Part shown: positions 1 through 38,690 of the stretch, piece after piece
Layout: the number at the start of each line of letters is the position of its first letter
Position numbering within the stretch: the stretch's first letter is position 1
IMG/VR virus record: IMGVR_UViG_3300017700_000317
Span: 1 to 38,690 of that record
Direction: 5' to 3' (one strand)
Source of the DNA: a virus
Lineage: Duplodnaviria; Caudoviricetes
Length of the DNA: 38,690 nt
Notes under the pieces: model-generated
The model's database searches: none
Told to the model about the DNA's origin: nothing
Seen by the model: the letters and a program-made list of their open reading frames with translations, nothing else
Translations under genes and position numbers: made by a program

Positions 1-123
1 GGCAAGCATCGCCCTCGGGCTGTCATCGCTGGAGCCTGAGCGCTGGGGCAAAATCGCGACCGAGCTGCGCGCCTCTCAGGTTGCACCAGCACAGGCACAG
101 AAGGCCCTGGCCGACGCAACGAA
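1..123. repeat. Terminal direct repeat identical to 38568-38690 (assembly overlap indicating a circular or permuted complete genome)
   Basis: ggcaagcatc...gacgcaacgaa is identical at both ends and the reading frame runs through the join. Confidence 0.95.
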
Positions 124-895
124 GTCGACCTATGAGGCGAACAACACGGAAGAGCGTCTGGCACTGGAGAATTCCCAGTCCCGCGCATCGCTGCGCAACA
201 TAGACAGCCAGATTGACGAGCGTTCCAAGCGCCTCAATCTCGACCGCGACAAGCTCCAGACTGATGTCGAACTGAAGCTGAGCCAGATGGGCCAGGACAT
301 GTCGAAGCTGGACGACGGCGCCAAGAAGCTTATCAACGACTCCGCTATCGCATCCGTGGCTGCCGACCAAACCGCAGGGCAGTTTCTTGACCTTGCAGGG
401 CAGATTGAAAAGCTCGGCGGCGGCTATGGTGCGTTTGGTACTGCTGCAGAGTTCTTGGCTAACGCGACGGGTAACCAAGATGCGATGAGTGCGGCGCGCC
501 GGGAGTACGTTCGCCTGCGTAACACCCAGGCTATCAAGAACCTGCCGCCTGGCGCTGCGTCTGATGCTGACGTGGCCATGGCACTGGAAGGCTTCCCAAA
601 GGAAACTGCGGATTCCAAAACGCTGGCGGCATTCCTGCGCGGGACCGCGAAACTCAGCCAGATCGAAGCCGCGAACGAGAACGCCAAGTCTGAATGGGTT
701 AACTCCGTCGGCCACCTTGGCAAGCCGAAGATGGACATCGAGATTGATGGTGTCGCCGTGCCTAAGGGCACCAGCTATACCGACTTCGCGAAGAAGTACA
801 TCACCGCCAAGACTGAGCAGCGCGGCGCCGAACAAGCGCAGCAGCGCGTGCCTACTCGCAGTTACATGAAGTACGCAACCCCAGGGGGTCAGTGA
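2..895 (+). CDS. 3' part of an ejection/DNA-transfer protein (P22 gp20 position); starts at 38146 and wraps the join, about 438 aa
   Basis: Frame is open from ATG 38146 across the overlap into ORF 287..895; Ala/Gln-rich helical; lies between the gp7-like and gp16-like genes. Confidence 0.75.
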   Translation, partial: ASIALGLSSLEPERWGKIATELRASQVAPAQAQKALADATKSTYEANNTEERLALENSQSRASLRNIDSQIDERSKRLNLDRDKLQTDVELKLSQMGQDMSKLDDGAKKLINDSAIASVAADQTAGQFLDLAGQIEKLGGGYGAFGTAAEFLANATGNQDAMSAARREYVRLRNTQAIKNLPPGAASDADVAMALEGFPKETADSKTLAAFLRGTAKLSQIEAANENAKSEWVNSVGHLGKPKMDIEIDGVAVPKGTSYTDFAKKYITAKTEQRGAEQAQQRVPTRSYMKYATPGGQ

Positions 896-3432
896 TGGCG
901 AGCAAAGCACCGAACGACCACCGCGACCCGTACTGGGCAGACCTATCCTCTGCAGCGGAAGAAAAGCTCGGCCTCCCCTCCGGTCTACTGGCAAGCATTG
1001 TCACTCGGGGCGAGCGCTCGAATAACGATCAGGTTTCCGAAGCCGGCGCAAAAACTCCGTTCCAGATTATCCCGGCCACCCGCAACGCCGTGCTCGACAA
1101 ATACGGCGTCGATGCGTACCTGAGCCCCGAGAATGCGGCCGAGGCTGCCGGATTGCTCCTTCAGGAATCGCTCAAGCGCAATGACGGCGACGTCGCAGCG
1201 GCAGTGTCCGAATATCATGGCGGCACCAACAAGGCGAACTGGGGGCCGAAGACTCGCGCCTATGTTGGTCGGGTCATCAATGGCCAGCGCCAAATACAGC
1301 AGCCGGCGCCGGGGAGCACCTTTCAGCGCGTGAAGCAGTCGATGCAGCCGACAGTAAGCCGGGACGCCATTGCTCAGGTGTATGAGGCGTATAAGGCTGG
1401 CCGCATGAGCCCAGAGGAAAGGGCTGAGTTCGAATCAGATGTTGGCTCTGGTGCGGTCATGTTGCCTCAAGGCGCAACCTTGGCTGGTCAACAAGCTGTT
1501 GGGCCAACAGACAAGCCTGCGCCAACAGTTCTTCCGCCAGAAGTCACTGATGCTTATCAGACTGGGCAGATGACCGATCAGGAGCGCGCCGAGCTTGAAG
1601 AGGACCTGAAGTCTGGACTGGTTCAGCTATCCGCCGCGCCAAACAACATTCCCGACTTCCAGAATGGAGTGATTGTTCCTGAGCAGCCAGGGATTAATCA
1701 GCAACAAGATCCCACCCTTGGCCAGCAAGCCGCTGGTGTCGGGGAAGCAGCTATTGCGCTCGGTACAGGAGCTACAGGCGGAACGATTGGCATGATCGGC
1801 GGGACATTAAAGGGCCTGGCTGAACAGTTGTTGAGTGGCCAATTCGGCACGCAACAGGCAGCTGACGCGGTAGAGAAGTCCGCCATGGGTGGCGCGGAGG
1901 CGCTGACCTATGCTCCGCGCACCGAACAGGGCCAGCAGATGACCCAAGCCGTAGGTGAGGCGGCCGCGCCTTTGGCGGCTCTTGCGCCGTTCGCTGCTGA
2001 AGTTGGAGCTATTGCGCAAGGTGCTCGGGCTGCCGCGCCACTCGCCCGTGCGGCAACTGGGAGGGCTGTGGCACCAATTCAGCAAGCAGCCAGCAAGATC
2101 ACCGCAGCGATCCGTCCGGCGGCAGCTGACGTTCAGTCCGGCGCGGCAGGAGCCCGCAGCGGTGGCGCTGCCGCCGTCGAAGCTGGAACACTTCGCCAAG
2201 CAAAGGCGCAGGAGCTACCAGTCCCTATCAAGCTTACAGAGGGCCAGAAGTCACGCGACTTCGGCCAGCAACGTTTTGAGCGGGAGACTGCAAAAGACCC
2301 TGAGCTTGGTGCGCCGATTCGGGAGAGATTCGAAGCGCAGAACCAAAAGCTTCAGCAAAACCTCGATTCATTCATTGATTCGACCGGGGCTGAGGCGGGC
2401 GATCTTCGATCTGTTGGCCAGTCCGTAGACAAGGCTCTGCGTAGTCGTGCTGCGTCGGACAAGAACAAAATCCGCGCGCTTTACAAGGAGGCGGAAAAAT
2501 CTGGTGAGATGGAGTCCCCTGTAACGCTCGATACTCTGGTCAAGCATCTTGAAGACACGAAGCCAGAGGCTGAAGTGGCCAATGTGTTGAAAGCCGCGAA
2601 AGCCAAGGCTTTGCAGCTCGGCGTTGCCACTGAGGCTGCCGACGGTTCGTTGGTCGCAAAACCGGTGTCGCTGAAGAACGCCGAGTTGTTCCGGCGCTCG
2701 ATCAACGGCGCGACGAATGCCGAGCCTACCAACATCAGGCAAGCCTCGATCATGAAAGGCCTGGTAGACGAGGCGACTGAAGGCGTAGGCGGAGAAGCCT
2801 ATCGAAAGGCGCGGTCTGCACGTAGTCGGTTTGCCAAGGACTATGAGAACGTCAGCCTGGTCAAGAACCTGATCGGCCAGAAGCGCGGAACCAATGACCG
2901 TGCGATTGCACTGGAAGACGTGGTACGCCGCTCAGTGATCGAGCCGAGTACGTCTTTGGATGATGTCCGTCAGATCCGGCGCCTACTCCAGACCGAAGGC
3001 CCAAGCGGCCAACAGGCATGGAAAGAGCTTCAGGGTGCAACCTTGAACTACATCAAGGAAGAAGCGCTGAAGAACGTGGCCCGCGACTCAATGGGTAACC
3101 CGATTGTCTCCCCTGCCCAGCTCGACCGGGCAATTCAAAAGCTCGATAAGAACGGCAAGCTCGACTTCGTATTTGGCAAAAAAGGGGCTGAGATGATTCG
3201 TACCGTCAATGACGTAGCTAAGGATGTCTTGGTGGCGCCCCCTGGCGCAGTGAACACCAGCAACACCGCCAGCGTTCTTGCCGGCCTGATGGACGTGGCT
3301 ATATCCGGCACGTCCGGCGTTCCAGCGCCAATCATGACAAGCCTTCGCCTCATGACGCGGAACATCAAAGACCGCAAAACCCGCGCCAGGGTCAGAAAGG
3401 CCCTAGGCATTACCAAAAAAGAGGACGAATAA
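895..3432 (+). CDS. Large ejection/internal virion protein with N-terminal lytic transglycosylase (SLT-like) domain
   Basis: GLPSGLLASIVTRGERS, VSEAGAKTPFQIIPAT, AAVSEYHGG and TRAYV resemble SLT motifs; TGATG coupling at 893-897; P22 gp16 position. Confidence 0.8.
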   Translation: MASKAPNDHRDPYWADLSSAAEEKLGLPSGLLASIVTRGERSNNDQVSEAGAKTPFQIIPATRNAVLDKYGVDAYLSPENAAEAAGLLLQESLKRNDGDVAAAVSEYHGGTNKANWGPKTRAYVGRVINGQRQIQQPAPGSTFQRVKQSMQPTVSRDAIAQVYEAYKAGRMSPEERAEFESDVGSGAVMLPQGATLAGQQAVGPTDKPAPTVLPPEVTDAYQTGQMTDQERAELEEDLKSGLVQLSAAPNNIPDFQNGVIVPEQPGINQQQDPTLGQQAAGVGEAAIALGTGATGGTIGMIGGTLKGLAEQLLSGQFGTQQAADAVEKSAMGGAEALTYAPRTEQGQQMTQAVGEAAAPLAALAPFAAEVGAIAQGARAAAPLARAATGRAVAPIQQAASKITAAIRPAAADVQSGAAGARSGGAAAVEAGTLRQAKAQELPVPIKLTEGQKSRDFGQQRFERETAKDPELGAPIRERFEAQNQKLQQNLDSFIDSTGAEAGDLRSVGQSVDKALRSRAASDKNKIRALYKEAEKSGEMESPVTLDTLVKHLEDTKPEAEVANVLKAAKAKALQLGVATEAADGSLVAKPVSLKNAELFRRSINGATNAEPTNIRQASIMKGLVDEATEGVGGEAYRKARSARSRFAKDYENVSLVKNLIGQKRGTNDRAIALEDVVRRSVIEPSTSLDDVRQIRRLLQTEGPSGQQAWKELQGATLNYIKEEALKNVARDSMGNPIVSPAQLDRAIQKLDKNGKLDFVFGKKGAEMIRTVNDVAKDVLVAPPGAVNTSNTASVLAGLMDVAISGTSGVPAPIMTSLRLMTRNIKDRKTRARVRKALGITKKEDE

Positions 3433-5225
3433 TGTCTATCGTGATGCAGCTGAACCCTTTTGAGCTATTCGTTGATACGGCGGGAACAGCGCTGGATGCG
3501 GGGTATATCTGGATAGGCGAGCCGAACAAAGATCCGCGCAACTTCCCGGTGACGGTCTATTACGACGAGGATCTGACCATCCCGGCGCCGATGCCGTTGC
3601 GAACCACAAACGGATATGTCTACCGAAACGGCTCGCCAACGTTCCTCTACATCAACGGCAACTACAGCATCATGGTTTTGCAAAAGACCGGAACGCTCGT
3701 GTACTACGTACCCGATTTCTTGATTATCGGGAATGGTTCCGCAGTTTCTGCTGGAGATCTGGCGAATCAGACAGACCCGCTAAAAGGGGCCGCGCTTGTT
3801 GGGTACAGAGGTCGGACCGTCCATGACCGACTGGATGACCAGCCATCGCTGTTCAACACGCCATACTCTGCAAAATTTGACGGCGTCACTGACGACAGTG
3901 CGGCAATTCAGGCAATGATTCTTGATGCCGCGCTTGGCGTTGTATCGCCGGCTTCTGGCGTGGCAGCTGGCAAGGTCACATTCCCGATCGGGCGTAATGT
4001 CAAGATCGCTTCCAAGGTTCTTGTCCCTGGCCAAATGGAAGTCGACTTGAACGGCTGCACGATTATTGGTTCAGGGATTGGTGGGAACATCGTTTTTGAA
4101 TCCGCCACCTTGATTGCCGGGGCCCTGGTATCGAACGTAGGTTCTGTCCCGCAGACGCGAACCGTGTCCGGGCAGAACATCCACAACGGGATATTTCGCA
4201 CTTGTGGTCGAGCCCTGAACTTGTACAACTGCATTGATAACTGCGTTTACGAGGACATGCTGTTCTCTGACTGCACGTACAACATCTACGCCTCGCGCTG
4301 CTTCTTTGTGACCTATCGAAACATGATGAGCCGGGGCACTGCTGGTGGCGCGGGGAACGAGGCTTACCACTTCGACACCGACGTAAACGCCGTGACCATG
4401 GAGAACGTGACCTGTAACGGTCGTGCAGTCGGCTTTGACTTCTCTGGCGGCGTCAACGGCCTTTCGTGGTCCATGGTCAACGCAGAGTCTTGCGGGATTG
4501 GTTTCCGCTTCGTTGATCAGGTCAGCAGTTTCACGGCCAGCAGCGGCTATGCCGAATTCAACACCACGGCAGCGTTTGACTTCACCAACGCCGTAGGCAA
4601 GTACAACATCAACATCGACGGGTATTACTTCAACGGCAACAACTGGCCGATCATTGGTGTACAGATGTTCGGTGGCCGTATCGGCTCTGGCTGCTACTTC
4701 GTCAACAACACGTTCGGGGTTGTGATCAGTGACGTCGCTTCAACTATTGAGGTTTGCACACCTGACGTTGTGTTGGCGGCTAACGGTGCTCCACTTCAGC
4801 CATCCGGCTGGAGTCTTGGTACTAACGTCAAAATCGTTGGCATCACGACGATAAACACCGGGAGCGGGACGCTAGTTCAACAGAGCCAGGATAATATCAA
4901 CGGGAAGATATCCCTAAACTACACCGGCGACTGCGGTTATTTTCCCGGCGAGGTACCATTCGTCAACCCGAATCTAAGTGGTGGTACGGTAATTTTAGAT
5001 ACCAAAATCGTGTTCAACCCGCACGTCATGACTTTCTATGACCTGACTGTTACCGACGGTGGCGGCACAGTGTTCTATCGCGGCCGCACGTCTGGCACAG
5101 AGGCGTATAACGACAGTGTCATCACTGGGCACACTGTAGTCGTGAACAACGTGGGTGGATTTATCCGCCTTGAACTGTCTGGCCACGTCGCCGGATTTAC
5201 CTGTGAAGGCATCATTCGGCTGTGA
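3432..5225 (+). CDS. Tailspike: P22-type head-binding domain plus beta-helix (putative depolymerase)
   Basis: N-terminal GYIWIGEPNKDP...PLRTTNGY resembles the P22 tailspike head-binding domain; DGVTDDSAAIQA opens a pectate-lyase-like beta-helix; Asn/Gly-rich strands. Confidence 0.85.
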   Translation: MSIVMQLNPFELFVDTAGTALDAGYIWIGEPNKDPRNFPVTVYYDEDLTIPAPMPLRTTNGYVYRNGSPTFLYINGNYSIMVLQKTGTLVYYVPDFLIIGNGSAVSAGDLANQTDPLKGAALVGYRGRTVHDRLDDQPSLFNTPYSAKFDGVTDDSAAIQAMILDAALGVVSPASGVAAGKVTFPIGRNVKIASKVLVPGQMEVDLNGCTIIGSGIGGNIVFESATLIAGALVSNVGSVPQTRTVSGQNIHNGIFRTCGRALNLYNCIDNCVYEDMLFSDCTYNIYASRCFFVTYRNMMSRGTAGGAGNEAYHFDTDVNAVTMENVTCNGRAVGFDFSGGVNGLSWSMVNAESCGIGFRFVDQVSSFTASSGYAEFNTTAAFDFTNAVGKYNINIDGYYFNGNNWPIIGVQMFGGRIGSGCYFVNNTFGVVISDVASTIEVCTPDVVLAANGAPLQPSGWSLGTNVKIVGITTINTGSGTLVQQSQDNINGKISLNYTGDCGYFPGEVPFVNPNLSGGTVILDTKIVFNPHVMTFYDLTVTDGGGTVFYRGRTSGTEAYNDSVITGHTVVVNNVGGFIRLELSGHVAGFTCEGIIRL

Positions 5226-5245
5226 CTGCCGACGGGAGTACAAGT

Positions 5246-5461
5246 ATGAAACCTGTATCCAACTGGCGCCGCTGGTGGCGCCGATATAGCACTTGGCTGG
5301 CGCTTGCGCTACCTGCCATGACGGTGCTGCGTGATGCCCTTCCGAGCCTACAAGAGCTGATCCCGCTCGGCCAATACAAGTGGATTGTCGGCATTCTCGG
5401 GTTCGCTATCGTGATCGCGACCAACATCCATCAGAACAAAGTGTCCGGACCGAAGCCATGA
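5246..5461 (+). CDS. Putative holin, 71 aa
   Basis: GGGAG RBS before ATG 5246; NWRRWWRRYSTW plus two hydrophobic segments; directly upstream of the endolysin. Confidence 0.75.
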   Translation: MKPVSNWRRWWRRYSTWLALALPAMTVLRDALPSLQELIPLGQYKWIVGILGFAIVIATNIHQNKVSGPKP

Positions 5462-5916
5462 CGAACCTGAGCGCGTTTCTGGACACCATCGCCTTCAGTG
5501 AAGGTACTGATCACCCGTCGCAGCCGTCGAAGGATCACGGCTATGACGTCGTGGTCGGGGGCGGTCTTTTCAGCGGGTACAAGGACCACCCGCGAAAGCT
5601 GGTAAACCTCCCCAGGCTCGGTATCAAGTCGACGGCGGCCGGGCGGTATCAGGTGTTGGCGCGCTATTACGACGCCTACAAAAAACAGCTGAAACTGCCG
5701 GACTTCTCGCCGGCCAGCCAAGACAAGATTGCGATCCAACTGATCAAGGAATGCAAAGCGCTGGATGATGTCAACGCCGGGCGCATCGCGAGCGCCCTGC
5801 ACAAATGCCGGTCTCGCTGGGCGTCCCTGCCTGGGTCCGGCTATGGGCAGCACGAACACACAACGGATCGCCTGATCGGGATCTACCAAACGAAAGGCGG
5901 AGTGCTTGACTCATGA
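5458..5916 (+). CDS. Endolysin, lambda R-like lytic transglycosylase
   Basis: AFLDTIAFSEGT, YDVVVGG, HPRKLV, STAAGRYQ, FSPASQD, WASLPG motifs; ATGA overlap with the holin stop. Confidence 0.92.
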   Translation: MTNLSAFLDTIAFSEGTDHPSQPSKDHGYDVVVGGGLFSGYKDHPRKLVNLPRLGIKSTAAGRYQVLARYYDAYKKQLKLPDFSPASQDKIAIQLIKECKALDDVNAGRIASALHKCRSRWASLPGSGYGQHEHTTDRLIGIYQTKGGVLDS

Positions 5917-6170
5917 CCCTAGCAACCATCTTGCTTTCCATCGCTGGCGTCGTTGGCGCGATCCTGGGGGCAATCCTCGGCCATGCGCGGGGAAAGTCAA
6001 CCGGCAATACTGAAGGCGCCAAACAGGCTCAGGCAGAGCAGCAGGTCGCCCAAGCCGAAGCCATCACCAAGTCTGTGCAGGAGCGAAACGATGTCGAAGC
6101 GAATATTGCTGCTACTCCCCGCGCTGCTATTGATCGCGAGCTGTCGGAGTTTTCCCGTCCCGATCGATAG
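5913..6170 (+). CDS. Putative inner-membrane spanin (Rz-like)
   Basis: N-terminal transmembrane helix and helical periplasmic tail; follows the endolysin and overlaps a lipoprotein gene. Confidence 0.7.
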   Translation: MTLATILLSIAGVVGAILGAILGHARGKSTGNTEGAKQAQAEQQVAQAEAITKSVQERNDVEANIAATPRAAIDRELSEFSRPDR

Positions 6171-6300
6171 CGCATGCGCGTGGGTCAAACCGATTTACAC
6201 CAACGAGGCCGACAGGGTTGTCATGGCCGACGAACTGGCGAGTCAGCTCGCCGCACACAACCGGCTCTACAAGAGCCGCTGCCTCACTCCAAAAGGATGA
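6091..6300 (+). CDS. Putative outer-membrane spanin lipoprotein (Rz1-like), 69 aa
   Basis: GGAG RBS then MSKRILLLLPALLLIASC (signal peptide with lipobox); overlaps the i-spanin in another frame. Confidence 0.75.
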   Translation: MSKRILLLLPALLLIASCRSFPVPIDSACAWVKPIYTNEADRVVMADELASQLAAHNRLYKSRCLTPKG

Positions 6301-6306
6301 ACCGAA

Positions 6307-6567
6307 ATGCCAGAAGTCACGAACTCAACAACGGAATGGATCGATCTGTACGCGGCTTCAGGCATTACGCCTGGGACGAAAATTCTTATCCAGAACAAGA
6401 ACGATGGGTATGCCTTGATCCTTGAGGCCGCATCGCCGCCCGACACGACAAATAGAACCGGGCGGATGCTGTTCATGCCGGATGAAATTCAGGTCGATGC
6501 TGGGTCGCCGGGCGTCTATTACCGATGCTTTGAGGGAGTAAAGGCATTTGTGCAGGTGAAAAGCTGA
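6307..6567 (+). CDS. Hypothetical small beta-rich protein
   Basis: 86-aa ORF coupled to the next gene by TGATG. Confidence 0.65.
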   Translation: MPEVTNSTTEWIDLYAASGITPGTKILIQNKNDGYALILEAASPPDTTNRTGRMLFMPDEIQVDAGSPGVYYRCFEGVKAFVQVKS

Positions 6568-6992
6568 TGGCCATTCATGAGGTTGTGAATGATCCGGGTG
6601 CGCCGGGCGCCCCAGGAACTCCGGCACCAACACCAACTCAGGCGGCCGCAACCCGTTCGCTGAATACGATCTTTCAGGTGAGTGCGACAAGGCCTGTAAT
6701 GGTCTGCTACAGCGTGCAACTGACGGTCACAGCAAGTATTTCAGGAGGCCAAACAGGGGATGTGATTCTAGAGATCGCCAGCAACGTCGGCTTCACGGCC
6801 AACGTTCAGACGGTGAGCATCGCCGGGCTTGGGCAGACGTATACCCTTGCAATTGCCTTGCAGGGCGTACAGCCACAAACCGGCGTGTTGATGGGAATGG
6901 TTCCAGCGGGGTATTACGCGAGGATGAGGACGGTTAACGTTGTCGGTACTCCGGGGTTTTCCGTGAGGGCAGCGCAGGAGATCACGATGTGA
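6567..6992 (+). CDS. Hypothetical beta-sandwich protein resembling a tail-fibre tip domain, with a Pro/Gly linker
   Basis: PGAPGAPGTPAPTP linker, then RSLNTIFQVSATRPVMV...VPAGYYAR; followed by a terminator. Confidence 0.65.
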   Translation: MAIHEVVNDPGAPGAPGTPAPTPTQAAATRSLNTIFQVSATRPVMVCYSVQLTVTASISGGQTGDVILEIASNVGFTANVQTVSIAGLGQTYTLAIALQGVQPQTGVLMGMVPAGYYARMRTVNVVGTPGFSVRAAQEITM

Positions 6993-6997
6993 ATTAG

Positions 6998-7024
6998 AAG
7001 GCCGGCATTGCGCCGGCCTTTTTC
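6998..7024 (+). terminator. Intrinsic terminator between the converging late and left-early operons
   Basis: AAGGCCGGC-ATTGC-GCCGGCCTT followed by TTT. Confidence 0.8.
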
Positions 7025-7127
7025 AATCAACAACCTGCGCAAAGAAATACCGCTCGCCTTGTCGCATCACAAAGACGCGCTTATTGGTCAGCATGCCCAT
7101 TAGGTCCCAGTAGGAATATAGGATCAT
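7023..7127 (-). CDS. 34-aa microprotein, last gene of the left operon (MILYSYWDLMGMLTNKRVF...)
   Basis: GGAGGGG RBS; start lies just after the upstream stop; translated by hand. Confidence 0.5.
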   Translation of the reverse strand: MILYSYWDLMGMLTNKRVFVMRQGERYFFAQVVD

Positions 7128-7128
7128 C

Positions 7129-7602
7129 TCACCCCTCCTTACTCACGTCAGCAGAGATTACCGCCTCGATGGCCTTGTCGCGCTCCGCCTCCCAGTCAGG
7201 CTTGGTGTGGGCGTCACTAGGATACTCGCCGTTCCACCCCTCTCCGCTGGCATTCCACCCAGCGAGATAGGCCGCATTGAGTTTTGCCACCCCATCCCTG
7301 AACCCGTCAGCCGCAGCGGTGGTCATGTCGACGGCGGTGTATCGGATTTCTACCGATGCCTTCCAGCCGTCCCATGTGCCATTGGCGTATGGGCTTTCGT
7401 AATATTCAGGGTGTGTAACTGCCCGAGTGAAATCCATACCTTTGAAGCGAGGGCTAGCCTCAAATTCTGCGCGAAGAGGATCGGGCGCATACAGCTTTGC
7501 GGTACACCCAATCAAGTCTGGATAGCCGCCTTCTCGCCCCATTCGATGGCTTCCATTGATGACCGGGATTCCAGCGTTACAGCCGTCACATTGATTTTTC
7601 AT
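7129..7602 (-). CDS. Hypothetical mosaic early protein
   Basis: ATGA overlap at 7599-7602; N-terminal CDGC. Confidence 0.7.
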   Translation of the reverse strand: MKNQCDGCNAGIPVINGSHRMGREGGYPDLIGCTAKLYAPDPLRAEFEASPRFKGMDFTRAVTHPEYYESPYANGTWDGWKASVEIRYTAVDMTTAAADGFRDGVAKLNAAYLAGWNASGEGWNGEYPSDAHTKPDWEAERDKAIEAVISADVSKEG

Positions 7603-7784
7603 GATTTTCTCCACGCTTCACGCTGCGCCTTGTTCCAGCCATCAATCCAGCGCTGCTTCGAATATGGGGCTGTGTCGTTTTCTGTGTCGAACGGGTTTTG
7701 CTTGAGGCTGAGCCCCTTCAAAAACGCCGCATAACCCTGCTCGAAGCAGTTTATTTTCTGTCCGTGCAATTCAGCAGTTGCCAT
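7599..7784 (-). CDS. Rmf/CrpP-fold-like small protein, 61 aa
   Basis: FEQGYAAFLKG...NPF...WIDGW pattern. Confidence 0.6.
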   Translation of the reverse strand: MATAELHGQKINCFEQGYAAFLKGLSLKQNPFDTENDTAPYSKQRWIDGWNKAQREAWRKS

Positions 7785-7965
7785 GGCGCTCCACCTCAAT
7801 GCGTTTCTGAATGCCGACCCGATAGCCTTCCGGCCTCATCGCGGCAGTGCGTTCAATGTTGGCGATGACCCGCTCGACGCCGCCGAATATCGGGTCTACT
7901 TGACGACCTGCCTCGATCAACTGGTCAGCAAGGTTCCAGCCTTCTCTTTCTTCAATGCGAGACAT
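7771..7965 (-). CDS. Hypothetical protein, 64 aa
   Basis: GGAG RBS preceded by a hairpin; operon context. Confidence 0.65.
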   Translation of the reverse strand: MSRIEEREGWNLADQLIEAGRQVDPIFGGVERVIANIERTAAMRPEGYRVGIQKRIEVERHGNC

Positions 7966-8030
7966 AACGGCTCCGGGCCGCTACGTGCGGCAGAGTTGAG
8001 TTGTCAATTATTGGTTTACAACTGGATGAA

Positions 8031-8072
8031 TCAGCGGACGTAGACGAAGTAGAACCAGGCGAGGGCGATCAT
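8031..8072 (-). CDS. 13-aa hydrophobic micropeptide MIALAWFYFVYVR
   Basis: ATG overlaps the upstream TGA (ATGA at 8069-8072). Confidence 0.35.
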   Translation of the reverse strand: MIALAWFYFVYVR

Positions 8073-8527
8073 GGCTTCAGCTCGCGATTGCCGAAACGCT
8101 CCAGCAGTTCCAGCTCAAGCTGAACTGCAAGGCTGTCGTAGTCGCTGAGCCGAATGGTCCGCATGCACTTGTTAATCTCGTCAAAGCCTGACGGAACGCC
8201 GCGCTCACCCCACCAGTTGCGGGCAAAATGGAACACGTTCATGGCCGCCTCGTTGCGGAACTCATAAGAGTTTCCGACGTTGCTCCAGTGCAGGGTGCTG
8301 CCATCGATCAGCGCTTTAAGGCGGCGTGCAAGCTGCCCGTTGCTCAACTGAATGCCGAGATTTCCGCGTCTGATCATGCTCTGGTACTGGGCGTAGTGGC
8401 GATCTTGGTCCGTGTCGTTTTTCAGGCCCTTACTACCACCAATGTAGTTATCGATCACACCTCGCGCGGTTCGCTTGACCTGCGCGCGCCATACGGCCTT
8501 GAGGATTTCTGCGTCAGTCACTTTCAT
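8069..8527 (-). CDS. Hypothetical protein, 152 aa (possible winged-helix DNA-binding protein)
   Basis: ATGA-coupled start MKVTDAEIL; LSNGQLARRLKALID helix pattern. Confidence 0.7.
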   Translation of the reverse strand: MKVTDAEILKAVWRAQVKRTARGVIDNYIGGSKGLKNDTDQDRHYAQYQSMIRRGNLGIQLSNGQLARRLKALIDGSTLHWSNVGNSYEFRNEAAMNVFHFARNWWGERGVPSGFDEINKCMRTIRLSDYDSLAVQLELELLERFGNRELKP

Positions 8528-8604
8528 GCCATCACCCACTTGAACGCAAAGGACATCGGCAGCCAGAAGGTGATCAGGCTGAATAAAATGGCTTTAGGGA
8601 TCAT
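8524..8604 (-). CDS. 26-aa single-TM microprotein MIPKAILFSLITFWLPMSFAFKWVMA
   Basis: ATGA overlaps at both ends fill the gap exactly. Confidence 0.55.
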   Translation of the reverse strand: MIPKAILFSLITFWLPMSFAFKWVMA

Positions 8605-8789
8605 GGCTTTTCTCCAGCGCAAAATATGGCTACTGAACCTTCAGCATCGCCGCCTTTTGCAACATCGACCTTGGATGCTTCGGCAGACTTAAAACACTGC
8701 TCCATGGTTTCCATGGGGTACTCCCGAACAATCTGGCAGCCACCTCCCGAGCAGGTCGTGATTATGACGATCAGATATGCGGCGATCAT
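8601..8789 (-). CDS. Small Cys-containing exported or membrane protein
   Basis: Hydrophobic N-terminus, four Cys, ATGA coupling. Confidence 0.6.
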   Translation of the reverse strand: MIAAYLIVIITTCSGGGCQIVREYPMETMEQCFKSAEASKVDVAKGGDAEGSVAIFCAGEKP

Positions 8790-9034
8790 CGGTTAGGCTC
8801 CTTGCAGTCGCAAGACAGCCGCCCCTGATTGCAGTTGCACATCTTGGATTTTGATTGGTCAGGCTCTGTGACGTCTGGCGCGCGTCTGTTCCAGTTGCGA
8901 TGCAAGTCTTCCGCAGTTGCGCACAAGCCAGAATACTCAACGCCGCAATGGCAGACGATTACAAAGCCTTCACCTATGCGTTCCGCAGTCCTTACCGATC
9001 CGCCACAGAATGGGCATGGTTTTATCTCGCTCAT
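8786..9034 (-). CDS. Lar-family restriction alleviation-like zinc-ribbon protein
   Basis: MSEIKPCPFCGG...CHCG...WNRRA signature. Confidence 0.75.
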   Translation of the reverse strand: MSEIKPCPFCGGSVRTAERIGEGFVIVCHCGVEYSGLCATAEDLHRNWNRRAPDVTEPDQSKSKMCNCNQGRLSCDCKEPNR

Positions 9035-10002
9035 TGATTCATCTCCTTGACCTTGTCGAGGCAGGAGTTCCAGCCGCGATTGGTTGCGTCCACGAAGCCT
9101 GGTGTTATTGGTTTGCGCTCAGGCAGCACCACCGCTACCGGCGCGGGCGGCGAGTCCTTCAGTTTTACAAGGTTTCCGCGAACGACTTCCGAGTAATCAA
9201 TGTCGCTGAACCACTCCTGATAACAGCTGGCGCATTGCTTGTGCTCGCCTTGTTCGTGATGCAGGTCTTCGCAGCCGCATTCTGGGCAATAGCTCCACAC
9301 CACCGCCTCACCCTGCCCGCCCTTCAGCCGCTCGATTTCAGCTTTCAGGGTGTCGCGCTGATCTATGGCAGCCGCCCAGCCCTTATTCATCTCGCCCATG
9401 CGATCATCTTTCTCAACGCAAAGCGCCGTCAGCCGTGCGATGGTGGCTTGCAGTTCCTCGCTCTCGTCGTAGAGCTTTGTCAGGGCGTCTTCAACATCAG
9501 CCACCGACTTGGCGTAAACCTCGTGGCCGTCACCGTCACCCGGCACAACGTCCAGCATGATGTTCGTGACGCTGAGGGCTTGCAGTTCGGCGAGTTCGGG
9601 CGGGGCGCGGAACAGCGGGCAGATTATGTGTAGGCGGGGGTTGTTCTTTTCGAATCCCCATTCAACCTGCTGCAAGTCAACGAACCCGATTACGCCTGTT
9701 TCTTCGTGCTGGTACATGAAGGCTTCAGGCTCAGGGTTCGGCTGGCGCTCGACGACAGGGGCGCCGTTGCCCGATTCAAGAAAGCCACAGCCATTTTGGT
9801 TGCAGATGTCCGTTGTGGAAGCACTGCACTGGCCGCACTTATTAGGCTGCCGCTCGACGACAGGGGCGGCGAGTAGGGCGCGCATGGCATCAGCTACTGG
9901 CACATTTGACGAGCCAATATCGTCAGCTCGAAGCGCAAGGTATTCAACCGCGTTCAGTGCGTATTGGAAAAGCTGCATCGGAACTTCAATTTTACTGCTC
10001 AT
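9031..10002 (-). CDS. Mosaic Eaa/Ead-type early protein with coiled-coil and Cys clusters
   Basis: Repeated PVVERQP linker, EPEAFM, CPECG...CASC, C-terminal GWNSCLD. Confidence 0.75.
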   Translation of the reverse strand: MSSKIEVPMQLFQYALNAVEYLALRADDIGSSNVPVADAMRALLAAPVVERQPNKCGQCSASTTDICNQNGCGFLESGNGAPVVERQPNPEPEAFMYQHEETGVIGFVDLQQVEWGFEKNNPRLHIICPLFRAPPELAELQALSVTNIMLDVVPGDGDGHEVYAKSVADVEDALTKLYDESEELQATIARLTALCVEKDDRMGEMNKGWAAAIDQRDTLKAEIERLKGGQGEAVVWSYCPECGCEDLHHEQGEHKQCASCYQEWFSDIDYSEVVRGNLVKLKDSPPAPVAVVLPERKPITPGFVDATNRGWNSCLDKVKEMNQ

Positions 10003-10442
10003 TCGCTTGCTCCCGATTCGGTGGGTTGAAGTGCGGCCACGTAATCCATAGCCAACGTTCCGACTTGCCGAACATCGGCGCAGCTTGCGAAGTGGCGCAG
10101 CATGCTTTCGTGTGACGCATTCCGCTGCTCGGCGGCTGTCAGGCGCTGCTTCAGAACTTCATGACCTGACTTCCAGGAGCGAACTTGGCATTGCTGGTGC
10201 TCCAGATCTTCCCGCAACGCAGCCAGCTCAGCGTTCAACGCATCAACAACAAGCTTCGATGAGTACCCTTTGTAGGCTTCACGCAACGCGGCCAGCTCGG
10301 ATTGGGCGTCACTTTCCAGCACATACCGAACCGACGAACAGCCACACTCGCACTGAGGCCAAGCGTCGTCTTCGCACCACTCGCGACCATCGCCTTCCTT
10401 CTGGCAGGCCGGACCTAGATAAATAACTTTCGGATCTTCCAC
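9999..10442 (-). CDS. Ead/Ea22-like coiled-coil early protein (GTG start)
   Basis: GGAG RBS before GTG 10442; ELAALRE twice; QRLTAAEQRN. Confidence 0.7.
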   Translation of the reverse strand: MEDPKVIYLGPACQKEGDGREWCEDDAWPQCECGCSSVRYVLESDAQSELAALREAYKGYSSKLVVDALNAELAALREDLEHQQCQVRSWKSGHEVLKQRLTAAEQRNASHESMLRHFASCADVRQVGTLAMDYVAALQPTESGASE

Positions 10443-10779
10443 GGTAATTCTCCAATCTGCTGTGCCCGATAGGGCGGTTATTGTTGGGCGCGCTGGCTCT
10501 GAGCTGGCTGTGGAATGTGGATCGGTGGAAGCCGACGTGCTGCTCGACGTCGTACCAAGTCGAGCCTTGAGCGCGCATGTCGAGCGCAAGGGCCAGATAC
10601 TCGCCAGTGCACTGCTTGGGCTTACCCTTATTCCCCAGCACAACACCGGCTTGGTTCAGATACCGCACGACGGTGGAGTACGAGCAACCCGCAGCATCAG
10701 CGATCTCTTCGGCGCAATGCCCGGCTGCATTCATCGTGAAAATCAGCCCGATCGAGTCAGGCGATAACTTGGCGGTCAT
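10309..10779 (-). CDS. Double helix-turn-helix protein; C-terminus probably a run-on
   Basis: AEEIADAAGCSYSTVVRYL and STWYDVEQHVGFHRSTF. Confidence 0.65.
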   Translation of the reverse strand: MTAKLSPDSIGLIFTMNAAGHCAEEIADAAGCSYSTVVRYLNQAGVVLGNKGKPKQCTGEYLALALDMRAQGSTWYDVEQHVGFHRSTFHSQLRASAPNNNRPIGHSRLENYRGRSESYLSRSGLPEGRRWSRVVRRRRLASVRVWLFVGSVCAGK

Positions 10780-10919
10780 GGCTCATTCCTCTGTGCGTGT
10801 TCCTGCTGCCGGGCCTTCGAACATGCTTTGTGATTACTGGTACTGCGCGGCTTCTGGCAGTAGGTGCAGAAAAATCCGAGCTCCAAATAGCCAGCCTCGA
10901 GCTTTCCTTTGGATGACAT
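10776..10919 (-). CDS. 47-aa CxxC...HxxC zinc-finger microprotein
   Basis: GGGAGG RBS; MSSKGKLEAGYLELGFFCTYCQKPRSTSNHKACSKAR; ATGA coupling to the next gene. Confidence 0.6.
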   Translation of the reverse strand: MSSKGKLEAGYLELGFFCTYCQKPRSTSNHKACSKARQQEHAQRNEP

Positions 10920-10931
10920 AGGGCCTCCCGG

Positions 10932-11123
10932 TTACTTGGCGAGTGTCTCGGCGCGCTTCTTCGACCAGGCGATCACATCCAGCACGGCGCTCTTGCTGAA
11001 CACACTGCGAGACTTGTAGTAATCGACCGAGTCTCGCGCAACGCTGAAGCAGATCCCCTCAGGGAACTTCATCTTGCGCAGCTCGTCGTGAACGTTCTTT
11101 TCGATGAATTCAAACGGAGTCAT
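10932..11123 (-). CDS. Hypothetical protein, 63 aa (MTPFEFIEKNVHDEL...)
   Basis: ATGA overlap at 11120-11123. Confidence 0.65.
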   Translation of the reverse strand: MTPFEFIEKNVHDELRKMKFPEGICFSVARDSVDYYKSRSVFSKSAVLDVIAWSKKRAETLAK

Positions 11124-11320
11124 ATCGCCACCCATTCGTTTTTGCCGTTGTAGAAGCCGCGCCACTCGCCGAGCCGAAACACCAGGGTTCCAGGCGTGCA
11201 GAGCCATGCGCGGTGGATTGGCCCGCCATCGAGCCGGAAGCTTTTCTTGATAGCGCTCAGCCTGCGCTTGCGAAGTCGCGGACGAGACAGGTCGATCCGC
11301 CGTATTCGGAGTAGGCTCAT
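11120..11320 (-). CDS. Hypothetical basic protein, 66 aa
   Basis: Operon context; Arg-rich. Confidence 0.55.
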   Translation of the reverse strand: MSLLRIRRIDLSRPRLRKRRLSAIKKSFRLDGGPIHRAWLCTPGTLVFRLGEWRGFYNGKNEWVAI

Positions 11321-11337
11321 ATGGTCCGCCTGGGGAG

Positions 11338-11649
11338 TTATTCGTCGTGACAGATGCGCAGGGCTTCGCGGTTGTAGGCGAGCTGCAATTTTGCCGACAC
11401 GTTTTCGGGTATCTCGTAACTGTGGCGCGGAGGGGCAAGTAGCGGCGCGGACTTTTGAGGCCCTAACGCATGAAGATGGTGAATCATCAGCGTGATGGCC
11501 TCGCCCTGTTCCTCGATGCCGCTCCAGGCCATCAGCTCAGCGAGTGCTTGGCGTGTGCCGGCCATGCAGTGCAGCCTGATCTCTTCCTCGCCCCGAGCCT
11601 TGCGCTTGAGTGCCGTCTTGGCTGAGCGTGCTTTCTGTTCTGATGCCAT
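11338..11649 (-). CDS. Hypothetical protein, possible ribbon-helix-helix DNA-binding protein
   Basis: RKARGEEEIRLH...TRQALAELMAWSG...GEAITLMI. Confidence 0.7.
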   Translation of the reverse strand: MASEQKARSAKTALKRKARGEEEIRLHCMAGTRQALAELMAWSGIEEQGEAITLMIHHLHALGPQKSAPLLAPPRHSYEIPENVSAKLQLAYNREALRICHDE

Positions 11650-11652
11650 GAG

Positions 11653-12297
11653 TTACCCCTGCTTGGCGAAGAAGGCCGGATGAGGCCCTGCTCTGCGTTT
11701 CGGGTAGTCGATGTTGAACTTGGCGAGCAGCCGATTGAATCTGGTGAAGTTCATGCCGATCTGGCTCATTGCCCGGGTGCGCGACAGGCCTTCTTTCGCC
11801 AAGGCCTTGATGCGCTCTGCGTCCTCTTCATCCCGCGCATCATCTGTCATGGTTGGGCGAAGGTTTTGCAGGCCGATATGGGACGCTGGCTGGAAGCTGA
11901 ATCCCCCTTCCTTGGCCAGTGTTGCCAGAAGCTTGCGGGATATCCCGGTGGCTTCATGGGCTTGGGCATAGGTCATTGTTGCGGCCAGCTTCCTTGCTCG
12001 GTCCGTCTGTTGTGCGCGTATCACCGCTTTTGCATTGGCCCGCTCATCGCGCTCAAGTTGCCGCCTGGTCTTCTGTCGGATCGCCGCGGCAGTCGGCGGT
12101 TTGGGCGTTGTGTCCTTGATCACTACAACGCGTGGCGGCGGCTCATGGCGCACAGGGGGGGGGATGAAACTCGGCCCCTGCAACACCTCAATAGTCCCTC
12201 CTTTGCTCAAGAAGGCCTCCATCTTGAGGGCCAGCGCATGACGGTCAGGGTCGAGTGCCTTGACCATGTTCAGATCGTTGCTGATGTAGGCGTTCAT
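11653..12297 (-). CDS. Protein with an N-terminal SutA-like RNAP-binding segment and two HTH-like regions
   Basis: DRHALALKMEAFLSKGGTIEVL; MTYAQAHEATGISRKLL; GLSRTRAMSQIGMNFTRFNRLL; GAGG RBS before ATG 12297. Confidence 0.7.
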   Translation of the reverse strand: MNAYISNDLNMVKALDPDRHALALKMEAFLSKGGTIEVLQGPSFIPPPVRHEPPPRVVVIKDTTPKPPTAAAIRQKTRRQLERDERANAKAVIRAQQTDRARKLAATMTYAQAHEATGISRKLLATLAKEGGFSFQPASHIGLQNLRPTMTDDARDEEDAERIKALAKEGLSRTRAMSQIGMNFTRFNRLLAKFNIDYPKRRAGPHPAFFAKQG

Positions 12298-12304
12298 GGC
12301 GGCC

Positions 12305-12802
12305 TCACTTAATGCTGATTGAGCTTTTGCCGGTTTCGGTGTGAGCACCGGGCACTTCGATCCCTTCCTTGATCGCTTTGGCGATGGCGGCCTTGTCCGG
12401 CGCGCTGCTCACCTTGACGCTGACGTAGTCGTCAGGGATGGCTTTCTCATCGTCGATGACAACGATCGGCTTGCCCTTGCCGCAGGTGATTGTGAATAGC
12501 GGGTGAGTGATCTTGGTGATGCCCGAGGCTTCCATGTTGGTGCGCAGGTACTCCTTCAGGCTCTCCTTGCGGTTGGTGATGACCCGCTTGCGTTCGGTGA
12601 GTCGGTCAATCTGCGACTGGATAGCCTCAAGGTCTCCGTCGATGTTCAGCGTGACCATGGCAATGGCCTTGCCCTTTTCCTGGAACTCGCCCTCGATGCC
12701 TTCCATGGTGTCGCGCAGGGCGATAGCCAGATCCTCGTCAGCGGTCTCTGCGAGCGCTGCAAGCTCTTTGAACTGCTCGGTGATCGTGTAGAGGGCGGTC
12801 AT
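12305..12802 (-). CDS. Siphovirus Gp157-family (Mu Gam-like) protein
   Basis: MTALYTIT..., IDRLTERK...LKEYL, PDKAAIAKAIKEGIEVPGA. Confidence 0.85.
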   Translation of the reverse strand: MTALYTITEQFKELAALAETADEDLAIALRDTMEGIEGEFQEKGKAIAMVTLNIDGDLEAIQSQIDRLTERKRVITNRKESLKEYLRTNMEASGITKITHPLFTITCGKGKPIVVIDDEKAIPDDYVSVKVSSAPDKAAIAKAIKEGIEVPGAHTETGKSSISIK

Positions 12803-13521
12803 GCTGCTTTCTCCTCAAAACGGGCTTTCTGCTCGTCATACTCGCGAACGATGCGGGTGACGGCCTTGGTGTCTTGGCGCAGCGTGAGCCGGCGGACGGC
12901 GACGTCATGGAAGGCCTTGAGTTCTTTCGACGTCTTGGCGGTCCTCAGCGACTCGATGACCGAGGCGATGTAGTCAAGGCGCTCCTGTTTCTGGCGCTCT
13001 TCCTCAGCGGCCTTATCTTCGGCCTGCTCGATGGCTTGCTCATCTGCCAGCGCGTTGACGTAGTCCTTGTCGTCGAACATCCCGAGGAACACGTCGGCGC
13101 TGAAGCCGAGCATCGACAGCGACTTCTTGATGGCGTCTGTAAGGCTTTTCTTGGGAGCCTCACCATCAGTCGTGGTGCCGTATTTCGACTTGTACAGGTA
13201 GGGCGTGCAGCCGTACTGCTCGAACTCGCCGCGCTCGCCGTCCTGCTTGATCCAGAACAGGATCTTGACGGTGTGGTTCAGCTCGAAGCCCAGACTGGCG
13301 CGCTTTTCGCCTTCGCCGACGAAGATCTCTGCGCCCTTGTCGAAGCGCTCTTCCAGAACCTTCCAGCCGAAGCCGATGCCAGCGGGGCCCAGATGTTCTG
13401 TGGCCTTCATAATCATTGCTGTACCGTTCAGGCTGGTGATTTGCTGCCCACCAACTTTTGCTTCTTTTGTGTATCGCGTGTCAGTTTTGGATACTGCATC
13501 CCATAACTTCATGTTGTTCAT
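12799..13521 (-). CDS. Rad52/Sak-like single-strand annealing protein
   Basis: ATEHLGPAGIGFGW and EAPKKSLTDAIKKSLSMLGFSADVFLG motifs; adjacent to Gp157. Confidence 0.7.
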   Translation of the reverse strand: MNNMKLWDAVSKTDTRYTKEAKVGGQQITSLNGTAMIMKATEHLGPAGIGFGWKVLEERFDKGAEIFVGEGEKRASLGFELNHTVKILFWIKQDGERGEFEQYGCTPYLYKSKYGTTTDGEAPKKSLTDAIKKSLSMLGFSADVFLGMFDDKDYVNALADEQAIEQAEDKAAEEERQKQERLDYIASVIESLRTAKTSKELKAFHDVAVRRLTLRQDTKAVTRIVREYDEQKARFEEKAA

Positions 13522-14033
13522 GATTGACTTCTCTGGATCGGGTTGAATGTGTGCAACTTGCTCTTGGCAAACGTGTAGGCCTGCGCCGCAAGCTCTGGCG
13601 TTTCAAAAAATCCGAGGCTGACTCTTTTTCCTCCGCACCTTATGCGCGCCCGCCACCGTCCAGAGTCGAGAAAAACGCCCATATACCCCGAGGTGTTCGT
13701 CATAGGAAGTTTTCTGTTTTGGTGGTTCTCGGCGCAACTGCACTCGCGCAGATTTCCCCATGAGTTGTTGGCTCGGTTCCCGTCTATATGGTCAACATCA
13801 AGTACTGGCCACGCCCCTGTAACGAACAGGAATGCAACTCTGTGTGCTGAGTAAGCTTTGCCTTTAAAGAAAAGCTGCCAATAGCCTTTATTAATCATTC
13901 TTCCTGCCCGCTTACCAATCTTGGCCTTGCCAAACCCACCCTCCAGCCAAGTGAAATCGCCGGATATTGGATCGTAAGACAGGGCTGCCATGAGCTCAGA
14001 TCGAAAACTATCGTCGAGTTTTTCTTCAGACAT
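13518..14033 (-). CDS. HNH endonuclease with C-terminal AP2 domain
   Basis: LSYDPISGDFTW, AHRVAF, VDHIDGNRANN, NTSGYMGV...WRARI...LGFFETPELAA. Confidence 0.9.
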   Translation of the reverse strand: MSEEKLDDSFRSELMAALSYDPISGDFTWLEGGFGKAKIGKRAGRMINKGYWQLFFKGKAYSAHRVAFLFVTGAWPVLDVDHIDGNRANNSWGNLRECSCAENHQNRKLPMTNTSGYMGVFLDSGRWRARIRCGGKRVSLGFFETPELAAQAYTFAKSKLHTFNPIQRSQS

Positions 14034-14073
14034 GACGGTTCTCCCCGCCATGCAGGCGGCGTATGAGTTCGAT

Positions 14074-14190
14074 TTAAGAGGTGAGCTGACCGACGTAGGC
14101 GCTGGCCAGCATGGCGAAGATGGTGCCGAGGAGGACGATGGCTGAGCCGCGCCAGATTACGATGCGCTTGGCTTTCTGGTAGCCGGTCAT
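14074..14190 (-). CDS. 38-aa single-TM microprotein (MTGYQKAKRIVIWRGSAIVLLGTIF...)
   Basis: ATGA overlap with the upstream stop; basic N-terminus plus TM. Confidence 0.55.
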   Translation of the reverse strand: MTGYQKAKRIVIWRGSAIVLLGTIFAMLASAYVGQLTS

Positions 14191-14537
14191 GCGCTGAACA
14201 TCTTGGCGCGCATAGCCTCAAGAAGGTCGGAAGCCTTGTCCACTTCGTTCTCCCAAAGAGCGCGCTGTATTTCGTCGATGTCTTCGCGGAATTCGCCGAA
14301 AACATGCTGCTCGATCTGCCTCGCTATGTGCCGCATAAGAGGCTCGGTTGTTCGCCCTGTGTCCCATCGGCACATTGCGCCAAGCCGGACCTCAATATTG
14401 TATTCGGTCAAAAATGGAGTTGGCTCGAGCACTCGCTCGTCGATAGTTAGCAGCTCGGCGTATCTCATCGGGCCGACAGGTTTCGCAAACCTGCGATTTG
14501 TTTGGTGGATCTGAATGGCGTCGATTAATTTGCTCAT
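14187..14537 (-). CDS. Hypothetical protein, 116 aa (MSKLIDAIQ...)
   Basis: ATGA overlap at 14534-14537. Confidence 0.7.
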   Translation of the reverse strand: MSKLIDAIQIHQTNRRFAKPVGPMRYAELLTIDERVLEPTPFLTEYNIEVRLGAMCRWDTGRTTEPLMRHIARQIEQHVFGEFREDIDEIQRALWENEVDKASDLLEAMRAKMFSA

Positions 14538-14653
14538 CTCGCCACCGCCACAGGAAGGCTGATCTGCCTCGGAGCGCCGTTCTCTTGGAACAGCATGTAC
14601 TGGAGCATTACGACCGTCAGGCCGCAGGCGAGAATCCAGAAGAGTGGTTTCAT
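14534..14653 (-). CDS. 39-aa single-TM microprotein (MKPLFWILACGLTVVMLQYML...)
   Basis: ATGA overlaps at both ends. Confidence 0.55.
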   Translation of the reverse strand: MKPLFWILACGLTVVMLQYMLFQENGAPRQISLPVAVAR

Positions 14654-14958
14654 TGTTCGGCCCTAGACTTGGCGCAGGCGAGCCAACCCTCAAGCTGAAG
14701 GTTTGCATCAGATGCCTGACCGGCTTCGTAGATACGTCCGTTCATTGATTTGTAGCGATTGTCTGCCTTCGAGAAGAAGATGCCGTCTGGCAGCTCAAAG
14801 TCCTTCTCAAACAACTCACGCTCTTTCGCCTCGTCGACGTCCGTCGCGCACTTCCAGGCTTTCAACCACCACGCCCATAACGCGAGACGATCAGCACCTT
14901 GAATGCCAACATGATCAGCCGCCGCCTTGAAATCTTCTTTTGACTTGCTCATGCTCAT
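14650..14958 (-). CDS. Hypothetical protein, 102 aa
   Basis: ATGA-coupled; ERELFE...GWLACAKSRA. Confidence 0.7.
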   Translation of the reverse strand: MSMSKSKEDFKAAADHVGIQGADRLALWAWWLKAWKCATDVDEAKERELFEKDFELPDGIFFSKADNRYKSMNGRIYEAGQASDANLQLEGWLACAKSRAEQ

Positions 14959-15089
14959 TTCCCCCTGTACTGAACCGGAACGAAGGTGTACTGCTCACGG
15001 CCGTGTTTATGGACAGACCAGAACTCCATGTCGATTCGGTTCATCAGTTCCTGGAAGGTGTAGATGCGGGTTCCGAGTTGGAATTTCAT
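14955..15089 (-). CDS. 44-aa hypothetical protein (MKFQLGTRIYTFQEL...)
   Basis: GAGGTG RBS; ATGA overlaps at both ends. Confidence 0.6.
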   Translation of the reverse strand: MKFQLGTRIYTFQELMNRIDMEFWSVHKHGREQYTFVPVQYRGK

Positions 15090-15406
15090 GGCATCACCTC
15101 AAACCGTAGGCCGGCGTGATAAAGGCATGTTGCGATCTTTTCGTGGTCGCTACACCACGAAGGCATCGCTGATTTTATGGCGGCAATATCTGCCTTTTCT
15201 TTTTCCGCCGCGATCTGCTCTGGCGTGCGTATTGGGCGGAACTGCATTTCCCGAACGTAATAGTGCTGCTCGTGGTCGTGTGATTTAAGGATTGCGTAGA
15301 CCGTTCCGATGTAGAGCGCTTCGCCTCGCTTCCACTCGCTACTGCTATAACGCCATTCGAACTCGACCCCAACAGGCGGCAGGCCTTCACCGGTCCAAAC
15401 ACTCAT
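15086..15406 (-). CDS. Hypothetical phage protein (WTGEGLPPVG...FRPIRTPEQIAAE type)
   Basis: Motif typical of lambdoid early-region proteins; GAGG RBS. Confidence 0.75.
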   Translation of the reverse strand: MSVWTGEGLPPVGVEFEWRYSSSEWKRGEALYIGTVYAILKSHDHEQHYYVREMQFRPIRTPEQIAAEKEKADIAAIKSAMPSWCSDHEKIATCLYHAGLRFEVMP

Positions 15407-15537
15407 GACAACCTCACCACCAGCATGCCGCGCCGGGTCTGAACCTTGATGCGCTGAGGCAGATCAGCGACCAGAAAAAAGCCCTGACGATTCAGGGCTT
15501 CGGTCATTGCTTTGGCGTTTCTCGCGATGATGGTCAT
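15403..15537 (-). CDS. 44-aa hypothetical protein (MTIIARNAKAMTEALNRQGFF...)
   Basis: AGGAG RBS; ATGA overlaps at both ends. Confidence 0.55.
   Translation of the reverse strand: MTIIARNAKAMTEALNRQGFFLVADLPQRIKVQTRRGMLVVRLS
15475..15500 (-). terminator. Intrinsic terminator embedded in the 44-aa ORF
   Basis: Minus strand AAGCCCTGA-ATCG-TCAGGGCTT-TTTT: perfect 9-bp stem ending in a U6 run. Confidence 0.7.
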
Positions 15538-15728
15538 GCCGCACTCCTTGGCCGATGCGCGATGGCGACATTCAGCCGTTTGCAGTAATGGTCGAACTCT
15601 TCAAGGCTTAATGCGCCGTCCGTGTAGAACCGGGTGATGTTTCTCAGCACCAGGGTTTCGTACAGGGGAGGGCAGGCAGGGTGATTGAGTTCGTCAAGGT
15701 CGTTGTCGATTGCGATGTGTGGGCTCAT
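15534..15728 (-). CDS. Hypothetical protein, 64 aa
   Basis: ATGA-coupled ORF. Confidence 0.65.
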   Translation of the reverse strand: MSPHIAIDNDLDELNHPACPPLYETLVLRNITRFYTDGALSLEEFDHYCKRLNVAIAHRPRSAA

Positions 15729-16132
15729 AGGTCTGCATCCTCTGCCTGGGCAATAAGCGCATCCCGCGCCAGAGGCCGCAGAAGCTCGACAGCGATATCT
15801 CGAAGAGTCTCGTCAGGGTCTGCGCAATTGAGCGCCTCGTTAGCTGTGGTGGCGGCGTCTGACGATGCTTTGCAACGCGCATGAAGGATCAACCTTCCGA
15901 TCACTGAGCTGCTCATGCCGGGAGCCGAGAACTGCTCGGAGACGTGCTCGTCGATAGCCAGCGCAAAGCGCTCAAAGCTGACGCCCTGCGGGCTGTGGAG
16001 GCGGCGCTTGAACTGAACGTCGCGGCGGTTCATCAAGTGCTCGACAGCATCATCCAGCCAAGACTGCTCGGCTGGCGTGCAGGGAATGATTGCCTTGCCA
16101 ATGCGTGGCAGGCTGTGTGCTGCTGCGTTCAT
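15725..16132 (-). CDS. Hypothetical protein, 135 aa
   Basis: GGAGG RBS before ATG 16132. Confidence 0.7.
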   Translation of the reverse strand: MNAAAHSLPRIGKAIIPCTPAEQSWLDDAVEHLMNRRDVQFKRRLHSPQGVSFERFALAIDEHVSEQFSAPGMSSSVIGRLILHARCKASSDAATTANEALNCADPDETLRDIAVELLRPLARDALIAQAEDADL

Positions 16133-16150
16133 GTTCGCCTCCAATTGGCG

Positions 16151-16273
16151 TTAGGCGATATACCCGCCCGGCATAGTGGTAACGACCTTCCTCGGTGCGT
16201 CATGCATCCGACCTTTGGCGCAGTCGTGGACGTCGGGGCGGGGCTTGCGGGGTGAGGGGGTTGTGCGTTTCAT
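16151..16273 (-). CDS. 40-aa basic microprotein (MKRTTPSPRKPRPDVHDCAKGRMHD...)
   Basis: GGAG RBS; fills the gap between neighbours. Confidence 0.5.
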   Translation of the reverse strand: MKRTTPSPRKPRPDVHDCAKGRMHDAPRKVVTTMPGGYIA

Positions 16274-16288
16274 GGTTGCACTCCAGCG

Positions 16289-16564
16289 CTACGCGGCGCT
16301 TGCGATTCCGCTTGGTGAGTTGCGCAACGGTGTGCGCCAGTTCTTGTCGAAGTCATGCATGGCTGCCTCTGGTGTGTCACCGAAACCAGCAACACCAGAT
16401 TGCAGATCAGCGCCGAACAACACGCAGTACTGGTTGCCGTCGATGCTCAAGGCTGGGCGGAACACAACGGAAGGGCGGGTGTGTGCGTGGCTGATGTCGC
16501 TGCAAGCCTCTTGGACTGCACTGACAAACAGGGCTGATGCGTATGCGCTTTCTACGTCGTTCAT
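16289..16564 (-). CDS. Hypothetical protein, 91 aa (possible HicB-N-like fold)
   Basis: AAGGAG RBS; DGNQYCVLFG...GVAGFGDTPEAAM. Confidence 0.7.
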   Translation of the reverse strand: MNDVESAYASALFVSAVQEACSDISHAHTRPSVVFRPALSIDGNQYCVLFGADLQSGVAGFGDTPEAAMHDFDKNWRTPLRNSPSGIASAA

Positions 16565-16580
16565 AAGTTTCTCCTTGCCC

Positions 16581-16609
16581 AATAAAAAGCCCGAGCGAAC
16601 CCGGGCTTT
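16581..16609 (-). terminator. Intrinsic terminator (tL1-like)
   Basis: Minus strand AAAGCCCGGG-TTCG-CTCGGGCTTTTTATT. Confidence 0.8.
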
Positions 16610-16700
16610 ACCTTCCCTACGTCACGACCGGGCGCATGAGGCGTCGGATCGTTGTTGTCTGTTACATGGCTGCATCCTCCGCGTTGAGTTGGTAATTGGT

Positions 16701-16823
16701 TGGTGTGACTTGTCAGGGATTCGAACCCAAAAGACTTACGCCGATTTCGGCAGCGCTACCTAGTCGACTGCACCGGCTATACCGGGGCCCCTGATCCGCC
16801 GAGGCCAACTACAAGTCACACCA
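16701..16823 (-). ncRNA. tRNA-like structured RNA (non-canonical)
   Basis: 13-bp closing stem TGGTGTGACTTGT/ACAAGTCACACCA ending in CCA; GGG-TTCGAAT-CCC T-arm; internal hairpins; no canonical D or anticodon arm. Confidence 0.6.
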
Positions 16824-16895
16824 CCGGTTACCTCTCCATCACCATGGAGATATCGGGCCATTTTCGTCTGGCTGACGTGTACGGAGAGGGTGGTG

Positions 16896-17168
16896 TTACA
16901 GATCCAGGCTGTTGCGCAGATTGATCAGGCGGTCGGCGATGAGCATCACACGCTCTGCGCGGTTATAGATTTCGTCGGCGAGGATGCTTCTGATAGCTGC
17001 TTTCTGCTCGCCAGAGCACGTCGCGCCTACAGCACACGGCTGAGCCACAGTTACTTGGTGGAGGCGTCCTTCCATGTCTTGCACGACATCGCCGAGGCGC
17101 TCGATTTCACGCAGCAGGTTTTGACGGGCTATTTCTGAATCACAGATGGGGCTTGCTAATGCGTTCAT
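16896..17168 (-). CDS. First gene of the left operon, 90-aa coiled-coil protein
   Basis: GGAG RBS before ATG 17168; two heptad-like helices. Confidence 0.65.
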   Translation of the reverse strand: MNALASPICDSEIARQNLLREIERLGDVVQDMEGRLHQVTVAQPCAVGATCSGEQKAAIRSILADEIYNRAERVMLIADRLINLRNSLDL

Positions 17169-17184
17169 GGTCTTGCTCCGTTCG

Positions 17185-17420
17185 TGGCTTTCGAATGCCT
17201 CCCGGGGTGTGAGAGGCATTTGTAAAGCCAGATGGCCAGCCTGAAACAGCAGGAAGCCATCTGATATCCGGTCGCTCTCTACTGGAGGCAGCGCCGTCGA
17301 ATATTCAATTGTTTCTCTGACCGCGGATCTTCCCGCCAGATAACTGCTTTCGGTGCTTTACGCTGCACACCCGGGTCAGTTGCCAACCCTCTGAACCGTT
17401 GAGGCCGGTTCATCGCTGCC
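17185..17420 (-). promoter_or_regulatory. Structured 5' leader of the leftward transcript
   Basis: Hairpins TGAACCG/CGGTTCA, GGGTTGG/CTGACCC, GGTG..GC/GCACC, CAGATGGC/GCCATCTG and TGGCTTT..AATGCCTC/GAGGCATT..AAAGCCA. Confidence 0.55.
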
Positions 17421-17442
17421 GTGTTCGTGTTGCTTGAGACGA

Positions 17443-17471
17443 ACTATGGATCATCTCGGAAACCCCGTCAA
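17443..17471 (-). promoter_or_regulatory. Leftward sigma70 promoter (PL-like)
   Basis: TTGACG-17 bp-CATAGT. Confidence 0.7.
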
Positions 17472-17480
17472 GACACTTGA
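17468..17480. promoter_or_regulatory. Putative operator palindrome spanning both -35 boxes
   Basis: TCAAG-ACA-CTTGA. Confidence 0.45.
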
Positions 17481-17505
17481 TAAAATAATTTTAAAGGGCT
17501 AATCT
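17477..17505 (+). promoter_or_regulatory. Rightward sigma70 promoter (PR-like)
   Basis: TTGATA-17 bp-TAATCT, upstream of the cro RBS GAGGT. Confidence 0.7.
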
Positions 17506-17531
17506 GCGAATCATCCAAACAGAGGTGCCTT

Positions 17532-17714
17532 ATGAAGACTAAAGATGTGATCGATTATTTCGGTGATGTGCGCCAGACAGCAGACGCCCTGGGCATGACT
17601 ACCGCCGCCGTCTACCTCTGGAAGGAGGACGTTCCTAAAAGCCGCCAAGCTCACGTGGAGCTGGTGACCAAAGGCAAGATCAAGCGCGACAAGCCCGTAT
17701 ATGGAGTGAAGTGA
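17532..17714 (+). CDS. cro: Cro-like HTH repressor (P22/N15 type)
   Basis: MKTKDVIDYFGDVRQTADALGMTTAAVYLWKEDVP...VELVTKGKIK. Confidence 0.85.
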   Translation: MKTKDVIDYFGDVRQTADALGMTTAAVYLWKEDVPKSRQAHVELVTKGKIKRDKPVYGVK

Positions 17715-17715
17715 T

Positions 17716-17904
17716 ATGGATCTGACAATGCTTCCTTCAAAAAAGACCATCGCCAAATTCGAATCGCGGATGCTGGTAATCGCTCAAGGTAACTCCGTGA
17801 TTGAGCTTACGCTTGATCAGGCTGAGGAGCTTGTCCGGTTCGTTGAGGACAACCTTGCGCCGTCGGTTACCACGGGCGACCAGCTGCAAGACCTCGGCAC
17901 ATAG
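17716..17904 (+). CDS. Hypothetical protein, 62 aa, at the cII position but not CII-like
   Basis: GGAG upstream; LVIAQGNSVIELTLDQAEELV; no HTH seen. Confidence 0.6.
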   Translation: MDLTMLPSKKTIAKFESRMLVIAQGNSVIELTLDQAEELVRFVEDNLAPSVTTGDQLQDLGT

Positions 17905-17914
17905 GCGGTCAGCC

Positions 17915-18652
17915 ATGCATTACTTCAAGCGCAATATTGGCGATTACCACAAGAAGGCTGGCAGGCTTTCAATGCTTGAGCACGGTGCGTACACGCTCTT
18001 GATGGATGCGTGCTATGACCGTGAGAAGTTTCCTACCCTGGAACAGGCTTTGGACTGGTGCTGGGCGCGATCTGTTGACGAAATCGCAGCGGTAAAGTTT
18101 GTTTTGGACAAGTTCTTTTGCCTGGATGGCGATCTGTACATGCAGAAAAGAATCGCTGACGAAATTGATGGATATCATCAAAAATCAAAGATAAACAAGC
18201 AGATAGCACTTGATAGGGAGGAAGCAAAGAGAACGGAGCGTGCACGAATGGAGCACGAAACGTGCACGAATGAGCACCTAACCACTAACCAAGAACCACT
18301 AACCAAGAACCAAGAACCAGAAGATCAAAAACCTTGTGATCAGCAAGCTGAATCACCTGCTCGCGAAACGGTTCCATTCGAAAAGATTCGGAAGGTATAC
18401 AACGAGATCTGCGTACCAACCCTTAGCGAAGCCTTGAAGCTGGATGACAAGCGCAAACGGAATATTCGCAAATGCTGGGCAATGGAAATCGAAGGAGATC
18501 GGCCGTTCAAGAGTGGCGACTTCTGGAGGCAGTACTTCACTGATTGCCTTCTTGATCAACACTGGGTCGGGAACAATGACCGCGGATGGAAGGCTGACAT
18601 CGAATTCCTTACCCGTGAAACTTCTGTCCTGAAAGTTTTGGAGAGAGCATGA
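17915..18652 (+). CDS. Replication initiator, YdaU/DUF1376 family
   Basis: MHYFKRNIGDY...LSMLEHGAYTLLMDACY; internal repeats; C-terminal GNNDRGWKADIEFL; upstream of dnaB. Confidence 0.85.
   Translation: MHYFKRNIGDYHKKAGRLSMLEHGAYTLLMDACYDREKFPTLEQALDWCWARSVDEIAAVKFVLDKFFCLDGDLYMQKRIADEIDGYHQKSKINKQIALDREEAKRTERARMEHETCTNEHLTTNQEPLTKNQEPEDQKPCDQQAESPARETVPFEKIRKVYNEICVPTLSEALKLDDKRKRNIRKCWAMEIEGDRPFKSGDFWRQYFTDCLLDQHWVGNNDRGWKADIEFLTRETSVLKVLERA
18239..18321. repeat. Putative replication origin (iterons plus tandem heptamers) inside the initiator gene
   Basis: GCACGAA at 18242, 18253 and 18264 (11-bp period); six tandem AACCANN heptamers at 18280-18321. Confidence 0.7.
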
Positions 18653-20037
18653 GCCAGCGTGATTTGGTTTCAATCGAAGCAGAACACGGCGTGCTGGGAG
18701 CGCTGATGCTCAAGCCTGATCTGTGTGAAGAGGTCGGCGCATTCCTGAGCGCAGCCGACTTCAACGATGACGATAACTCGATGTTGTACAACCTGATCCT
18801 GTCGTGTCATTCGAAAGGGGTTATGCCTGACGCTATCGCTCTGTCTGACGCCTGCGAGCGTATGCCAAGCGGTGAGCTGACAATCATTACTGCCGCTGCG
18901 ATATCGCGGAACATCCCGAGCGCCGCCAACGGAATTCGGTACGGACGTATTGTGTCGGAGCGGGCAATGGCGCGGCGCCTGTACTTCGCCGGTCAAGAGA
19001 TCATGGAGCTGGCGCAGAAGAACGGCGATTTGGCAGCGCAGGTTGCAGCAGCTCAACAAGCCTTGTTCGACCTGAACATATCGCAGGAAGCGCCAGACGT
19101 TGTTCACTACAAGGACATGCTGCTTGGCGTGCTGGATGAGATGGACGATCGATTCAATGGTCGCCTTGAGATTGGCCTTAACTTTGGCCTAAATGACCTT
19201 GATGAAATTGTTCAAGGGCTGCGCCCGGGTAACCTGATCATCGTAGCCGGCAAGCCTGGTACTGGGAAAACTGTACTCGGCACCAACCTAGCCGACAAGA
19301 TTTCCAGTACCGAAGGGAAGTCTTCGCTGATCTTCTCGCTTGAGATGCCAGGAGCTGAACTGGTCAAGCGCGCGCTGGCTGCTGCTGGTGGTGTTCCGAA
19401 GGGATGGATTGACGCCGGTGGTGTACAGACGGATGAGCATTGGGCTGCCCTGACGATGGCGGTTGGCACGCTGCAAAACTCGGATGTACGGATCTGCGAT
19501 AAGGGTGCACTCACGTTCAGCCGCATCTGCAACATCGCAAGATTCCAGCACCGGGCGAAGCCGCTGCACTTGATCGTTGTTGACTACCTGACGCTGATTC
19601 GCTCGGACAAGGAAGACCGGTTCGGAACCCGCAGCCAAGAGGTCGGATCGTTTACCCGCGGCTTCAAAGCTCTGGCCAAGGAGCTGAACATCCCGATCGT
19701 GGTTCTTGCCCAGCTCAACCGGGCTTCCGAATCCCGTTCGGCGGCTGAGTCGAAGCCGCGCATGTCGGACCTGCGCGACTCCGGCGAGATTGAGCAGGAT
19801 GCGGACATCGTGATCCTTGGGCACCGGGCCGATGACGAGAACGGCCGCAAGGGTCTGACGAACTGGGATGTTCCGAAATGCCGTCATGCAAGCCCAGGCT
19901 CGTGCGTGTTGCAGTTCCAAGGTCAGTTCCAGAGGTTCGTATCGGCAACACCGCAATCTCTGGCTGATTACTACGAGAACAAGCAAGACGGCGGCACATC
20001 GTGGAAGAAAAAGAAATACACCCCTGGATTTGATTAA
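18649..20037 (+). CDS. dnaB: Replicative DNA helicase, DnaB family
   Basis: SIEAEHGVLG, GKPGTGKT, FSLEM, IVVDYL, LAQLNR, DLRDSGEIEQDAD. Confidence 0.95.
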   Translation: MSQRDLVSIEAEHGVLGALMLKPDLCEEVGAFLSAADFNDDDNSMLYNLILSCHSKGVMPDAIALSDACERMPSGELTIITAAAISRNIPSAANGIRYGRIVSERAMARRLYFAGQEIMELAQKNGDLAAQVAAAQQALFDLNISQEAPDVVHYKDMLLGVLDEMDDRFNGRLEIGLNFGLNDLDEIVQGLRPGNLIIVAGKPGTGKTVLGTNLADKISSTEGKSSLIFSLEMPGAELVKRALAAAGGVPKGWIDAGGVQTDEHWAALTMAVGTLQNSDVRICDKGALTFSRICNIARFQHRAKPLHLIVVDYLTLIRSDKEDRFGTRSQEVGSFTRGFKALAKELNIPIVVLAQLNRASESRSAAESKPRMSDLRDSGEIEQDADIVILGHRADDENGRKGLTNWDVPKCRHASPGSCVLQFQGQFQRFVSATPQSLADYYENKQDGGTSWKKKKYTPGFD

Positions 20038-20049
20038 TCGGAGAACACC

Positions 20050-20505
20050 ATGACCAACGCAATCGAACAGACCAGGCGCGAGATGTACGAATCATTCATT
20101 GGCGTCAAAGCGTATTCAGGATGCAAGGCTCTGGTAGATCTTTTTGAAACGCGGCTGGAGGCTCACCTTGAGGCGCTGCGCAATGGCCAGTGCGTACTGA
20201 TCGCCGAACGCGACACCCTACGCAACCGCATCCAGGCATTCGAGATGGCAAGCCAGACCTCGGCTGAGGTCATCAAAGGTTTGCGCGAGGAGCTGAAAGG
20301 TTTCAGATACTCATTCAAATGTGTAAGCGGTACATCGGCTCAAGATTCAACAGAAAACGCCGCCAGCGCAAAGACAGACCCCTACACGCTCGGATATTCA
20401 TCAGTCGGCAAGTGTTCGAATCCGTTTCCGATCAATACAGTCGAGCGGCTGCACTGGAATGATGGCGCAAGAGACCGTATGTCGGAACTGGGGCAGCGCT
20501 CATGA
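20050..20505 (+). CDS. Coiled-coil protein with a C-terminal Rmf-like motif
   Basis: GGAG RBS; DPYTLGY...NPFP...WNDG. Confidence 0.7.
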   Translation: MTNAIEQTRREMYESFIGVKAYSGCKALVDLFETRLEAHLEALRNGQCVLIAERDTLRNRIQAFEMASQTSAEVIKGLREELKGFRYSFKCVSGTSAQDSTENAASAKTDPYTLGYSSVGKCSNPFPINTVERLHWNDGARDRMSELGQRS

Positions 20506-20636
20506 AAAAGCGCAACTGGACCGTAAATGTCGAAGGCTACAAGGATTTCCAGATGGTGGTGCTGGATAGCGATATCGACTATGCCGAGGCGCTGAAGTCT
20601 GCCCGGTTAATCTGGTGTAATGCGGAGGTGTCCTGA
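20502..20636 (+). CDS. 44-aa hypothetical protein (MKKRNWTVNVEGYKDFQMV...)
   Basis: ATGA overlap with the upstream stop. Confidence 0.55.
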   Translation: MKKRNWTVNVEGYKDFQMVVLDSDIDYAEALKSARLIWCNAEVS

Positions 20637-20732
20637 ATGAAAACTTCAACCCAAGTCGCAATAGCTTTTGCCCTGATGGGTTTCTCCATCGGAGTGTTTG
20701 GCACTCTGATTACCTTTGCGGTGTCGTCATGA
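20637..20732 (+). CDS. 31-aa single-TM microprotein
   Basis: GGAGG RBS; MKTSTQVAIAFALMGFSIGVFGTLITFAVSS. Confidence 0.5.
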   Translation: MKTSTQVAIAFALMGFSIGVFGTLITFAVSS

Positions 20733-20875
20733 GCCGGTGCCTGATAATAGCGATGTTTGGTCTGGCGCAGCTTGGATCTGTTTATCTCATCGAGTCAGAC
20801 CCAAAGACCATGTTTTTCCAGCTCTGGTACGTCGTTTGGGCGTTGACTCTTCATTACCTTTCGAACCGAGGTTGA
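20729..20875 (+). CDS. 48-aa microprotein with two hydrophobic segments
   Basis: ATGA overlap; MSRCLIIAMFGLAQLGSVYLI...MFFQLWYVVWALTLHYL. Confidence 0.45.
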   Translation: MSRCLIIAMFGLAQLGSVYLIESDPKTMFFQLWYVVWALTLHYLSNRG

Positions 20876-20877
20876 GC

Positions 20878-21051
20878 ATGATTTATTACTTTCTGGTATC
20901 AACGTTCGTTCTTGGCACATTTGTCGGATCCTCGATAGACAGCGAAGAAAAACCAACCAGGCTTCAGTGGTTCTTCCTTGGGCTGTTCGCAATCTTCTGG
21001 CCATTCACGGCCTTCATCTACGCGAAAGACTGGCTGGAGGGGCGGAAATGA
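20878..21051 (+). CDS. 57-aa two-TM membrane protein
   Basis: GAGG RBS; MIYYFLVSTFVLG...FFLGLFAIFWPFTAFIY. Confidence 0.6.
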   Translation: MIYYFLVSTFVLGTFVGSSIDSEEKPTRLQWFFLGLFAIFWPFTAFIYAKDWLEGRK

Positions 21052-21464
21052 CGGAATTCGTCCTGCATAACCAGCAAGACGTAACGCGGCTTATGGGGTT
21101 TCTCCACGGGACTGATTTCAGTAGCCCGAAGAAGATCGCAATCACTGACGCCGACCGTTCGGTTGAGCAGAACGCAAAGCTTCATGCCTGCCTTGCAGAC
21201 ATTGCAAAGCAGGTGGAGCACGCCGGCAAGAAGTGGAATGTAACCATCTGGAAGCGCCTTTGCACTGCCTCATGGCTGCGTGAGATGGGCGAGAACGCAC
21301 AGATGATCCCGGCCCTGGACGGCAACGGCTTCGACGTGATTTACGAAAAGACGTCGAAGCTTGGCGTGAAAAAGTGCGCCTCTCTGATCGAGTGGGTTCT
21401 AGCATTCGGCGCAGAACATCAGGTCCGCTGGACGCAGAAGGATCATTGGGAGGGCCGGTACTAA
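21048..21464 (+). CDS. ninB: NinB/Orf-family recombination protein
   Basis: RSVEQNAKLHACLADIAKQV...WKRL...TSKLGVKKCASLIEWVLAFGAE. Confidence 0.9.
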   Translation: MTEFVLHNQQDVTRLMGFLHGTDFSSPKKIAITDADRSVEQNAKLHACLADIAKQVEHAGKKWNVTIWKRLCTASWLREMGENAQMIPALDGNGFDVIYEKTSKLGVKKCASLIEWVLAFGAEHQVRWTQKDHWEGRY

Positions 21465-22042
21465 TGATCCAGAAACCGCCGCGCCCCAAGAAGTGCAAGA
21501 ACCCAGCATGTGGGCAGAAGTTCACCCCGCAACGGATGGGGCAGGCCGTCTGCGGGTATCAATGCGGTCTAGCCATCAAGGATGTGAATCAAGACAAGGC
21601 CAAGAAGGCAATTGATCAGGTCGAGCGCAGCAAGCACAAAGAGGCCAAGGCGCGCGTTAAGACCAAGGCCCAGCACATGAGCGACGCGCAACATGCTTTC
21701 AACGCCTACATAAGGGCCAGAGACGCAGGGCAGCCATGTATCAGCTGTGGAACGACTGCTGACGTCCAGTATTGCGCCGGCCACTATCGGACAACTGCTG
21801 CCGCCCCGGAGCTGCGCTTTCATCCGTTGAATGTGAATCTACAATGCAACCGCAATTGCAATATGGGAAAGTCAGGCAACCTTCTTGGTTATAGGCCGGG
21901 GCTGATCGAGAAAATTGGATTGGAAGCAGTCGAGTGGCTGGAAGGCTCGCATGAGCCCAAGCGCTACACCATCGAAGACCTGAAAGCCATCACCGCCGAA
22001 TACCGCGCCAAAACCCGTGAACTCAAGAGGAACACCGAATGA
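21464..22042 (+). CDS. ninG: NinG/Rap-family nuclease
   Basis: KKCKNPAC, AQHAFNAYIRARD, PCISCG, AGHYR, NLQCNRNCN. Confidence 0.92.
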   Translation: MIQKPPRPKKCKNPACGQKFTPQRMGQAVCGYQCGLAIKDVNQDKAKKAIDQVERSKHKEAKARVKTKAQHMSDAQHAFNAYIRARDAGQPCISCGTTADVQYCAGHYRTTAAAPELRFHPLNVNLQCNRNCNMGKSGNLLGYRPGLIEKIGLEAVEWLEGSHEPKRYTIEDLKAITAEYRAKTRELKRNTE

Positions 22043-22479
22043 CTACGATCGCCTACAAGGATGGGATCATTGCCTACGACTCTCGCCAAACCAGGGATAA
22101 CCGAATCGTTACCGACAACGCAAACAAATGCCGGGTCGTCAACGGGGTGAGTTTCTTCCTGTCAGGCGTTGTAAGCGATGAAAAGTTTTTGATTGACGCC
22201 TACTTTGGGACGCCTTCTCCGGTTTCACTTGAGTGCTCAGGTTATGTCGTTGATGCCGGGAAGATGATGAGAATTGGCTATGACGACGACACGGGCATCT
22301 GGAAGCAGGACCTTGACCCGTCCAACCCTGACGCCATTGGGAGCGGGACTTCATACGCCATCGCAGCAATGGACATGGGAGCAAGTGCAGAAGACGCTGT
22401 GCGGGCCGCGATGAAGCGAGACATCTTCACTGGTGGCTTAGTCAGAACGATTACAATAATCGACCCAACTACCGCTTGA
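22039..22479 (+). CDS. Proteasome beta-subunit/HslV-like Ntn hydrolase
   Basis: MTTIAY...AYDSRQT; AIGSGTSYAIAAMDMG; AVRAAMKRDIFTGG. Confidence 0.8.
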   Translation: MTTIAYKDGIIAYDSRQTRDNRIVTDNANKCRVVNGVSFFLSGVVSDEKFLIDAYFGTPSPVSLECSGYVVDAGKMMRIGYDDDTGIWKQDLDPSNPDAIGSGTSYAIAAMDMGASAEDAVRAAMKRDIFTGGLVRTITIIDPTTA

Positions 22480-22504
22480 AGCTTCGCCAGCTCAAAGCTA
22501 TGAT
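22476..22504 (+). promoter_or_regulatory. Sigma70 promoter at the pR'-like position
   Basis: TTGAAG-17 bp-TATGAT. Confidence 0.6.
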
Positions 22505-22590
22505 TGAATGACACAACCAACGCAAGCGACGTGGCGAACAGCTGCCACCAGCCCGCATCACGCGGAAACCTAATTCAATAGGAGACCGAT

Positions 22591-22704
22591 ATGCCTACCT
22601 TGCTCATCCTCGCTTCGATCTCCTTTGCAGCCGCAGGGCTTGCAGTACCATCGACCATCTGTTTCTGCGCTGCCGCGTATCTCTGGGAGCGGCGCAGGGC
22701 CTGA
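22591..22704 (+). CDS. 37-aa hydrophobic peptide with a basic C-terminus
   Basis: AGGAG RBS; MPTLLILASISFAAAGLAVPSTICFCAAAYLWERRRA. Confidence 0.55.
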   Translation: MPTLLILASISFAAAGLAVPSTICFCAAAYLWERRRA

Positions 22705-22736
22705 ATCAAAGAGCAACAGTCCTTCCACAAGGCATT

Positions 22737-22771
22737 GCCTCCACACCTTCAGCAAGTGTGGGGGCTTTTTT
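22737..22771 (+). terminator. Intrinsic terminator (tR'-like)
   Basis: GCCTCCACAC-loop-GTGTGGGGGC followed by a T run. Confidence 0.75.
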
Positions 22772-22825
22772 ATATGTGAACGATTACACTAGACATACCC
22801 AAACCGCCATCACGAGGACGAACCA

Positions 22826-22933
22826 ATGGCCACCACGAAGAAGAAGCCTGCAAGCAAGAAGCCAGAAAAGAAAAAGTCGGAGTTCTACCCGAAGATTAAA
22901 TCCACCAAGCGCAACGGCCTCGGTAGCTACTGA
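22826..22933 (+). CDS. 35-aa Lys-rich peptide
   Basis: GAGG RBS; MATTKKKPASKKPEKKKSEFYPKIKSTKRNGLGSY; TGATG coupling to the next gene. Confidence 0.55.
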   Translation: MATTKKKPASKKPEKKKSEFYPKIKSTKRNGLGSY

Positions 22934-23298
22934 TGACCATCGAGCTGGCGCTATGCATCATCCTGGCGATAGGGAGCTATCCGCTTTCAAAGAGCATCTC
23001 AGCGCACTACGTCCTGTTCGCTGGGGTGAATTTCGCCATGCTCGGTTACACAGAGTTCGACTCATCCCTCCTTGCGATCGTGTTCATGTGCCTGGCAGTA
23101 ACAGACGCAGCCCTATTCATCTCTGGCGGTCGAGCTATCCTCTTGCTCAGTGCTGCCGCATCAGTGGCCCTCGGCCTTGAATCCATGCTCAACATGGACT
23201 GGCTCCTGCGCCACGGCACCTACCTGAACGCCATCGTAAACGCAGTGATTGTTGCCAGTTTGATTAAGGGGAAGCGCCAGTGGACGAATGGAAGATAG
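22933..23298 (+). CDS. Multi-pass membrane protein, 121 aa
   Basis: Four to five hydrophobic segments. Confidence 0.7.
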   Translation: MTIELALCIILAIGSYPLSKSISAHYVLFAGVNFAMLGYTEFDSSLLAIVFMCLAVTDAALFISGGRAILLLSAAASVALGLESMLNMDWLLRHGTYLNAIVNAVIVASLIKGKRQWTNGR

Positions 23299-23379
23299 GG
23301 GCATTATTTATACTTATGGCGTTCAGCCTGTTAGTGTTCTCGCATATTCGGCACGGATCAAAGATCAAGAGGTTCACAG

Positions 23380-23697
23380 ATGAGCGATTTACAGCACGTC
23401 CTACAGGAGATACAGGCGCAGAAGTCAGCCACTGCCAGCCTCATGGCGAAGATGTCTGAAGTGTGCGGGGAGATGCGCGTGCTGGTGACCGAGCTTAGGC
23501 ACACCCAGACCAGCTATGAGTCGATGAACATGCGCCTATCGGTCGTTGACCAGCAGATCCGCGCTATTCAGCTTGAGAGCGCAACCAACAAGCCAATCCT
23601 CGACATCGCCAAGGCCATGTATCGCAGTCAGTGGATCACGATCATTGCTGCTGCAGGTGTTGCGATCGCCTCCAACTGGTCAAAACTCGTAGGGTAG
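23380..23697 (+). CDS. Coiled-coil protein with a C-terminal TM
   Basis: GAGG RBS; heptads then WITIIAAAGVAIA. Confidence 0.7.
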   Translation: MSDLQHVLQEIQAQKSATASLMAKMSEVCGEMRVLVTELRHTQTSYESMNMRLSVVDQQIRAIQLESATNKPILDIAKAMYRSQWITIIAAAGVAIASNWSKLVG

Positions 23698-23703
23698 TGA
23701 TTA

Positions 23704-24207
23704 ATGGCCAGACCATCCAGCTACCGACCGGAGTATGCAGAGCAAGCCATAAAGCTTTGCAAGCTGGGGCTTATTGACAAAGAGATAGCGAAGTTCTTCT
23801 CTGTGTCAGAGCAGACACTCAATGCTTGGAAGACCAAATACCCGGAGTTCCTTGAGGCCCTAAAAGGTGCGAAGACATATGCTGACGCCGAGGTGGCCGC
23901 AAAGCTGTTCCACCGCGCAACAGGTTATGAGCATCCAGAAGTCGACATCCGCGTCATTGATGGACAGATAATCCAAACCCCTCTGATCAAGCACTACGCC
24001 CCAGATACCACTGCTGCCATATTCTGGCTCAAGAACCGTCGCCCTGACCTGTGGCGCGACAAGCTTGATGCTGACGGATCGGTTGAGGGGCAGATCAGAC
24101 AGGCAGAACTTGAGCGTAGACAGATCGAGCTTAAGCAGATGAAGGCGAATGGAGGGTCATCGATGGAGACCGTCCTGCGCGAACTCATCGGGAAGCTGCC
24201 AGGATGA
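23704..24207 (+). CDS. terS: Terminase small subunit
   Basis: MARPSSYRPEY, HTH, WKTKYPEFLEALK, PDTTAAIFWLKNR; directly upstream of terL. Confidence 0.85.
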   Translation: MARPSSYRPEYAEQAIKLCKLGLIDKEIAKFFSVSEQTLNAWKTKYPEFLEALKGAKTYADAEVAAKLFHRATGYEHPEVDIRVIDGQIIQTPLIKHYAPDTTAAIFWLKNRRPDLWRDKLDADGSVEGQIRQAELERRQIELKQMKANGGSSMETVLRELIGKLPG

Positions 24208-25553
24208 CGACAGGGAACATCCTCCTAGACCGTCAACTCGCACGGTGGTATCCACTGACGGACCACGCTGTGCAGCTTGAGTTGATGCAGGCGGTGCCGA
24301 ACGGTATTCGCTTCCCATTGGTGCCGGCCGGGCGTCGAAGTGGCAAGACGGAGCGATTCAAGCGCTTCCTCACCAAGCAGGCGTTTGAAGTCCCTGGCAT
24401 GTACTTCGCTGCGGCCCCGACCCACGACCAAGCCAAGAAGATCTATTGGGATGAGCTGAAGGCCTTCACGCTATCCAGCATGCATTCCCGCCGCCCTTCA
24501 GAGTCAGACCGGATCATCTATCTGGACAACGGTAGCGAGATCCACATCCTCGGCCTAGACAAGCCTCAGCGTATCGAGGGTATCCCGTGGAAGGGGGGTG
24601 GTATCGATGAGTTCGCCGACCTGAAAGCCGGTGCATGGCAAGAGAACATTCTCCCGGCTCTGAACACTGTAAACCCGATGGATCCAGACTATCGGGCATG
24701 GTGTTGGCTCCTTGGCGTACCTGATGGCCTGAACCACTACTACGACCTGTGCATGAAAGCAGAGTCTGGCCTTGATCCAAACTTCAAGGTGTTCCACTGG
24801 AAGTCTTCCGAGATCCTTCCCGAAGACGTGATCGTTGCCATGAAGCGCGCGATGTCGCTCAAGCAGTTCAGGCAGGAGTTCGAAGCATCGTTTGAGACGG
24901 CATCGGGCAAGATCTATGACGACTACGACAAAGCGAACCACACCACCGAGACGATCCAGGCACACGAACAGCTGATGTGGATGCACGACCAGAACTACAC
25001 GCCCCTGTCATCTGCCGTGGGTGTGAGGCGAAACGACGGGAAGGATCTGTACCTACTGGATGAGATCGTGCTGACCAGCGCTGTATCTAAGCAGTCGGCT
25101 CTGGAGTTCGTTGAGAAGTTCAAGGACCACTTCAACAAGAACGTCATCATCTACGGCGACCCGGCTGGGCAGGCAGGCGAGAAGCATGGTCACGCATCTG
25201 ACTACACTGACATCGAAAGCGTGCTGCGCGCCAATGGCTGGACATTCCAACGCAAAGTGAAAGCTGCTCATCCAGCGATCAAGGACAGGCAGAACTCGGT
25301 GCGTGCCAAGATCGCCACAGCCGACGGGCACCGAAGCCTGTTCGTCAACCCGGTCACCGCTGAGTGGTGCGACAAGGGCCTGGCCACGGTCCAACTTCAG
25401 GAAGGATCGACCTTCCAAGAGGACCAGAAGAACCCATACCAGCACATCACTACGGCTATCGGTTATTGTATAGACGTAGAATGGCCAGTCCTCTTCAAGA
25501 AAGACATCAAGGTCACCCCGCTCCCAACCATCAACCATTACGGCAGGAAATAA
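24204..25553 (+). CDS. terL: Terminase large subunit
   Basis: Walker A AGRRSGKT, Walker B GGIDE, FRQEFEASF, IYGDPAG nuclease region. Confidence 0.92.
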   Translation: MTTGNILLDRQLARWYPLTDHAVQLELMQAVPNGIRFPLVPAGRRSGKTERFKRFLTKQAFEVPGMYFAAAPTHDQAKKIYWDELKAFTLSSMHSRRPSESDRIIYLDNGSEIHILGLDKPQRIEGIPWKGGGIDEFADLKAGAWQENILPALNTVNPMDPDYRAWCWLLGVPDGLNHYYDLCMKAESGLDPNFKVFHWKSSEILPEDVIVAMKRAMSLKQFRQEFEASFETASGKIYDDYDKANHTTETIQAHEQLMWMHDQNYTPLSSAVGVRRNDGKDLYLLDEIVLTSAVSKQSALEFVEKFKDHFNKNVIIYGDPAGQAGEKHGHASDYTDIESVLRANGWTFQRKVKAAHPAIKDRQNSVRAKIATADGHRSLFVNPVTAEWCDKGLATVQLQEGSTFQEDQKNPYQHITTAIGYCIDVEWPVLFKKDIKVTPLPTINHYGRK

Positions 25554-25554
25554 C

Positions 25555-27639
25555 ATGGCGCGCACGAAAGAAGAACGGGAGCGGGACATCCACTCGACTG
25601 CGATGATCCAGTTCGACAACATCCAGTCGGCGGTGAGGGATGAGCGCAAGCAGTGCTTGCAGGATCGACGCTTCTATTCGATTGCCGGCGCGCAATGGGA
25701 AGGCCCTCTTGAGCTTCAGTTTGCGAACAAGCCGAAGTTCGAAGTGAACAAGATTCACCTTGCTGTCATCCGAATCATCTCCGAATACCGCAACAACCGG
25801 ATCACGGTTGACTTCGTGAGCAAGGACGGCAGCGAGAATGACAAGCTGGCCGACACCTGTGATGGCCTGTACCGCGCTGATGAGCAAACCAGCACCGCCG
25901 ATGAAGCATACGACAACGCATTCGAAGAGGCTGTAGGTGGTGGCTTCGGGGCGTGGCGGCTGCGAGCCAAGTACGAGGATGAAGAGGATGAAGACGACGA
26001 CAAACAACGGATCTGCATAGAGCCAATCTATGACGCCGACAGCTGCGTGTTCTTCGATCTCGACGCCAAGCGCCAGGACAAGGCCGATGCCAAGCATTGT
26101 TTCGTGCTGAGTTCCATGTCCCACGGTGCTTATGAGGATGAGTACGACGACAGCCCGGCTACATGGCCCAAGGATATTGACGACACCGAGTTTGACTGGG
26201 CAACTCCTGACGTGGTCTACGTCGCCGAGTACTACGTCATTGAAAAGCTGAAGGAGAACGTTCAGGTCTGGCGCAGCCTGGATGGCACTGAGACCAAGTA
26301 CAAGGACGCCGACTTCAAGGATGACGAGGAGCTTGAAGACACCCTGCTTGCCATTGGCAGCCGCAAGGTCCGCGAGAAGAAGGTCAAGTGCATCAAGGTG
26401 CACAAGTACATCCTGTCCGGCGCCCGGGTGCTTGAGGACTGCGGCTATCTGCCCGGCAAGTGCATCCCGATCGTGCCGATGTACGGCAAGCGCTGGTTCG
26501 TGGACAACGTAGAGCGTTGCATGGGGCACGTCCGCCTTGCTAAGGATGCACAGCGCCTGAAGAACATGCAGTTGAGCAAGCTGGGAGAGATCAGCGCGCT
26601 CGGATCGATCGAGAAGCCTATCCTGCTGCCTGAGCAGGTGGCCGGGCATCAGTTGATGTGGGCCGAGGACAACCTGAAGAACTACCCATACCTCCTGTTG
26701 AATCCGATCACCGACGCCAATGGTCAACAGATGCCGGCCGGCGCTATCGGGTACACCAAGGCCCCAGAGATCCCCGCGGCGATGGCCGCCCTGCTGCAGA
26801 TAACCGAGACGGACATCCAAGACCTGCTTGGCAACCCTCAGGCCGGCGAACAGATCCGCTCGAACATCTCGGACAAGACCGTTGAGCTGGCGCAGAACAG
26901 CCTGGGCATGCAGACCTTCATCTACCTGAGCAACATGGCCAAGGCTATGCAGCGGTCCGGGGAGATCTGGCTGTCCATGTCCAAGGACGTTCTGATCGAG
27001 GAAGGCCGGAAGATGAAGACCTTGTCGGCCAAGGGGGATGTCGGCAGCGTTGAGATCATGAAGCCGGTGTACGGGGAGAAGGGGACCACCTACGAGAACG
27101 ACCTGTCCGAGGCGAAGTTTGATGTCGCCGTGGATGTCGGCCCATCCTCCAGCAGCAAAAAGTCCGCAACCATCCGCCAGCTCATCGACATGATGAAGAT
27201 CGCATCTGATCCTGAAACCATGCAGGTGATCGGCGCCATGATCATGATGAACATGGAAGGTGAGGGTGTCGAAGAGGCCGCCGGGTACTTCCGCAAGAAG
27301 CTGGTCAGCATGGGCGTTGTCGAGCCGACCGAGGAAGAGGCGAAAGAATTGGCAGATGCGCAGGCCAATGCCAAACCCGATCCAAACACCGTATACTTGC
27401 AAGCTGCGGCACAAGAGGCTGAGGCCAAGGCGGTTAAGGCTCGGGCTGACACAATCAATGTGCTGGCCACTGCCGATAAGTCCAAGGCCGAGACGGTCAA
27501 GATTGCCCAGGAGATCGATGCCGGTCAGCAGGATCAGGCCCTGGCGCTCATCGAGAAGTTCCAGCAGGGTATTCCTCCTCCTGCTGACGTGACCGTAGTA
27601 GCAACAGACGCAACACCACCCGCGCCTAGTGCGCAGTAA
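25555..27639 (+). CDS. Portal protein, P22 gp1-like
   Basis: DRRFY...GAQW, AVGGGFGAWRL, IPIVPMYG, GHVRLAKDAQR, DVAVDVGPS; 694 aa directly after terL. Confidence 0.92.
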   Translation: MARTKEERERDIHSTAMIQFDNIQSAVRDERKQCLQDRRFYSIAGAQWEGPLELQFANKPKFEVNKIHLAVIRIISEYRNNRITVDFVSKDGSENDKLADTCDGLYRADEQTSTADEAYDNAFEEAVGGGFGAWRLRAKYEDEEDEDDDKQRICIEPIYDADSCVFFDLDAKRQDKADAKHCFVLSSMSHGAYEDEYDDSPATWPKDIDDTEFDWATPDVVYVAEYYVIEKLKENVQVWRSLDGTETKYKDADFKDDEELEDTLLAIGSRKVREKKVKCIKVHKYILSGARVLEDCGYLPGKCIPIVPMYGKRWFVDNVERCMGHVRLAKDAQRLKNMQLSKLGEISALGSIEKPILLPEQVAGHQLMWAEDNLKNYPYLLLNPITDANGQQMPAGAIGYTKAPEIPAAMAALLQITETDIQDLLGNPQAGEQIRSNISDKTVELAQNSLGMQTFIYLSNMAKAMQRSGEIWLSMSKDVLIEEGRKMKTLSAKGDVGSVEIMKPVYGEKGTTYENDLSEAKFDVAVDVGPSSSSKKSATIRQLIDMMKIASDPETMQVIGAMIMMNMEGEGVEEAAGYFRKKLVSMGVVEPTEEEAKELADAQANAKPDPNTVYLQAAAQEAEAKAVKARADTINVLATADKSKAETVKIAQEIDAGQQDQALALIEKFQQGIPPPADVTVVATDATPPAPSAQ

Positions 27640-27683
27640 AGGCAACCGGGCCGCCATTTAGAGCCCGAGCACCGGAGATACGC

Positions 27684-28577
27684 ATGAATCGATTTGTACA
27701 TTCAACTCTTCGCCACTTCTTGCAGGCGCCTATCACTGAAGGTGGCGAAGGTGGTGGTGGCTCCAATGAGCAGGAGGAGCAACAGGAAGAGGAAGAAGAG
27801 CAGGAAGAGCATGAGGAGGGCGAAGAGGAAGAGGTCGTCGTCTCCATTGCCGGCGAGAAGCAGCCCGAGGAAGAGGAAGACGTAGCGTCCGCGCCATCCT
27901 GGGTGAAGGACCTGCGCAAGAAGAACCGTGAAGACCAGAAGCGTATCCGTGAGCTGGAAGAACTGGTTCGCAAACAGGAAGCGCCGAAGTCTGCCGCGCC
28001 AGTGCTGGGCAAGAAGCCCACAATGGAAGACGATGACGTTGATTGGGATGCTGACAAGTTCGAGGCCAAGCTGACCAAGTGGCATGACACCAAGCGCGAG
28101 ATCGAGCGTCACGAGCGTGAGCAGCAGGAGTCAGCCAACAAGCAGAAGACCGAGTGGGAGGCGCGTCTAGCCACCTACAACACGGCAAAAGCTGGCCTAA
28201 AGGTCAAGGATTACGATGATGCCGAAGAGAACGTAAAGAGCGCTCTCGACGTCACACAGCAGGGCATCACTGTGCAGGGTGCTGAGAACGCGGCCCTGGT
28301 GTTCTACGCCCTGGGCAGTAACCCGAAGAAGCTGGCCGAACTGGCCGCCATCAAAGACCCGATCAAATTCGCCTTCGCCATTGCGAAACTGGAGACTCAA
28401 TTGAAAGTACAAGGTCGTAAGTCTGCGCCGCCACCAGAGAAGACTGTCACCGGTAATGGCCGCATCAGCGGCGGTGATGCCACCCTGGAGCGTTTGCGTG
28501 CCGAAGCTGAGAAGACGGGCGACCAGAGCAAGGTCGTTGCATACAAGCGAGCTCAGCGCCAGAAGCAGAACGCCTGA
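27684..28577 (+). CDS. Scaffolding protein
   Basis: Acidic N-terminus, helical body, basic C-terminus; lies between portal and coat. Confidence 0.8.
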   Translation: MNRFVHSTLRHFLQAPITEGGEGGGGSNEQEEQQEEEEEQEEHEEGEEEEVVVSIAGEKQPEEEEDVASAPSWVKDLRKKNREDQKRIRELEELVRKQEAPKSAAPVLGKKPTMEDDDVDWDADKFEAKLTKWHDTKREIERHEREQQESANKQKTEWEARLATYNTAKAGLKVKDYDDAEENVKSALDVTQQGITVQGAENAALVFYALGSNPKKLAELAAIKDPIKFAFAIAKLETQLKVQGRKSAPPPEKTVTGNGRISGGDATLERLRAEAEKTGDQSKVVAYKRAQRQKQNA

Positions 28578-28580
28578 TAT

Positions 28581-28608
28581 TTGATTTAGTCAGGATTGAG
28601 GTTATAGT
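28581..28608 (+). promoter_or_regulatory. Putative internal sigma70 promoter for the coat-gene leader
   Basis: TTGATT-16 bp-TATAGT; predicted +1 near 28615. Confidence 0.5.
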
Positions 28609-28614
28609 ATCCGC

Positions 28615-28703
28615 GTGAGTGAATGCGCAGGCTGATGCGCAAGGGGCCATAAACACGCAGGGATATCCCCCTGGTAAGCCGGAGTTCAGCACCGGCCACT
28701 CAC
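28615..28703 (+). ncRNA. Cloverleaf RNA with a potential kissing-loop pseudoknot
   Basis: GTGAGTG/CACTCAC closing stem; TGCGCA-GGCTGA-TGCGCA; GCCGG-AGTTCAGCA-CCGGC; loop GCTGA is complementary to loop TCAGC. Confidence 0.65.
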
Positions 28704-28934
28704 AAAGAACACAGGTCGAACCAAGCCGAAAGGTTGACGCCCTGCATCAAGATCTCCGATTAGCGTCGGAGATCCGGGATGTAAAAAGCGCATAGGTGAC
28801 TTACAGGAAAGACTGTACCCAAAGGATTCGCCATCCCATCGGCAGCGCTACATGAAGCCCGCCATCCAGGCCCTAAGTGGATGAGTAAAGACCGGACATT
28901 CCGTCCCAATTTTCTCATTCATTAAGGTGCAATC

Positions 28935-30206
28935 ATGAGCAATAGTTTTTCAAAGGAAGAGCGCGTAGCGTTTGAGGATATCCTCGAAGGCTTCGATGAC
29001 GCTCTCGTTCTGTCCCGCAACGTCTCCAAGTACAACACCGACCAAGAGTCGATGGAGCGTTCTTCCGACACCATCTGGCGCCCAATGCCGTACATCGCAC
29101 AGTCGTTCGATGGCATGGACCAGACCCCCAACTTCGTCGACAACACCCAGCTGTCCGTGCCGGCGCGCATCGGCTTCAGCAAGTCTTCGCCGTGGATCAT
29201 GGACGCCAAGCAGCTGCGTGATGCGCTGCAAGAGAACCGTCTGGGCAAGGCTGCCTATCAGAAGCTGGCATCTGACATCAACGTTGCGATCATGAACGTT
29301 GCTGCGCTACAGGGCACGTTGATCGTCAAACGCACCTCGGCAGCTCAAGGCTTCGACGACGTCGCCCAGGCTGAAGCGATCATGAACGAGCAGGGCGTCC
29401 AGTCGATGGACCGCTATCTGGCTTTGTCGACACGCGACTACAACGGCATGGCGAACAACCTGTCGGTGGCTTCCCGCTCGTTCGGCAACAAGAAGTCCGA
29501 CAACGCTTACGAGAAGGCTTTCGTGGGCGAAGTGGCTTCCTTCGAGACCTACAAGCTGGACTACGCGAACCGCATCACTGCGGCTGCCGGCGGCGCTGGC
29601 TTGACCATGTCCACTCTGGTGGGCGCGGCCAACTACTGGATTCCGAAGGCGACCTCTGTTGCGTCCACCGGTGAAACCAGCAACGTCGATAACCGCTACC
29701 AGCGTGTGACCGTGTCCAGCACCACCAACGTTGCAGCAGGCGACTGCCTGACCTTCGCTGGCGTGAACGCTGTGCACCACATCACCAAGGTGGACACCGG
29801 ACAACTGAAGACCTTCCGCGTAATCTCGGTTGACTCGGCTACCACCATGACCATCAGTCCTCCGATCATCTCGGGTCAGGGTGGCACCGATGCCGAAGCT
29901 CAGTACAAGAACGTAACCGTGACCCCGTCGGGCACTGCTGCCATCGTCTTCCTGAACACCGTGTCGGCCTATGCCAACCCGTTCTGGTTCAAGGATGCGT
30001 TCGAGATCCTGCCTGGCCGTTACGCCGTGCCGGATAACTCGGGCGCAGCGATCATGCGTGGTACGACTGAGAACGGTATCGAACTGGTCATGCAGAAGCA
30101 GTACGACATCAACACCATGAAGACCAAGTATCGTGTGGATACCCTCTTCGGTGTGGTGTGTGCTCAGCCGGAGATGGCAGGGCTCATACTTTTCAGTCAA
30201 ACGTAG
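28935..30206 (+). CDS. Major capsid protein, P22 gp5-like
   Basis: MSNSFSKEE...TIWRPMPY, AYQKLASDIN, RVDTLFGV...PEMAG; AAGG RBS. Confidence 0.92.
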   Translation: MSNSFSKEERVAFEDILEGFDDALVLSRNVSKYNTDQESMERSSDTIWRPMPYIAQSFDGMDQTPNFVDNTQLSVPARIGFSKSSPWIMDAKQLRDALQENRLGKAAYQKLASDINVAIMNVAALQGTLIVKRTSAAQGFDDVAQAEAIMNEQGVQSMDRYLALSTRDYNGMANNLSVASRSFGNKKSDNAYEKAFVGEVASFETYKLDYANRITAAAGGAGLTMSTLVGAANYWIPKATSVASTGETSNVDNRYQRVTVSSTTNVAAGDCLTFAGVNAVHHITKVDTGQLKTFRVISVDSATTMTISPPIISGQGGTDAEAQYKNVTVTPSGTAAIVFLNTVSAYANPFWFKDAFEILPGRYAVPDNSGAAIMRGTTENGIELVMQKQYDINTMKTKYRVDTLFGVVCAQPEMAGLILFSQT

Positions 30207-30221
30207 AAATATCAAGCACTT

Positions 30222-30244
30222 AGGGCCCTCGGGCCCTTTGTTCT
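30222..30244 (+). terminator. Weak terminator or hairpin after the coat gene
   Basis: AGGGCC-CTCG-GGCCCT followed by TTGTTCT. Confidence 0.45.
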
Positions 30245-30268
30245 AACCCCAGAATTCAGAGGTTTATC

Positions 30269-30868
30269 ATGTCCAGAATCATCTACAACCAAGGCACAGC
30301 ATCTGTTGTCGTCCCTGCGGCCGGCAGTGTGGCTGTCTACTCCCGTGACGGCGTAACTGTTCGCCAGTTGACCGTCACCCCGAACCAGCCGCCATCTTAC
30401 GGCGTCCTAGGCGTGGCGCTGCCGTCGGTAGTAACCACGTTCGGCCCGTTCACAAACGCTACGACCCTGGAGATCAACGGTAATGCCGGCGAGTCGTACT
30501 ACTCGGTTGGTACTGCTCCGTCTATCTCGGACGTACAGTCCGCGCAGTATCAGCCAACGCCGGTAGCACTCAACGCAACCGGCGCACTGACCTCTGCGGC
30601 AATCCTCGGCGGGATCGTCACATCCACCACTGCCGCTGCTGTAGCTGGCACCTTGCCTACTGGCACCGTGCTCGATGCCGCATCGACGTTTGATGTGAAC
30701 GATTCGTTCGACTGGGCAGTTATCGCTACTGGCGCGAACGCCTTCACCGTGACTGCTGCGGCTACGCACACCATCGTCGGCACAGCTGTTGTGGCAACCG
30801 CTACTTCTGGCAAGTTCCGCACCGTGAAGACTGCGGCGAACACGTTCGTTACTTATCGGATGAGCTGA
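30269..30868 (+). CDS. Putative capsid decoration or surface protein
   Basis: Ala/Thr/Val-rich beta protein immediately after the coat gene. Confidence 0.6.
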   Translation: MSRIIYNQGTASVVVPAAGSVAVYSRDGVTVRQLTVTPNQPPSYGVLGVALPSVVTTFGPFTNATTLEINGNAGESYYSVGTAPSISDVQSAQYQPTPVALNATGALTSAAILGGIVTSTTAAAVAGTLPTGTVLDAASTFDVNDSFDWAVIATGANAFTVTAAATHTIVGTAVVATATSGKFRTVKTAANTFVTYRMS

Positions 30869-30869
30869 T

Positions 30870-31055
30870 ATGGATGACTCCCAGCGGTTGGATTCTCTTG
30901 CGCTTCACGGTCTATGCGTTGCTCAAATTGCAGATATCGTTGACGGCGAGTGGTCTTTCCGCTGGGTTTGTCATTTCGGAATAGATCAAAGCATTGAGGC
31001 TCAGACTATTCGCGAGGTCATTGATGCGGCCGTAGAAGCAATCGAGAGAGGATGA
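30870..31055 (+). CDS. Hypothetical protein, 61 aa
   Basis: Fills the gap between neighbours; TIREVIDAA. Confidence 0.5.
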   Translation: MDDSQRLDSLALHGLCVAQIADIVDGEWSFRWVCHFGIDQSIEAQTIREVIDAAVEAIERG

Positions 31056-31058
31056 ATA

Positions 31059-31352
31059 ATGTTTCCGACCATAGTCTACAAAACCCCAGGCACCCATGCG
31101 CGCGCTGGCGGGACCTACAACTATCGCGGCATTGAAGACGCTGCAGCCCTCGAAGCTGCGTTGGCTGAAGGATGGTTCCTGACTTTGCCCGAAGCGATTG
31201 CAGGAAAGGCCGACGAGCCTGTTGATAATTCGGCGCCTACTCGTGAAGAGCTGGAAGCCAAAGCCGCCGAGCTGGGCATCCAGTTCGATGGCCGCACTAC
31301 CGACAAGAAGCTTGCCGAGAAGATCGAACACGCCCTTGGCGAGCAGGAGTAA
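31059..31352 (+). CDS. Hypothetical protein with a C-terminal HeH/LEM-like domain
   Basis: TREELEAKAAELGIQFDGRTTDKKLAEKI; GAGG RBS. Confidence 0.7.
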   Translation: MFPTIVYKTPGTHARAGGTYNYRGIEDAAALEAALAEGWFLTLPEAIAGKADEPVDNSAPTREELEAKAAELGIQFDGRTTDKKLAEKIEHALGEQE

Positions 31353-31357
31353 CTGTC

Positions 31358-31840
31358 ATGGGGTGGACTAAGCGCCAGTACGTCGAGAAGGCCTTCTCCA
31401 AGATCGGCTTGGCTGGATACGTCTTCGATCTCACCCCTGATCAGCTTCAGGACGCCATGAGCGACCTTGATTCTATGATGGCTGCCTGGAACGCGAAGGG
31501 TATTCGCATTGGTTACCCGATGCCGAGCAGCCCTCTTGCCGGCGACCTTGACGAAGAGACAAACGTGCCGGACGCTGCCAATGAGGCCATCTATTACGGA
31601 CTTGGTGTGCGTATCGCGCCAGGGTATGGCAAGACCGTACCGCAATCTGTCGCCTTCTTCGCCAAGCAGGCCTATGACCAGCTCCTCGCTATTGCTGCTG
31701 TGCCTCCAGAAAGACAGTTCCCGTGCGAACTCCCGGGCGGTGCTGGCAACAAGCCGTGGCGCAATAACGACAGCCCTTTCATCCGGCCGCCGCGCGATCC
31801 GCTTGATGCGGGGCCCGACAGCGAAATTGAATTCACCTGA
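31358..31840 (+). CDS. Head-to-tail adaptor, P22 gp4-like
   Basis: TKRQYVEKAFSKIG, DLDSMMAAW, RIAPGYG, PGGAGN. Confidence 0.85.
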   Translation: MGWTKRQYVEKAFSKIGLAGYVFDLTPDQLQDAMSDLDSMMAAWNAKGIRIGYPMPSSPLAGDLDEETNVPDAANEAIYYGLGVRIAPGYGKTVPQSVAFFAKQAYDQLLAIAAVPPERQFPCELPGGAGNKPWRNNDSPFIRPPRDPLDAGPDSEIEFT

Positions 31841-31848
31841 GGTCTGAC

Positions 31849-32790
31849 ATGACAACTATCGACAAGCTGACCAGAACTGACACCGTAAGCGCTGGTGATG
31901 TGGTTCCGGTCTATGTGCAGAACCAGGGCGATGCACGAGGCGCTGCAATGTCGGTATTGCAGGCCTACATGCAGGCCAATCTGACCTTTCCGGCCATCCC
32001 TACATTCACAGGCGTTGAGCAGTTCAGCACCCAGTACGCCGCTCCATCCTCTACCGGGTTCAGCGTCCAGATTACCAACAGCTCCGACAATACCCATCTG
32101 ATCCTAACGCCGACTGCCGGTTTTGCCGCTGGGACCATTGTCCTGCCGCAAGTACTCAATGTCGTCGACAAGCAAACTGTTCTAGTGAACTGCACGCAGA
32201 CAGTCACGGCCTTGACGATCAGCCCAAACGGTGCGCTCGCCGTAACCGGTGGGCCTACTACGCTGCTGGCCGGCGATTCGTTCTTGCTGATGTATGACCT
32301 GTTGACGCAGTCGTGGTATCAGATTGCGAGCACCCAGAACAACTACGCCGCGGCGGTGCTCACCTTCCTTGCGTCGGCCACGTCGGCTAACTTGCGTGCC
32401 GCTCTCAGTGATGAGACTGGGACGGGTGTTGCGGTATTCAGCACCTCGCCATCTCTCGTTACGCCAAACATCGGCGCAGCGACAGCTGACTCGTTGCAGC
32501 GCGGCGCCATCCCATTCAAAACAGCAAACTTTACCCTGGCTGCTACTGAAAACTGGGTTATCTGTAACGGGACTGGCACGATCACTGTCACGCTACCAGC
32601 CCCGGCATCGTTTGTCGGGCGTGAGGTGATGCTGAAGACGGTTGCGGCGTTTACCGTTGTCTCGGCTTCGGCAAACGTTTCTCCGCTAGCTGGAGGCGCG
32701 GCCGGGACAGCTATCCTTGCAGCGGTTGCTGGGCGCTGGGCGACTCTCGTCAGTGATGGCTCAAACTGGGTCATCATGCAGTCCAACTGA
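31849..32790 (+). CDS. Putative tail or head fibre protein
   Basis: TTIDKL N-terminus, SANLRAALSDETGTG shaft motif, two beta domains. Confidence 0.65.
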   Translation: MTTIDKLTRTDTVSAGDVVPVYVQNQGDARGAAMSVLQAYMQANLTFPAIPTFTGVEQFSTQYAAPSSTGFSVQITNSSDNTHLILTPTAGFAAGTIVLPQVLNVVDKQTVLVNCTQTVTALTISPNGALAVTGGPTTLLAGDSFLLMYDLLTQSWYQIASTQNNYAAAVLTFLASATSANLRAALSDETGTGVAVFSTSPSLVTPNIGAATADSLQRGAIPFKTANFTLAATENWVICNGTGTITVTLPAPASFVGREVMLKTVAAFTVVSASANVSPLAGGAAGTAILAAVAGRWATLVSDGSNWVIMQSN

Positions 32791-32813
32791 TCACCAATCT
32801 TCAGGAGATTCGA

Positions 32814-33122
32814 ATGAGCATCAGGGCACCATTTGAGCCGCGCCGCGGTACGAACCAAGTTGTCACTCCGGCTGCTGCGTCAGCATCAGTTCCAATTGAC
32901 CCTGTCGCGAAGTCGGTCAGGCTTGTGAACAGTGGCGCTGCCATTTGTCATGTCCGCATCGGCCCGACCAAGACTGTGGCTGAACCGGCAACCACGGCTG
33001 ACATGCCTGTCCGCTCCGGCGAGTCTGTCATTATCCAGAAAGGCGACGGTGACAACCTGATCGCCTATATCTCAGTAACAGGGACGACGCTGCACATCCA
33101 GACCGGTGAAGGTGGATCATGA
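32814..33122 (+). CDS. Small beta-sandwich virion-type protein, paralog A
   Basis: AGGAG RBS; about 60% identical by eye to the next gene. Confidence 0.7.
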   Translation: MSIRAPFEPRRGTNQVVTPAAASASVPIDPVAKSVRLVNSGAAICHVRIGPTKTVAEPATTADMPVRSGESVIIQKGDGDNLIAYISVTGTTLHIQTGEGGS

Positions 33123-33418
33123 GCATTCGCGCGCCATTTGAGCCCCGTCGTGGAGCCAATCAGGTATTTGGCATTACGCCGGTATCGGGCTCGACCAGTA
33201 TTGACCCGAAGGCGAAGTCAATACGTATTGTGAATAGTGGCGCGAACCTTTGTTACATCCGGGTTGGGACTGGTGCTCAGACGGCATCGACTGCCGATAT
33301 GGTTGTTCTCGGAAACACATCGGTGATCGTTTCCAAGGGGGAGGGCGAGGACACCATCGCTGCCATCTCGCCATCCGGCACGACCCTCCATGTTCAGACT
33401 GGCGAAGGCGGAATATAA
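33119..33418 (+). CDS. Small beta-sandwich virion-type protein, paralog B
   Basis: Shares MSIRAPFEPRRG...TTLHxQTGEGG with paralog A; ATGA overlap. Confidence 0.7.
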   Translation: MSIRAPFEPRRGANQVFGITPVSGSTSIDPKAKSIRIVNSGANLCYIRVGTGAQTASTADMVVLGNTSVIVSKGEGEDTIAAISPSGTTLHVQTGEGGI

Positions 33419-33420
33419 CC

Positions 33421-34821
33421 GTGCAAATATCCGTTCTCAGCGGCACATACTCAGACCCTGATGCGGATTTCCGTACTTCATACCCTGTCAATCTAATTCC
33501 GGTTCCAAAGGATAGCGGGATCTCCAAGGGATATCTTCGCCCGGCTGATGGCGTGGTTGAAGTAGGAACAGGCCCAGGCATTGACCGTGGGGGGATAAAC
33601 TGGCGCGGCACGCACTATCGCGTGATGGGCACGAAACTTGTCAGCATCACGGCGACGGGGGTCATCAACGAGCTGGGGGATGTCGGCGGCGCTGGTCAAG
33701 TCACGTTCGATTACTCGTTCGATAGGCTGGCTGTTACGTCCTCAGGCAGCATGTACTACCTGATCGGGACAAGCCTTACCAAAGTAACCGACCCTGACCT
33801 TGGCGTTGCCCTGACGGTCGTATGGGTTGACGGGTACTTCATGACGACTGACGGGACATCGTTAGTCGTGACCGACCTTGACAACCCGTTCTTGGTAAAC
33901 CCGTTGAAATACGGAAGCTCCGAGGCTGACCCTGACCCAGTGGTCGGGCTGCTCAAGATCCAAAATGAGATTTACGCATTAAACCGGTACACGATCGAGG
34001 TATTCGACAACATCGGCGGTGATCTTTTCCCTTTCCAGCGAATCGAGGGTGCGCAAATTCAAAAAGGCGCTGCGGGCACTCATTGCTGCTGCGTTATTGA
34101 AGACTCGGTTGCGTTTCTTGGTGGCGGCCGCAACGAGGCCCCTGGTGTTTACATTGGGTCAAACAGTCAGGCTATAAAAATATCCACTCGCGAGATCGAT
34201 CAAATCCTTGAGACCTATACGGAAACCCAGTTGTCGCTGTCGGTGATGGAGGCCAGAGTCGATAAAGGCCATCAGCACCTGTTGCTGCACCTTCCGGACA
34301 GGACGATTGTGTATGACCTCGCAGGGTCTTCTGCCGTGCAGCAGCCTTTGTGGTTCGTTCTTACGAGCGGGATTGTCGGGTTCTCTTTGTATCGTGTGCG
34401 GAATCTGGTCTGGGTCTTTGATGGCTGGCAATGCGGCGACCCGACCACCAACAAGATTGGCAGACTGGATGACAGCGTCTCTACGCATTTCGGAGAGATG
34501 GCCCGATGGGAGTTCGGAACCACGATCCTGTACAACGCGAGCATGGGTGCTGTTATCCATCAGCTTGAGTTGGTGTGCCTGACTGGTCGGATTGCCCAGG
34601 GTAAAAACCCGACCATTACGACCTCATACTCTCTCGATGGCGAAGTCTGGAGCATGGAAAAGCATATCTACGCAGGAAAGATTGGTGACAGGAACAAGCG
34701 GATCGTTTGGTTCCAGCAAGGCCATATGCGCAACTGGAGAATCCAGAGGTTCATGGGGACCAGTGACGCCCATATTTCTATTGCACGACTGGAGGCTCAG
34801 CTTGAGCCGCTGACGGCCTGA
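33421..34821 (+). CDS. Packaged-DNA stabilization/tail hub protein, P22 gp10-like (GTG start)
   Basis: YPVNLIPVPK...GYLR, GIDRGG, YRVMGTKL, SSEADPDP, KISTREID. Confidence 0.85.
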   Translation: MQISVLSGTYSDPDADFRTSYPVNLIPVPKDSGISKGYLRPADGVVEVGTGPGIDRGGINWRGTHYRVMGTKLVSITATGVINELGDVGGAGQVTFDYSFDRLAVTSSGSMYYLIGTSLTKVTDPDLGVALTVVWVDGYFMTTDGTSLVVTDLDNPFLVNPLKYGSSEADPDPVVGLLKIQNEIYALNRYTIEVFDNIGGDLFPFQRIEGAQIQKGAAGTHCCCVIEDSVAFLGGGRNEAPGVYIGSNSQAIKISTREIDQILETYTETQLSLSVMEARVDKGHQHLLLHLPDRTIVYDLAGSSAVQQPLWFVLTSGIVGFSLYRVRNLVWVFDGWQCGDPTTNKIGRLDDSVSTHFGEMARWEFGTTILYNASMGAVIHQLELVCLTGRIAQGKNPTITTSYSLDGEVWSMEKHIYAGKIGDRNKRIVWFQQGHMRNWRIQRFMGTSDAHISIARLEAQLEPLTA

Positions 34822-34823
34822 CC

Positions 34824-35789
34824 ATGGCAGATAACAACGCAATTCAGCCAATCACCCGTGACCAGCTGGCAAAGTTTCTTCCTGACAACGACACTATTCG
34901 GCGGTTCGAGAAACTGTTCCAGCTGGTCGGGACTACAACGCCGGCGAACATTGACGTGATCTTCCGCCTCATTGATGAGGTGACCATCAGCGCCGGGACC
35001 GGTAATGCAGCGGCGAACAGTGCCAATGCTTCGCTTGACGCTATTGCTCAAGCGCTGGCGGTTCTTTCAAGTGCGCCGCCACAACAGCCACAAACACAGC
35101 CTGACAATCTGCAGCCACCTATTCAATCCGGAAACGGTCCCGATGACCTATCCCCCCCTATCCAGGTTGGGACGCTTGGTCAGCAGCAGGCGGACCGTGT
35201 TCGAATTACCGGCGGGAGCATTGACGGGACCGTAATTGGCGCCACTACGTCAGCGGCCGCAACAGTTTCAACACTCACATCAGCCGGGACCGTGGTTGTC
35301 GGCGCTCTGCTCAACCTGACCTCGGCCGGGGCTGGGCAAATCCAGTTTCCGGCGACTCAGAATCCCAGTGCAAACGCCAACACGCTTGACGATTACGAGG
35401 AAGGGACGTGGACGCCGGTCCTGACATTCACAACTCCGGGTGACTTAAACGTCGTCTACGGGACAAGGACAGGCACATACACCAAGGTTGGCAACAGCGC
35501 GAGGGTTGACTGCAACTTGGTCACCACAACATGGACATGGACAACCTCAAGCGGGACGCTGGCCGTTACAGGGCTTCCGTTTGCTGCTGGCACGGTCGCA
35601 GCCGCGGCTATAGGTAACCTGACAGCGCAGCCCGGGGCCAATCTTCAACCATTTGCCCAGGTAATCGGCGTTGGCGTACAGTTCCTGGCTGTAAACGTCA
35701 CAACATCTGCCGTGGCCAACATCGTGCCGGCCGCACTCCCATCAGGGGCGCAGCGCACAGTGGTTCTTGGCGCAGTGTACGGAACATAA
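34824..35789 (+). CDS. Tail needle/fibre protein (gp26 position)
   Basis: Helical N-terminus, ITGGSIDGTVIG, ANTLDDYEEGTWTP, GTYTKVG...GLPF tip domain. Confidence 0.7.
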   Translation: MADNNAIQPITRDQLAKFLPDNDTIRRFEKLFQLVGTTTPANIDVIFRLIDEVTISAGTGNAAANSANASLDAIAQALAVLSSAPPQQPQTQPDNLQPPIQSGNGPDDLSPPIQVGTLGQQQADRVRITGGSIDGTVIGATTSAAATVSTLTSAGTVVVGALLNLTSAGAGQIQFPATQNPSANANTLDDYEEGTWTPVLTFTTPGDLNVVYGTRTGTYTKVGNSARVDCNLVTTTWTWTTSSGTLAVTGLPFAAGTVAAAAIGNLTAQPGANLQPFAQVIGVGVQFLAVNVTTSAVANIVPAALPSGAQRTVVLGAVYGT

Positions 35790-35800
35790 CGAGGCAAGCC

Positions 35801-36100
35801 ATGATTGAGCGAAAAACAGTCGTCGAACTGATCGAGATCCCGCGAGAAGGAGGTATCCAGGTGAGAATGGCGTTCCTTCTTGTCGAGGATGGCCGCGAGT
35901 CATTCGAGGCGTGGCATCGTTCTGCGGTGCCGGAAGGGGTGTCGCTGCCAGAACAGTTCCAGTTTATCCAAGACCATTTGGTAGAGATGGGTAAGGCCCC
36001 GTTGTTACAGGAAGATATTGACCGGGCGGCAATGTTTTATGAGTTGGCTACGAGCTTACCGTCGCCGACTAAACCAACACAACAGGAGCCACAGCCATGA
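35801..36100 (+). CDS. Hypothetical protein, possible fibre chaperone
   Basis: GAGG RBS; follows the fibre gene; IQVR...WHR. Confidence 0.6.
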   Translation: MIERKTVVELIEIPREGGIQVRMAFLLVEDGRESFEAWHRSAVPEGVSLPEQFQFIQDHLVEMGKAPLLQEDIDRAAMFYELATSLPSPTKPTQQEPQP

Positions 36101-36432
36101 CTGTAACGGTAAAGAACATCATCCCGCGCAAGCAGGCCGAGGGCGCGGAGACAACGCAATATACGGCTAACGGCTGCAAGACGATTATCGACAAGTTCAC
36201 CGTCACCAACACAACAGCAGGCACTGTTGCGATCACGGTGAAGCTGATTGCGTCAGGCGGATCTCCTGGCGCTTCGAATACGGTGATCAGTGCCAAGGGG
36301 ATCGCGGCCGGAGAGGCCTATACGTGCCCAGAGCTTGTCGGTCAAACGCTTGAGCCCGGCGGATTTATCTCGACACTGGCTGGAGCTGCCACATCCTTGA
36401 CTATTAGCGCATCAGGCCGCGAAATTACGTAA
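36097..36432 (+). CDS. Small beta-sandwich virion-type protein
   Basis: AGGAG RBS; TVTNT...GQTLEPGGFI...SGREIT. Confidence 0.7.
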   Translation: MTVTVKNIIPRKQAEGAETTQYTANGCKTIIDKFTVTNTTAGTVAITVKLIASGGSPGASNTVISAKGIAAGEAYTCPELVGQTLEPGGFISTLAGAATSLTISASGREIT

Positions 36433-36506
36433 GCGTTGCGCTATTATTCACCAAGCTGAGAAATTAGAGCATCCAGCGGCTCGCCAACCCAGAAATGGAG
36501 AGCCGC

Positions 36507-37073
36507 ATGATCGTCATTGACGACTTCCTGCCAGAGTTCGACGAACTCCAAAAGTACGCACAGACGGCCACGTTTACTGACGTGGTGAACTCGTTTGATG
36601 GTGTCACTTACCCGCTGATTTGCCAGGACATCCCAGACCGTATCCGGGAAGACGTGCTTAACGGCATCTGCGCAGAATTCGGCTTCCCCGAGAACCCTAC
36701 GATGTTCCTGCGACGCTCTCCCGCCGGTGTTCCGTGTCCGCACCAAGTCCACTCAGACGCCAGCATGGGCACTCATAGCCTGATGCTGTACCTGAACTCC
36801 GAAGATGACTGCAAAGGCGGCACAAGCTTCCTGAGCCACCGCCAGAGCGGGATCGCATACAACCCGGCTGAGCCGATGTTCGTAGGCGTGGTCGTCGAAG
36901 ACCAGAACCGTCCTGAAGCCTGGGATATCCGAGACATGGTTGCAATGAAGCCGAATCGCGCCGTGATCTTTGATGCCTCGCGCCTGCATCGGGCAGAACC
37001 TGTCGGAGGATTTGGCGACACGCATGAAAACACCAGGGTCGTCCTGACCTGCTTCTTCACGAGGGCTGAATAA
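36507..37073 (+). CDS. 2OG-Fe(II) oxygenase-fold protein (DUF6445-like)
   Basis: IVIDDFLP, H-S-D, LYLN, GGTSF, NRAVIFD...LH, distal R; GGAG RBS before ATG 36507. Confidence 0.8.
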   Translation: MIVIDDFLPEFDELQKYAQTATFTDVVNSFDGVTYPLICQDIPDRIREDVLNGICAEFGFPENPTMFLRRSPAGVPCPHQVHSDASMGTHSLMLYLNSEDDCKGGTSFLSHRQSGIAYNPAEPMFVGVVVEDQNRPEAWDIRDMVAMKPNRAVIFDASRLHRAEPVGGFGDTHENTRVVLTCFFTRAE

Positions 37074-37513
37074 TGGTCCGCGACGGAACAGCAGAAGACT
37101 TGCCGGCTGTCGTTGAGATGGCGCGTGAGTTCTGGACGCACACCATGTACGAAGAGCCATTCGATGCAGATTACGTCGCCTTCATGGCCGCGATGTCGAT
37201 CGAGCATGGTCTTCTGGCAATCCTTGAGGTTGACGGCGTGATCGAGGGCTTCACCGCCGGCCTCAAGTCCCCGTTGCTCGCCTGCGCGGCAGTGCTGAGC
37301 GGGACTGAGATCGCATGGTGGGTCAACCCTGAAGCAAGGAAAGGTCGGAACGGCATCGCACTGATGCAGCACATCGAAAAGATGGCAAGGGCTCAAGGCG
37401 TCAAGTATTGGAACATGATCGTTATGGAGTCGTGCCAACCTGAAGTCGGCGCGGCGATTTACACACGACTTGGATATAAGAAATCCGAGACTTCCTACAC
37501 GAGGGTTTTGTGA
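37073..37513 (+). CDS. GNAT-family acetyltransferase (P22 gp14 position)
   Basis: VRDGTAEDLP, WWVNPEARKGRNG, YTRLGY; TAATG coupling. Confidence 0.85.
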   Translation: MVRDGTAEDLPAVVEMAREFWTHTMYEEPFDADYVAFMAAMSIEHGLLAILEVDGVIEGFTAGLKSPLLACAAVLSGTEIAWWVNPEARKGRNGIALMQHIEKMARAQGVKYWNMIVMESCQPEVGAAIYTRLGYKKSETSYTRVL

Positions 37514-38145
37514 TGGCAGCAACAACAGCAGTCGTCGGCGCCACAGTTGCGGCGAGCGCTTATTCGGCTAGCCAGTCAAAGAAGGCCGCTGGTAAAGCTG
37601 CAGATGCGCAATCAGAAGCATCTGAAGCAGGTATCGCGGAACAGCGCCGTCAGTACGACAAGATGGTCGAACTCCTATCGCCTTATGTGAAGGCTGGCAC
37701 CGGCGCGCTGTCCGGCCAGCAAGATATTCTCGGGCTTAATGGTCGGGTCGCTCAAGACGCAGCTGTTGGGGCGATTGAAAGCTCGCCATATTTCGGCTCA
37801 GTGGTTAAGCAGGGGGAGAACGCGATCCTTTCCAATGCCTCAGCCACGGGCGGTCTGCGCGGCGGGAACACACAAGGCGCGCTAGCACAGTTCCGGCCTC
37901 AGCTGTTGAACCAACTTGTTCAGCAGCAGTACGCAAACCTCGGCGGTCTGACATCGATCGGCCAGAACTCGGCGGCACAGACTGGTAACCAGGGCATGCA
38001 GTCAGCCAGCAATATCGGCAACCTGCTCGCGCAGTCCGGGCAAGCGCAGGCGGGCGGCTACATCGGCGCGGCGAACGCAACGAATCAGGCCATCGGCAAC
38101 CTATTCCAACTGGGTGGCGCCGCATACGGCGCAGGAGCGTTCTAA
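37513..38145 (+). CDS. Ejection/DNA-transfer protein, P22 gp7-like
   Basis: Ala/Gly/Gln-rich; LSPYVKAG, ASATGGLRGGNT motifs. Confidence 0.8.
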   Translation: MAATTAVVGATVAASAYSASQSKKAAGKAADAQSEASEAGIAEQRRQYDKMVELLSPYVKAGTGALSGQQDILGLNGRVAQDAAVGAIESSPYFGSVVKQGENAILSNASATGGLRGGNTQGALAQFRPQLLNQLVQQQYANLGGLTSIGQNSAAQTGNQGMQSASNIGNLLAQSGQAQAGGYIGAANATNQAIGNLFQLGGAAYGAGAF

Positions 38146-38690
38146 ATGGCCGGCCCATTCGATTACAACATCCAGCAGCCGGACATTGCCGGCTCTCTTC
38201 TAGGCGGCATTGCGGCGGGTCAGCAGCTCGGCCAGCAGCGCGCTCAGATCGACCAGGCTGCCCAGTACAAGGCGGATCTGCAGAACTACCTCGCCAACCC
38301 ATCACCGCAAGCCGCGTCTGAGATGTCGGTGAAGTACCCGAAGCAGCGCGAGGCATACAAACAATCCTGGGACATCTTGAGCAAAGACCAGCAAGACCAA
38401 ACCTTTAGCGCAGGAACCCAGGCTTACAGCGCGATCCAGAACGGCAAGCCTGAAGTGGCCGCCAGCATCGTCGACAAGCAAATCCAGGCCATGGAGAACT
38501 CCGGCCAGGACGCTTCGAGCCTGATCAAGATCAAGGAAGCCATCCAGCAAGACCCGCAGGGCGCCGGGGCAAGCATCGCCCTCGGGCTGTCATCGCTGGA
38601 GCCTGAGCGCTGGGGCAAAATCGCGACCGAGCTGCGCGCCTCTCAGGTTGCACCAGCACAGGCACAGAAGGCCCTGGCCGACGCAACGAA
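38146..38690 (+). CDS. 5' part of the ejection protein that wraps to position 895
   Basis: AGGAG RBS, MAGPFDYNIQQ...; frame open to the window end and in frame with 2..895. Confidence 0.75.
   Translation, partial: MAGPFDYNIQQPDIAGSLLGGIAAGQQLGQQRAQIDQAAQYKADLQNYLANPSPQAASEMSVKYPKQREAYKQSWDILSKDQQDQTFSAGTQAYSAIQNGKPEVAASIVDKQIQAMENSGQDASSLIKIKEAIQQDPQGAGASIALGLSSLEPERWGKIATELRASQVAPAQAQKALADAT
38568..38690. repeat. Terminal direct repeat, copy of 1-123
   Basis: Exact 123-bp match. Confidence 0.95.

Follow-up and report, generated by a model that had tools for sequence, protein, structure and literature searches.

On comparative sequence evidence, the window (the whole 38,690-nt stretch of DNA analysed here) carries a member of a conserved phage non-coding RNA family that lies in the early-left operon and is held by many Pseudomonas phages among their earliest genes. 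The element, including its extended closing helix, spans positions 16,691 to 16,832 on the minus strand and scores 122–127 bits with family models that include the window sequence itself. We consider it probable that this is a real RNA that dimerises. The family is not in Rfam 15, and the element had no Rfam match at the gathering score or at E ≤ 10; the check for a known family with ARAGORN and Rfam that the earlier note on this DNA had proposed thus returned nothing on the element. tRNA mimics and self-assembling phage RNAs are each already known. The family itself appears to be new: neither it nor any natural tRNA mimic dimerising through a conserved palindrome was found described in the open-access literature. 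Its motifs and contig identifiers are not in the four searched supplements of Fremin et al. 2023 (PMC10690425), and the family may stand unnamed in the alignment archives of that work.

By a protein family scan of 56 proteins, the window belongs to a lambdoid phage of the Pseudomonas type whose virion genes are P22-like. The transcript probably starts from a sigma-70-like leftward promoter, TTGACG-17-CATAGT (17,443–17,471, minus strand), the single site found by a promoter scan in which 1.5 were expected by chance. Between this promoter and the RNA lies a 90-aa ORF without a family match (16,896–17,168, minus strand), and 80 nt downstream of the RNA is an intrinsic-terminator-like hairpin with a T run (16,581–16,609, minus strand), recognised by sequence and fold and absent from the scan listing. 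The operon also holds a Lar-like gene and a Gam-like gene, and the RNA lies upstream of these and of the recombination genes. Divergent from the promoter is cro (17,532–17,714, plus strand; P22_Cro, E 2e-20), and phage Orimi01 has the same arrangement of a leftward promoter-like site opposite cro. No cI intervenes in either phage (window, 17,443–17,714; Orimi01, locus L001, 3,638–3,960), and no integrase was found among the 56 window proteins scanned; for these reasons both appear to be lambdoid phages that lost lysogeny. Directly after the leftward promoter comes a conserved leader (17,303–17,429, minus strand) with matches in about ten GenBank Pseudomonas phage records and in 13 of 55 carrier loci. 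It contains three or four hairpins, has no Rfam match and folds as a single sequence no better than shuffles; it is possibly an antitermination element. Some family members are preceded by a sequence that we take to be boxA-like.

In GenBank, BLAST matches whose limits coincide with the ends of the element occur in four phages, Orimi01 and Orisa01-03, which are predicted to be virulent and for which no tRNA is listed in PMC11256456. Pattern scans, filtered by eye and with covariance models R1 and R2, found the family in at least 74 distinct IMG/VR contigs, a count to which one contributing IMG/VR pattern scan added from 31 of the 64 parts. Members score 60–147 bits with the family covariance models. 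A pattern scan of named genomes gave 52 matches, of which 10 were true members, all in Pseudomonas, and 42 were chance matches or ordinary tRNAs. Among metagenome loci, 24 of 31 were true members and seven were dropped; one locus (L202) is probably the window's own record and gives no independent support. In other scans, 10/45, 2/54 and 1/23 matches, as well as 7/9 new loci of a further scan, were dropped as chance matches or ordinary tRNAs, as were most non-members in the scan of 31 of the 64 parts. The spread of the family is patchy: when 21 candidates per genome were scored, strong matches were present in 3/151 genomes of the genus, one of them the seed; in 2/151 genomes at the family level, both already known; and in 1/151 at the class level, the seed. 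A query with the L248 member had no match in E. coli genomes, queries with L109 and L272 had none in GenBank phages, and a cro-based search for related phages gave two loci, both without the RNA. Five members lie among tRNA genes (L109, L210, L258, L346 and L348). Another (L095) follows an ORF that looks holin-like by eye, perhaps in a late region, unlike other members. Every locus with a match (250/250) has a single copy.

The arms follow one another in the order closing helix, 5-nt linker, D-like arm, hairpin at the anticodon position, long arm, linker GUAA(G/U)UCUU, T arm and closing helix. None of 200 shuffles folds as well as the 123 nt of the earlier note (z −3.44); minimum-energy folding of the window copy alone gives a structure other than the one supported by covariation. 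In an alignment of 41 distinct sequences made without structure, 92.7% of cells pair and 27 of the 38 pairs change on both sides, a count reached by none of 500 shuffles, slid controls giving 6–16. The proportion rises to 35/38 among 42 more diverse, model-fitted sequences. The earlier note's proposal of a tRNA-shaped non-coding RNA is therefore upheld by conservation and homolog covariation, and the covariation supports the fold including the GUAAGUCUU linker between the long arm and the T arm. RNAalifold recovered the same helices except the one at the anticodon position. Two U-G pairs are nearly fixed (41/41 and 39/41), which is a pointer to an RNA made from the minus strand, although the plus strand folds as well when compared with its own shuffles (z −4.24 against −3.82).

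The closing helix is built from a 5' strand at 16,811–16,832 and a 3' strand at 16,691–16,713 (both minus strand), and 12 of 14 of its pairs change on both sides. Its core is the perfect 13-bp stem described earlier (16,811–16,823 with 16,701–16,713). It measures at least 17 bp in 42/42 members and often has a bulge 11–13 bp from the junction. The CCA that had been taken for a 3' end is not conserved and lies paired inside this helix, which extends to 16,691–16,832; no aligned member (0/42) has NCCA after a 7-bp acceptor, position +1 is G in 26/42, and the ends of the close relatives L391 and L208 differ from those of the window copy. A second ACCA (16,697–16,700) was also considered as the true 3' end and was rejected, being paired in the helix extension and absent from relatives.

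The D-like arm (16,787–16,805, minus strand) has a 5-bp stem and the loop GGCGGATCA, with a GG that is present in all 21 distinct versions of the loop. It is preceded by the 5-nt linker (16,806–16,810, minus strand), whose G may form a weak pair with the C in the 3' linker (GC in 40/42); the putative helix between the two linkers has this one steady G-C, and a U-U in 32/42. At the anticodon position is a hairpin (16,772–16,786, minus strand) whose stem is kept and whose loop is unconstrained, varying in both length and sequence among 29 distinct hairpins with no conserved 7-nt loop. The GCCTC/GGGGC and CCGG-TATAG-CCGG hairpins noted earlier are indeed present in the sequence, but they occupy the very positions of the D and anticodon arms that they had been said to replace. 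The junction helix TAGTTG/CGACTA, which had been proposed to hold them, does not stand: 69% of its cells are paired, a level that shuffles also attain (37/500 as high), and its bases pair instead within the long arm, where five of six pairs change on both sides. It should be noted, as evidence to the contrary, that three of the six TAGTTG/CGACTA pairs (GTT) are pairable in 39–41 of 41 rows, with one-sided purine changes only.

The long arm (16,740–16,768, minus strand) takes the position of a variable arm and consists of an outer stem, a UA/GAA internal loop and an inner stem capped by a palindromic tip. The GCCG-AAAT-CGGC hairpin of the earlier note exists in the window copy but is owed to one base there, most members having GCCGAAATCGAC or GCCGAAGCTGGC. 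In L185 and L268 the internal loop is UAA/GAA, while in L249, L260 and L272 the palindrome is flanked by GAAA and AGUA, an arrangement that resembles a loop E motif. The conserved linker GTAAGTCTT (16,731–16,739, minus strand) leads to the T arm (16,714–16,730, minus strand), a 5-bp stem with one mismatch and the loop TTCGAAT; this is the GGG-TTCGAAT-CCC arm seen earlier (loop 16,719–16,725). The T loop reads TTCGANT (UUCGANU) in 42/42 members and fits UUCRANY. Both the T loop and the linker sat in several search patterns, so their conservation among distant members is inflated; a pattern made from the D arm alone gave 35 true members among 45 loci, all with a T arm. The linker looks like the variable arms with a GUAA cap seen in phage tRNAs; a GUAA-capped mini variable arm in the element was rejected, its closing pairs not being kept across members.

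With no anticodon and no conserved CCA end in the family, a free loop at the anticodon position, no NCCA and a long closing helix, the RNA cannot decode as far as its sequence tells, and charging would require trimming and CCA addition, of which there is no sign. Such losses, together with a weak likeness to tRNA-Ser and tRNA-Leu, are what a decayed tRNA gene or a functionless attachment-site remnant would leave. The earlier note had named a decayed ordinary tRNA without compensatory changes as the outcome that would undo its proposal; instead, two-sided changes occur in every helix, the extra arm and its palindrome are conserved, the RNA sits inside an early operon, and neither ARAGORN nor Rfam calls a tRNA on the element, in the window or in 53 loci. 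Covariation refutes the decay reading, to which we give next to no credence. Descent from a tRNA with a long variable arm, of the Ser/Leu type, is plausible, because the best weak matches among T4 tRNAs are tRNA-Ser and tRNA-Leu (17–18 bits). The arm order with a long variable arm is that of type II tRNAs. The element differs from these and from allo-tRNAs (PMC5389517) in having no 7-nt anticodon loop or NCCA, an acceptor helix of at least 17 bp, and extra linkers. Phage T4 rnaC (species 1 RNA) is similar in being a stable phage RNA of 139 nt in a tRNA cluster with a GGGUUCGAAUCCC arm, but it was rejected as a member: it scores 15 bits with model R2, against 60–147 for members, and has different arms and no long closing helix.

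The tip of the long arm, AGCGCT in the window (16,752–16,757, minus strand), is the predicted contact of a homodimer. Of 34 distinct arms, 33 have a Watson-Crick palindrome here that is at least 6 nt long, whereas palindromes of that length occur in 0/29 anticodon-position hairpins and 0/28 D hairpins. Over all loci, 66 of 67 distinct cores have a six-base palindromic tip, L239 alone showing a wobble form, GGCGUC. Seven hexamers are used (AGCGCU, GGCGCC, GUGCAC, AUGCAU, GUCGAC, CUCGAG and ACGCGU), with four central tetramers (GCGC, TGCA, TCGA and CGCG), those other than GCGC having come from patterns that left the tip unconstrained; most members share one hexamer, and the palindrome rests on about 4–6 independent changes. 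Shuffling the arm centres produces a palindrome of this kind in an average of 22% of trials, and the window as a whole under-uses 6-bp palindromes (548 seen, 663 expected). Tip positions 3/4 and 2/5 change in concert. Hairpin loops need three bases, and these positions are too close together to pair on the same strand, from which a homodimer is predicted; since each locus has one copy, the pairing would be between molecules. The predicted gain from dimerisation has a median of −19.5 kcal/mol for the long arm, against −3.8, −5.5 and −10.5 for the other arms, and beats that of random loops in 34/34 long arms. The simplest reading is that two copies of the RNA would pair through the palindromic tip. 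Since a loop of 4 nt leaves little room for a kissing contact, the dimer may need the inner stem to open. There is a likeness here to the HIV-1 DIS, a GC-rich 6-nt palindrome at a hairpin tip that forms a kissing loop or an extended duplex (PMC7357161), and two family members carry the DIS hexamer GUGCAC itself; this is an analogy without homology, and the palindrome here sits on a tRNA-like core.

Conserved intermolecular pairing of the kind that defines ROOL and GOLLD is present in the family at the level of sequence. OLE, ROOL and GOLLD are non-coding RNAs that self-assemble through conserved kissing loops, and ROOL and GOLLD are found in phages near tRNA genes (PMC12286853). The element could be a small counterpart of these, one module of an assembly made of RNA alone or of RNA and protein. 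The T-loop/D-loop unit would then serve as a structural rivet rather than as a mimic, and the RNA would partner with a phage protein or with another RNA from the same row of phage cassettes. The palindromic tip, the rows of other long-stemmed RNA cassettes alongside and the parallel with phage RNAs that lie near tRNA islands and assemble through kissing loops all speak for this. We judge it unlikely, as a single palindrome gives dimers, not cages (PMC7357161), no neighbouring cassette is constant, and arm order and T-stem length follow tRNA, the best weak matches in phage T4 being tRNA-Ser and tRNA-Leu. Moreover, the known assemblies are several hundred nucleotides long and not tRNA-shaped, whereas the element has 140 nt and one self-complementary tip, hence the prediction of a dimer; it matches none of the ROOL/GOLLD-type Rfam families.

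What flanks the RNA changes between loci and is in many cases another long-stemmed RNA; in two loci a Proteo-phage-1 RNA adjoins the family member. In the window, a module of two hairpins is found upstream of the RNA (17,215–17,295, minus strand), whereas L285 and L352 have it downstream, which indicates that modules get shuffled. The same closing helix also encloses unrelated cargo in L186 (1,501–1,618), L354 (1,501–1,630) and L407 (2,510–2,630; phage PseuP_224), and it therefore looks like a shared device for release or insulation with the inner domain as payload. These two other cargoes, one of them common to L186 and PseuP_224, represent unnamed families. A further cassette with complementary loops (GGCTGAT/ATCAGC; GGTCGAT/ATCGAC) around a variable middle recurs in the downstream flanks of L101, L119, L083, L102 and L106 and upstream of L109 and L248. 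Other tRNA-like sequences were also seen. Those of L187 (1,501–1,597, plus strand), which sits inside a long closing stem, and L098 (2,234–2,305, minus strand) have D and T arms and a shrunken anticodon arm and come from the same phage region; L286 (1,134–1,251, plus strand) has an ordinary-looking phage tRNA in a long closing helix, adjoining a tmRNA-like gene; and an unrelated viral contig (L393, 158–345 and beyond) has a cluster of unusual tRNA-like repeats in which the T arm is present and the remaining arms are cut short.

From the length of the helix and the frequent bulge 11–13 bp from the junction, we infer that RNase III is the enzyme that would cut the RNA out. Cleavage by RNase P, an enzyme that takes its measure from the elbow and forms pairs with the 3' end (PMC4919913), seems less likely because the helix is continuous, the CCA is missing and +1 is G in only 26/42. 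A helix of this kind may also be read as part of a cis element for processing and stability of the early-left transcript. A nuclease would cut at the helix, the compact tRNA-like fold would keep exonucleases out, and the palindrome would either bring transcripts together or make the fold more stable. The whole would tune the neighbouring early genes, much as an RNase III site does in the N leader of lambda. The constancy of the long, often bulged helix, its reuse with other cargo and the location of the RNA inside a putative transcript, between promoter and terminator, fit such a role. A cut site, however, needs the helix alone, which leaves the kept elbow, linker and palindrome unexplained, and the neighbouring genes vary freely, some copies even lying among tRNA genes. 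We regard this reading as a serious one, if on the whole doubtful.

The earlier note had favoured an RNase P-processed regulatory RNA with the antisense logic of C4 or CI, that is, an RNA that pairs with its own operon for immunity or premature termination. P4 CI RNA is a small phage RNA with a tRNA-like fold, encoded in an early regulatory operon. The C4 antisense RNA of phages P1/P7 (RF01695) shares with it and with the element small size, a tRNA-like fold within a longer stem and an early regulatory operon, and its precursor is an RNase P substrate according to a title cited in PMC11143913. Besides this likeness, the window and Orimi01 have cro without an adjacent cI, and the 7-nt complement GATCCGC pointed out earlier is present at 17,323–17,329. 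The complement itself stood but its significance did not, as the window has 11 copies of that heptamer against 8.5 ± 3.2 expected; the upstream copy folds into its own hairpin. Across 55 loci, the longest complement within ±1.5 kb was on a par with shuffles for the D loop (6.3 against 6.5), the tip (7.5 against 7.2) and the linker (5.9 against 6.0), and a candidate pairing of the tip with the leader motif GGCAGCG showed no excess over shuffles. The leader element is present within the fetched flanks in only 13/55 loci. A full-length cI lies upstream in 14/45 loci (ORFs of at least 170 aa within 2.4–3 kb), so that the RNA coexists with cI, and there is no match to a C4-family Rfam model. The element thus differs from C4 and CI in its want of complementary cis targets and in its palindromic dimer tip. 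Antisense action in cis is largely refuted by these comparisons, and we hold the C4/CI-like reading to be improbable.

YrlA and the bacterial Y RNAs (RF02553; PMC4201824) also mimic tRNA: they have D and T arms but take no part in decoding. The element might be a circularly permuted Y RNA that binds Ro60/Rsr through GCCGAA in the long arm, a sequence in agreement with the GNCGAA motif that Chen et al. 2014 describe (PMC4201824). YrlA as described there has the order T, acceptor, D and lies beside rsr, whereas the element has the order D, anticodon position, long arm, T, and the carriers tested are without rsr: a TROVE gene is present in 0/6 carrier genomes and among none of the window proteins scanned, while 8/151 genomes of the genus have one. 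The element does not match RF02553, Pseudomonas YrlA RNAs match model R1 at the T arm only (11.7 bits at best), and GCCGAA is absent from distant members and was partly in the search patterns. We find this reading very improbable. Tandem YrlA pairs do lie beside rsr in Pseudomonas genomes (L219, L220 and L222), as expected.

Our preferred proposal, which we hold tentatively and put at somewhat less than an even chance, is that the RNA is cut from the early-left transcript, dimerises and acts in trans as a two-headed decoy of the tRNA elbow. As infection or induction begins, the leftward promoter would drive transcription, and a double-strand nuclease such as RNase III would release the RNA by acting on the roughly 20-bp closing helix. 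The GG of the D loop and the T loop would form the elbow, and two copies would join through a kissing loop or a 12-bp extended duplex at the palindromic tip. The dimer would then act in trans as a decoy for a host tRNA-binding protein, perhaps a dimeric defence or tRNA-surveillance protein, role and target being the least supported part of the proposal. We chose this mechanism because what is conserved is shape (elbow, linker and dimer) and not pairing information, because the RNA moves as a unit, and because lambdoid phages carry their host-takeover genes in the early-left operon. A true elbow geometry is uncertain, since at 5 and 9 nt the linkers exceed those of tRNA in length and position 15 is not fixed, and the neighbours of the RNA include no partner protein conserved across loci. 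The decoy for anticodon nucleases suggested earlier is unlikely because the loop at the anticodon position is conserved in neither length nor sequence; such nucleases (OLD) read features of the anticodon arm, according to PMC12445682.

A broader version is possible but doubtful: lambdoid phages of Pseudomonas and other hosts would make a homodimeric RNA with two tRNA elbows at a fixed spacing that neutralises a dimeric tRNA-targeting defence or surveillance protein, a counter-defence RNA built from tRNA and one exchangeable cargo in the row of early-left cassettes. The 140-nt RNA occurs in isolated phages (Orimi01 and Orisa01-03) and in prophages of named strains. If it is a decoy, it would be a new class of RNA in phage counter-defence against tRNA-targeting immunity. 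The seemingly empty intergenic stretches of lambdoid early operons, for their part, appear as rows of swappable RNA cassettes.
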